Below are positions 1 through 64,000 of a stretch of 64,000 nt of DNA, in pieces. Both the position numbers and the translations under genes were made by a program. Source of the DNA: Scyliorhinus canicula (Eukaryota); NCBI RefSeq assembly GCF_902713615.1, contig NC_052169.1, forward strand, positions 4,924,285 to 4,988,284, given 5' to 3'. The notes under the pieces were generated by a model. That model had not been told where the DNA came from, did not search any database, and saw only the letters and a program-made list of their open reading frames with translations. Numbering within the stretch: position 1 is the first letter of the stretch; each line of letters opens with the position of its first letter.

Positions 1-639
1 TTGCACATTCTCCCCGTGTCTGCGTGGGTTTCGCTCCCACAACCCAAAGATGTGCAGGGTAGGTGAATTGGCCATGCCAAATTGCACTTTCATTGGGGGA
101 AAAAAAGAATCATAGAATCAGACAGTGCAGAAAGAGGCCATTTGGCACATCGAGTCTGCCCCGACCCAAAAGAGCACCCTACCTAGACCCACGCCTCCAC
201 CCTATCCCCATAAACCCACCTAACCTTCGGGCATCAAGAGGCAATTTAGCTCGGCCATTCCACCCAACCTGTGGGAGGAAACCGGAGCAGTTGGAGGGCG
301 GACACGGAGAGAACGTGCAGACTCCGCACAGACAGTGACCCAAGGCTGGGAATTGAACCTGGGACCCTGGTGCTGTGAAGCAACTGTGCTAACCAGTGTG
401 TAACCATGCCGCCCACAATGCCAGCCTACGTTTGGCTCCCCTGCCCATCTATCTGTGCGTTGGAGCCTCCAGGATTTAAAGCCAGCGGCAGCGATGTAGG
501 AAGATGGCCAAGTGAAGATGGCGGTGAGGGCGAGTTGGCAGAAATGGCTGTTCGATGGTGGGAGTTGGCAACAAGCCCCCCTCTGCTCCCCCAGGTGGTG
601 GCAGACATCCCTGTTTATCTGTGCCTCTCTCTCAGGATG

Positions 640-1075
640 AGTTAGGATGCCCCCCCCCCCCCCCCACCAAGCCTGGGCGGTAGGCCCAGGCCTCCCGGTT
701 GCCATGGTGCCCCAGGTTCTGCCTTCACCTGTAGGCCGCTGCGCTTGTTCCAGCCGAAGATGCTGCCCGGGTATCCGCTCAGCGCCAGCAGCAGCTCGTG
801 GATCATCTCCGCGGCCCCAGTTGGCGGCGGCAGCCGCCGGTCCCCCCTCCACAAACGGAACAACAACAGCACCCGGCGGCCCCCATTTACCGCCCAGACA
901 GCCGATCGACGCTCGCCGCCATGTTTGAGACTGGCAGCCAACGGATCGGATCGGCAGCGCGGGCGGGCCGCCGCCATATTTTCTCCTGGCGGAGGGCGCC
1001 GCCATCTTTGGCGCTGGCACAAACTCGCTCCCCGATCTGAGGCCGCCGCCATCTTTCTTGCTGGCCCAATGCACA
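640..1075. promoter_or_regulatory. CpG-island promoter/5' UTR of TUBGCP4 with four YY1-type motifs (CGCCATnTT)
   Basis: Very GC- and CpG-rich. GCCGCCATGTT ~915-925, CCGCCATATT 971-980, CGCCATCTT ~1000-1008 and GCCGCCATCTT ~1045-1055. Confidence 0.75.
729..806 (-). CDS. TUBGCP4: Gamma-tubulin complex component 4, first coding exon (26 aa, MIHELLLALSGYPGSIFGWNKRSGLQ); the gene continues beyond the left edge of the window
   Basis: The peptide matches the recalled GCP4 N-terminus (MIHELLLALSGYPGSIFTWNKRSGLQ). ATG at 806, phase-0 donor CAG|GTGAAG at 729/728, inside a CpG island. Confidence 0.95.
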
Positions 1076-1548
1076 TCCCAATGGACTGCCCCAGTATACA
1101 TTTCTATCTAGACACACGTTTGGCTGCATTGACACTGTCTTAGCCACACTTTTAAAAAAAATATTCGTTCATGGGATGTGACACTGGCAAGGTCAGCACT
1201 TATTACCCATTCCTAATTGTCCTTTGCATTCTTAAACCCCTGTAGACTATGTGGCATAGATCCACCCAGTGCCAGTAGGGGCTTCTTCCAGGATTTTGAC
1301 CCAGCGACAGTGAAGCAATGTTCATATAGTTCCAAGTCAGGGTAGTGTGCAGCTTGAAGGAGAACTTGCAGGTGGTGGTGTACCGGGTGCACCTCATGCC
1401 TTCTTCCTCGGCGATGGGAGGGCCCCGTCAAATGCAGGGTGACCAGCTGGAAGGCAACAATTAAGGGACACTTTTGACTGGGAGATGGTTGTGTCTGGCG
1501 GGGAGGTGTTGGGGGTATTGCCGACTTTTAACATCGAGACAATAATTC

Positions 1549-2958
1549 AGAGGAGCAGAATTAGGCCCATTGAGACTGCTCCGCCGTTCAATCATGGCTG
1601 ATATTTTTCTCATTCCCATTCTCCTGCCTTCTCCCCATAACCCCTGATCCCCTTATTAATCAAGAACCTATCTATCTCTGTCTTAAAGACACTCAGTGAT
1701 TTGGCCTTCACAAACTACTGCGGCAAAGAGTTCCACAGATTCACCACCCTCTGGCTGAAACATTTCCTCCTCATCTCTGTTTTAAATCATTGTCCCTTTA
1801 GTCTGAGGTTGTGTCCTCTGGTTCTAGTTTTTCCTACAAGTGGAAACATCTTCTCCACGTCCACTCTATCCAGGCCTCGCAGTGTCCTGTAAGTTTCAAT
1901 GCGATGCCCCCTCATCCTTCTAAACTCCAACGAGTACAGGCCCAGAGTCCTCAACCGTTCCTCATACGACAAGCTCTTCATTCCAGGGATCATTCTTGTG
2001 AACCTCCTCTGGACCCTTTCCAAGGCCCAGCACATCCTTCCTTAGATACGGGGCCCAAAACTGCTCACAATACTCCAAATGGGGTCTGACCAGAGCCTAA
2101 TACAGCCTCAGAATTATATCCCTGGTCCCTTTTGACATGAATGCGAACATTGCATTTGCCTTCCTAACTGCCGACTGAACTTGCACGTTAACCTTAAGAG
2201 AATCGCGAACAAGGACTCCCAAGTCCCTTTGTGCCTCTGATTTCCTAAGCATTTCCCCATTTAGAAAATAGTCTATGCGTCCATTCCTCCTTCCAAAATG
2301 CATAACCTCACACTTTTCCACATTGTACCACTTCTTTGCCCACTCTCCTAGCCTGTCCAAGTCTTTCTGCAGCCCGCCTGCTTCGTCAATACTATCTGTC
2401 CCTCTACAGATCTTTGTATCATCTGCAAACTTAGCAACAGTACCTTCAGTTCCTTCTTCCAGATCATTAATGTGTATTGTGAAAAGTTGTGGTCCCAGCA
2501 CACTCCCCTGAGGCACACCACTAGTCGCTGGCTGCACCCTGAAAAAGACCCCTTTATCCACACTCTCTGCCTTCTACCAGTCAGCCAATCCTCTATCTAT
2601 GCCAGGATCCTACCCTAAACACCGTGGGCTCTTAACTTATTTCACAGCCTCCTCTGCGGTACCTTGTCAAAGGCCTTCTGGAAATCTCCTTCGTCTAACT
2701 TCCTTGTTACCTCCAAAAAGAACTCTAACAGATTGTCAGACATGACCTCTCCTTGACAAATCCTTGCTGACTCAGTCCTATTTTATCATGCACTTCCAAG
2801 TACTCCGTGATATAATCTTTAATAACCGACTCTAAAATCTTACCAATGACCGAAGTCAGGCTAACCGGCCTATAATTTCCCATCTTCTGCCTCCCTTCCT
2901 TCTTAAACAGTGGTGTTACATTAGCCACTTTCCACTCTGGGACCCTTCCTGCCTCCAG
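1549..2958 (-). mobile_element. CR1 LINE 3' fragment (degenerate RT + 3' tail)
   Basis: GNYRPVSLTS, SGVPQGSVLGP, FADDTK and [12 protein letters not shown] motifs; CR1 3' hairpin tail at ~1550. Confidence 0.92.
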
Positions 2959-2964
2959 AAGAAA

Positions 2965-4200
2965 TAAGGCAGGATCTGGCCAAGGTAGACTGGGAAGGGG
3001 CGCAGTGGTTAGCACTGGGACTGCGGCGCTGAGGATCCGGGTTCGAATCCCGGCCCTGGGTCACTGTCCGTGTGTAGTTTGCACATTATACCTGTGTCTG
3101 CGTGGGTTTCACCCCCACAACCCAAAGATGTGCTGGTTAGGTGGATTGGCCATTCTAAATTGCCCCTTAATTGGAAAAGAAAAAATAATTGGCTACTCTA
3201 AATTTATATTAAAAAAAGGTAGACTGGGAAAAGTCACTTGTGGGCAAACCTGTAGAAGAGCAGTGGGGGGGCGTTCAAAAAGGAAATGGGGAGGCTACAG
3301 GCCCAACATGTTGCCTCTCGGGTAATAAGGGAAGGAGTAACAAACCCAGAGAACCATGGATAACCAGAAATATTCAGGATACGATGAGAAGGAAAAGAGA
3401 GGCTTTTAGCAAGTTCAAGGAGAGCAAATCATCTGAGGCATTAGTGGAGCACAAAGTGCCGGATGGAGCTTAAGAAAGGGGTTAAACAAATACTTCACAT
3501 TGGCCTTCACCGAAGAGAAGGAGGATGCAGGTAGGGACTTAGGGAAAGAGACTGTGAGGTTCTTGAGAACATTGACTGAGAGAGTGACAAGGTATTGGAG
3601 GTGTTGGCAGGCTTATAAGTGGACACATGGATGAATTGTGTCCCAGGGAGGTGGGAAATGAAGACATAGATTACAAAAGCAGGGAGGTCACCTTGGAGTT
3701 GTATAGAACTTTGGCGAGGCCACAGCTGGAGTACTGTGTGCAGTTGTGGTCACCACATTATAGGAAGGATGTGATTGCACTGGAAGGGGTGCAGAGGCGA
3801 TTCACCAGGATGTTGCCTGTGATGGAGCATTTAAGTTATGAAGAGAGGTAATAGGCTTGGGTTGTTTTCGCTGGAGCAGAGAAGACTGAGGGGCGACCTG
3901 ATCGAGGGGGACAAGTTTATGAGGGGCATGGACAGGGTGGATAGGGAACAGCTGTTCCCCTTAGTTGAAGGGTCGGTTACGAAGGGACACAAGTTCAAGG
4001 GGAGGGGCAGGAGGTTTAGACGGGGATGTGAGGATAAATGATTTTAATCAGAGGGGGGTGAGGGTCTAGAACGCGCTGCCTGGGAGGGTGGTAGAGGCGG
4101 GCTGCCTCACATCCTTTAAAAAGTACCCGGATGAGCAATTGGCAACGTCTTAACATTCAAGGCTATGGGCCAAGTGCTGGCAAATGGGATTAGGTAGGTA
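2965..4200 (+). mobile_element. Second, decayed CR1 LINE fragment (interrupted by a SINE)
   Basis: [24 protein letters not shown] and RRLRGDLIE motifs. Confidence 0.88.
2997..3215 (+). mobile_element. Short HE1-type tRNA SINE without a LINE tail, 15-bp TSD (relatives at 10595-10803, 25470-25694, 27634-27861, 41560-41786, 42010-42246, 62490-62618)
   Basis: A/B boxes (GTGGTTAG, GGTTCGAATCC); TSD AAGGTAGACTGGGAA at 2982-2996 and 3216-3230. Confidence 0.9.
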
Positions 4201-4509
4201 CACGCCAGGTGTCTTTCATGTGTCGATGGGCCAAAGGGCCTGATGTGCACCGTACCTTTCAGTGATGCTGTGATGGACTGCAGCGGTTCAAGAAGTCAGC
4301 TCCCCTCCACCTTCTCGAGGGATGGGCAACAAAGGCTGGCCTCGCCAGCGATGCCCACAAGCCCGTGAAAGAGTAGAAGCAATGTAAGTGGGCGTGTGAA
4401 TTGAATGGTACTGCTTGCGACTTGACAATACATTTTCTAACAACAAACGTGTTCTTTTTTTTATTTCTTTATGTTAAGAGGACAGAAAATATGATATTGA
4501 ATATTCTAT

Positions 4510-6312
4510 TTATCTACTATTATTTTGGTGCTCGGGTTTTGGTTTAGAGTTGGATTTTTCTGGCTTCTGTATGAACTTGCACTGGAGCTTGCTTCTGCAG
4601 CATGCGGAACTTTCCAGAGCTTCAGAGGGCTTCGCCACCTCATTCCATATTCCTGTTTTTGTTTCTAGTAGGTAGGCATTTTTGTTGACGGAATATTCCT
4701 TCACGTTGCCATCGTCTGTGGCAGATGTTCCCCCGCAGACGAATACCATATCTCTGATTAGGCACATGGCGTGGCACACCTCCAGTTTGGTGGCATTGGG
4801 GAGCAAGGGGACCCGCTTGGCTGTTTTGTTCGCCTTGAAGTTCAGCAAGCCGACCTCGATGGTGTGCTTGTGACTTTGCACGCTGAGGGTCGTGTCCCCT
4901 TGGAAGGAAACGACTGGCCTGTGTTTGAACTCAATGGGGAAGGTCAGGCTTTGCTTCACCTCTCCTGTTATGGTGTCGAAACAGTCCACCACCCCCACCC
5001 TGGAGATCCGGTCATTAATCATGCACCTCCCCGTCGCCACGTAGATGTATCTGTCCCCTTTGGTCACGACCTCGGCACAGTCCATGGGAACACTCATCCT
5101 CCCCACCGAAGTCCATTTCTCCTTCTTCTCGTCGTACCGGTAAATAGTGGAGATGTACTTCCTGGGTGCCACGCTGCCTCCCACCGTGTACACTATCCCG
5201 TTGCACGCTATCATTGAATGGAAGACCAGCCCCAGTGGGAGGTCGGACAGCTTGCTCCAGGTGTTTTTGTCCAGGTCGTACCTCCACGCTGCCTTCAGGC
5301 TGGCATTTTGCTCGTTGGTGCCCCCGGCCACGTACAGGTACTTCCTTGTGCAGATGGCGCCCAGCGCTGCCGCTCGATATGGCATATGAGTGACTTTAAT
5401 CCACTTGTTCTCGTCAATGACATAGGCATAAATTGAGTTGCGGAAGGTGCCATCCGAGCTTTGGCCCCCGAGCACGAGAACCACATCGAGGAGAGCTCCT
5501 TTCCGTTGAAAGTACGCCAGACTGGTTAGATTTTCCTGTTTGCGATGGCTCAGGACGTCCACTATGGCGCACACGCAGGTGGTATTGTTCTTAATGAGCG
5601 ACTCTGTGCTGCTGATCTCTGACAGGATCTCATCAGCTATTCCATTCAAATAAATGTAAGAGAACAGTTTGGGAAAGTAGGACTTCCTGTCTTCTAAATT
5701 ATGGTTCGTCCATCTCAGTATGGTCTGGAGCACCTGATCTTCATTGGCCGAGTGAAGGTCTTCATCTTTGACTAGCTTCAGTAGGACGTGGTATGGGCAA
5801 TCCACAAACTCCTTTGTTTCACTCAGAAGGAAGAACTGGTCCTTGACGTAAGAATACACTGTGGCCGCCAGGTCCGATAGGTCGTAGGTCTCCGCCAGCA
5901 TGAGGGTGTACATATAATTTTGTTTGTCGAGGACAAGCTCCAGATACTCTACGCAATGGGACTTGAGTCGCTTTATCATGAAGTACTTGGCTCCCTTCAA
6001 CAGATCCTCCACATTTTTGTCAGCTATTATAATCTTACCGGTGTAGAAGTACTCCAACAGCTGCTCCACCGACACCGGGCTCATGTAATCAATGTCTATG
6101 GTGACAGACAATTCATCCGAGGGTTGGATGTTGCAGCTGTGGATCAGGTCCTTGACGTAGGGACTGACAGCTGTCAGGATGTTCTGATGGGCGGAGAATG
6201 AATGGGTGCCCACATTGATCACCACGTCACAGCATTCCTTCTTCTGTCTCTGGGAGTTTAGGGATTGTAATATGTAGGTGCTGTGTTTATGGTCGTCAAA
6301 CTCCAGCTTCAT
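4510..6312 (-). CDS. CCIN: Calicin (BTB-BACK-Kelch sperm perinuclear-theca protein), intronless, 600 aa
   Basis: Intact ORF, collinear with recalled mammalian calicin: MKLEF start, QRKGALLD.V..LGGQ, MPYRAAAL, AWRYD.D.N.W.KL.DLP.GLVFH.M, VGGS.APR.Y, ISRVGVVDCFDT.TG, TFPIEF.HRP, EAL...ACC..KL.CK. AATAAA about 45 nt after the stop (~4459-4464). Confidence 0.93.
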   Translation of the reverse strand: MKLEFDDHKHSTYILQSLNSQRQKKECCDVVINVGTHSFSAHQNILTAVSPYVKDLIHSCNIQPSDELSVTIDIDYMSPVSVEQLLEYFYTGKIIIADKNVEDLLKGAKYFMIKRLKSHCVEYLELVLDKQNYMYTLMLAETYDLSDLAATVYSYVKDQFFLLSETKEFVDCPYHVLLKLVKDEDLHSANEDQVLQTILRWTNHNLEDRKSYFPKLFSYIYLNGIADEILSEISSTESLIKNNTTCVCAIVDVLSHRKQENLTSLAYFQRKGALLDVVLVLGGQSSDGTFRNSIYAYVIDENKWIKVTHMPYRAAALGAICTRKYLYVAGGTNEQNASLKAAWRYDLDKNTWSKLSDLPLGLVFHSMIACNGIVYTVGGSVAPRKYISTIYRYDEKKEKWTSVGRMSVPMDCAEVVTKGDRYIYVATGRCMINDRISRVGVVDCFDTITGEVKQSLTFPIEFKHRPVVSFQGDTTLSVQSHKHTIEVGLLNFKANKTAKRVPLLPNATKLEVCHAMCLIRDMVFVCGGTSATDDGNVKEYSVNKNAYLLETKTGIWNEVAKPSEALESSACCRSKLQCKFIQKPEKSNSKPKPEHQNNSR

Positions 6313-6379
6313 TCTGGGAGAGGCAATAACAGCTCTGCAGCTTCTTCAGAGAAGAGCCTCTAAAAGGGGCTTTGTTGTA

Positions 6380-6420
6380 ACCAGGAAGTGACTCAACAAG
6401 AGGAGTTCTGACCTCACAAT
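6380..6420 (-). promoter_or_regulatory. Putative proximal promoter of CCIN: variant CRE (TGACCTCACAAT, 6409-6420) plus adjacent TGAGTCA/CACTTCC
   Basis: Motifs lie 70-110 nt upstream of the ATG. Variant TGACnTCA sites are typical of CREM-tau-driven spermatid promoters. Confidence 0.45.
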
Positions 6421-8645
6421 ACATGTGTGACTCTTACAGTCCTCGTGTATCGAACCTTTGTGATAGACACAGCGGACCATTGAGTAAATTCATAATCTGA
6501 GTCTGGGTTGCCATCTCTGCTGTTGCATTCCCACTGGAAGAGGGAAGCGGCGGAATTCCTCTCTTCCCGAATGACGATTCCATTTCCCTACAGTAAAGTT
6601 CATTTCGATGGGTTCCCAGCTTGGCACAACTTGACAAAGAGTCATCCACACTCGAAACGTCAGCTCCGCTCTCTCTCCACAGATGCTTGTCAGACCTGCT
6701 GAAATTGTCCAGCATTTTCTGTTTGCGTTTCAGATTCACTAAACGTGTATCGAATGGAGTCTTAGGACCAAGATTTTGGTTTAATATGCCCGAGTGGTTA
6801 GGATCTGGATCGCACTCCCTGAGACTGTGGTGGAGGCAGGTTCAATCGAGGCCTTCAAAAGGGAAATGGACGGTTATTTGAAAAGAACCAATCTGCAGGG
6901 TTACGGGGAGAAGGCAGGGGAATGGAACTCGGTGAAATGCTCATTCGGAGAGCTGGTGCAGACATGATGGGCTGAATGGCCTCCTTTGCTGTCACAATTC
7001 TATAATTCTGTGTCTCAGCACCTTGTTGTTTGGCTGCAGCACATCAACGCTTACAGCAATCAAGATAGGCAGCTCAACCATTGTTACCTCCACTGTTTGC
7101 AATGCTTTCTGGGAACCTCATGGAAGAGCAAAGTCACGAACGTGGCAGTCCACTCAAAGGCAGATCTCCCAAGTCGGTGGGCAGAGATATCATCAAGCCA
7201 GAGGCGATCTCATTGATTTGGACACATTCACAGGATGTTGCGACCTGAAGGATTTTCTGCATGGAGGGGAGCCAGAACCAGGTGACACCCAAAGTTCTCC
7301 TTCAAGTATACTTGGAAGTGTGCCTTGGAACATCAATTCCCCAACCCAGGATACACAAGCTGGCAACAGAGGAAAATGATGAAATCACCTGTGGGTGGCC
7401 GGGTGCCACCAAGATGCCCAGTGGTTTCAGCAGTTTGGCAAGGGTGGCACCAACACTGGAAACAACAACCCATAACGAGATCTGACAACTATCTGTCTCT
7501 CTCCCTCTCTCTCATGGATCGATCTCTTGAGCCAACAGCAAAAGTGCACCGCTTGACGATACCTCATCTTCAGCGCATCTACCATCTCACACAGATGGAA
7601 GGATGCCAGCAATGTTCTTTCACTCTAAGGAACTCAAGGGGGATAAGGAATTGGACGTTGCTGCAAGGTTCTAACCCTGCAGCTTAAAGAGCTGGATCAC
7701 CTTCTTCGGGGCAAAGAAAAAGTCCCACTACCTCTGCTGAAGAATGGAAAAGAAATATAGTTGGAATCGTTCATTAGTGGCCCACTGTGACCTTTTTGAA
7801 TTTTTAAGAACTTGTTTAATGGGATGTGGGCATCACTGGCAAGGCCAGCAGTTGTTACCCTTTCTTAATTGCCCTTTAAGTGAATGGCTTCACTTTCAGA
7901 GGGCAGTTAGGCTAATCACATTGAACAAAGAACAAAGGAAAGTACAGCTCAGGAACAGGCCCTTCAGACCTCCAAGCCTGTGCCAATCAAGATACCCTAA
8001 CTAAAACAAAGCCTTCTGCCCTTACTCAGTCCTCTATTTCCTCCCTATTCATGTATCCATCCAGATGCCTCTTAAATGTTGCTAATGTGCCTGCTTCCAC
8101 CACATCCTCTGGCAACGCGTTCCAGGCACCCTCCACTCTCTATGTGAAAATACTTACCCCGCACATCTCCCTTAAACTTTCCCCCTCTTACCGTGAACCT
8201 GTGCCTCCTTGTTATTGACACTTACACCCTTGGAACTATCCACCCTGTCCATGCCTCCCATAATTGTGTAGACCTCTATCAGGTCTCCCCTCAGCCTCCG
8301 TCTTTCCAGTGAAAACAATCCGAGTTTCTTCAACCTCTCCTCATAGCCGTTGATGACCAGGCAACATCCTGGTGAACCTTCTTTGCAGTCTCTCCAAACG
8401 TTCCATCTCCTTCTGATAATGTGGGTCTGGAGTCACATATCAGCCAGACCAGGTAAGGACGGCAGATTTCCTTCCCTAAAGGACTTTAGTAGATTTTATG
8501 ACAATCGATAATGGTTGCCATGGTCACTATTACTGACAGCTAGCTTTATATTCCAGATTTTACTAATTGACTTTAAATTCCACCAGCTGCCGTAGTGGGA
8601 TTTGAACCCGTGTTCCGAGAGCATTGGCCTGGGCCTCTGAATATT

Positions 8646-8953
8646 GGCGGCACGGGAGCACAGTGGTTAGCACTTTTGCTTCACAGCGTCAGGGTCCCAG
8701 GTTCAATTTCCAGCTTGGGTCACTGTCTGTGCGGAGACTGCACGTTCTCCCCGTGTCTGCGTGGGTTTCCTCTGGGTGCTCCGGTTTCCTCCCACAAGTC
8801 CTGAAAGACGTGCTGTTAGGCAATTTGGACATCCTGAATTCTCCCTCTGTGTACCCGAACAGGCGCCGGAGTGTGGCGACTAGGGGATTTTCACAGTAAC
8901 CTCATTGCAGTGTTAATGTAAGCCTACTTGTGACAATAAAGACTATTATTATT
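8646..8953 (+). mobile_element. HE1-type SINE with a third tail (CAGGCGCCGGA.TGTGGCGACTAGGGG...(ATT)n); relatives at 17620-17890, 21595-21860, 27862-28150, 31725-32030, 56036-56318
   Basis: Same head and core, unrelated 3' part. Confidence 0.88.
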
Positions 8954-9861
8954 ACCAATCCAGCGACAATACAACTACGTCACCACCTCCCCTATGCGCC
9001 CAAGCTAACGAAGTTGCCTACTCCAAGATACATCACCGAGCAACAGTGGACGTTTGACGTGTGACAGGAACATGACAATCAGCACTGATGGGGTAGCCTT
9101 GGCTGAATATAAGATCTATGTAATCACCCCCATCAACCCAGTGCCTGAAGTGTACAGTGTCTGTGCCTGTTCAGCCAACCAGGAATTGGATGGGAAAATC
9201 CCGTGGAGGTAGCAACTGTCAAAGATTGAGTTATTCTCCAGAAGTTAGAGGAATGCGAGCACATCTCCCCCTGCGTGCGTGGGTTTCCTCCGGGTGCTCC
9301 GGTTTCCTCCCACAGTCCAAAGATGTGCGGGTTAGGTGGATCGGCCGTGATAAATTGCCCTTAGTGTCCAAAATTGCCCTTAGTGTTGGGTGGGGTTACT
9401 GGGTTATGGGGATAGGGTGGAGGTGTTGCCCTTGGGTAGGGTGCTCTTTCCAAGAGCCGGTGCAGACTCGATGGGCCGAATGGCCTCCTTCTGCACTGTA
9501 AAATCTATGATAATCTCAATGAAAAAAAACATTTGTAATCCTTTGAGGTCTCGACAGGCTAATTCTCTGAGAGAATTAAAAACACACCCAGGAAATACTG
9601 GAAATGCGGAGCAGGTCTGGCAGTGTCCGTGGAGAGAGAAACAGAGTTAATGTTTCAGGTCGATGATCTTTCATCCGACCTGGGAGATGTTAGAAATGGA
9701 ACAGGTTTTGAGCAAGTGAAGGGGAGGGGGAGGGGGGATGATAAGATGAACAAGACCTGTGTAAGAGTGAAGAGCCAAAGAGATTCAATAAAAAAATAAA
9801 GGCTTCACAGCACAAAAGCCAAAGGGAGTGAGAATGGGACAGGGAAAGAAACAACGGACGT

Positions 9862-10985
9862 TCATAAGATATATAGGAGCAGAATTAGGCCATTTGGCCC
9901 ATCGAGTCTGCTCCGCCATTCGATCATGGCCGATCTCATCCTGGCCTTAACTCCACCATCCTGCCCGTTCTCCATAACCCTTTAACCCATTACCAATTAA
10001 AAATCTGTCCAACTCCTCCTTAAATTTACTCACTGTCCCAGCATCCACCGCACTCTGGGGTAGCGAATTCCACAGATTCATAACCCTTTGGGAGAAGTAG
10101 TTGTCTTGTTATGCTCTTGGCGTAGCATAAGCTGCTTCCTTGATGTTCACTCTGACAAAGGAAGGTTCAGACGTGGAGATAACTTCAACACGTTTATTAA
10201 ACTATTTACAATTCTCCTACTCGGATTCGCCTCGACTGTTAATCCTTCTATAGCTACTCAGACTGATGAACCAGTCTGCTACAATCCACGTGATGGGTGT
10301 GATGTTGAATCAACCCTGTGTCTGTACTCACTGAGTGTCTCCACTGGAAAGAGGAAGATCATGTGTGCTGTGTCCTTTATATATGGGTTGGTGTAATGCC
10401 CCCTGTGGTAGTGTCACCTCAGTGTGTATCGTGAATGCCCATTGGTCGTGTCCTATCTTACTGACCTATTGGTTGAGTGTCTGTGTGTCATGTCTCTGGT
10501 GCTCCCTCTAGTGTCTAGCTAGTCTACATGTACTTACATTAACCCCTTGTGTGTCTACAGTGATGCATATCACCACAGTAGTTTCTCCTCTTGGCAGCAA
10601 GGTGGCGCAGTGGTTAGCACTACCGCCTCACGTCGCCGTGGTCCCAGGTTCGATCCCCACTCTGGGTCAGTGTCCTTGTGGAGTTTGCACATTCTCCCCG
10701 TGTTTGCGTGGGTTGCACGCAGGGTAGGTGGATTGGCCACGCTAAATTGCCCCTTAATTTGAAAAAATGAATTGGGCACTCTAAATTTATTAAAAAATTA
10801 AAAGTAATTTCTCTTCAACTGTTTTGAATTTGCTGCCCCTTATCCTGGGACTATGACCTCTCAATCTAGAATGCCCCACTAGAGGAACCATCCGCTCCAC
10901 GTCTTCTATCCATACCTTTCATCATCTTGTGTACCTCAATTGGATCTCCCCTCGTTCTTCTAAACTCCAGAGAGTATAGGCCTCA
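9862..10985 (-). mobile_element. CR1 3' fragment hosting the solo LTR and a SINE
   Basis: CR1 tail at ~9865-9930 and 3' RT sequence resuming after 10805. Confidence 0.8.
10102..10577 (-). mobile_element. Solo LTR (476 bp) inserted in a CR1 3' fragment
   Basis: TG...CA termini, 5-bp TSD GTAGT (10097-10101 and 10578-10582), TATA (~10376) and AATAAA (~10193) on the minus strand. Confidence 0.85.
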
Positions 10986-11587
10986 ACTGATGTGAGAGGT
11001 TGTTTCCCCACTGCCTGGAGAGTCTGGAGCCAGCCTCGGAGTCACAGTCTCGGGATAAAGACTGAGAGGAGAAGTTTCTTCAGTCAGAAGGTTGTGAACC
11101 TTTGCCATTTTCTACCCCAGAGAGCTTTGAGTGTTCAGCTAGTAAGTATATTCAAAACTGAGGTTGATAAATTTGTGGATATTGAGGGAACCCAGCGATA
11201 TGGCGAGTGTGGATGGATGGGGGTGGGTGGTGGGGGAAGGTGAGTTTGAAGATCACTCAAGATCGTATTCAATGGCGGAGGAGACTCGGGGGAAGCAAAT
11301 GGCGACTCCTGCTCCTCCTCCTTATATTTCTACCAGTCAGCGTTCTATCCCGGTGAGTAAATGGAGCTGAGATTCAGATCAGGCGTGATCTGATTGAATG
11401 GTGGAACAGGCTTGAGGGGCCGAATGACCTCCTCTAATGCTTCTGCCCCAGCCCCCCTGTCAACCTCAAATGTAAACCAGGGGTGCTCCAGAGGAAATTC
11501 TTAACTCCGCAGTGTTACACCTCAACTGCATCCTGATTGTTTTTACACACTGGGCTCATTTACCTTGGTGATCTCCCGCTAGAAATG

Positions 11588-11677
11588 CACAGTAGGAGGT
11601 CTTTCAACACCAGGTTAAAGCCCAACAGGTTTGTTTCAAACACGAGCTTTCGGAGCACTGCTCCTTCCTCAGGTGAA
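11588..11677 (-). mobile_element. Isolated Penelope pseudo-LTR end with a hammerhead motif (11641-11677)
   Basis: Near-identical to 14160-14250; CTGAGGA-AGGAGC AGT GCTCC-GAAAGCTCGTG. Confidence 0.7.
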
Positions 11678-12327
11678 TTGCTAGAAATGCAAGCAGAGAA
11701 GCGGTAACCTAGCAACCTTACCTCACCTAGGCTTTGCTGTCCACTTTGCATTTTAAAATGGACGACTGCCCTGGGACTTTAATACACAATACACTGGATT
11801 GAGTCTAACAGCAGAACGATCAACACCAGAGAGATACAGAGCGAACGGCAAAGACGCAGAACAGAAGGGAGACGTAAGAAAGGAGAGAGAGAGAGAGAGA
11901 GAGGGAAAGAGTGGAAGACGTAGCAGACTAGACAAGAGGAAGGGTGAGAGGTTTGTAATAAAAGAGGAAGGGTCGACGAGAGCCAGGGGGAGGGGGAGGC
12001 TACATTTTGCAAAGTGGGAGAAGAGAAAGTTTGAGACGGAGCTTGTTTTATTTTTACCCCTGGCGAAGGGTACTCCCCAGTGAGGAAGTAATTACATTCT
12101 GTCTTTCGGCAATTGGCCACGGTCTTCCAGCTGTTATCATTCTCAGCCCTGGACCTTTACATCTCATTTTAATGAGCTCCTTCCTGTGCTGTGTAAAGAT
12201 GCCGCTAATGTGGGGATAGGCTGTCTCTGCTTGCTGCGTGTTAGCAGGAAACTTTATGCAGGCTGGTGAAACTATGGACAGACTTTTCAATTTCTCTATC
12301 TCCACCCTGTGTCCATTTTAATGCGTA

Positions 12328-12610
12328 ACAACAACTTGCATTGATATAGCAGCGGTGACATCCTGCTTCACAGGAGTGTAACAGAATAAGATTTGACACC
12401 TTAAGGCGGTTATAGAGCGAATGACCAAAATCTTAGTCCAAAGAGACGGGTTTTATTGAGCATCTTAAAGGAGCAGAGAGAGAGAGAGTGGTGGAGAGGT
12501 TTAGAAAATCTTTCCCAGAGTTTAGACGGCTGGAGGTACTGTCGCCCATGTTGGGGGAGATTAAAATTGGGGATGTACAGAAGGTCAGAATTAGAGGAGC
12601 GCCCATATCT
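12328..12610 (-). mobile_element. L2-like LINE 3' end (similar pieces at ~17910-18250 and ~22725-23230)
   Basis: Shared AACTTGCATTTATATAGC...GACCAAAA...TTTT.AGCATCTTAAAG block recurring in the window. Confidence 0.55.
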
Positions 12611-13307
12611 GGGAGGATCCCCTCCCCCATGGGGAATAGGGCGCCACTCATACTGTTTTTTATGTAAATGGATATTTGAGGAATCAATACCTGGCTCGCG
12701 GCGAAAGCTGACAACCTTTTTCACATGGATGGATGCTCGTGTGTTTCAACGAACATTTCATCAGGTAGGGAGGTGGGTTTGAGACCAGGGAGAGATCAGC
12801 CATGATCTGACTGAATGGCGGAGCAGGCTCGAGGGGCTGAATGGTCGTCTCCTGCTTCCAATTCCTATGTTCCATCCTGAGTAAGTGTGAAGAGCTCAGC
12901 TACGACCTCCATTGTATAGGCACGGCTTTCCATTTTAAGCCATTCCGGGTGAATGATACCCGGTGAATTGATCATGTGACTAAAACTGGCTGGAAATAAT
13001 AAGGTGGCAGGGTATCAGTGGCAGAACAAGGCAGTAACACCAAAGCCGTTTTAAATTTGGACGCTGCTACATTGTCAAGAGTCCCCCGTGCCTGATTCTT
13101 AAATCCAAATCCACCTGTAAAGAACCTTGAGCTCCTGGTACCAAAGCCACAATTGCCCAACTTTGTGACCCGCTGAACATTCTTCTCTTCAAAAGGTGCT
13201 CACGGCACTGGAGTGAGAATTGAACCCAGAATTTTCTGAGCCAGAGGCGAGTGTGCAGAAAAGGCCCTTCTCCTCGCCCTGTTCCAAATGCTTCACAACT
13301 AATCTAA

Positions 13308-13653
13308 GGGGCAGCACGGTAGCATGGTGGTTAGCATAAATGCTTCACAGCTCCAGGGTCCCAGGTTCGATTCCCGGCTGGGTCACTGTCTGTGTGGAGT
13401 CTTCACGTCCTCCCCCTGTGTGCGTGGGTTTCCTCCGGGTGCTCCGGTTTCCTCCCACAGTCCAAAGATGTGCGGGTTAGGTGGATTGGCCATGCTAAAT
13501 TGCCCGTAGTGTACTAATAAAAGTAAGGTTAAGGGGGGGGGTTGTTCGGTTACGGGTATAGGGTGGATACGTGGGTTTGAGTAGGGTGATCATGGCTCGG
13601 CACAACATTGAGGGCCGAAGGGCCTGTTCTGTGCTGTACTGTTCTATGTTCTA
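13308..13653 (+). mobile_element. Full-length HE1-type SINE with a CR1-derived tail (GGGCCGAAGGGCCTG...TTCTATG); young near-identical copies at 15979-16320 (-) and 54549-54893 (+)
   Basis: tRNA head, conserved GGGTTTCCTCCGGGTGCTCCGGTTTCCTCCC core, CR1 tail. Confidence 0.9.
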
Positions 13654-14121
13654 ATCTCATATCTAAGAACCCTCCCTCCTGGAAATTATCTAATTGATTC
13701 ATCCTGACCGTTCTTTCACAAGTTGAAACATTTAGGCAGTAGTAGTCAATCGGTATCATAGAGAAAGACAGGTTACATACAACACTTTGGAAAGGCAATG
13801 ATGCGCTGAAGAGCTGGTGGAATCAGTGGAGGAGCAAGAAAGTAGTCTTTAGAACACTGAAGCATCTCCATTATAGAAATGCTCGACACCCACCACAAAT
13901 GTGTGTGAGTCACAATCGAATAAAGCAGAAAATGACAACATTAAAATGAAAAAATGGTTTTGTTTTAGGGTCCGAGTGAATCTTTTGCACATTGATTCAC
14001 TAAGTGTCACAAAAGGCTGTTTTCATGTCAGCTGTTTGCAGGTGTTTCTCTCTCTCTTGCCTTTGCCGTTCGCAAACACACATCAAAGTTGTGGAGGAGC
14101 ATCTGCCAGTGTTCTGTGATA

Positions 14122-14670
14122 GCCATGATGTGGAGATGCCGGCGTTGGACTGGGGTGAGCACAGTAAGAAGTCTGACAACACCAGGTTAAAGTCCAACAG
14201 GTTTGTTTCAAACACTAGCTTTCGGAGCGCAGCTCCTTCCTCAGGTGAATGAAGAGGTAGTACCAGGTACGCGGTACATACTCGTGCGACTCGGCCACGG
14301 TGTCTACCTCATATGCTGCAGGAAAGGATGTCCCGAAGCGTGGTATATTGGCGAGACCATGCAGACGCTGCGAAAACGAATGAACGGACATCGCGCGACA
14401 ATCGCCAGGCAGGAATGTTCCCTTCCAGTTGGGGAGCACTTCAGCAGTCAAGGGCATTCAGCCTCTGATCTCCGGGTAAGCGTTCTCCAAGGCGGCCTTC
14501 AGGACGCGCGACAACGCAGAATCGCCGAGCAGAAACTTATAGCCAAGTTCCGCACACATGAGTGCGTCCTCAACCGGGACCTGGGATTCATGTCGCATTA
14601 CATTCACACCCCCCCCCCCCTTTGCAAAATCCTACCAGCTGTCCTGGCTTGAGACAATTTACACCTCTTT
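14122..14670 (+). mobile_element. Penelope-like element fragment: GIY-YIG endonuclease C-terminus preceded by an inverted pseudo-LTR
   Basis: VYLICC...WYIGET...RMNGHR...VGEHF...EQKLI...LNRD. The inverted terminal segment 14160-14255 carries a hammerhead core. Confidence 0.85.
14213..14249 (-). ncRNA. Minimal hammerhead ribozyme motif in the Penelope pseudo-LTR
   Basis: CAC-CTGAGGA-A-GGAGC(TGC)GCTCC-GAAA-GCTA-GTG: CUGAnGA and GAAA cores, stem II, short stems I and III. Confidence 0.65.
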
Positions 14671-16849
14671 CATAGATTCATAGAATTTACAGTACAGAAG
14701 GAGGCCATTTGGCCCTTCGAGTCTGCACCGGCTCTTGGAACGAGCACCCTACCAGGCCCACATCTCCACCCTATCCCCATAACCCAGTAACCCCACCCAA
14801 CACTAAGGGCAATAAGCGATTTTCATTTCAGCATCTTCATAGCATCATAGAATCCCGACAGTGCTGACGGAGGCCATTCGGCCCATCGAGTCTGCACCGA
14901 CCCTCAGAAAGTGCACCCTACTCCCTCCTCCCCCTTCCCTCGCCCGCCCTATCCCAGCAAACCCATCTAACCATTTTTGGACACTAAGGGCAATTTAGCG
15001 TGGCCAATCCACCTAACCTGCACATCTTTCGGCATGTGGGAGGAAACCGGAGCACCCGGAGGAAACCCACGCAGACACGGGGAGAACGTGCAGACTCCGC
15101 ATAGTCACCCAAGGCCGGAATCGAACCCAGATCCCTGCCGCTGTGAGGGAACAGTGCTAGCCACTGTGCCACCCTCAGATGTGGACTGGCCGTGGACTGT
15201 TCCGCCAGCTTGAAATGAAATGAAAATGAAAATCGCTTATTGTCACGAGTAGGCTTCAATGAAGTTACTGTGAAAAGCCCCTAGTCACCTCATTCCGGTG
15301 CCTGTTTGGGAAGGCTGTTACGGGAATCGAACCGTGCTGCTGGCCTGCCTTGGTCTGCTTTCAAAGCCAGCGATTTAGCCCAGTAAAGCTAAACAGCTTC
15401 ACAGTAATGCCGTCAGCTGGACCCAATAGCTATCCGCCTGTAGATAGGGAATTGGTGGATTCTACATGCTTTTCCCTGCAATTGTCTCCTCTCCGGATAA
15501 AGTTTTGAAGCAGCTATCTTCTGGTTGATTGGATCTGATCCTCCCAGATTGGCGTACCTCGCTATTTCATCATGGTCCATTTTTATTACAACAGTAGTGG
15601 GCTGGCGGGCTGATTGACCATGGAAGGCATCGCAGTCAAAACTGAGCCTAATTTCTCTCAATGTCCATGTGCGAAAGTTACAGCAAGGGTTACCAGAGAG
15701 CAATTTATGTGGAACAAAGTCGTTTATAATTTGAAAAAGCTCACCAAAGTGTCACAACAGGAAATAAGATTTTGTGAGCATTGTGCGAGTGGAGATATTA
15801 AAATTTCAATATATATTTAAATGCTGCAGCTTAATATGTGGATTGATCGTCCTAAAATATTCTCAATATGAACCGCAGAAGCCAGTGGATATGTATCAAC
15901 TCTGTGAGAAAGGGGCCAATTACTTTAAATACCTGACAAATATCAGCAACAATCTGACACCCTCCTCCACTAATACTTTAGAACATAGAACAGTACAGCA
16001 CAGAACAGGCCCTTCGGCCCTCGATGCCGTGCCGAGCAATGATCACCCCACTCAAACCCATATATCCACCCTATACCCGCAACCCAAACAACCCCCCCTT
16101 AACCTTATTTTTTAGGACACTGCGGGCAATTTAGCATGGCCAATCCAACTAACCCGCACATCTTTGGACTGTGGGAGGAAACCGGAGCACCCGGAGGAAA
16201 CCCACGCACACACGGGGAGGATGTGCAGACTCCGCACAGACAGTGACCCAGCCGGGAATCGAACCTGGGACCCTGGAGCTGTGAAGCATTTATGCTAACC
16301 ATCATGCTACCGTGCTGCCCTAAATTTTGATATAGATTTCGATAGAAAAGGAACGACTTTAGTGGTTGGAAGATGTTAATGCACTTTGAATTATTCTGAA
16401 AGGGATGCTAGTATGGATGGATTGCTGTCTGCAAGGAATTGTAGAAATCCTACCATTCTTCACAAGTTCCGGAGCCCGATTCTAAGCCAAACTTGAAAGC
16501 GACCTTGAAAGCATTGTCGATTGTCATAAACACCCATCTGGTTCTCTAATGTCCTTTAGGGAAGGAAATCTGCCGTCCTTACCCGGTCTGGCCTACATGT
16601 GACTGCCGACCCACAGCAATGTGGTTGATTCTTAAATGTCCTCAGGGATGAGCAAGAAATGTCGGCCCAGCCAGCGACACCCACATTTCATGAACAAATA
16701 AATTTTTTAATTGCCATTTCTCACTTTGTGGCGTGTCTAAAGAGTTTGCTTTGGGAGTGTTCGTATTGCCCATGTTGACAGGGGCAGAGATGAACAGAAA
16801 TCACAGTCATATTGTTCGACAAAGCTGCTTTTTGTTTGATTATTCATTT

Positions 16850-17285
16850 TGGAGTCTTGGGCATCCCACTGGGAAGTTTGCCATTTATTGCCCATTCCTA
16901 GTTGCCCTTGAGGTGGTGGTGATGAGCCATCTTCTTCATCCTTTGCTTTCCATGGGGTATTGTTGGGGAGGGAGTATTGTTGGGGTATTGTTGGTCCAGT
17001 AGCATTGACGGAAGGAACCGTGATGTTGTCCCAAGTCAGGATGGGGAGTGACTTGGAGGGAAAGGTGCAAGTACTGCTGGCGGAGGTCAAAGTTTTGTGA
17101 GATGCCCCTGAAAGAGCTTCGGCGAGCTGCTGCTGTGCATCTTGTAGATGGTACACACCACAGACACAGTGCCTCGTTGGTGGAGGACATGGATATTTAA
17201 GCTCATGGATGGGGTGTCAATCAAGAGGGGCTCTCTGTCCTGGATGGTGCCGAGCTTTTTGAGTGTTGCTGGAGCTGCCCATACA
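16850..17285 (-). mobile_element. CR1/L2-group LINE 3' fragment
   Basis: YSSPVW..AP.TLKKL.TIQD...VCTIYKMH; related pieces at ~1165-1400. Confidence 0.65.
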
Positions 17286-19641
17286 GGTGAAGAATAATCC
17301 TGACAGGTTATGTTCAAGTACATTGACGATAAGTAAAATAGCATGGGTAATAATCGATGTTGGCACATCATTATGTAAGCCACCAGACTCAGAATTAATG
17401 CAGTTTAAAGCAAAAGGGTTTCCTTAGCTTGAATGGTGGTAGTGGATGGGTGGGGGAGGGGGGGTTAAAGGTGAAATGTAGTCATTAGCAGAATGGGCGA
17501 GAATGTAGCACTGCACACAGCTTTCCTGGCCACAATAGTTTCACGATCCCACTCAGACTGTATCTCTTTCAGGGTACAAGCGAGCAAGGGGATCTTAGCA
17601 ACAACGGCTTTCAATCTTTATCAGTGTCATAATTAGGCTTGCGTTAACGCTGCAATGAAGTTACTTTGAAAATCCCCTAGTCGCCACATTCCGGCGCCTG
17701 TTCGGGTACACAGAGTGAGAATCCTTAATGTCCAATTCACCCAACAAGCACATCTTTCGGGACTTGTGGGAGGAAACCGGAGCACCCGGTGGAAACCCGC
17801 GGAGACACGGGGAGAACGTGCAAACTCCGCACAGACAGTAATCCAAGCCGGAATCGAACCCGGGTCCCTGGTGCAGTGCTAGCCACTGATCTACTGAGCC
17901 TTCCCATTTATAGCTTGCATTTATAGAGCATCTTTAACGTTGTAAGATGTCCCAAAGGAGCTTTATCAATCAAAATTTAACACCGAGCCACATCGGGAGA
18001 TTTTAGAACAAGTACACACAAGCTTGGTAAAAGAAGTAGACTATCTTAAAGCAGAGAGAGAGAGAGGTGAAGACATTTAAGGAGGAAATTCCAGAGTTGG
18101 GGAAAAGATTCTTTAAAGGTTTGGCCATCAATGATGGATCAATTAAAAGCAGGACCGTGTAAGAGGCCGGAATTAGAGGAGTGCAGAGATCTCAAGGGAT
18201 TTTAGAGTTGGAGGAGATTACAGAGATAGGGAGGCGTGAGACCAGGGAGAGATTTCAGCTGAAATTAAAGGAGAAAATAAGTTGGTGGATAAATGTACTG
18301 CTCAGTTAGAGCAGAGAGGCCCAAGATTCAATCCCCAGGCTGTATTGTGCCAGCTCATCTTAGCTAGTGCTGAATGTAAGGGGAGAATCACATTTGACTT
18401 TGGTTTTATTTTTATCAAGTTGTTGATGAATTACCGATCTTTGTGTTGTTTCTATAATCTCGGTGATTGCTTGGCCCTTCACCCTATGAATCATCTCTAC
18501 AGTTATTAAACCGTGGAGACTCAGAAAATACATTAACACATCCCTCATTGGTTGCTAATGCCAAGAATCTAATCAGCGTGGACTTAAAATGGAATTTTGA
18601 ATCAGAAGGATTTATTGTTGTGATATCGCAGAAGATGGCTGGTTTCCCCAGAGGGATCTATCAGTTTCAGAAAAATGAACAGTCACTAGATGAGACATAT
18701 GTCATAGATAAATGCAAAGATGAAATGGTCTGGAAAATCCTAATCCAATAATCCAATTTACTGAAATTAACACTTATCCCCGACTCTAACTTGGTTGCGC
18801 GAACTTCTCTTTCCATTGAAACTTCTCATCTCTTAACGTTACTGTGACAATTGTTACAATAAACATTCCTTATTTGTTCTTGATTAACCCTGTATCCAGC
18901 CTCCTTTACATTCTTGTCACCCCTGCTGTTGAATATTGAGACTCGTCGTAAGTCTTCAACTCCAATTTATTCTTCTGTAGTATCTCAAAACTGTGGATCT
19001 CCTCATCTTCTTCAGGTCTTCTTTCTACTGCTTCCAAAACGTAATCCTGCTCTTGCCTAATCGCTACTTCCGGATTTCTTTCAACTCCTTTCCTACTCTT
19101 TTCAACCCTGATGCCATCGTCTATAGTGGATTGTGAAACTCCACTGAGCCTTTTCTGTGTCGGAAAATGAAGATCCCAATCTTTTCATCGTCAATGCATT
19201 GAAGTGTTGATTCTTATCTGGCCACATTAGGGCGGCACGGTAGCACACTGGTTAGCTTCACAGCGCCAGGGTCCCAGGATTGATTCCCAGCTTGGGTCAC
19301 TGTCTGTGCGGAGTTTGTATGTTCTCCCCGTGTCTGCGTGGGTTTCCTCCGGATGCTCTGGTTTCCTCCCACAATCCAAAGATGTGCAGGTTAGACGGAT
19401 TGGCCATGCTAAATTGCCCTTAGTGTCCAAAAAGGTTATGTGGGGTTATGGGGATAGGGTGGAGGTGTTGGCTTAAGTGGGGTGCTCTTTCCAAGGGCTG
19501 GAGCAGACTCAATGGGCCAAATGGCCTCCTTCTGCACTGTAAATTCTATCATTCTAGAATTGTGGCCTCCTGGTAATGAAGACAAGGAGGACTAGGAGAT
19601 TGGACCAGTTGATATAACCTCTTGGACATATACTAGACAGA

Positions 19642-20212
19642 AGGCACTAGTTACGCAGCATTTGCAATACTGCGGACAGTTTTGGACCCCTAGTCCCTGA
19701 GCTAAGGAAATGTATAGTGGCATTGGAGGCAGACCAGAGACGGTTCACTAGGCTGCGACCGGGTATGGAGGGATTTTCTTATGATGCGAGATTGGGTAGG
19801 TTGGGCCTGTACTCATTGGAGTTTAGAAAAATGTGAGGCGACCTTATTGAGACATATCGCATTTTCAGGGAGCTTGACAGGGGAGATGCTGAGAGGATGT
19901 TTTCTCTTGTGGGAGAGTCGAGGACCTGAGGGCATCATCTCAGAGTAAGGAGTCGCCCATTTAAAACAGAGATGAGGAGGAATTTCTTCTCTCAGAGGAT
20001 AGTGTATCTGTGTAATTCTTTACCGCAGAGAGCTGTAGAGACCGGGTCGTTAAGTATCTTCACGACAGAGTTTTAATCAGTGAGGGAATCGAGGGAAATG
20101 GGATAGGGCGGGAAACTGGAGTTAACAATTATCATATCAGATCAGTCATGGTCTTTGAATGGCAGAGCAGATGGGCTGAATGGTCTACTTCTGCTCCCAC
20201 ATGATATTGTCT
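19642..20212 (+). mobile_element. CR1 3' fragment
   Basis: Degenerate EYC.QFW / LGLYSLEFR coding sequence and CR1 tail. Confidence 0.85.
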
Positions 20213-22332
20213 TAAATGAGTTCCTCACTTTGGGCCACATTGGATGGTGTGGTTAACTGGAACCCTGTTTTCACCCTCAGGACCGAATGAGCTCCTATCT
20301 CAGACGGAGTCTCCATTTATTTTTGGCAAACTCGTCAAACACAATCCTTTATGTCGGTGACACGGACATCCCGGAATGAAGGAAGAAACTGGAAAAACGC
20401 ATTCCCCATTTCAAGTCTCAATGTTAATGATCGTTAGAAGAAAATCTACCTTCTAAAGTTTTAAATTAGATAATGGGTTGGGTTTTACAAATCCCTCCCA
20501 CTCATGTATTTTCAATGGGGGAAGGGGTGCATAAACTACAAGAGTGGCAAGACTGCCACCTTCCTGCCCATGCCCGAACCATCCCCCATAACAGGCACCA
20601 GGATGGACAGGCACCAAAATCGACTGCCATAAGTAAATAAAGAACTCATGGTCAGTTGTGTTTGATACCAAGCCAGTTGGCTCGAAAATAATGCTGCTTC
20701 TGCCATACAATGGTTGGCATGGATTGGCAGGTGGGGTGGGTTTTTTTTAAGGACACTGCTTACAAAGTGGGAAGAGAGGGGAGCTCCTTGCAATTCTAGC
20801 AGTGCCCAATCAGATTGTCCGGCAGCTCTTGAGGGCAGTGCCTCTTCCCAATGAAGGGTGGAAGTCCCACACCCTCCTTGTTTAGCACACACAGCTGTGT
20901 GTTATGGCTGTGGTGCGGCCTTCTTTTATGTGTGTTGGCTAACGACTGACTCTCACAGTTGGGTGGGTGGAACAATACAAACCCTCCCCCATGAAATCCA
21001 GAACCAGGACTTATAAACGGGCAGTGCAGTGCAAGCGACATGGCACAGGGCATTTCTGCAGTATTAATAGGGCTCCTTCAGCTGAAATGGACGGGCATAA
21101 TTTCACGATCAACTGTCTCTTAGTGCAATTTAGCTCAAGCCAATAAGCCAATTGCAGGCTTACCTCAACTCAGGTCAGAATGGCTTCCTGCTGTGCGGTG
21201 TTGCACCTAAATGAGAAGTGATGACACTGAAACGGGCAGCCTCCAGTTGGAATCTAGCCACACAGAAGTGCTGAGATATTGCTCAGAGGAACACCCAACA
21301 TGCAACGCCATCTTACAGGAAGGTGGAGATTTCACTACCCTGCTCTCTCAATCTCAGGTGAGCTGCTGCTGGAGGCACCAAAGAGGGGCCCCCAGGATCC
21401 CCAACAAGGGATGGGGACGCACACTTGTGAACCACTTGAATCGTGTCAAATAGTGATTCCCCAAGAGCAGGCTGCACTCCCAGATATTTAATCCCTAGAC
21501 TCAGAGGGCCTGGCAGGATAGATGCAGAAGGGCCGTTGTCTGCAGGCTGGAGATGTTAAAACCAGAGGTAAATTCATTGTAATAGTAACATTAGTAATAA
21601 TCTTTATTGTCACAAGTAGGCTCACATAAACACTGCAATGAAGTTACTGTGAAAAAACCCTGGTTGGCACATTCCGGCGCCTGTTCGGGTACACGGAGGG
21701 AGAATTCAGAATGTCCAGATTACCTAAAGCACGTCTTTCTGGACTTGTGGGAGGAAGTCGGAGCACCCGGAGGAAACCCATGCAGACACCGGAGGGAACG
21801 TGCAAACTCCACGCAGACAGTGACCCAAGCCGGGAATCGAACCTGGGACCCTGGGACCCTGGCACGGTGATCCCCCCAGGGAGCGGATGGGCAACAGAGG
21901 CCAGCGGTGACTAATCCAGACACTGCTTATGTTTTTAAAATATGTTTCATCCTGCAATATGGTTGTGAGCTGACATAACATTTACAAATGTGACAGGCGT
22001 GTTCGGATAAAAGACATCCCTGACATTTAAAGGAAAGACCGTTTTATTTTGAGGCAGACAATGCTACATCCTGTTCTTGCACCAAAATATGGAAATCTAG
22101 ACAGACTGCTTTAAGAAAACCAGGATAACATATGTAAAAATAGATTCAGTCATTCCAAAGGACACACAAACACAGACAGACCAAAGCAATTGTAAGTACA
22201 ATTCTGTGTACTAGGACAGTATGCGAAGCACTAACAATTTTATTTGTATGCAAAATATGTCCAGCAGACGTCTTCATTTTCTCCTTCTTCCTATTGTTAA
22301 TAGAAGTGATTTTATTAAATCTCTTGGATTCT

Positions 22333-22440
22333 CTACAAGCATTTAAGCAGGAAGAAGTTACAGCCAGAACTCCTGGGGCAGTCGCAGAGTTTTCCAATCC
22401 TGGCACCTTTTCTTACAGCACATTGTTCCCCAACATCACA
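22333..22440 (-). CDS. CARTPT: CART prepropeptide exon 3 ([35 protein letters not shown]); not in the supplied ORF track
   Basis: Hand-translated: six-cysteine CART core, acceptor TGTCTTTTGTCTATTTCCAG, TAG at 22335-22333. AATAAA motifs follow downstream (~22311, ~22240, ~22043). Confidence 0.97.
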
Positions 22441-22751
22441 CTGGAAATAGACAAAAGACAAGCACTTACTGATTAAAGACTTCAATGCGGACGAAAGCCC
22501 CTGTACATAGGATGTTATTACATAAAATTAACGGGGCATTTGATCAAACCACGATGCCACTGCTTCAACATCAACATGTTTGTTCAAAGACTCCAGCAAC
22601 AGAGGTTTGTCAGCTCATAAACCAAATTAATTTCAACAAATTGGAATTCATTTCCAATAAGGTTCAGCTTAAGGCTGGGTACAATTGAGCAGTCACGAGG
22701 CAATAATAACCACAAGTTTGCAAGATGACAACTTGCATTTATATACCACCC

Positions 22752-23096
22752 GGGCAGCACGGTAGCACAGTGGTTAGCACTGTTGCTTCACAGCACCAGG
22801 GACCTGGGTTCAATTCCGGCTGGGTCACCGTCTGTGTGGAGTCTGCACGTTCTCCCCGTGTCTGCGTGGGTTTCCTCCGGGTGCTCCGGCTTCCTCCCAC
22901 AGTCCAAAGATGTGCAGGTGAGGTGGATTGGCCATGCTAAATTGCCCTTTGTGTCCAAAAAGGTTAGATTGGGTTGCTGGGTTTCAGGGATGGGGGTGGA
23001 GGTGTGGGCTTGGGTGAGGGTGTTCTTTCCAAGGGCTGTTGCAGGCTCGATGGGCCGAATGGCCTCCTTCTGCACTGTAAATTCTGTGAATTCTAT
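22752..23096 (+). mobile_element. HE1-type SINE with a second CR1-derived tail (GATGGGCCGAATGGCCTCC...); relatives at 108-414, 19230-19556, 32236-32590, 40870-41200, 44070-44412, 44773-45045, 45940-46272, 48058-48350
   Basis: Same head and core; the tail matches the CR1 3' ends in this window. Confidence 0.9.
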
Positions 23097-36159: not shown

Positions 36160-38300
36160 GGAATCCAGTGCTAACCGAGTGACCTCTGACTGATGACCTA
36201 TCACTGGGTTAATTGCCTGTTGATTTCTGGATATGTTAGATTGCCCATTAATTTCGGATCAACAGGCTGATACTTGGTACTTGGCAGCTGGCAGTCGTTT
36301 TCTGTTGTCTGGCTTTAGGAGAAGAAACTGGCTCCACAGTTTTAATGTCACGTTCCCTAACCAGCCCAATGTCTTGCTGGGAGTAAGTGTAACTCCAGGA
36401 CGTTGTCCTCAAACCTGAGTCGAGTGCAAGATGTCATTACGTGCTCTATGGTTTGGCCAGGGTTTCCGCAGTCGCAGCCTGGCGAGGTTTTAAGGTACCA
36501 CTTATGACTCTTTGCCGCAGAAGGCTGTGGAGGCCAAATCACTGAGTGTCTTTAAGACAGAGATAGATAGGTTCTTGATTAATAATGGGCTCTGGGGTTG
36601 TGGGGAGGAGGCAAGAGAATGGGGATGAGAAAAATAGTAGCCATGATTGATTGGCGGAGCAGACTCGATGCTCCAAGTGGCCTAATTCTGCCCCTATGTT
36701 TTATTGTCTAATGGTCTTATGGTCTACTTGTACATCAGGTGGCCACATAGGCCATGTCCACCGGCTCTGCGAGAGATTGAAGCCGGATTGTTGAGGTGTT
36801 GGGTCAGAGAAAGTGGGCAGGATTCTCCGGCTGCTCTCAGATGGCAGACTTCTCTGCTCCCGCTGGCAGCGCAACCCCACCCGCAGGTTTCCTGGCGGCA
36901 TGGGGTGTCTTCAATGGGAGATCCCATTGAGAAGTGTCGGGATTCTCCAATCCCGCCAGTGATCGGCACAGCCAAATTCTCCATCCTTGCTAGTAGCAGA
37001 GCGGGGCAGACCCGCAATGGAGAATCCCAACCAATGTGGTTATTTGGGGGAGGGGGAGGGTTTCTGCCCAAGCTTTCCTCCAGGCGTAATCAGTGTTAAG
37101 AAGTTAACGATTCTCGATTTATGCCAGAGGGGGTTTGTATTGCCATGTGGTGGGTTATGAGGGGAGGGGCGAAGTCTTAATGGTCGCCATGGATCAGGAG
37201 TCCAAGTTGCTGCTGATACAGGTTATTCTCTGGGTGGCATCCCATTCAATCCGGGGTAGGGGAGGGATGATATTTAAGGGGCTGAACTGGAGGTGACTCA
37301 TGGTTCCAGAGATGATCCTTATTACAGAGTGAAGTATGTCAATGAGTTTGGTGCGATGATCTGAGGCCTACACGGGTGCACAGTACTCAGCTGTCGAGAA
37401 GATCGGAGTTACGGCAGATGTACAATGGACAAGTTGTTTGTACACTTTAGTTTGTGCGAGCCAGCTTGTGAATGATGTTCACTTGCGTCTTGGTTTCTTG
37501 GGGATGGTCATTTAGGGAGAGGACAAGGGTCACTCCAGGATAGGTAGGACTTGGGTCACACTGCACTTTCGCTAAGGTGACATTTAAGGTGTTGTGTGCT
37601 TTGCGTTTTTCAGTGTGGGCTGCAGGGACGATGGACTTGTCTGGGTTTAGTTACAGTTTCCACTTGTGTGGAAATAGTCAGCCATTTTTGCCAGGTCAGA
37701 GTTCGGTGCACCTTCCGTGCTCCGAAAAGATCTTGCCTGAGTTGCCAGGTCAATATCATCAGCATCAATAACTTTTGTGATGATGTGGTGGGCCAGTTGT
37801 TTATGTAGATGTAAAAGTGTTGGTACCCGCGCACTGCCCTGTCAGAGATCATTGTTTGGTTCTCTTGGGGTTTGAGTCTTGGAGGTGGACCGTCAGCCGA
37901 CAGTACTGGAGTTATACTGCAGGCTGTACATTCTGGTACCGTGTTGGCCTTCTGGACACTAATGCAATAATGTAGTGGTCTTCATGACTATTGGTTATTT
38001 AAAAGTGGTTAACAATCAATGAGGAATTTATGGACGTGCAGCCTCCGTTGGAATGTAGGGCAATGAGACAGTCTCTCATATACATCCAGCTTTATTCCCA
38101 TCTGGTGAACTTTTAATGTTTTGAGTTGAGGTTTGGGTTCCTAATTGCAGCAAACTCATTGAGCACTTTCCATTGATACCATCCTGGAGTTATACTCCGG
38201 GTGGTGGAACACGGGTGGAATGAGGTAGCTTTCCATTTTCACTCCGCTTCAGAGTCCGATCAGGCCCTGACTCAGTATAGAGCCCTCAGGATTAATTCCC
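36160..38300 (-). mobile_element. Old RTE-X-like LINE fragment, interrupted by a CR1 tail and a MITE
   Basis: PTYPGVTL (~37535), AEYCAPV (~37370-37395) and C-terminal CDCG...QTIEHVMTSC. Boundaries approximate. Confidence 0.6.
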
Positions 38301-38422
38301 CAAACCTCTCCATAACTGCATCCCCCCCCCCCCATATAGACCCTTACCACTCGGACTCCAGTCAAAGGGGAAACTGTGGGCTCACAGTTTTCCATTGATT
38401 AATTCAGAATGTTGGCCCATAC

Positions 38423-40060
38423 TGTGATGAAAGTAGGAGTATCAGATAATTTTGTTTCTGTATTTGGCGCAGTAAGGGTTAAATCAGTTAGTGTGTGTGA
38501 GAATGCTGCAGTCACGTTTGAAAAATCCTGGTTTGAAAGACAGCTCGGCCTTTTGGGGCCAGAGGTGCAATTAAAGCGTCGTAAAAGTTTGGGCTAATAT
38601 AATTCTATCTCCATTGAGAGGGTTCACTGGGGAATTAGAGATAAATAGTGTTCAGTTTAGTGAGATGATGTAGTTAATGCCAGGCGATGGGGGTTTGAAG
38701 CAGTCAGCTGTTGGGGGTTTTCAGAGTTAGTTTTTGAGTCAGAATGTTTCTGAAGAAATACAGCCAGAGATTCTGCATTATTCGGACAGGGTCTCTTTCT
38801 TTACAGTAGTCTCAAAAGATCTCTCTTTCTCAAAGTGGAGTATCCAGACATCTCTGAACAGCAAGTTGTAGGAGCATTTTCAAGGACTGAGTATTGAGCT
38901 GGCTTTTACATAGGGTTCCTCCCTCTTAGTTACAGCTCAGCTGAACACAAAGACCTGCAGACACACCAACTCTGGCTAAGACGGCTTTATTTTTCCAAGC
39001 TTGGTCAATGTACGAGGGAGAGAGATTTGGATAAATGCCAAAACCACACTATTTTACATTGGCTCAGGCCCCACAACTATACCAGTTTCCAAAAATCAAT
39101 AGCCCACCACAGTTGGGCTTGATCCAATCCTTGGTGCTGTCAATTTTATATTGACCAATGAAGTTTACTTTCAGCAGCACGGTGACTGTGATCAGCTCAT
39201 GATTTAACCCTATCCTGTCACCCGTTGTTTACCAGGACACCTTATCCGTTATGTTTTGTTTTGCCGCCATTCCCATGTTGCCTACCTCAGCCAGTTCCTG
39301 CCCACCTCATTGTTCGTGTGGGTGCAGGATGTTGAAGTTGGTTCCTCTTTACACCATGGATTGTCCGAGACAGGATGTTGAGGCCACTGATAAGAACTGC
39401 TTATTGAGCTGACTGTGTTATTGCTGACCGCACTATTTATGTCTAATTCTGTTTGTCTTAAAAACATGGGCAAGTTAGCTAGCTAAAATCCCAACATGCA
39501 TTGCGGCCACTGCTTTTAGCAAGAGTTTAAATGCTTGTTACTGCAATGTTCTAAAATACATATTTAATGATTAATAATAATAATAATAATAATAATGATT
39601 ACTGGGTATACTTTCTACGATTAGTCTCAATCCTCAAAAAACAAACTTATGTAGAATATTCTAGTGTTAACCTAGCTATCCGGTTTTAAGAGGTCTCATC
39701 TCAGGACACCCCTTTCACAAGTATTCCTGAGTGCTAACTGTATTTAAAAGTGGATTGAGAGCTGCGATGGTTCTGTTGTTTGAGTGGAAGTAAAGATAGC
39801 AGTTAAGGGTCATGGTGTAACTGTATTGATTAGCGTTTTTTAAGGGGCAATTGTGAGATATTTTCTTGCATGATGTTAAAGATATTTTAATTCTGTGTTA
39901 GTAATAAAGTTTGTTTTGATACACCATATCCTTAACTTTTGTAAAATTACTCCTGGAGCGAGGAATCCTTTACTCAAAGTCTTAGAAAATTAAAATAAAA
40001 TAATTGGGGTTTCTGCCCAGTATCTTAGCCACTGGTGGGGTCTGCTCTGTGATCGTAGTA
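38423..40060 (+). mobile_element. Solo LTR (~810 bp) interrupted by a second solo LTR
   Basis: Starts TGTGATG, 4-bp TSD ATAC (38419-38422 and 40061-40064), AATAAA at ~39903. The 3' CA has decayed to TA. Confidence 0.7.
38895..39719 (-). mobile_element. Nested ERV-like solo LTR (825 bp)
   Basis: TG...CA termini (sense strand starts TGTGAAAGGGG), 5-bp TSD AGTAT (38890-38894 and 39720-39724), AATAAA on the minus strand at ~38986. Confidence 0.8.
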
Positions 40061-41804
40061 ATACCCTCACACTGCAGTCTAATTTCCATCCTCTTTTTAG
40101 TTGTGTTAGAGAATCATTACATGCAAAAATCTTAGTCGATATACCACATATTTATTTAAATATTGTATATATGAATAATTCAAATCGCGAGTTACACCAT
40201 TTATTAAGAGAAGTTCAATGCTCCCTATGTAAATGAGTGGATATTAATTTCAGAAGTTAGTTATCTACATAAAGTTCAATGGCATTGGTGCTTCTTTGCT
40301 TTGTCAATATCACTTGCTTATTTCAATACACTTACACATGAATGTGAAGTAATTTACTTGACATTTTGCTCTTAGGTTCAATGCTTTTCTCTTTATTTAA
40401 AAATGCCAATATAGCCTGCTTTTTAATTTAAAAGGCATGGTGGAGATCTTTATAGAACTCCTACACAAGAACTATGATAATGTCATCAGAAAATATTGTT
40501 CATCCCATGCTGGTTCCCTGGAAACTTTCAAAAAGCAATTGGAGTAATACTCCAAAAGGCAATAGAGTTTGCAGGGCTATAGAGGAAGGGTGGTTGGTGG
40601 GGGTGGGGGTGTTGTGTGATTCATTTGATCTCCATGTGGTTCTAGGAACAGGCTGACGAAGGAGGGGGGAAACACATAGGCTGGAAACAGAAAGTGCCAA
40701 GTAAGGCCCTGGCTGGAATCGATCCAGGCCGTCTGCAGGAGCACGCAAGTCAACACAAACTCATTATCGCTATATGGACTTTGTGAATATCCACTCACGT
40801 TTATACAAAAGAACTAGACCATGCTATGAGTATGTAACTAACTTCCAGACACAGGTGTTCAACATAGGGGGGGGGGTAGCATGGTAGCACAAGTGGTTAG
40901 CACTGTGGCTTCACTGCGCCAGGGTCCCAGGTTCGATTTCCCGCTGGGTCACTTTCTGTGTGGAGTCTGCACATTCTCCCCATGTCTGCGTGGGTTTCCT
41001 CCGGGTGCTCCAGTTTTCTCCCATAGTTCAAAGACGTGCAGGTTAAGTGGATTGGCCATGATAAATTTCCCTTAGTGACCAAAAAAAGGTTAGAAAGGGT
41101 TATTGGGTTACGGGCGTAGGGTGGAAGTGAGGGCCTAAGTGGGTCGGTGCAGACTCGATGGACCGAATGGCCTCCTTCTGCACGGTATGTTCCATGTTGT
41201 ATGTAACCTTGCAGCAGGGCAAACGATAAACAAAGAGCCCATCAGACTCCGTAATGGGCTAATAGCTGGTCAGACACGAGTGATTCAGAGGACAATGGAT
41301 CTGGATTGAATCACCCTGGGTGAACAGAAGTGTCCTGTTTATTCCCATTGATGAATTTAAGTCTGGATGTGTCAATAGAACTCAGACCAGATGTGGGTGT
41401 TTACCTATGACTCAGTGCTACCACAACCAGTATAAAAGAATGGCGGAAATAGCTGACTCTGGTAAGGGGGGGGGGGGGGGGGCTGGGGAGCGGGTAGACG
41501 ATCCCCTAACCGCTGTGCACATGGAATGTAAGGGTGTTAAGTGACCTGGTAAGGAGATCGTTTTTAAAAAATAACTTTAGAGTACCCAATTATTTTTTCC
41601 CAATTAAGGGGCAATTTAGCGTGGCCAATCCACCTACCCTGCACATCTTTGGGTTGTGGGGGTGAAACCCACAAAGTCATGGGCAGAATGTGCAAACTCC
41701 ACACGGCCAGTGACCCGGTGCCGGGATCGAACTCAGGTCCTCAGCGCCATAGGCAGCAGTGCTAACCTCTGCGCCACTACGCCACCCCTGGTAAAGAGAT
41801 CTAG

Positions 41805-42660
41805 GTGTTTATGCAACTTAAGACTTCGGAAGCTGATGTGGTGCTGTTCCAGGTGACCCATTTGCGGGTCAGAAATCAGATAAGGTTAGGGAAGTGTTAG
41901 GTGGGACAGGTGTTTCATTCTGGGTTTGATAGTCGGGTCCGGGAGACAGCGATCCTGATTAATAGGAAGGTAGCCCGATGAATCTGAATGGGAGGAATGC
42001 CATGGGTTTTTTTTTCTCTTTTTTAAAATAAATGTAGAGTACCCAATTCATTTTTTCCAATTAAGGGGCAATTTAGCGTGGCCAATCCACCTAGCCTGCA
42101 CATTTTTGGGTTGTGGGGGCGAAACCCACGCAGACACGGGGAGAATGTGCAAACTCCTCACTGTCAGTGACCCAGAGCCGGGATCGAACCTGGGACCTCG
42201 GCGACATGAGCAGCAGGGCTAACCCACTGCGCCACCGTGCTGCCCCGAGGGATGTCATGGTTAACGGGTTGTTAGCAGGGGCACTGATGGTGCTGGTCAA
42301 TGTGTACGCCCCGAATTGGGACAATGCAGCTTTTATTAATAAGTGTTTTTGATTTAGAATTTGGATTCGCAGCAGCTAATCACGGGAGGGGACTTCAACT
42401 GTGGATTAGATCCCAGACTGGGTAAGTCAAGACCTAAGGCGTTGAGGAGTTCTGGGATGGCAAAAGCATTGTCGGCCTTCATGGAGCAGGGTGGAGGGAG
42501 ACGACCCGTGGAGATTTCTACACCCAGGAGAGAAGGATCTTCTGTTGTTCTCTCAGGTTCACCAGATGTACTCCAGGATTGTTTTCTTCATGACCCGGGA
42601 TGGTGGAGGCAGGTACTCGGCGATAGTGCTTTCCGATCGGGTCCCGGTGTGGCTCCTTCT
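41805..42660 (+). mobile_element. L1-clade LINE ORF2 endonuclease fragment (interrupted by a SINE at ~42010-42246)
   Basis: LVNVYAPN, GGDFNC.LDP and DPWRFLHP...YSRI APE-domain motifs. Confidence 0.85.
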
Positions 42661-42829
42661 CGGGGTACAATTTGAACCTGGGTGAAAGCGAATGCTTTCC
42701 GCTGAATCTCTCATGAATCTCTCTGGGGGCAGGTCCAGGTTTTGTTATCTGGCAGTCCGGGAGGCCCGCGAGTGGGCTTCGCTACCAAAGTTAAATTTTG
42801 GGAACCTGGTTAAAGTGGTGAAGGGTTTT

Positions 42830-43390
42830 GAATTGGATTGGATTTGTTTATTGTCACGTGTACCGAGGTACAGTGAAAAGTATTTTTCTGCGAGCAGCTC
42901 AACAGATCATTAAGTACATGGGAAGAAATGGGAATAAAAGAAAATACATAATAGGGCAACACAAGGTACTCAATGTAACTACCTAAGCATTGGCATCGGA
43001 TGAAGCATACAGGGTGTAGTGTTAATGAGGTCAGTCCATAAGAGGGTCATTTAGGAGTCCGGTAACAGCGGAGAAGAAGCTGTTTTTGAGTCTGTTTGTG
43101 CGTGTTCTCAGACTTTTGTATCTCCTGCCCAGTGGGAGAAGTTGGAAAAGTGAGTAAGCCGGGTGGGAGGGATCTTTGGTTATGCTGCCCGCTTTCCCCA
43201 GGCAGCGGGAGGTGTAGATGGAGTTAATGGATGGGAGGCAGGTTCGTGTGATGGACTGGGCGGTGTTCACAACTTTCTGAAGTTTCTTGCGGTCCTGGGT
43301 CGAGCAGTTGCCATACCGGGTCATGATGCAGCCCGATAGGATGCTTTCTATGGTGCATCTGTAAAAGTTGGTAAGAGTTAATGTGGACTA
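42830..43390 (-). mobile_element. Rex1/Babar-type LINE 3' fragment (second copy at ~50845-51150)
   Basis: LQKVV.TAQSI...IYTSRC...KDPSHP...LLP.GRRY...TNRLKNSFF; (TTGGA)-type tail. Confidence 0.8.
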
Positions 43391-46300
43391 AAGAGCTAAA
43401 CAGATGGGATAACCTCTGATGGAGCTGACTTTGACGGCGAGGGTTCAGTCAGTCAAAATGAATATCCTCCCAAGATTTCTATTTTTATTTCCGTGCCTTC
43501 CAGTTTTCCTTTTGAAACATTTCTTTGCAGGAGTCTCATCTTGATCTCATCTTTTATTTGGGTGGACAGGATCCCACGGGTCCATAGGTTTTTTTTTACA
43601 AAGGTATAGACATCATGGGGCCTGGTTTTGCCCAACCTGTTATACTATTATTGGGAGGTGAACATTGAAAAGGTGCAGGGGTAGTATAGAGGGACGGGAT
43701 CCATATTATCTGCAGGAATATCACCGCATCCCTGGCCTTCTATTCTGTTCCATCTGCCCCTCCCCTCTATGTCAAACAACCTATCATATTTCTCCCCCTC
43801 CCTAGTCCCTACAAAGAGTCATATTGGGCTCGAAACTCCGCTTCTCTCTCCACAGATGATGCCGGACCTGCTGAGTTCTTTCCTCAGAATTTTCTATTTT
43901 GTTTTCTCTCTATTTGGTATTGTTCAAATCAGGGAGTAAGGGGTGAGAGAGAGAGGTTTGTTTGGAGCGTTAGGAGAGGCCTGGACCATTTGAGCCTCTT
44001 GTGAGCTTCAGATTGTGTGTATTTCTATGTAAACGTGGAGGCACACCACCAGCCCACATGGATATCCATGGGCAGCACGGTAGCACAGTGGTTAGCACAG
44101 TTGCGTCACAGCTCCAGGTTCCCAGGTTCAATTCCCGGCTTGGGTCACTGTCTGTGCGGAGTTTGCACGTTCTCCCCATGTCTGCGTGGGTTTCCTCTGG
44201 GTGCTCCGGTTTCCTCCCACAGTCCAAAGATGTGCGGGTTAGGGGGATTGGCCGTGCTCAATTGCCTTTAGTGTCCAAAAAACGTTAAGTGAGGGTTACT
44301 GGGTGATGGGGATAGGGTAGACACGTGGGCTTCAGTAGGGTGCTCTTTGTAAGGGCCGGTGCAGACTCGATGGGCCGAATGGCCTCCTTCTGCCCTGTAA
44401 ATCCTAAGATTCGATGACATCCAGTATTTAAAAATTCAATTAGTCCTGACAAAATAAGAGACATGTTCTAACTAATTAAGATGCAGAGTGTTGATGCTAT
44501 CTCTGCCATTTGTGGTGTAGACTAGAGTGACGGGACAGATTCAATTGCCTGTGTGGTTTAGTTGTAATACAAAGTGTCACAGCATCCACTAAGAAGGTCA
44601 CAGCCACATTGAAATTAAATATTTTTTAAACTGAGATTAATCACAAGTCACTGTGGGTTGGAGCAAAATAATTACTAGGGGTGTACATTCTTTCTAAAAA
44701 TAGGTAGTAAATAGTGGAAGCGAACAGGAGATCAACCAGCATTTGACAGAAGAGAGACAGGTTAATGTTTCAGGTGTGGCACAGTGGTTAGCACTGCTGC
44801 CTCACAGTGCCGGGGACCCGGGTTCAATTCCGGCCTTGGGTGACTGTGCGGAGTCTGCACGTTCTCCCCCTGTCTGCATGGGTTTCCTCCGGGTGCTCCG
44901 GTTTCCTCCCGCAGTCCAAAGATGTGCAGGTTAGGTGGGGTTACGGGGATAGGGTGGTGGGGGGGCCTTGGCAGGGTGCTCTTACGGAGGGACAGTGCAG
45001 ACGTGATGGGCTAAATGGCCTCCATCTGCACTGTAGGGTACCTATGTATGACTCTTCCAGCAGAATGCCACATGTTGGAACTGAGCAGATACTGAGTGAC
45101 CTGTTCCATGTTCTCTGTTTGCAGCTCAGATTTCTGGTTTTAACACCCTGATATTGGGTGGGGCAACTTACCCCACCTTGACCTTGCCCCATTTCTCCAT
45201 GTCAACCTATGGTTTTTGAGGCTGATTCCTGCTCTCCTTCAGCCTAAACTCCCCCTCCAGCCACTGGCCAAATGCCCAGCCAAGGTCTGTGATCTGATAT
45301 CGGGTGGGTCATTGAAAATGCTTATGGCCATTAAGATCAACAGGGTCTCTTTGAACCTGGACTCCTGGGTCTGCTGCCTGCTTCAAGGTTTATGTTACAT
45401 CTGAACCCTCAACCTTTACAATCGATGTCACACATTTTTATCAAAAAGAATGAGCATCTTTGTCTCAATGATTGGGTTCTCAAAATAAATCTACTGAATT
45501 CAGTGGGAAGTTGTTGAATCACCACTTCAATGCAAGCACCATAACAGATCACTGACGTGGGAATCAGCAAGCAAGCTCATTGCTACTGACCTATGAGCTA
45601 TTTTCTTAAGAACGTCCAGGACAATTGCAGCCGCCTCCTATGAACTGTGGGTGGGATTTTACTGGTGCCGCCTGCCTCTGGGATTATTATCCAGTTCTGC
45701 CTGATGTCAATGGAATTTTGGCTGGCCCACCGTATCCCCCCACCGCGGGGCTGCAAAATCCGAAACAAGCCTCCGTTCACGACTTGTCCAGCTCTAGTTT
45801 TTTTGACTGGAAATGGGAGCCTTTTCTTGCTCACTTGGAAAGGGAAAGCTTTAAAATCATACACCCCTCCAAAACCGCACAAGGTAAAGGTTTCTGTTTG
45901 AATGAAAGTACTGGACCTTTATCGAGGACCTTCGTTGAGGCGGCACGGTGGCACAGTAGTTAGCACTGCTGCCTCGCAACGCCAGGGATCCGGGTTCAAT
46001 TCCAGCCTCGGGTGACTGTGCTGAGTCTGCACGTTCTCCCCGTGTCTGCCTGGGTTTCCTCCGGGTGCTTCGGCTTCCTCCCACAGACCAAAGATGTGCA
46101 GGTTACGTGGATTAGCCATGCTATATTGCTTCTTAGTGTCCAAAGATGTGCAGGTTAGGTGGGGTTACGGGGTAGGATGGGGGAAATGGACCTCGGTAGG
46201 GTGCTCTTCCAGAGGGTCGGTGCAGACTTGATGGGCCAAATGGCCTCCTTCGGCACTGTAGGGATTCTACTCTATGGAGGTAAACACGGGACAAACTTTT

Positions 46301-46865
46301 CAAACTGCCACATAAACTGGATGAATGCACACCCGACGAAGTGACCCACACCCCAGAGTAAGAGGCCCATTGTCACTGGTGCCCTGATAGGCATGGTACC
46401 TGAAGAGAGAGAGAGAGAGTTTGGACTTTTGGTTTTTCACTCACTCCCACTCCAGTGACATTCCTGGACTGCACTTGACAGGATCCAGGTGTTGAAATCA
46501 GGAGTGGGAATTGTGGAATCCCATTGGAGGAGTTAATGTGCATTCATTCAATCTGTGCCGGAGTATTCCCTGTGTTCACGTGGGGGAATGCCCCTTGGCA
46601 ACGTGGTTGGTGACGTAGAATTAGAACATAGAATTTACAGTGCAGAAGGGGGCCATTCGGCCCATCAAGTCTGCACCAGCCCTTGTAAAGAGCACCCCAC
46701 TTAAGCCCCACACCTCCACCCTCTCCCTGTAACCCCAGTCTAACCTTTTTTGGACACTAAGGGCAATTCAGCATGGTCAATCCACCTTTCCTGCACATCT
46801 TTGGGCACAGCTGTCCATGTTCTTATCAAAAAACTAAAGGGCAACGAAAGTCCAGTTGCCATCAA

Positions 46866-47052
46866 GGGCTGGTTTAGCTCACTGGGCTAAATCGCTGGCT
46901 TTTAAAGCAGACCAAGCCGGCCAGCAGCACGGTTCGATTCCCGTACCAGCCTCCCCGGACAGGCGCCGGAATGTGGCGACTAGGGGCTTTTCACAGTAAC
47001 TTCATTGAAGCCTACTCGTGACAATAAGCGATTTTCATTTCATTTCATTTCA
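46866..47052 (+). mobile_element. Short (~190 bp) tRNA-derived SINE with a (CATTT)n tail; copies at 15212-15395, 26678-26848, 47458-47636 (all -)
   Basis: Distinct tRNA-like head (GGGCTGGTTTAGCTCACTGG...GGTTCGATTCCC) joined to the same CAGGCGCCGG...GTGACAATAA tail. Confidence 0.85.
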
Positions 47053-50000
47053 AACCTGTCCCGCCCAAGAACGAATCTGGCCAGCTCCCCCATGAAGGCA
47101 ATGCAGAGTCTGGACACAGCAAATGAGGGAAGGCAACTATTCTGTGAGCCTCTTTGCAATTTAGCAAAGGATTGCCGCATTTCCCACCAAAACTGTATCG
47201 ACACATGCCCCGCATTAATGAGATGTAAGATGCCCTAATCACCTCTGATTGTTACATCGGTTTGTTTGCCTGTTCCTTAAATGGAAAATGCCAGTTTGGC
47301 TCAGTCAACCTGAAATCAGATTAGAGTCAGAGAAAATTAATTAATTTTTAGGCTGGAACAAATGTGTCCCATCATTGTTTGTTTGCAATGATCAATAAGT
47401 GTCCAATCTGAAACTACCTTTTAACCACACAAAAAGGGTATGTCTTACATCTGAGCGAAATGAAAAATGAAATGAAATGAAAATCGCTTATTGTCACGAG
47501 TTGGCTTCAATGAAGTTACTGTGAAAAGCCCCTAGTCGCCACATTCTGGCGCCTGTCCGGGGATCGAACTGTGCTGCTGGCCTGCCTTGGTCTGCTTTAA
47601 AAGCCAGCGATTTAGCCGAGTGAGCTAAACCAGCCCCGGGAAAGGAGGAACGTGCATTTTTATAGCACCGTTTACGACCTCGGGACCCGAGTCACAGGCC
47701 GCTCCCACAACCCACCTTTATCTTCCCACGGAACTCGCTCTGTGTTTCTGGCACAGTACCTGTTTACCACACTCACAGCTTGCTCTGTTAGGAGGAATAA
47801 CATTATACAACGGTTTCTGAAGGGGGGATTACTTTGCTATTGTCGAAAGCACCTCGTAAGCTAAGTTGCCCTGGCATTCTCTGACTGCCAGGCCTAATTA
47901 CAGTCTTTAAAGGTTAAACTTCTGTATAAATTACACCAGGGGAGGGAATGTGTCTCCAACCTGCTGTGCACCGATGGACGTCCAGGTATGAATGCAGATG
48001 ATGCCGATTAGATTACATGGCAATTCACTGACACGGTCGGTCTGCTCTTTCTTTTAATAGAATCCCTACAGTGCAGAAGGAGCCTGTTCGGCCCATCGAG
48101 TCTGCACTGGCCTTCTGACAGAGCACCCTACCTAGGCCCACTCCCCTGCCCTAGCCCCCTAATCCCGTAACCCCTCCTAACCTGCACATTTTTGGACTTG
48201 TGGGAGGGAAACACGAGCATCTGGAGAAACCCACGCAGACACGGGCAGAATGTGCAGACTCCGCGCAGACAGTGACCCAAGGCGGGAATTGAACCTGGGA
48301 CCCTGGCCGCTGCGAGGCAGCAGTGCTAACCACTGTGCTCCTATGCTGTCCCTTCCCTCTAAAGCCCCGTCGTGTGGTATTCAGGTGGTTGTTGTGTAGC
48401 CATTCACGCCTCACCTGGACACGACCTTTGCTTCTTTTCTACGGCCAGCACCAACCTCTCCGGCTGTTGTACCATGATATCGTTTGTTAGTCTCCTGTTC
48501 TCCACCTTATCACTGACTTCTCTTTTTGATCTTCCGGCATGCACTCCCCCCCCCCCCCCCCCCGAACCTACAGCAAAAGCTCCCACATTTCTATCTTTCT
48601 TCTCAACTAGGGGCTTTTCACAGTAACTTAATTTGAAGCCTACTCGTGACAATAAGCAATTTTCATTTCATTCATTTTCATTTTCATTTCACTTCATTTC
48701 AATAGGTCGCCTCAAAGTGAAAGTTGTCTCTAAGTTTCTCTCCACAGATGCTGACCGACCTGCTGATCTCTTCCAGCGCTTTTATTTCTTGTTTCAGATA
48801 CCCGGCCTCCAGGACGTTTCGCTTTTGTATCAGTGACAGGCAATTCTGACAACAGTGAAGCGTAAGTCTATTCACCCGAAGACTTCTCCCATCGTGGACT
48901 TCACAAATTGGGAGCGCTAACTGTGTTGAAACCCCGATTTGAATTCAGTCGGTCCATCAAATAGTGCAACATTTCGGAGCTACTTGCTTCAGACGTAACC
49001 GATTCAAACTCGTAATTTTCAAACGTAAATTGACAGACACATCGTCGCATGATTAAGCCTTCATCAGCGTCTCTAAGTCGGTAAAGGTGATAACATTGAG
49101 TGTAATGTTTTGTGTACTGAACCACTGAAGGTTGATTTACAAACAAAAAGCATTCACAGAATCGCAGGTTTGTTACGGAGCAGAAGGAGCAACCCCGGTA
49201 CTCGATCCTTCCCCCCCCCCCACAGGCCGCACACGCAGCGTTCGCGCGCTGTTCACGCCGGCAGCGACCAGGTGTGCTTGGCGCCGGCATGAAGTCATCG
49301 GATTGGGCAGGCCGCTCGGCCCATCCGGGCCGGAGAATCACCGCTCGCCTGATAGAAACGGCGAGCGGCGATTCTCCAAGCGGCCTGTCGTAAAACTCGG
49401 CACGCCGTTTTGGGGGGGGTGGGAGAATCGCATGCGGGTACCAGGGCGGCGTGGCGGGAATCGCCCGGCACTCCCACGATTTTCTCACCCGGCGTGGGGG
49501 TCGGAGAATCGCGCCTAGGGATTCCCAGAATTTTGACCCAGCGTCGATAATGGAACGGATGACGTAGTTCCAAGTCAGGTTGACGTTTGTGCATGTGGCT
49601 TGGAGAGGGAGCTCGGAGCTGGTGGTATTCCCCCCTCCTCCCTCCTCCCTCGGCTCTTGTCCTTCTAGCTGGTGGGGGTTATGGGTGTCGTCGAAGAACC
49701 CAATAAGAAGCTTACGGAGGAATCACTTTAATGAACATCGATGTGACTTTCTCAAATTGTCACTCATCAAATAGGCCCCTTTGCCCCCTGAGGCAGCATT
49801 ACACAAAGCAAGATTATCAGAGGGTCTTACAAGCATTCCTGTATGGGACGAGGTCATTCAGACATTGAGTCTCAAATATTTCCTCCTCAAAGCGGCCAGT
49901 CAGTAATTAAGAAGTTGGGTGCCTGCATTATTGCGATTTCGACATAAAGTTTTGATGAACAATGGCCTTTAAAATATTCCATTCTCTGGCCTTTGCATCT

Positions 50001-50613
50001 TTTAGATAATAGAGCAAATAAAAGCGGAAAGAATTTGAGAGTTCTGAGGCAGAAAGTTGACGCTGAGGATTATGAAAATGCCAGCAGTGGGTGTGAACAA
50101 CAAGCTTTATTTGCTGTTTTGGAATCGCACATCTCATCCAGAAAGACAGCACATGCATCGGTGATAATGCGATGTGTGACAGAAAAATAATGAGGTTTAT
50201 TCAGTAAAAATCTGACATTTGGTTAATTTAAATTTCTCAAGAAAGCAATAAGTACACACCTCTGTACGAATACCAATTAAAGAGGATGAAATGGTTTATT
50301 TTTAGTATGAAATAGACATCAACTAAAATTAACACGGCACATCTTACAGAACAAAACATCTTAAGGCGCTGTGCAGCGAGGGGGGAGAGGGGTGAGTTGC
50401 ATGGATACTGTACTGAGCTGGAAATAGGGGGACAAGCTGGGGGAGGTGACTGATAGGACAGTCAGCAAAGGTGCATTTTGAGGGTGGATGTGAGGAGAGG
50501 CTTAGGAAGACAATTGGTATTCCAGGCAGGAGGCAGAGCTGAAGGCATTGAGGGAGGGAAGGGCGGACGGTCAGCGCGCAGGCTGCAGAGGGACAGAGGT
50601 CAGGGAGGAAGGG

Positions 50614-50614
<1 letters not shown>

Positions 50615-50678
<64 letters not shown>
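50615..50678 (+). repeat. 64-nt G homopolymer
   Basis: Seen directly. Confidence 0.9.
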
Positions 50679-50679
<1 letters not shown>

Positions 50680-52644
50680 GGGTAGGGATAAAGCTCCAGG
50701 TCGACAGGCAGGGCAGAGAGTCAGCGCAGGATGGAGGGCAGGACAGAAAGTCAAGGTAGAGGAGTGAAGTACAGGGATGAGGAGGGAAGAGGGGAAAGGA
50801 ACAAGAGTAGAGAGACGAAAGACAGAACAGAATAAGTAGGGATATGGATTGGATTTGGATTTGGGTTACTGTCACGTGTATCGAAGAACAGTGTAAAGTG
50901 TTGTTCTGCGTACAGTCCAGACAGATCGTTCCATACATGAAAACATAGGACATACATAAATACACAATGTAAATACATAGACACAGACATTGGGTGAAGC
51001 ATACGGAGTGTAGTACTACTCAATAGAGAAGATGCGTGGAGAGATCAGTTTAGTCCATAAGAGGATCATTCAGGAGTCTGGTAACAGCGGGGAAGAAGCT
51101 GGTTTTGAACCTGTTAGTGCGTGTTCTCAGACTTTTGTATCCCCTGCCGATCTAAGAGGTCTTACATTTCTGGATAATAGCTTTGGATAGTAGCTTTGAA
51201 TGCTGAAAAATTCAAATGGCAACGTTTCCCAGACTACAAGGCACACCAGCAAAAGCTAACTTGGTAAAACTGTAATGTGGGTATAAACTTCTATAAAATG
51301 AAGTGAATACATCAAACTGTGATTTTAATGAGCACAATAATGCGAAAGATGCCTCTTCTAATAGAGACTTTCTGAGGGCTCTTCTGAATGCAGGGTTATG
51401 CGCCCTGCCTATTAAGATGCTGTCTGTTCCCACCGAGCATGATTTTATTATGCATTTTTAATAGAACTGTTTCTGCAATGACGTCCTGCAAGTGTCGATC
51501 ATTAATATTCCCGCAAGTCCTTCCTGGGTTTCTGTACAATATGTTTTTGCTTGTTTCAATGTTGAGCTCTGTGCTCGGAATATAACACTGGGCCTGATCA
51601 TGGCTCATGGGCCTGAAACACTGGTTGAAACTCTGACGGGATCTTCGAGCGACCACTCGCCGTGGGTTCCCTGGCAGCGGAGGGTGAGAACGATCGGGAA
51701 ACCTGTTGACAGCGGCCAGGGCTGGAAGATCCCACGACCGACCAATGACGGGCCACCTCCTCTGCCGCAAGACATGCCGAGGGAGGGGGTAGGGTGGGGC
51801 GTGAATGATCCCGCGCGTTAACTCTGCTTCTCTCTCCACTGATGCGACCCGACCTGCTGAGTATTGTCTCCATTTTCCGTTAATGGCCGGATTCTCTGTT
51901 CGCACCAGAAGCCCTCCCGTGGGCTTCCCGGCGGAGTAGGGTATCTTCACCGACAGCAGCGGGAACATAGAATGCCGCCAGCAGCAAACACCGTGCCGCC
52001 TCCGGGAAACACGGCAGCTGGGGTCTGGAGAATCCAGCCCGATATTAGGAGAATGGCCATGAACTAAGATGCTAGAGTCTTGTCTCTCGATCTAAAGCCT
52101 CCTTTTTTAGATGAGGGAGAACTCTTACATTTCCTGCTCATTGACCTCCTGTCCCCATTCTCTCTGGGTGACTGAAAGCTAATGTGCAGCTGCAGCAGGC
52201 ACATGAGGAAGGCAAATGGGGCGTTGGCCTTGAGTGCAGGAGGATCCCGTACAGGTGTAAAGATGTCTTGGTGTTGTATTGCGAGGCGATCGACAAGAAC
52301 ATAGAACATAGAACATTACAGCGCAGTACAGGCCCTTCGGCCCACGATGTTGCACCGTCCTGTGATACCCTTCTAAAGTCCCTCGACACGATTCCCTTAT
52401 CGTCCATATGCCTATCCAATGACCATTTGAATGCATTTAGTGTTGGCGACAAGGCAGTGTTAAAACACAGCGGAGGTTTATTGAAGCAAGAAGAAGTATA
52501 TACACAGGGCAGCATAACTACTACACAGGTCCTATTCCAATAACTCCCCGGCTAACTCTGACCAAAACCCAACAACCAGATCCGTGCCTAAACAATTGGT
52601 GGGTAAACAGTCGCACACGCTGCCCCCATAGGCTCGGGAGTATA

Positions 52645-53985
52645 GAAACATAGAAACATAGAAAATAGAAGCAGGAGGAGGCCATTCAGCCCTTCATGCC
52701 TGCTCCGCCATTCATTATGATCTTGGCTGATCATCCAACTCAACAGCCTAATCCCGCTTTCCCCCCATTTCCTTTGATCCCCCTCGCCCTAAGTGCTATA
52801 TCTAACTGCTTCTTGAAAACATACAGGGCGCAATTCTCCGCACTCACGACGGTGCGGAGAATAGCGGGGGTCGTAAACTTTTACGGCCACGCTAGTCCGT
52901 CGCCCTCCCGCTATTCTCCCCCCCCCCCCCCACGCCCGACTCCCGACACGAATCGCCGCCGCCGTTTTTTTACGGCGAGCAGCGATTCTCAGCTGGCCGA
53001 TGGGCCGAGTTCCCAGCCCTTTACGGCCGTTTTTACGAATGGCAAACACACCTGGTCTGGCCGTTCGTATAAACGGCCGTAAAGTTCGGATCTTGGCAAC
53101 CATGGCACCGATTGGCACGGCAGTACCACGGCGTGCCAAGGGTGCCATGGGCCCCGCGATTGGTGGCACCGATCGCGGGCAGCGGGTCCGATTCCCGCGC
53201 ACTCTTTGTCCTTCCGCCGCCCCGCTGTATCAATTCGCGGGGCGGCTGAGGGGCATCCCGGCCCGCGCATGCGCGGGTTTCGCGCAAATGCGCGATGACG
53301 TCATCCGCGCATGCGCGGGTTGGAGTCTTCCAATCCACGCATGCGCGGCTGACGTCATGCGACGCGTCAGCCGTCGCAAACTCTGGCAAGCGGGCTTAAC
53401 GAAATTCGTTAAGCCCGCGATGCCGGAGTTCACGGCCGCGGCATACTAGCCCCGACCGGGGACCAGAATCGGTTCCCAGGTCGGGGGGGGGGGGGGGGGG
53501 GGGGGGAGGCTGGCGTCAAACCCGCCCGTTTTTGACGCCAGCCTTACGATTTCTCCCTGTCTGGGAGAATCGCGCCCACTGTGTTTTGGCCTAAACTAGT
53601 TCCTGTGGTAACAAATTCCACAGACTCACCACTCTCTGGGTGAAGACATTTCTCCTCATCTCTGTCCTAAATAGTCTTTGCGTATCCTCAGACTGTTGTC
53701 ACACCCACCATCGGGAGCATCCTTCCTGCATCTACCCTGTCCAGTCTGGCAGAATTTTATCGGTTTCTATGAGATTTCCCCTCTCATTCTTCTGAACTCC
53801 AGCGAATACAATCCTAACCGATTCAATCTCTCCTCATACCCTACTCCCGCCAGCCCTGGAATCACTCTGGTAAACCTTCGCTGCACTCCCTCGAGAGCAA
53901 GAACATCCTTCCTCAGAGAAGAAGACCAAATCTGAACACAATATTCCAGGTGTGGCCTCACCAAGACCCTGCATAATTGCAGCAA
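52645..53985 (-). mobile_element. CR1 3' fragment interrupted by a MITE
   Basis: (CATAGAAA)n tail at ~52645; RPHLEYCVQIWS...LEGVQRRFTR. Confidence 0.85.
52826..53577. mobile_element. GC-rich MITE (752 bp), PIF/Harbinger-like TIRs, with multiple internal hairpins
   Basis: TIRs GGGCGCAATTCTCC / GGAGAATCGCGCCC; CpG-rich; no coding capacity; splits a CR1. Confidence 0.8.
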
Positions 53986-54211
53986 GGCCTCACCTAGCCC
54001 ACAAAGTATCACCTCTTAAAGGGGCCACATCACCACGCTTGGTGAGACTGCACCTATTGTGTAGAGTTTTGATCTCCTTTTCTAAGGCAGGATATAGAGG
54101 GAGATCAGCGAGGGTTTACCGGGCTGATTCCTGGGACGGTGGGGCTGACCCATGAGCAGGGATTGAGGAGACTGGGTCTGTTTTCTCCAGGGTTTCAAAG
54201 AATCAGGGGCG

Positions 54212-54290
54212 ATCCCACTGCAATTCAGTAGTGCTGAGGGAGTGCTGCACTGCCAGAGGTGGCGGCCATTTTTCAGACACATTAATCCGA
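54212..54290 (+). mobile_element. Ancient DeuSINE (SacSINE/AmnSINE-like) core fragment
   Basis: GTAGTGCTGAGGGAGTGCTGCACTGCCAGAGGTG resembles the recalled Deu-domain consensus. Confidence 0.55.
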
Positions 54291-56554
54291 GTATTACAGA
54301 CCACGACCCAGAGACCCAGGACTCGTGCTAGAGTTTTGCAGTAGATTGTTGGGCTAAAGTTTCTCGAGTGGGCCTTGAACAGCCAACCTTCTGGCTCAGA
54401 GGAGAAGATAGACCGGCCATTGAGCCATGGCTGACGTGTGGTGACCATCTCCGCCCAAACCACTTCACAAGGTGCCATCCTGTGGTGCAGTGGTGTCTAA
54501 CCCATGACTGTGGAATGCATCTGACGGGCCTTGTGATTTCAGATCACAACACGGTAGCATGGTGGCTAGCATAAATGCTTCACAGCTCCAGGGTCCCAGG
54601 TTCGATTCCCGGCTGGGTCACTGTCTGTGCGGAGTCTGCACGTCCTCCCCCTGTGTGCGTGGGTTTCCTCCGGGTGCTCCGGTTTCCTCCCACAGTCCAA
54701 AGATGTGCGGGTTAGGTGGATTGGCCATGCTAAATTGCCCTAGGTGTCCTAAAAAGTAAGGTTAGGGGTGGGGGGTGGGGGGTTTACGGGTATAGGGTGG
54801 ATACATGGGTTTGAGTAGGGTGATCATGGCTCGGCACAACATCGAGGGCCGAAGGGCCTGTTCTGTGCTGTACTGTTCTATGTTCTATGTTCTAGATCAT
54901 CGACTGAGCAGGTTCCTGATTAAAGAAACCCACGCCAGCAGAAACAGCTCCTGTGAGCAATAAAACACTTGGACAGAGAAAGCCCGAGGCTGTGAAACAG
55001 TGTGAAAGCTTTGCTCCGAGTCGTGTGGGCGTCGCTGGCGAGATCGGCATTTATTGCCCAGCCCTGGTTGCCCTTGAGAAGGCGACGGCCAAATTACCTG
55101 ACAAGCACGTCTTTCGGGACTTGTGGGAGGGAACCGGAGCTCCCGGAGGAAACCCACGCAGGCACGGGGAGAACATGCAGACTCCGCACAGACAGTGACC
55201 CGAGCCGGGAATCGAACCGGGGACCCTGGTGCTGTGAAGCAACAGTGCTAACCGCTGCTCTACCACGCCGCCCATGCTGCCGAAAGTGTCTCCATTCACA
55301 TCACAGAAATAATTTAACATCTTCAAAAGAGTCTGACACACTCAACTCTTTATTCTTAACCATTTTAGCTGCGCATTTGCATGAATCAAATATTGCCCTG
55401 CAGTAAAAACATTGGGTTTATAAAAAGCAAATGTCACGTGGGAACACACAGCCAGGGAGCAGTGGGCTTAACGCAGGCACAGGAAGCAACGCCGACAGCT
55501 CTGACAGACACAGTTATTCTCTGGAAACCTGGAGGTGAAGTCTGAAATAAGCCACCCTGCAGTTCTGTGGCGAGCGAGTGGGCACTGTGTGCGTCAGAAT
55601 GAACTCCTCTGAGCAAAAGGAGAGTAAACGTGTCGAGGAAGGAGTTCGACTTACTTTGACGGAGATTTAATTGAATTTAAAAACAATTTCCTACTTGTCG
55701 TTAATCGAAAGCCAAGCTCAGTAAGAACCGTACAGTTCCTTGGGCATGTCTTGCCCCATGACGAAACAGATGCCCCAGTCTATACAAGGCTCGAGCAAAC
55801 CCCCCCCCCCCCCCCCACTTTACTTCCTGACTCTCCCTCTCCCAGATCACAATGGCTTCAGGTCTTTGATTCAGGCATCCCTCTGAATGGTACAGCAGCC
55901 AGACAGTCATTCCTAACTTGTGAGAGGCAGCTGTTCACCTCTGAAAGTTTTCACAATTGGCCCACTCTTTACTGCTCAGGAGCAGGTACAAGTTTATCTT
56001 CTTTCTGCCCCAGAGGTACTGAGGCCAAGTACGGCCGGCACGGTAGCACTGTGGTTAGCACTGTTGTTTCACAGCGCCAAGGCCCCAGGTTCGATTCCCG
56101 GCTTGGGTCACTGTCTGTGCGGAGTCTGCACGTTCTCCCCGTGTCTGCGTGGGTTTCCTCCCACAAGTCCCGAAAGACGTGCTGTTAGGTGAATTGGACA
56201 TTCTGAATTCTCCCTCTGTGTACCCGAACAGGCGCCGGAATGTGGCGACTAGGGGCTTTCACAGTAACTTCATTGTAATGTTAATGTAAGCCTGCACCAA
56301 TAAAGATTATTATTATTATCACTCCAATTTCCACCTGGGGGCTAAGCCCAGTTAACTCGACACAGGAGGTCTTGTGACACAGAGGGCAGCACCTTTGGAC
56401 TAGATGCTCTGGGTTCAAGTCCAACACTATGACTTGTTGGTCACAGAAAGGGATGCTGATACAGCAGTTCAACGGGCTGATAATCAGCTCAGCAATCCTT
56501 CCACGCCCCCCCCCCCCCTCTAATCCCCAAAGGTTGAAAAGGTGTGGGTGAGGA

Positions 56555-57290
56555 TAGAACATAGAAAAATACAGCACAGAACAGGCCCTTCGGCCCACGA
56601 TGTTGTGCCGAAACTTTGTCGTAGATTAATCATAGATTATCATAGAATTTACAGTGCAGAAGGAGGCCACTCGGCCCATCGAGTCTGCACCGGCTCTTGG
56701 AAAGAGCACGCTACCCGAGGTCAACACCTCCACCCTATCCCCATAACCCAGTAACCCCACCCAACACTAACGGCAATTTTGGACACTAAGGGCAATTTAT
56801 CATGGCCAATCCACCTAACCTGCACATCTTTGGACTGTGGTAGGAAACCGGAGCACCCGGAGGAAACCCACGCACACATGGGGAGGATATGCAGACTCCG
56901 CACAGACAGTGACCCAAGCCGGAGTCGAACCTGGGACCCTGGAGCTGTGAAGCAATTGTGCTATCCACAATGCTACCGTGCTGCCCTTAAAAACAAATTA
57001 ATCTACACTCCATTATTCAACCATAATCCATGTACCTATCCAATTGAAGGTCCCTAATGTTTCCGACTCAACTACTTCCACAGGCAGTGCATTCCATGCC
57101 CCCACTACTCTCTGGGTAAAGAACCTACCTCTGACATCCCCCCTATACCTTCCACCATTCACCTTAAATTTATGTCCCCTTGTAATGGTTTGTTCCACCT
57201 GGGGAAAAAGTCTCTGACTGTCTACTCTATCTATTCCCCGATCATCTTATAAACGTCTATCAAGTCGCCCCTCATCCTTCTCCGTTCTAA
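56555..57290 (-). mobile_element. CR1 3' fragment with an HE1-type SINE (56628-56986) inserted near its tail
   Basis: TRGHKFK...FFTQRVVGAWNALP; CR1 tail at ~56555-56610. Confidence 0.82.
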
Positions 57291-57301
57291 TGGCTTCGGA
57301 T

Positions 57302-57538
57302 TGAGGCACTCTCAATTACGACACAAAAGTTAGGTTAGTAATCAAAGGCTTTAATAAGCAGTGAACAATGGCAGCATCCATGAGAAGTGTGCTCGCAAAA
57401 TGGAGTCTCATCTTAAGTACTGTTTCCCAGGGGGCGTAGCCAGAGGCGGAGTCCCCCAGGGTTCCAAGCCTCTTAAAGGGGCAAGGTATTCCGATCATCA
57501 CAAGCCTCTTAAAGGGGCAAGGTATTCCGATCATCACA
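57302..57538 (-). repeat. 3' LTR of the Gypsy element (237 bp)
   Basis: Direct repeat of 61451-61687 with about 6 mismatches by eye; adjacent polypurine tract at 57539-57550. Confidence 0.95.
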
Positions 57539-60500
57539 TTCACCCCCTGTTTAAAAAAACACATAGTCCGTCGGGGATGAAGTGTTTTTAAATTATAAGT
57601 TCAGTCTTTGTGGTGGCCTGATAGTCCGTGGTGACTTTTGCCGCTCCAGTGGTGGCACCGTGGATGCGGTCGGTTCCGATGGTGTTCTGTCCGGGAGCAC
57701 GGTTGACTGAAGCTTTGTCCGCCTTGGAGAGGGGGGGTATCAGGAGTGATTAGGGTGGTTGGTGTCGGCTGGGGGGCAGGGGGCGCTATGGAGGGGGCGC
57801 TGTCGAAGTCGGCGTTCGGTGTAGGGCCGGGAGCGTCGGTAGAAGGGGGGGAGGTCGGTGGGAGAGTCGGTGGGAGAGCCAGCGGGTGCCAGGTCTCGCA
57901 GGGATACAGTATCCTGCCTGCCATCGGGGTGCTCGACGTAGGCATAACGAGGGTTTGCGTGCAGCAGGTGGACCCTCTCGACTATTGCATCCGTTTTATG
58001 GCTCCTCACATGCCTCCGGAGTAGGACTGGACCCGGAGTCGTCAGCCAGGGTGGAAGCAAGACTCCAGAGGTGGACTTCCTGGGGAAGACAAACAAACGA
58101 TTGTGAGGGGTCTCGTTCGTGGCCGTACAGAGGAGCGACCGAATGGAGTGCAGGGCATCGGGTAGGACCTCCTGCCAGCGGGCGATAGGGAGACTCCTTG
58201 ACCGTAGGGCTAGGAGGACAGCCTTCCAAACTGTCGCGTTCTCCCTCTCCACTTGCCCGTTTCCCCGCGGGTTATAGCTCGTCGTCCTGTTCGAGGCGAT
58301 GCCCTTGCCGAGCAGGTACCGACGCAGCTCATCGCTCATGAACGATGTACCCCGGTCGCTGTGAATATAAGCGGGGAAACCAAACAGAGTGAAGATGCTG
58401 CGCAGTGCCTTGATCACGGAGGCCGAGGTAGTATCGGGGCAGGGGACAGCAAAAGGGAAGCGGGAAAATTCGTCGATGACGGTGAGGAAATAGATGTTGC
58501 GATTGTTGGAAGGGAGAGGCCCTTTGAAGTCCACGCTTAGTCGCTCAAAGGGCCCAAAGGCTTTTATCAGGCGGGCCTTGTCTGGTCGATAGAACTGTGG
58601 TTTGCATTCCGCACAGATCTGGCATGCCTTAGTCATGGCCTTGACCTCCCCTGTGGAGTAGGGTAAGTTGCAGGACTTGATGAAATGGGCAAGCCGGGTG
58701 ACCCCCGGGTGGCAGAGATCATCGTGGGTGGCTCTCAGGCGGTCCAATTGCGCGTTGGCGCACGTGCCGCGAGACAGGGCATCTGGGGACTCGTTGAGCT
58801 TCCCGGGCGGTATTTAATACCGTACGTATAGGTGGAGAGCTCTATTCTCCACCTCAGAATCTTGTTGTTCTTTATTTTGCCCCGTTGTGCGTTATCGAAC
58901 ATAAAGGCGACCGACCGTTGGTCGGTGATGAGGGTGAACCTCCTACCGGCTAGGTAGTGCCTCCAGTGCCGCACGGCCTCCACTATGGCTTGTGCCTCCT
59001 TCTCGACTGCAGAGTGCCGGATTTCCGAGGCGTTGAGGGTTCGGGAGAAGAACGCTATTGGTCTGCCCGCCTGGTTGAGGGTAGCAGCCAGGGCGACTTT
59101 GGATGCATCGCTTTCTATTTGGAAGGGAATGGCTTCGTCCACCGCATGCATGGCGGCCTTGATGATGCCGGCCTTGATACGGTTGAAAGCCGACTGGGCC
59201 TCATCCGTCAGGGGAAAAACCGTGGTCTTAATGAGTGGCCGGGCTTTGTCCGCATATCTGGGGACCCACTGGGCGTAATAGGAGAAAAGCCCCAAGCATC
59301 GTTTGAGTGCCTTGAGGCTACGGGGGAGGGGGAGTTCCTTAAGGGGACGCATGCGGTCGGGGTACCGGGCCTAGGACCCCGTTCTCCACGACGTAGCCGA
59401 GGATGGCGAGCCGGGTTGTGTGGAACACGGCATTTCTCTTTGTTGTAGGTGAGGTTGAGGGCCCGGGCAGTCTGGAAGGAACTTCCTCAGGTTTGCGTCG
59501 TGGTCCTGCTGGTCATGGCCGCAGATGGTGACGTTGTCCAAGTACGGGAAGGTCGCCCGTAAGCCGTACTGGTCCACCATCTGATCCATCGCCCTCTGGA
59601 AAACGGAGACTCCGTTTGTAACACCAAAGGGTACCCTGAGGAAGTGAAACAGCTGACCGGCTGCTTCAAAAGCCATGTAGGGGCGGTCCTCTGAGCGGAT
59701 AGGGAGTTGGTGGTAGGCCGATTTGAGGTCAACCATGGAGAATACCCGATACTGGGCAATTTGGGTCACCATTTCAGCTATTCGGGGAAGTGGGTACGCA
59801 TCGAGTTGTGTGAAGCGGTTTATTGTCTGGCTATAATCCACAACCACGCGTTGCTTTTCCCCGGAGCGGACTACTAATACCTGGGCCCTCCAGGTGTTGC
59901 TGGCCTCTATGACCCCCTCTTTTAGTAGCCGCTGAACCTCCGACTTGATGAAAGTCAAGTCTTGGGTACTGTACCGGCGACTCTTGGTGGCGACGGGCTT
60001 ACAGTCGGAGTGAGGTTCGCGAAGAGGGAGGGTGGCGCAACTTTGAGTGTCGCCAGGCTGCAGACTGTGAGTGGGGGCAGGGGTCCGCCGAACTTCAGTG
60101 TCAGGCTCCGGTGGCTGCACTGAAAGTCGAGGCCAAGCAGCAGGGGGGCGCAGAGTTGAGGAAAAATGTACAGTTTAAAACGGGAGTATTTCGCGCCTTG
60201 AATTGCGAGGTCAGCGACACAATACCCCGTGATTTCAACCAAATGGAACCCTGAGGCAAGGGCGATAGTTTGGGAGGTGGGATGGGTGCACAGGGAGCAG
60301 CGCCTTACCGTGTCTGGGTGGATAAAGCTCTACGTGCTCCCGGAGTCGAACAGGCAGGGAGTGCCTTGGCCGTTGATTCGCACCCGCATCATCGGGTTTC
60401 GCAGGTGTTTCGGCCGTGATTGATCAAGCGTGATCGCTCCTAGGTGCGGGCCGTCAGAGTCGGACTCACAAAATGGCCGCCCGGAGTCACAAGATGGCCG

Positions 60501-61450
60501 CCGCCGCCGGTCGCACGTGTTGGGTTTTGAAGATGGCCGCCGCTAAGATGGCCGCTCCCATGACTCGCACGGGGTCGATGACGCGTCAGAAGTGGGCGTG
60601 TCTGGCCGCAGTGCAGCCGCGTTGCGGGGTCTGTGAGGCCGCGAGCTTGATTTCTGGGCCTGATGAGGGTTTCGTTTGTGGCCTTTGGGCCCAGCCAGGC
60701 AGACTTTCACGAAGTGCCCTTTCTTCCCGCAGTCGTTGCAGGTCGCGGATCGGGCCCGACAACGCTGACGTGGGTGCTGGCCTTGCCCACAGAAATAGCA
60801 TGGGGAGCCCCCGGAGTGAGTGGATCGACGCGTGGCACAGGCCTATAGCGTGGCCGAGTCTGGAGGGGATCGAGAGGGATTCGTAAGGTCCGCGGTGTAC
60901 GTACGGAGGTTACGGTGGGCCGTTTCGAGAGAAAAGCCGAGCGTTACCGTGCCTTGGAGATCCTTCGCCCCGTCTTCTAGGAGCCGCTGCTGGATGTACG
61001 ATGACCTGATGCCAGACACAAGGGCGTCGCGGATGTGTAAGTCCCTGTGTTCTTCAGCCGTCACTGCTTTGTGGTCGCAGTTCCTCGCGAGCGCGGTGAG
61101 TCTTTCCACGAACTCGTCCAGCGTTTCCCCGGAGCGCTGGCTGCAGGTCGAGAGCAAATGCCTGGCATGTACCTCATTGGTAGTCTTTATGAAACGTTTC
61201 TTCAATATTTCGATCGCGCCTCATAGGTCGTAGCGGTTTCAATCATGGCGGAGATTCGGTGGCTCACCCGGCCATGTAGGAAGCGCAGCTTGCGAGCGCT
61301 GTCGACATCAGACGGTGAGGAGTCCAGATAATTCTCAAAACACCGGAGCCAATGTTTAAAAATTTCCGAGGCTTCAGGTGTCCTGCCTTCCAGGTTGAGT
61401 CTCTCTGGTTTCAGACCGCTGTCCATCTTGATGTGCACTGCTTATTAAAT

Positions 61451-61687
61451 TGAGGCACCCTCAATTACGACGCGAAAGTTAGGTCAGTAATCAAAGGCTT
61501 TAATAAGCAGTGAACAATGGCAGCATCCAAGAGAAGTGTGCTCGCAAAATGGAGTCTCATCTTAAGTACTGTTTCCCAGGGGGCGTAGCCAGAGGCGGAG
61601 TCCCCCAGGGTTCCAAGCCTCTCAAAGGGGCAAGGTATTCCGATCATCACAAGCCTCTTAAAGGGGCAAGGTATTCCGATCATCACA
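61451..61687 (-). repeat. 5' LTR of the Gypsy element (237 bp)
   Basis: Direct repeat of 57302-57538. Contains an ATTAAA poly(A) signal on the sense strand; the gag ATG lies 24 nt downstream. Confidence 0.95.
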
Positions 61688-63329
61688 GATAGGCTTCGAA
61701 AAAAATCTCAAACACGAAGCAGAGGTACTTGGTTGAGCTATGGGAGGCAGCTGCCATTCAAGGGTATTGTGGTTATTCACCACGTGATCAGCAATATCTA
61801 TACCAGCAGGAGGACCATTGTCTAGTTGAATTGCTGTGAGGGTTTCTTTCACACTCAATTGCTTCAGCTCCCTGGGCCCCAAGCTCTGTCTCTCCCCTCA
61901 AGCCTCTGCCTTTGGCCAAGTCTTTGGTCCCCTGTCTGAATATATCCAGTGGGCACAATGTACAACTTTGTTTGCTATTGCTCCTGCGAAAACCCCTTGG
62001 GACCCTTTGCAAAGTTGGAGGTGCTATATAAATGCGCGTTGTTGGAAGCCAGTAACAGAAATTTCCAGCAGAATTGCGGGTGGGAGTTCCCTCCCGCTCC
62101 GCGCTGTGATCTGGCGTGGCAGAGGGCGGCTTGCCAGTGAGCGGGCGTTGTCAACGCGGCTTCGCGTTGAACGCACCCCTCGCCGCTACAAAACCCGCGC
62201 CGTCGTCGGGGCCATAAGGTCCCACCAGCGAGAACGGCCAGGCAATCCCACCCTCTGTCGCCATGGTGATATGTGGCAACCATACAAATTTTTAATGTCA
62301 AACTGTGTAGGTTTACTTGAATACTTGTTCTCAGTTTGTGCATCATATCAGCATTTATCGACCCTATTCCTGTTGCCCTGAGAAGGCAGCGATGGTGACC
62401 TTTGACTGGAGAGAGGAGGCAGAAAGCAGGCAACTACATACCTTAAATTTAATGATGTTGCTGGGGTCTATCATCAGAGATACGTATTGACTCTCCCTGT
62501 GTCTGCGTGGGTTTCACCCCTACAAACCAAAAAGATGTGCAGGATAGGTGGATTGGCCGAGCTAAATTGCCCCGTAATTGGAAAAAATAATTGGCTACTC
62601 TAAATTTATTTTAAGAAAAGAGATACGTATTGGGCACAGTTGTATCCCTCGAGTAAGTAGTTGGTTTTTAATGGTTAAAATTCAGCCCTTGACTGTCTAA
62701 ACATCTGGACAGCAGTCAACTCTCCATATTGAAGGTCATTTGGCGATTTCATGACCATTTTGTAAATTTAGTCTTGTGTATCTTCACAGTTCTCCTTTAT
62801 ATTAACTCCCCCCCCTCCCCCACACACACACAACCACCCCACACTAGGCGTTATCTGCAAATTTTGAATTGTATTTCGATTGGTGAATTCAGACCATTTA
62901 TGTAAACTGTGATGGAGAGCAGTTCCAGCACCAATCCCTGTAGTAAGCCATTTCCCATCATTTGAAAGTCTGGGAATCTATCTTTAATGTCCAGGGGCCT
63001 GATTTAAATCCTTCGGAAATGAATGGGTTATGAGTGAGTTAAAATCAGACCCGCTGACCAACCTGCTATACTTTACATTCCTCTACTTGCCAGTCTTAGC
63101 TTGAAAGGTGGCTGATCAAAGGTCTTTAAAAAATGTATTACATCCATTACATTACCCTTATCTATCCTCCCTGTTACTTCTTCAAAGCATTCAACAAGAT
63201 TGCTCAAACATGACATTCCTTTTCAAATCTGTGCTGATTAATCTTTATTATATTTTCAGTTTCTAGGTATTTTTCTTTCGAGATTCCATTATCTTTCCTA
63301 TTTCTGACATTAAACCAATTGATATAAAC

Positions 63330-63730
63330 TTGTTGGAGCTTAGAAGGATGAGGGGGATTTCATTGAAACTTACAGGATACTGAGAGGCCTGGATAGAGTG
63401 GACGTGGAGAAGATGTTTTCACAGCTGGAGAGACTAGAACCCGAGGCACAGCCTCAGACTGAAGGGACGATCCTTTAAAACCGAGACGAGGAGGAATTTC
63501 TTCAGCCAGAGGCTGGTGAATCTGTGGAACTCTTTGCCGCAGAAAGTTGTGGAGGCCAATTCACTGAATGTCTTTAAGACAGAGATAGATAGGTTCTTGA
63601 TTAATAAGGGGATCAGGGGTTATGGGGAGAAGGCAGGAGAATGGGGATGAGAAAAATATCAGCCATGATTGAATGGCGGAGCAGACTCGATGGGCCAAAT
63701 AGCCTAATTCTGTTCCTATTTCCTATGGTG
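63330..63730 (+). mobile_element. CR1 3' fragment
   Basis: Close match to the CR1 3' end at 1549-1930. Confidence 0.85.
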
Positions 63731-64000
63731 TTATGATATATTGTTCCCTAGACTTGTTCTCACTCCCTTTTAATATATGGGAAACGCAATAGTTGTCCAC
63801 CATTCCTCTGGCACAAAAATGTCTATAGATGTAGATTTGATAGATAATTTCTTATGTATAATACATAGTATTTAATATTTAATAACATGAATATTTAATG
63901 CTTATAATATTAAAAATGTACATATATACTATATATATATTTAATGTGACTGGATGCAATCCATTCAGACGAGGGTTTTTTATTCTCCCTAAATTTGATT

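What the first reader, a model, noticed from the sequence alone, without database searches (positions are those of the whole stretch)
4510..6312. An intact calicin (CCIN) gene in a shark, in a non-mammalian neighbourhood
Seen: an intact, intronless 600-aa ORF matching calicin over its whole length, with a short extra C-terminal tail (KPEKSNSKPKPEHQNNSR). Established: calicin is characterised as a mammalian sperm perinuclear-theca protein shaping the sperm head; human CCIN lies at 9p13, not beside TUBGCP4 (15q15). Inference: this sperm-head component dates at least to the jawed-vertebrate ancestor, may be retained preferentially in internal fertilisers, and moved locus in one lineage, plausibly by retroposition.
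Basis: partly seen in the sequence, partly recalled or inferred. Interest (0 to 1): 0.7.

Follow-up and report, generated by a model that had tools for sequence, protein, structure and literature searches.

The report
Catshark calicin gene, already annotated
This is a genuine, intact and transcribed shark copy of calicin, a protein that shapes the sperm head in mammals; it is already annotated in public databases for this and many other sharks, so the only modest news is that it sits beside different genes in cartilaginous fishes than in bony vertebrates.

Summary
Window 4510-6312 (-) is an intact single-exon 600-aa BTB-BACK-Kelch ORF, and it is a true calicin (CCIN) orthologue. Calicin-named proteins match at 42-92% identity, against about 25-30% for the next family. 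Calicin forms a 100%-supported clade, and the window protein nests among sharks, 97% identical to Scyliorhinus torazame.

It is not new. The window's own protein is already in NCBI/UniRef/nr. Calicin is annotated in 11 other sharks, in rays, a chimaera, coelacanth, sturgeons, amphibians and reptiles.

The gene is under strong purifying selection. It is transcribed as a discrete, abundant mRNA of about 1.9 kb in some samples and is absent in another. Tissue names were not available, so testis enrichment is untested.

The neighbourhood claim holds and applies to whole classes. Shark, ray and chimaera have CART-CCIN-TUBGCP4. Sturgeon and turtle have CCIN-CLTA, and badger has GLIPR2-CCIN.

Retroposition is not supported. 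The CDS is single-exon in every lineage checked, so intronlessness predates the split. Differential retention of genome-duplication copies is an untested rival.

The link to internal fertilisation is weak. Sturgeons and paddlefish have the gene, and no bird copy was found.

One added point: all calicins lack the CUL3-binding phi-x-E glutamate, which fits a structural role.

The parts
4510..6312 (-). Calicin (CCIN) coding sequence, a single exon, 600 aa plus stop
4438..6324 (-). Calicin mRNA as seen in transcript contigs: X1 and X2 span 4456-6324 with 0 mismatches; X10 spans 4438-6976
4460..4465 (-). AATAAA poly(A) signal, about 45 nt after the stop codon and just upstream of the contig ends
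5938..6261 (-). BTB domain (aa 18-125)
6124..6132 (-). Degenerate CUL3-contact phi-x-E motif (aa 61-63, N-I-Q); the Glu is absent in all 19 calicins
5617..5910 (-). BACK domain (aa 135-232)
4570..5484 (-). Kelch beta-propeller region (aa 277-581); contains Gly282, which equals human Gly285
4513..4566 (-). Variable C-terminal tail (aa 583-600)
726..806 (-). TUBGCP4 first coding exon, the downstream neighbour on the same strand
22336..22443 (-). CART-family gene, last coding exon (cysteine-rich mature peptide); the upstream neighbour on the same strand
31291..31389 (-). CART-family gene, middle coding exon (approximate ends)
33000..33106 (-). CART-family gene, first coding exon (approximate ends)

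Best explanation
The ORF is the catshark orthologue of calicin (CCIN), a single-exon BTB-BACK-Kelch gene that arose before the last common ancestor of jawed vertebrates. It is functional: it is kept under strong purifying selection and is transcribed as one discrete polyadenylated mRNA of about 1.9 kb in some samples but not others. By homology with mammals, I infer that the protein is a structural scaffold of the spermatid and sperm head cytoskeleton (perinuclear theca and acroplaxome). The BTB-BACK part would self-associate, and the Kelch propeller would bind actin and partner proteins. It is probably not a conventional CUL3 ubiquitin-ligase adaptor, because all calicins have lost the key CUL3-contact residues. 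Shown here: gene identity, intactness, constraint, transcription, neighbours, and loss of the motif. Inferred: the sperm-head role in sharks and the loss of CUL3 binding. The gene lies in a CART-CCIN-TUBGCP4 arrangement shared by sharks, rays and chimaeras. Bony vertebrates have CCIN beside CLTA. The two arrangements therefore separated before the crown groups of both classes. Neither the direction nor the mechanism of that change can be told from these data.
For: Identity: 49 calicin clusters match at 42-92% identity and 459-1284 bits, against 157 bits or less for the next family, KLHL10. An exhaustive scan of 1.84 billion representatives finds calicin as one cluster plus mammalian fragments, then a drop to 248 bits or less. 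The calicin clade has 100/100 support, the cartilaginous-fish subclade 100/100, and the window protein pairs with S. torazame at 100/99 and 97% identity.

Constraint: dN between shark and chimaera is 0.093 with dS saturated. There are 92 invariant columns across 17 species. Gly282 is invariant and equals human Gly285, the site of a homozygous missense variant in a globozoospermia patient (PMC6993856).

Transcription: contigs from two studies span exactly 4456-6324 with 0 mismatches at depths 468 and 275, against about 0-15 in the unique flanks. A third set reaches depth 1872 against a background of about 50. An oligo-dT RNA run has 0 reads on the gene. AATAAA lies at 4465-4460.

Mammalian role: PMC10684152 and PMC12940656.

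CUL3 motif: 71 of 85 other BTB-Kelch proteins and 12 of 12 sister-clade proteins have the phi-x-E Glu; 0 of 19 calicins do. The column of KLHL3 Ala77 is Asp in the shark. KLHL3 E85A and A77E abolish measurable CUL3 binding (PMC3616122).

Synteny: for cartilaginous fishes; for bony vertebrates.
Against: No tissue labels were available, so testis or spermatid expression in the shark is not shown. No shark protein-level or localisation data exist in the searched literature. Loss of CUL3 binding is inferred from sequence alone. BACK-domain and other contacts could still support binding. The shark protein is near-neutral (pI 7.5) whereas mammalian calicin is basic (pI about 8.5), so its properties may differ.
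Confidence: 0.8

Rival explanations
1. The gene moved by retroposition in one lineage. A processed calicin mRNA was reverse-transcribed and inserted either between CART and TUBGCP4 in the cartilaginous-fish stem or beside CLTA in the bony-vertebrate stem, and the source copy was lost.
For: Single-exon CDS. Different flanking genes in the two classes. By my own knowledge, genes expressed in the male germ line are often retrogenes.
Against: The CDS is single-exon in all calicins checked: shark, ray, chimaera, sturgeon, frog, turtle and badger. It is also single-exon in an amphioxus member of the sister clade. Intronlessness therefore predates the split and does not mark a later event. No intron-bearing parent copy exists in any lineage. 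Hallmarks such as target-site duplications or a poly(A) remnant would not survive more than 400 million years. The A-run at the 3' end is simply the AATAAA signal region.
Confidence: 0.2
2. There was no movement. Cartilaginous-fish and bony-vertebrate calicins are reciprocally retained copies (ohnologues) from the two early vertebrate genome duplications. One ancestral CCIN was duplicated with its chromosome. Cartilaginous fishes kept the copy in the 15q15-like segment beside TUBGCP4, and bony vertebrates kept the copy in the 9p13-like segment beside CLTA.
For: By my own knowledge, not tested here, human 9p13 and 15q15-q22 carry many duplicate pairs: TPM2/TPM1, TLN1/TLN2, UNC13B/UNC13C and SHB/SHF. 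Region 5q is a third member: CLTA/CLTB, MAP1A/MAP1B, with CARTPT next to MAP1B. A CART-family gene flanks the shark CCIN. A random relocation would rarely land in a sister segment. Each class has a single, internally uniform arrangement.
Against: No species has two deep calicin paralogues. Both copies would have had to persist from the duplications until the split between cartilaginous and bony fishes. The protein tree cannot tell this from plain orthology. Its root is unstable, and the AU test for bony-vertebrate monophyly gives p = 0.052. The CART-like gene of gar and sturgeon lies beside a CDKN2AIP-type gene, not TUBGCP4, so I could not tie the regions together with data.
Confidence: 0.3
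3. The ORF encodes a conventional CUL3 substrate adaptor of another KLHL/KBTBD subfamily that has merely been labelled calicin-like.
For: The BTB-BACK-Kelch architecture is typical of CUL3 adaptors. The best solved-structure matches are KEAP1, KLHL11 and KBTBD2.
Against: There is a large score gap to every non-calicin protein. The protein nests inside the calicin clade with full support. The phi-x-E Glu and helix residues are lost together with all other calicins.
Confidence: 0.02

Closest known systems
Mammalian calicin (CCIN), perinuclear-theca and calyx protein of sperm
   Same: Orthologous by score gap and tree. Same length and the same BTB-BACK-Kelch layout. Single-exon CDS. 49-50% identity over 97% of the length. 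The disease-linked Gly285 position is conserved. Shares the loss of the CUL3 phi-x-E glutamate.
   Different: Flanked by CART and TUBGCP4 instead of GLIPR2 and CLTA. Near-neutral pI (7.5 against 8.5). Longer, variable C-terminal tail. Role in shark sperm not examined.
Calicin-like proteins annotated in other cartilaginous fishes (Scyliorhinus torazame, Hemiscyllium, Carcharodon, Callorhinchus, Hypanus and others)
   Same: 83-97% identity and the same CART-CCIN-TUBGCP4 order where checked. The window's own protein (P0238) sits in the same 90% cluster and is itself in NCBI/UniRef/nr.
   Different: Five residues longer at the C-terminus than most shark copies (600 against 595 aa). Pristiophorus is also 600 aa.
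Invertebrate deuterostome 'KLHL11-like' BTB-Kelch proteins (amphioxus, hemichordates)
   Same: Sister clade of calicin (SH-aLRT 99). Similar length. The amphioxus gene also has a single-exon CDS.
   Different: Only about 29-30% identity, separated by a stem of about 1 substitution per site. They keep the phi-x-E CUL3 motif. They are not specifically orthologous to calicin.
CUL3 substrate adaptors KEAP1, KLHL3 and KLHL11
   Same: Same domain architecture; best solved-structure sequence matches.
   Different: Calicins lack the Glu of the CUL3-contact motif and carry Asp/Asn/Ser-type residues where KLHL3 has Ala77. The KLHL3 mutations E85A and A77E abolish CUL3 binding.

Membership tests
Calicin (CCIN) orthologue group | Best matches are calicins, with a clear gap to other BTB-Kelch families | tested here: met
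   42-92% identity and 459-1284 bits to calicins, against 157 bits or less and 248 bits or less for anything else.
Calicin (CCIN) orthologue group | Falls inside a supported calicin clade in a BTB-Kelch tree | tested here: met
   Calicin clade 100 (117-row tree) and 100/100 (40-row careful tree). The window nests among sharks.
Calicin (CCIN) orthologue group | BTB-BACK-Kelch layout of about 590 aa, aligned colinearly over the full length | tested here: met
Calicin (CCIN) orthologue group | Conserved position next to CLTA/GLIPR2, as in mammals | tested here: not met
   The shark, ray and chimaera gene lies between CART and TUBGCP4. Bony vertebrates have CLTA, GLIPR2 or NANS as neighbours. This weakens positional orthology and leaves hidden paralogy open.
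Calicin (CCIN) orthologue group | Testis or spermatid-specific expression and localisation to the sperm perinuclear theca | not testable with these tools
   Abundant, sample-specific mRNA is shown, but tissue labels are hidden. No shark protein data were found.
CUL3-RING ligase substrate adaptors (BTB-Kelch) | phi-x-E motif and conserved helix alpha3 residues of the BTB domain that contact CUL3 | tested here: not met
   0 of 19 calicins have the Glu, against 71 of 85 other BTB-Kelch proteins and 12 of 12 sister-clade proteins. The Ala77-equivalent is Asp in the shark. The benchmark mutations are in PMC3616122.
Processed retrogene (lineage-specific) | Intronless copy alongside, or derived from, an intron-bearing parent; poly(A) remnant and target-site duplications | tested here: not met
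   All calicins are single-exon. No parent copy exists. There is no hallmark beyond the normal AATAAA region. The age makes hallmarks unrecoverable, so an ancient event is not excluded.

The most novel reading that the evidence does not exclude
The calicins of cartilaginous fishes and of bony vertebrates are not strict orthologues. They are reciprocally retained copies from the early vertebrate genome duplications, lying in sister chromosome segments (15q15-like and 9p13-like). Under this reading calicin had already become a non-CUL3 structural sperm-head protein before the jawed-vertebrate ancestor and was later lost independently in several lineages where no copy was found (teleosts, gars, bichirs, birds).
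Probability: 0.25. Interest if true: 0.45.

Novelty: already known. Interest (0 to 1): 0.25.

Why it matters
Sperm biologists treat calicin and the perinuclear theca as mammalian topics. In the library I searched, no paper pairs calicin with sharks, none on the protein pairs it with teleosts, and the few that mention reptiles do not examine a non-mammalian calicin. Genome annotations nevertheless already show the gene across jawed vertebrates. This follow-up adds three modest points. First, the gene is highly constrained and actively transcribed in a shark. Second, there is a clean class-level difference in its neighbours: CART-CCIN-TUBGCP4 against CCIN-CLTA. Third, all calicins share loss of the residues that let BTB-Kelch proteins dock on CUL3, which dates the switch towards a structural role to before the jawed-vertebrate ancestor. 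None of this overturns current views. It mainly offers sharks and sturgeons as comparative models for how the sperm head skeleton evolved.

Tried and rejected
1. Tissue identity of the expressing samples. Testis enrichment remains untested.

2. The 21 extra letters at the 5' end of the X1 transcript contig. They have no match in the window with up to 2 mismatches, and there is no AG acceptor at 6325/6326. They remain unexplained: an allele, a distant leader exon or an artefact.

3. Polarising the locus change with an outgroup. The amphioxus relative has no called neighbours within 10 kb and is not specifically calicin's orthologue. No cyclostome calicin was found.

4. Testing whether CART-TUBGCP4 adjacency exists without CCIN in bony fishes. 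The closest CART-like genes of gar and sturgeon are followed by an XTBD/CARF (CDKN2AIP-type) gene instead, and no such gene is in the shark window. The coelacanth protein was not on record. Result: inconclusive.

5. Literature support for 9p13/15q paralogy. Two searches gave nothing usable, so that argument rests on my own knowledge. One loosely framed literature search returned only irrelevant papers.

6. Unnamed calicin-like fragments (P0056, P0067, P0083, P0100) as possible teleost, bird or lamprey copies. All are closest to mammalian calicins.

7. The 457-aa ORF at 33713-35086. It has no Pfam hit and overlaps CA-rich microsatellites from 34129 on. I read it as a repeat artefact.

8. The bacterial-type promoter scan is not applicable to this genome.

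Full report
**Observation**

Window 4510-6312 on the minus strand is an ATG-initiated ORF of 600 codons with no interruption. It is the longest ORF in the 64-kb window. The next largest are a 457-aa ORF that overlaps microsatellite sequence and retrotransposon ORFs. Pfam finds a BTB domain at residues 18-125, a BACK domain at 135-232 and Kelch repeats from about 277 to 564. The closest solved structures by sequence are KEAP1, KLHL11 and KBTBD2.

**Identity**

I searched about 5.8 billion protein clusters. The search returned 49 clusters named calicin or calicin-like, or clearly belonging with them.
- Sharks, rays and a chimaera match at 83-92% identity.
- Coelacanth matches at 59%, a caecilian at 54% and sturgeon at 52%.
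- Reptiles, amphibians, a monotreme, a marsupial and placental mammals match at 42-50%.
- All of these score 459-1284 bits. The next family, KLHL10, scores 157 bits at 25% identity.

An exhaustive HMMER scan of 1.84 billion cluster representatives shows calicin as a single 50%-identity cluster plus a few fragments. All of those fragments proved closest to mammalian calicins. Scores then drop to 248 bits or less.

Two trees agree.
- In a 117-protein maximum-likelihood tree, calicin is monophyletic (SH-aLRT 100) on a long stem of about 0.96 substitutions per site.
- In a more careful 40-protein tree (LG+C20 PMSF), the calicin clade has 100/100 support and the cartilaginous-fish subclade 100/100.
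- In that tree the window protein pairs with the Scyliorhinus torazame calicin-like protein at 100/99 support and 97% identity.

This fits earlier notes of this scan that the genome is catshark-like.

**Not a new discovery**

The exact 600-aa protein of this window (P0238) is already held by NCBI, UniRef and nr. Its 90% cluster also holds calicin or calicin-like entries from Hemiscyllium, two Chiloscyllium species, S. torazame, Carcharodon, Rhincodon, Cetorhinus, Stegostoma, Heptranchias and Heterodontus.

The sturgeon record carries an 'UNVERIFIED_CONTAM' label but is genuine. Paddlefish, sterlet and beluga have the same protein, and the sturgeon locus has a vertebrate neighbour.

In the paper library, no paper pairs calicin with sharks, none about the protein pairs it with teleosts, and the few that also mention reptiles do not examine a non-mammalian calicin. 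Knowledge of the gene outside mammals exists as annotation only.

**Is it functional?**

- Constraint. The 17-species alignment is colinear from Met1 to the last Kelch blade, with 92 invariant columns. Between shark and chimaera dN is 0.093 while dS is saturated, which indicates strong purifying selection.
- A disease-linked site. Human Gly285 carries a homozygous missense variant in a globozoospermia patient (PMC6993856). It corresponds to shark Gly282 and is invariant in all 17 calicins.
- Transcription in some samples. Contig sets from two different studies (X1, X2) each contain one contig that spans exactly 4456-6324 with zero mismatches. Their depths are 468 and 275, while the unique flanks read about 0-15. 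A third set (X10) has a contig over 4438-6976 at depth 1872 against a background of about 50.
- No transcription in another sample. An oligo-dT RNA run of the same species label (X18, 1.5 billion letters read) has no read on the gene. Another run from study P1 holds almost none of the gene's sampled words.
- 3' end. An AATAAA lies at 4465-4460, just upstream of the contig ends.

The gene therefore makes a discrete, abundant, sample-specific mRNA of about 1.9 kb.

**Neighbourhood**

On the minus strand the window reads as follows.
- A CART-family gene comes first, with exons near 33.0-33.1, 31.3-31.4 and 22.3-22.4 kb (Pfam CART E = 1.8e-19).
- CCIN follows at 6312 down to 4510.
- The first coding exon of TUBGCP4 lies at 806 down to 726. 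It matches residues 1-27 of human GCP4 with E = 3e-11.

Other cartilaginous fishes agree. The full order CART-CCIN-GCP (GCP of 663-667 aa) is annotated in the elephant shark and the Atlantic stingray, and the CCIN-GCP part in the epaulette shark. The arrangement therefore goes back to the crown of cartilaginous fishes.

Bony vertebrates differ.
- Sturgeon has CCIN followed by a clathrin-light-chain gene.
- A turtle has NANS-CCIN-CLTA.
- A badger has GLIPR2-CCIN.

This matches the human 9p13 order as I know it.

**How did the difference arise?**

In every annotated calicin I looked up, the gene span equals three times the protein length plus a stop codon. This holds for the sharks, ray, chimaera, sturgeon, frog, turtle and badger. 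It also holds for the amphioxus member of the sister clade. A single-exon CDS is therefore ancestral and carries no information about a later move. No intron-bearing parent copy exists anywhere.

I rate a rival at least as likely. From my own knowledge, human 9p13 and 15q15-q22 are sister segments from the early vertebrate genome duplications. Examples are TPM2/TPM1, TLN1/TLN2, UNC13B/UNC13C and SHB/SHF. Region 5q is a further sister, with CLTA/CLTB, MAP1A/MAP1B and CARTPT beside MAP1B. If that is right, the two classes may simply have kept different duplicates of one ancestral CCIN.

I could not test this rival.
- Literature searches for the paralogy gave nothing usable.
- The closest CART-like genes of gar and sturgeon sit beside a CDKN2AIP-type gene rather than TUBGCP4.
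- No cyclostome calicin exists in the databases to serve as an outgroup.
- The protein tree cannot discriminate. Its root falls between tetrapods and a group made of coelacanth, chondrosteans and cartilaginous fishes. This is most likely a rate artefact on a very long stem. The species-tree arrangement is borderline but not rejected (AU p = 0.052).

**Distribution and the internal-fertiliser idea**

Calicin was found in sharks, rays, a chimaera, coelacanth, sturgeons and paddlefish, in frogs (Ascaphus, Discoglossus), salamanders and a caecilian, in turtles, a crocodile and squamates, and in all three mammal groups.

None was found from teleosts, gar, bichir or reedfish, birds or cyclostomes. 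Proteins from gar, bichir, reedfish, teleosts and birds are in the same database, because they turned up in the CART search.

By my own knowledge, sturgeons, paddlefish and Discoglossus fertilise externally, and birds fertilise internally. The proposed link is therefore weak. 'Not found' in proteomes is not proof of loss.

**Mechanism**

In mammals calicin is a testis-specific, actin-binding scaffold of the perinuclear theca and calyx. It links acrosome, theca and nuclear envelope and is needed for head shaping (PMC10684152, PMC12940656).

Most BTB-Kelch proteins are CUL3 adaptors, so I compared the CUL3-contact segment of the BTB domain.
- 71 of 85 other BTB-Kelch proteins, and all 12 sister-clade proteins, have the Glu of the phi-x-E motif.
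- None of the 19 calicins has it. The shark reads N-I-Q-P and mammals read D-M-K-T.
- The two conserved Phe residues of the preceding helix are replaced.
- The column of KLHL3 Ala77 is Asp in the shark.
- All calicins have a three-residue insertion after the motif.

In KLHL3, the mutations E85A and A77E each abolish measurable CUL3 binding (PMC3616122). I infer that calicin gave up canonical CUL3 docking on its long stem branch, before the jawed-vertebrate ancestor. This is consistent with a structural role. It is a sequence-based inference, not a binding measurement.

**Verdict**

- The orthology and the neighbourhood difference are correct.
- The gene is old, constrained and expressed.
- It is already annotated for this very genome and many relatives.
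- The retroposition and internal-fertiliser ideas are not supported by what could be tested.
- Interest is low to moderate.

Noticed in passing
window 57740-60120 (-), extending to about 61.5 kb: Gypsy-type retrotransposon pol ORFs (reverse transcriptase, RNase H, integrase), split over three ORFs. Another first-stage note (s1-231807) concerns its primer-binding site at 61426-61516.
   Followed up: partly
window 28852-30763 and 34129-35938: A 32-bp minisatellite of about 61 copies lies inside the CART intron, and CA-rich microsatellites lie upstream of CART exon 1. They explain the strong GC/AT skew there. The 457-aa ORF at 33713-35086, which has no Pfam hit and overlaps the CA-rich array, is read as a repeat artefact.
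   Followed up: yes
window 2894-3287: A very high-copy, transcribed repeat lies between CCIN and TUBGCP4, with summed contig depth up to about 380,000. Read ends show a GGCACAGTGGTTAGCA...TGCTGCC consensus, which looks like a tRNA-derived SINE.
   Followed up: no
window 6324/6325: Transcript contigs from two studies stop exactly at 6324, 12 nt before the ATG. One carries 21 further letters that occur nowhere in the window, and there is no AG acceptor at that point. A third contig runs colinear with the genome to 6976. This could be an alternative leader, an allele or an assembly artefact.
   Followed up: partly
Hypanus sabinus calicin locus (no DNA held): The stingray annotation has an antisense 514-aa gene model with weak TPR hits that spans both CART and CCIN and starts head-to-head with TUBGCP4. 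It is not called in the elephant shark or the epaulette shark.
   Followed up: no
L005:10001-11761 (Branchiostoma floridae): Amphioxus has a 586-aa BTB-Kelch gene with a single-exon CDS that annotators name inconsistently (KLHL17, KLHL11 or KLHL20). With hemichordate 'KLHL11-like' proteins it forms the sister clade of vertebrate calicin and keeps the CUL3 phi-x-E motif.
   Followed up: partly
L006 and L008 (gar and sturgeon CART-like loci): In both species the CART-like gene closest to the shark's flanking CART is followed, about 8.5 kb away and convergently, by an XTBD/CARF (CDKN2AIP-type) gene. This is a conserved ray-finned-fish adjacency that is absent from the shark window.
   Followed up: partly
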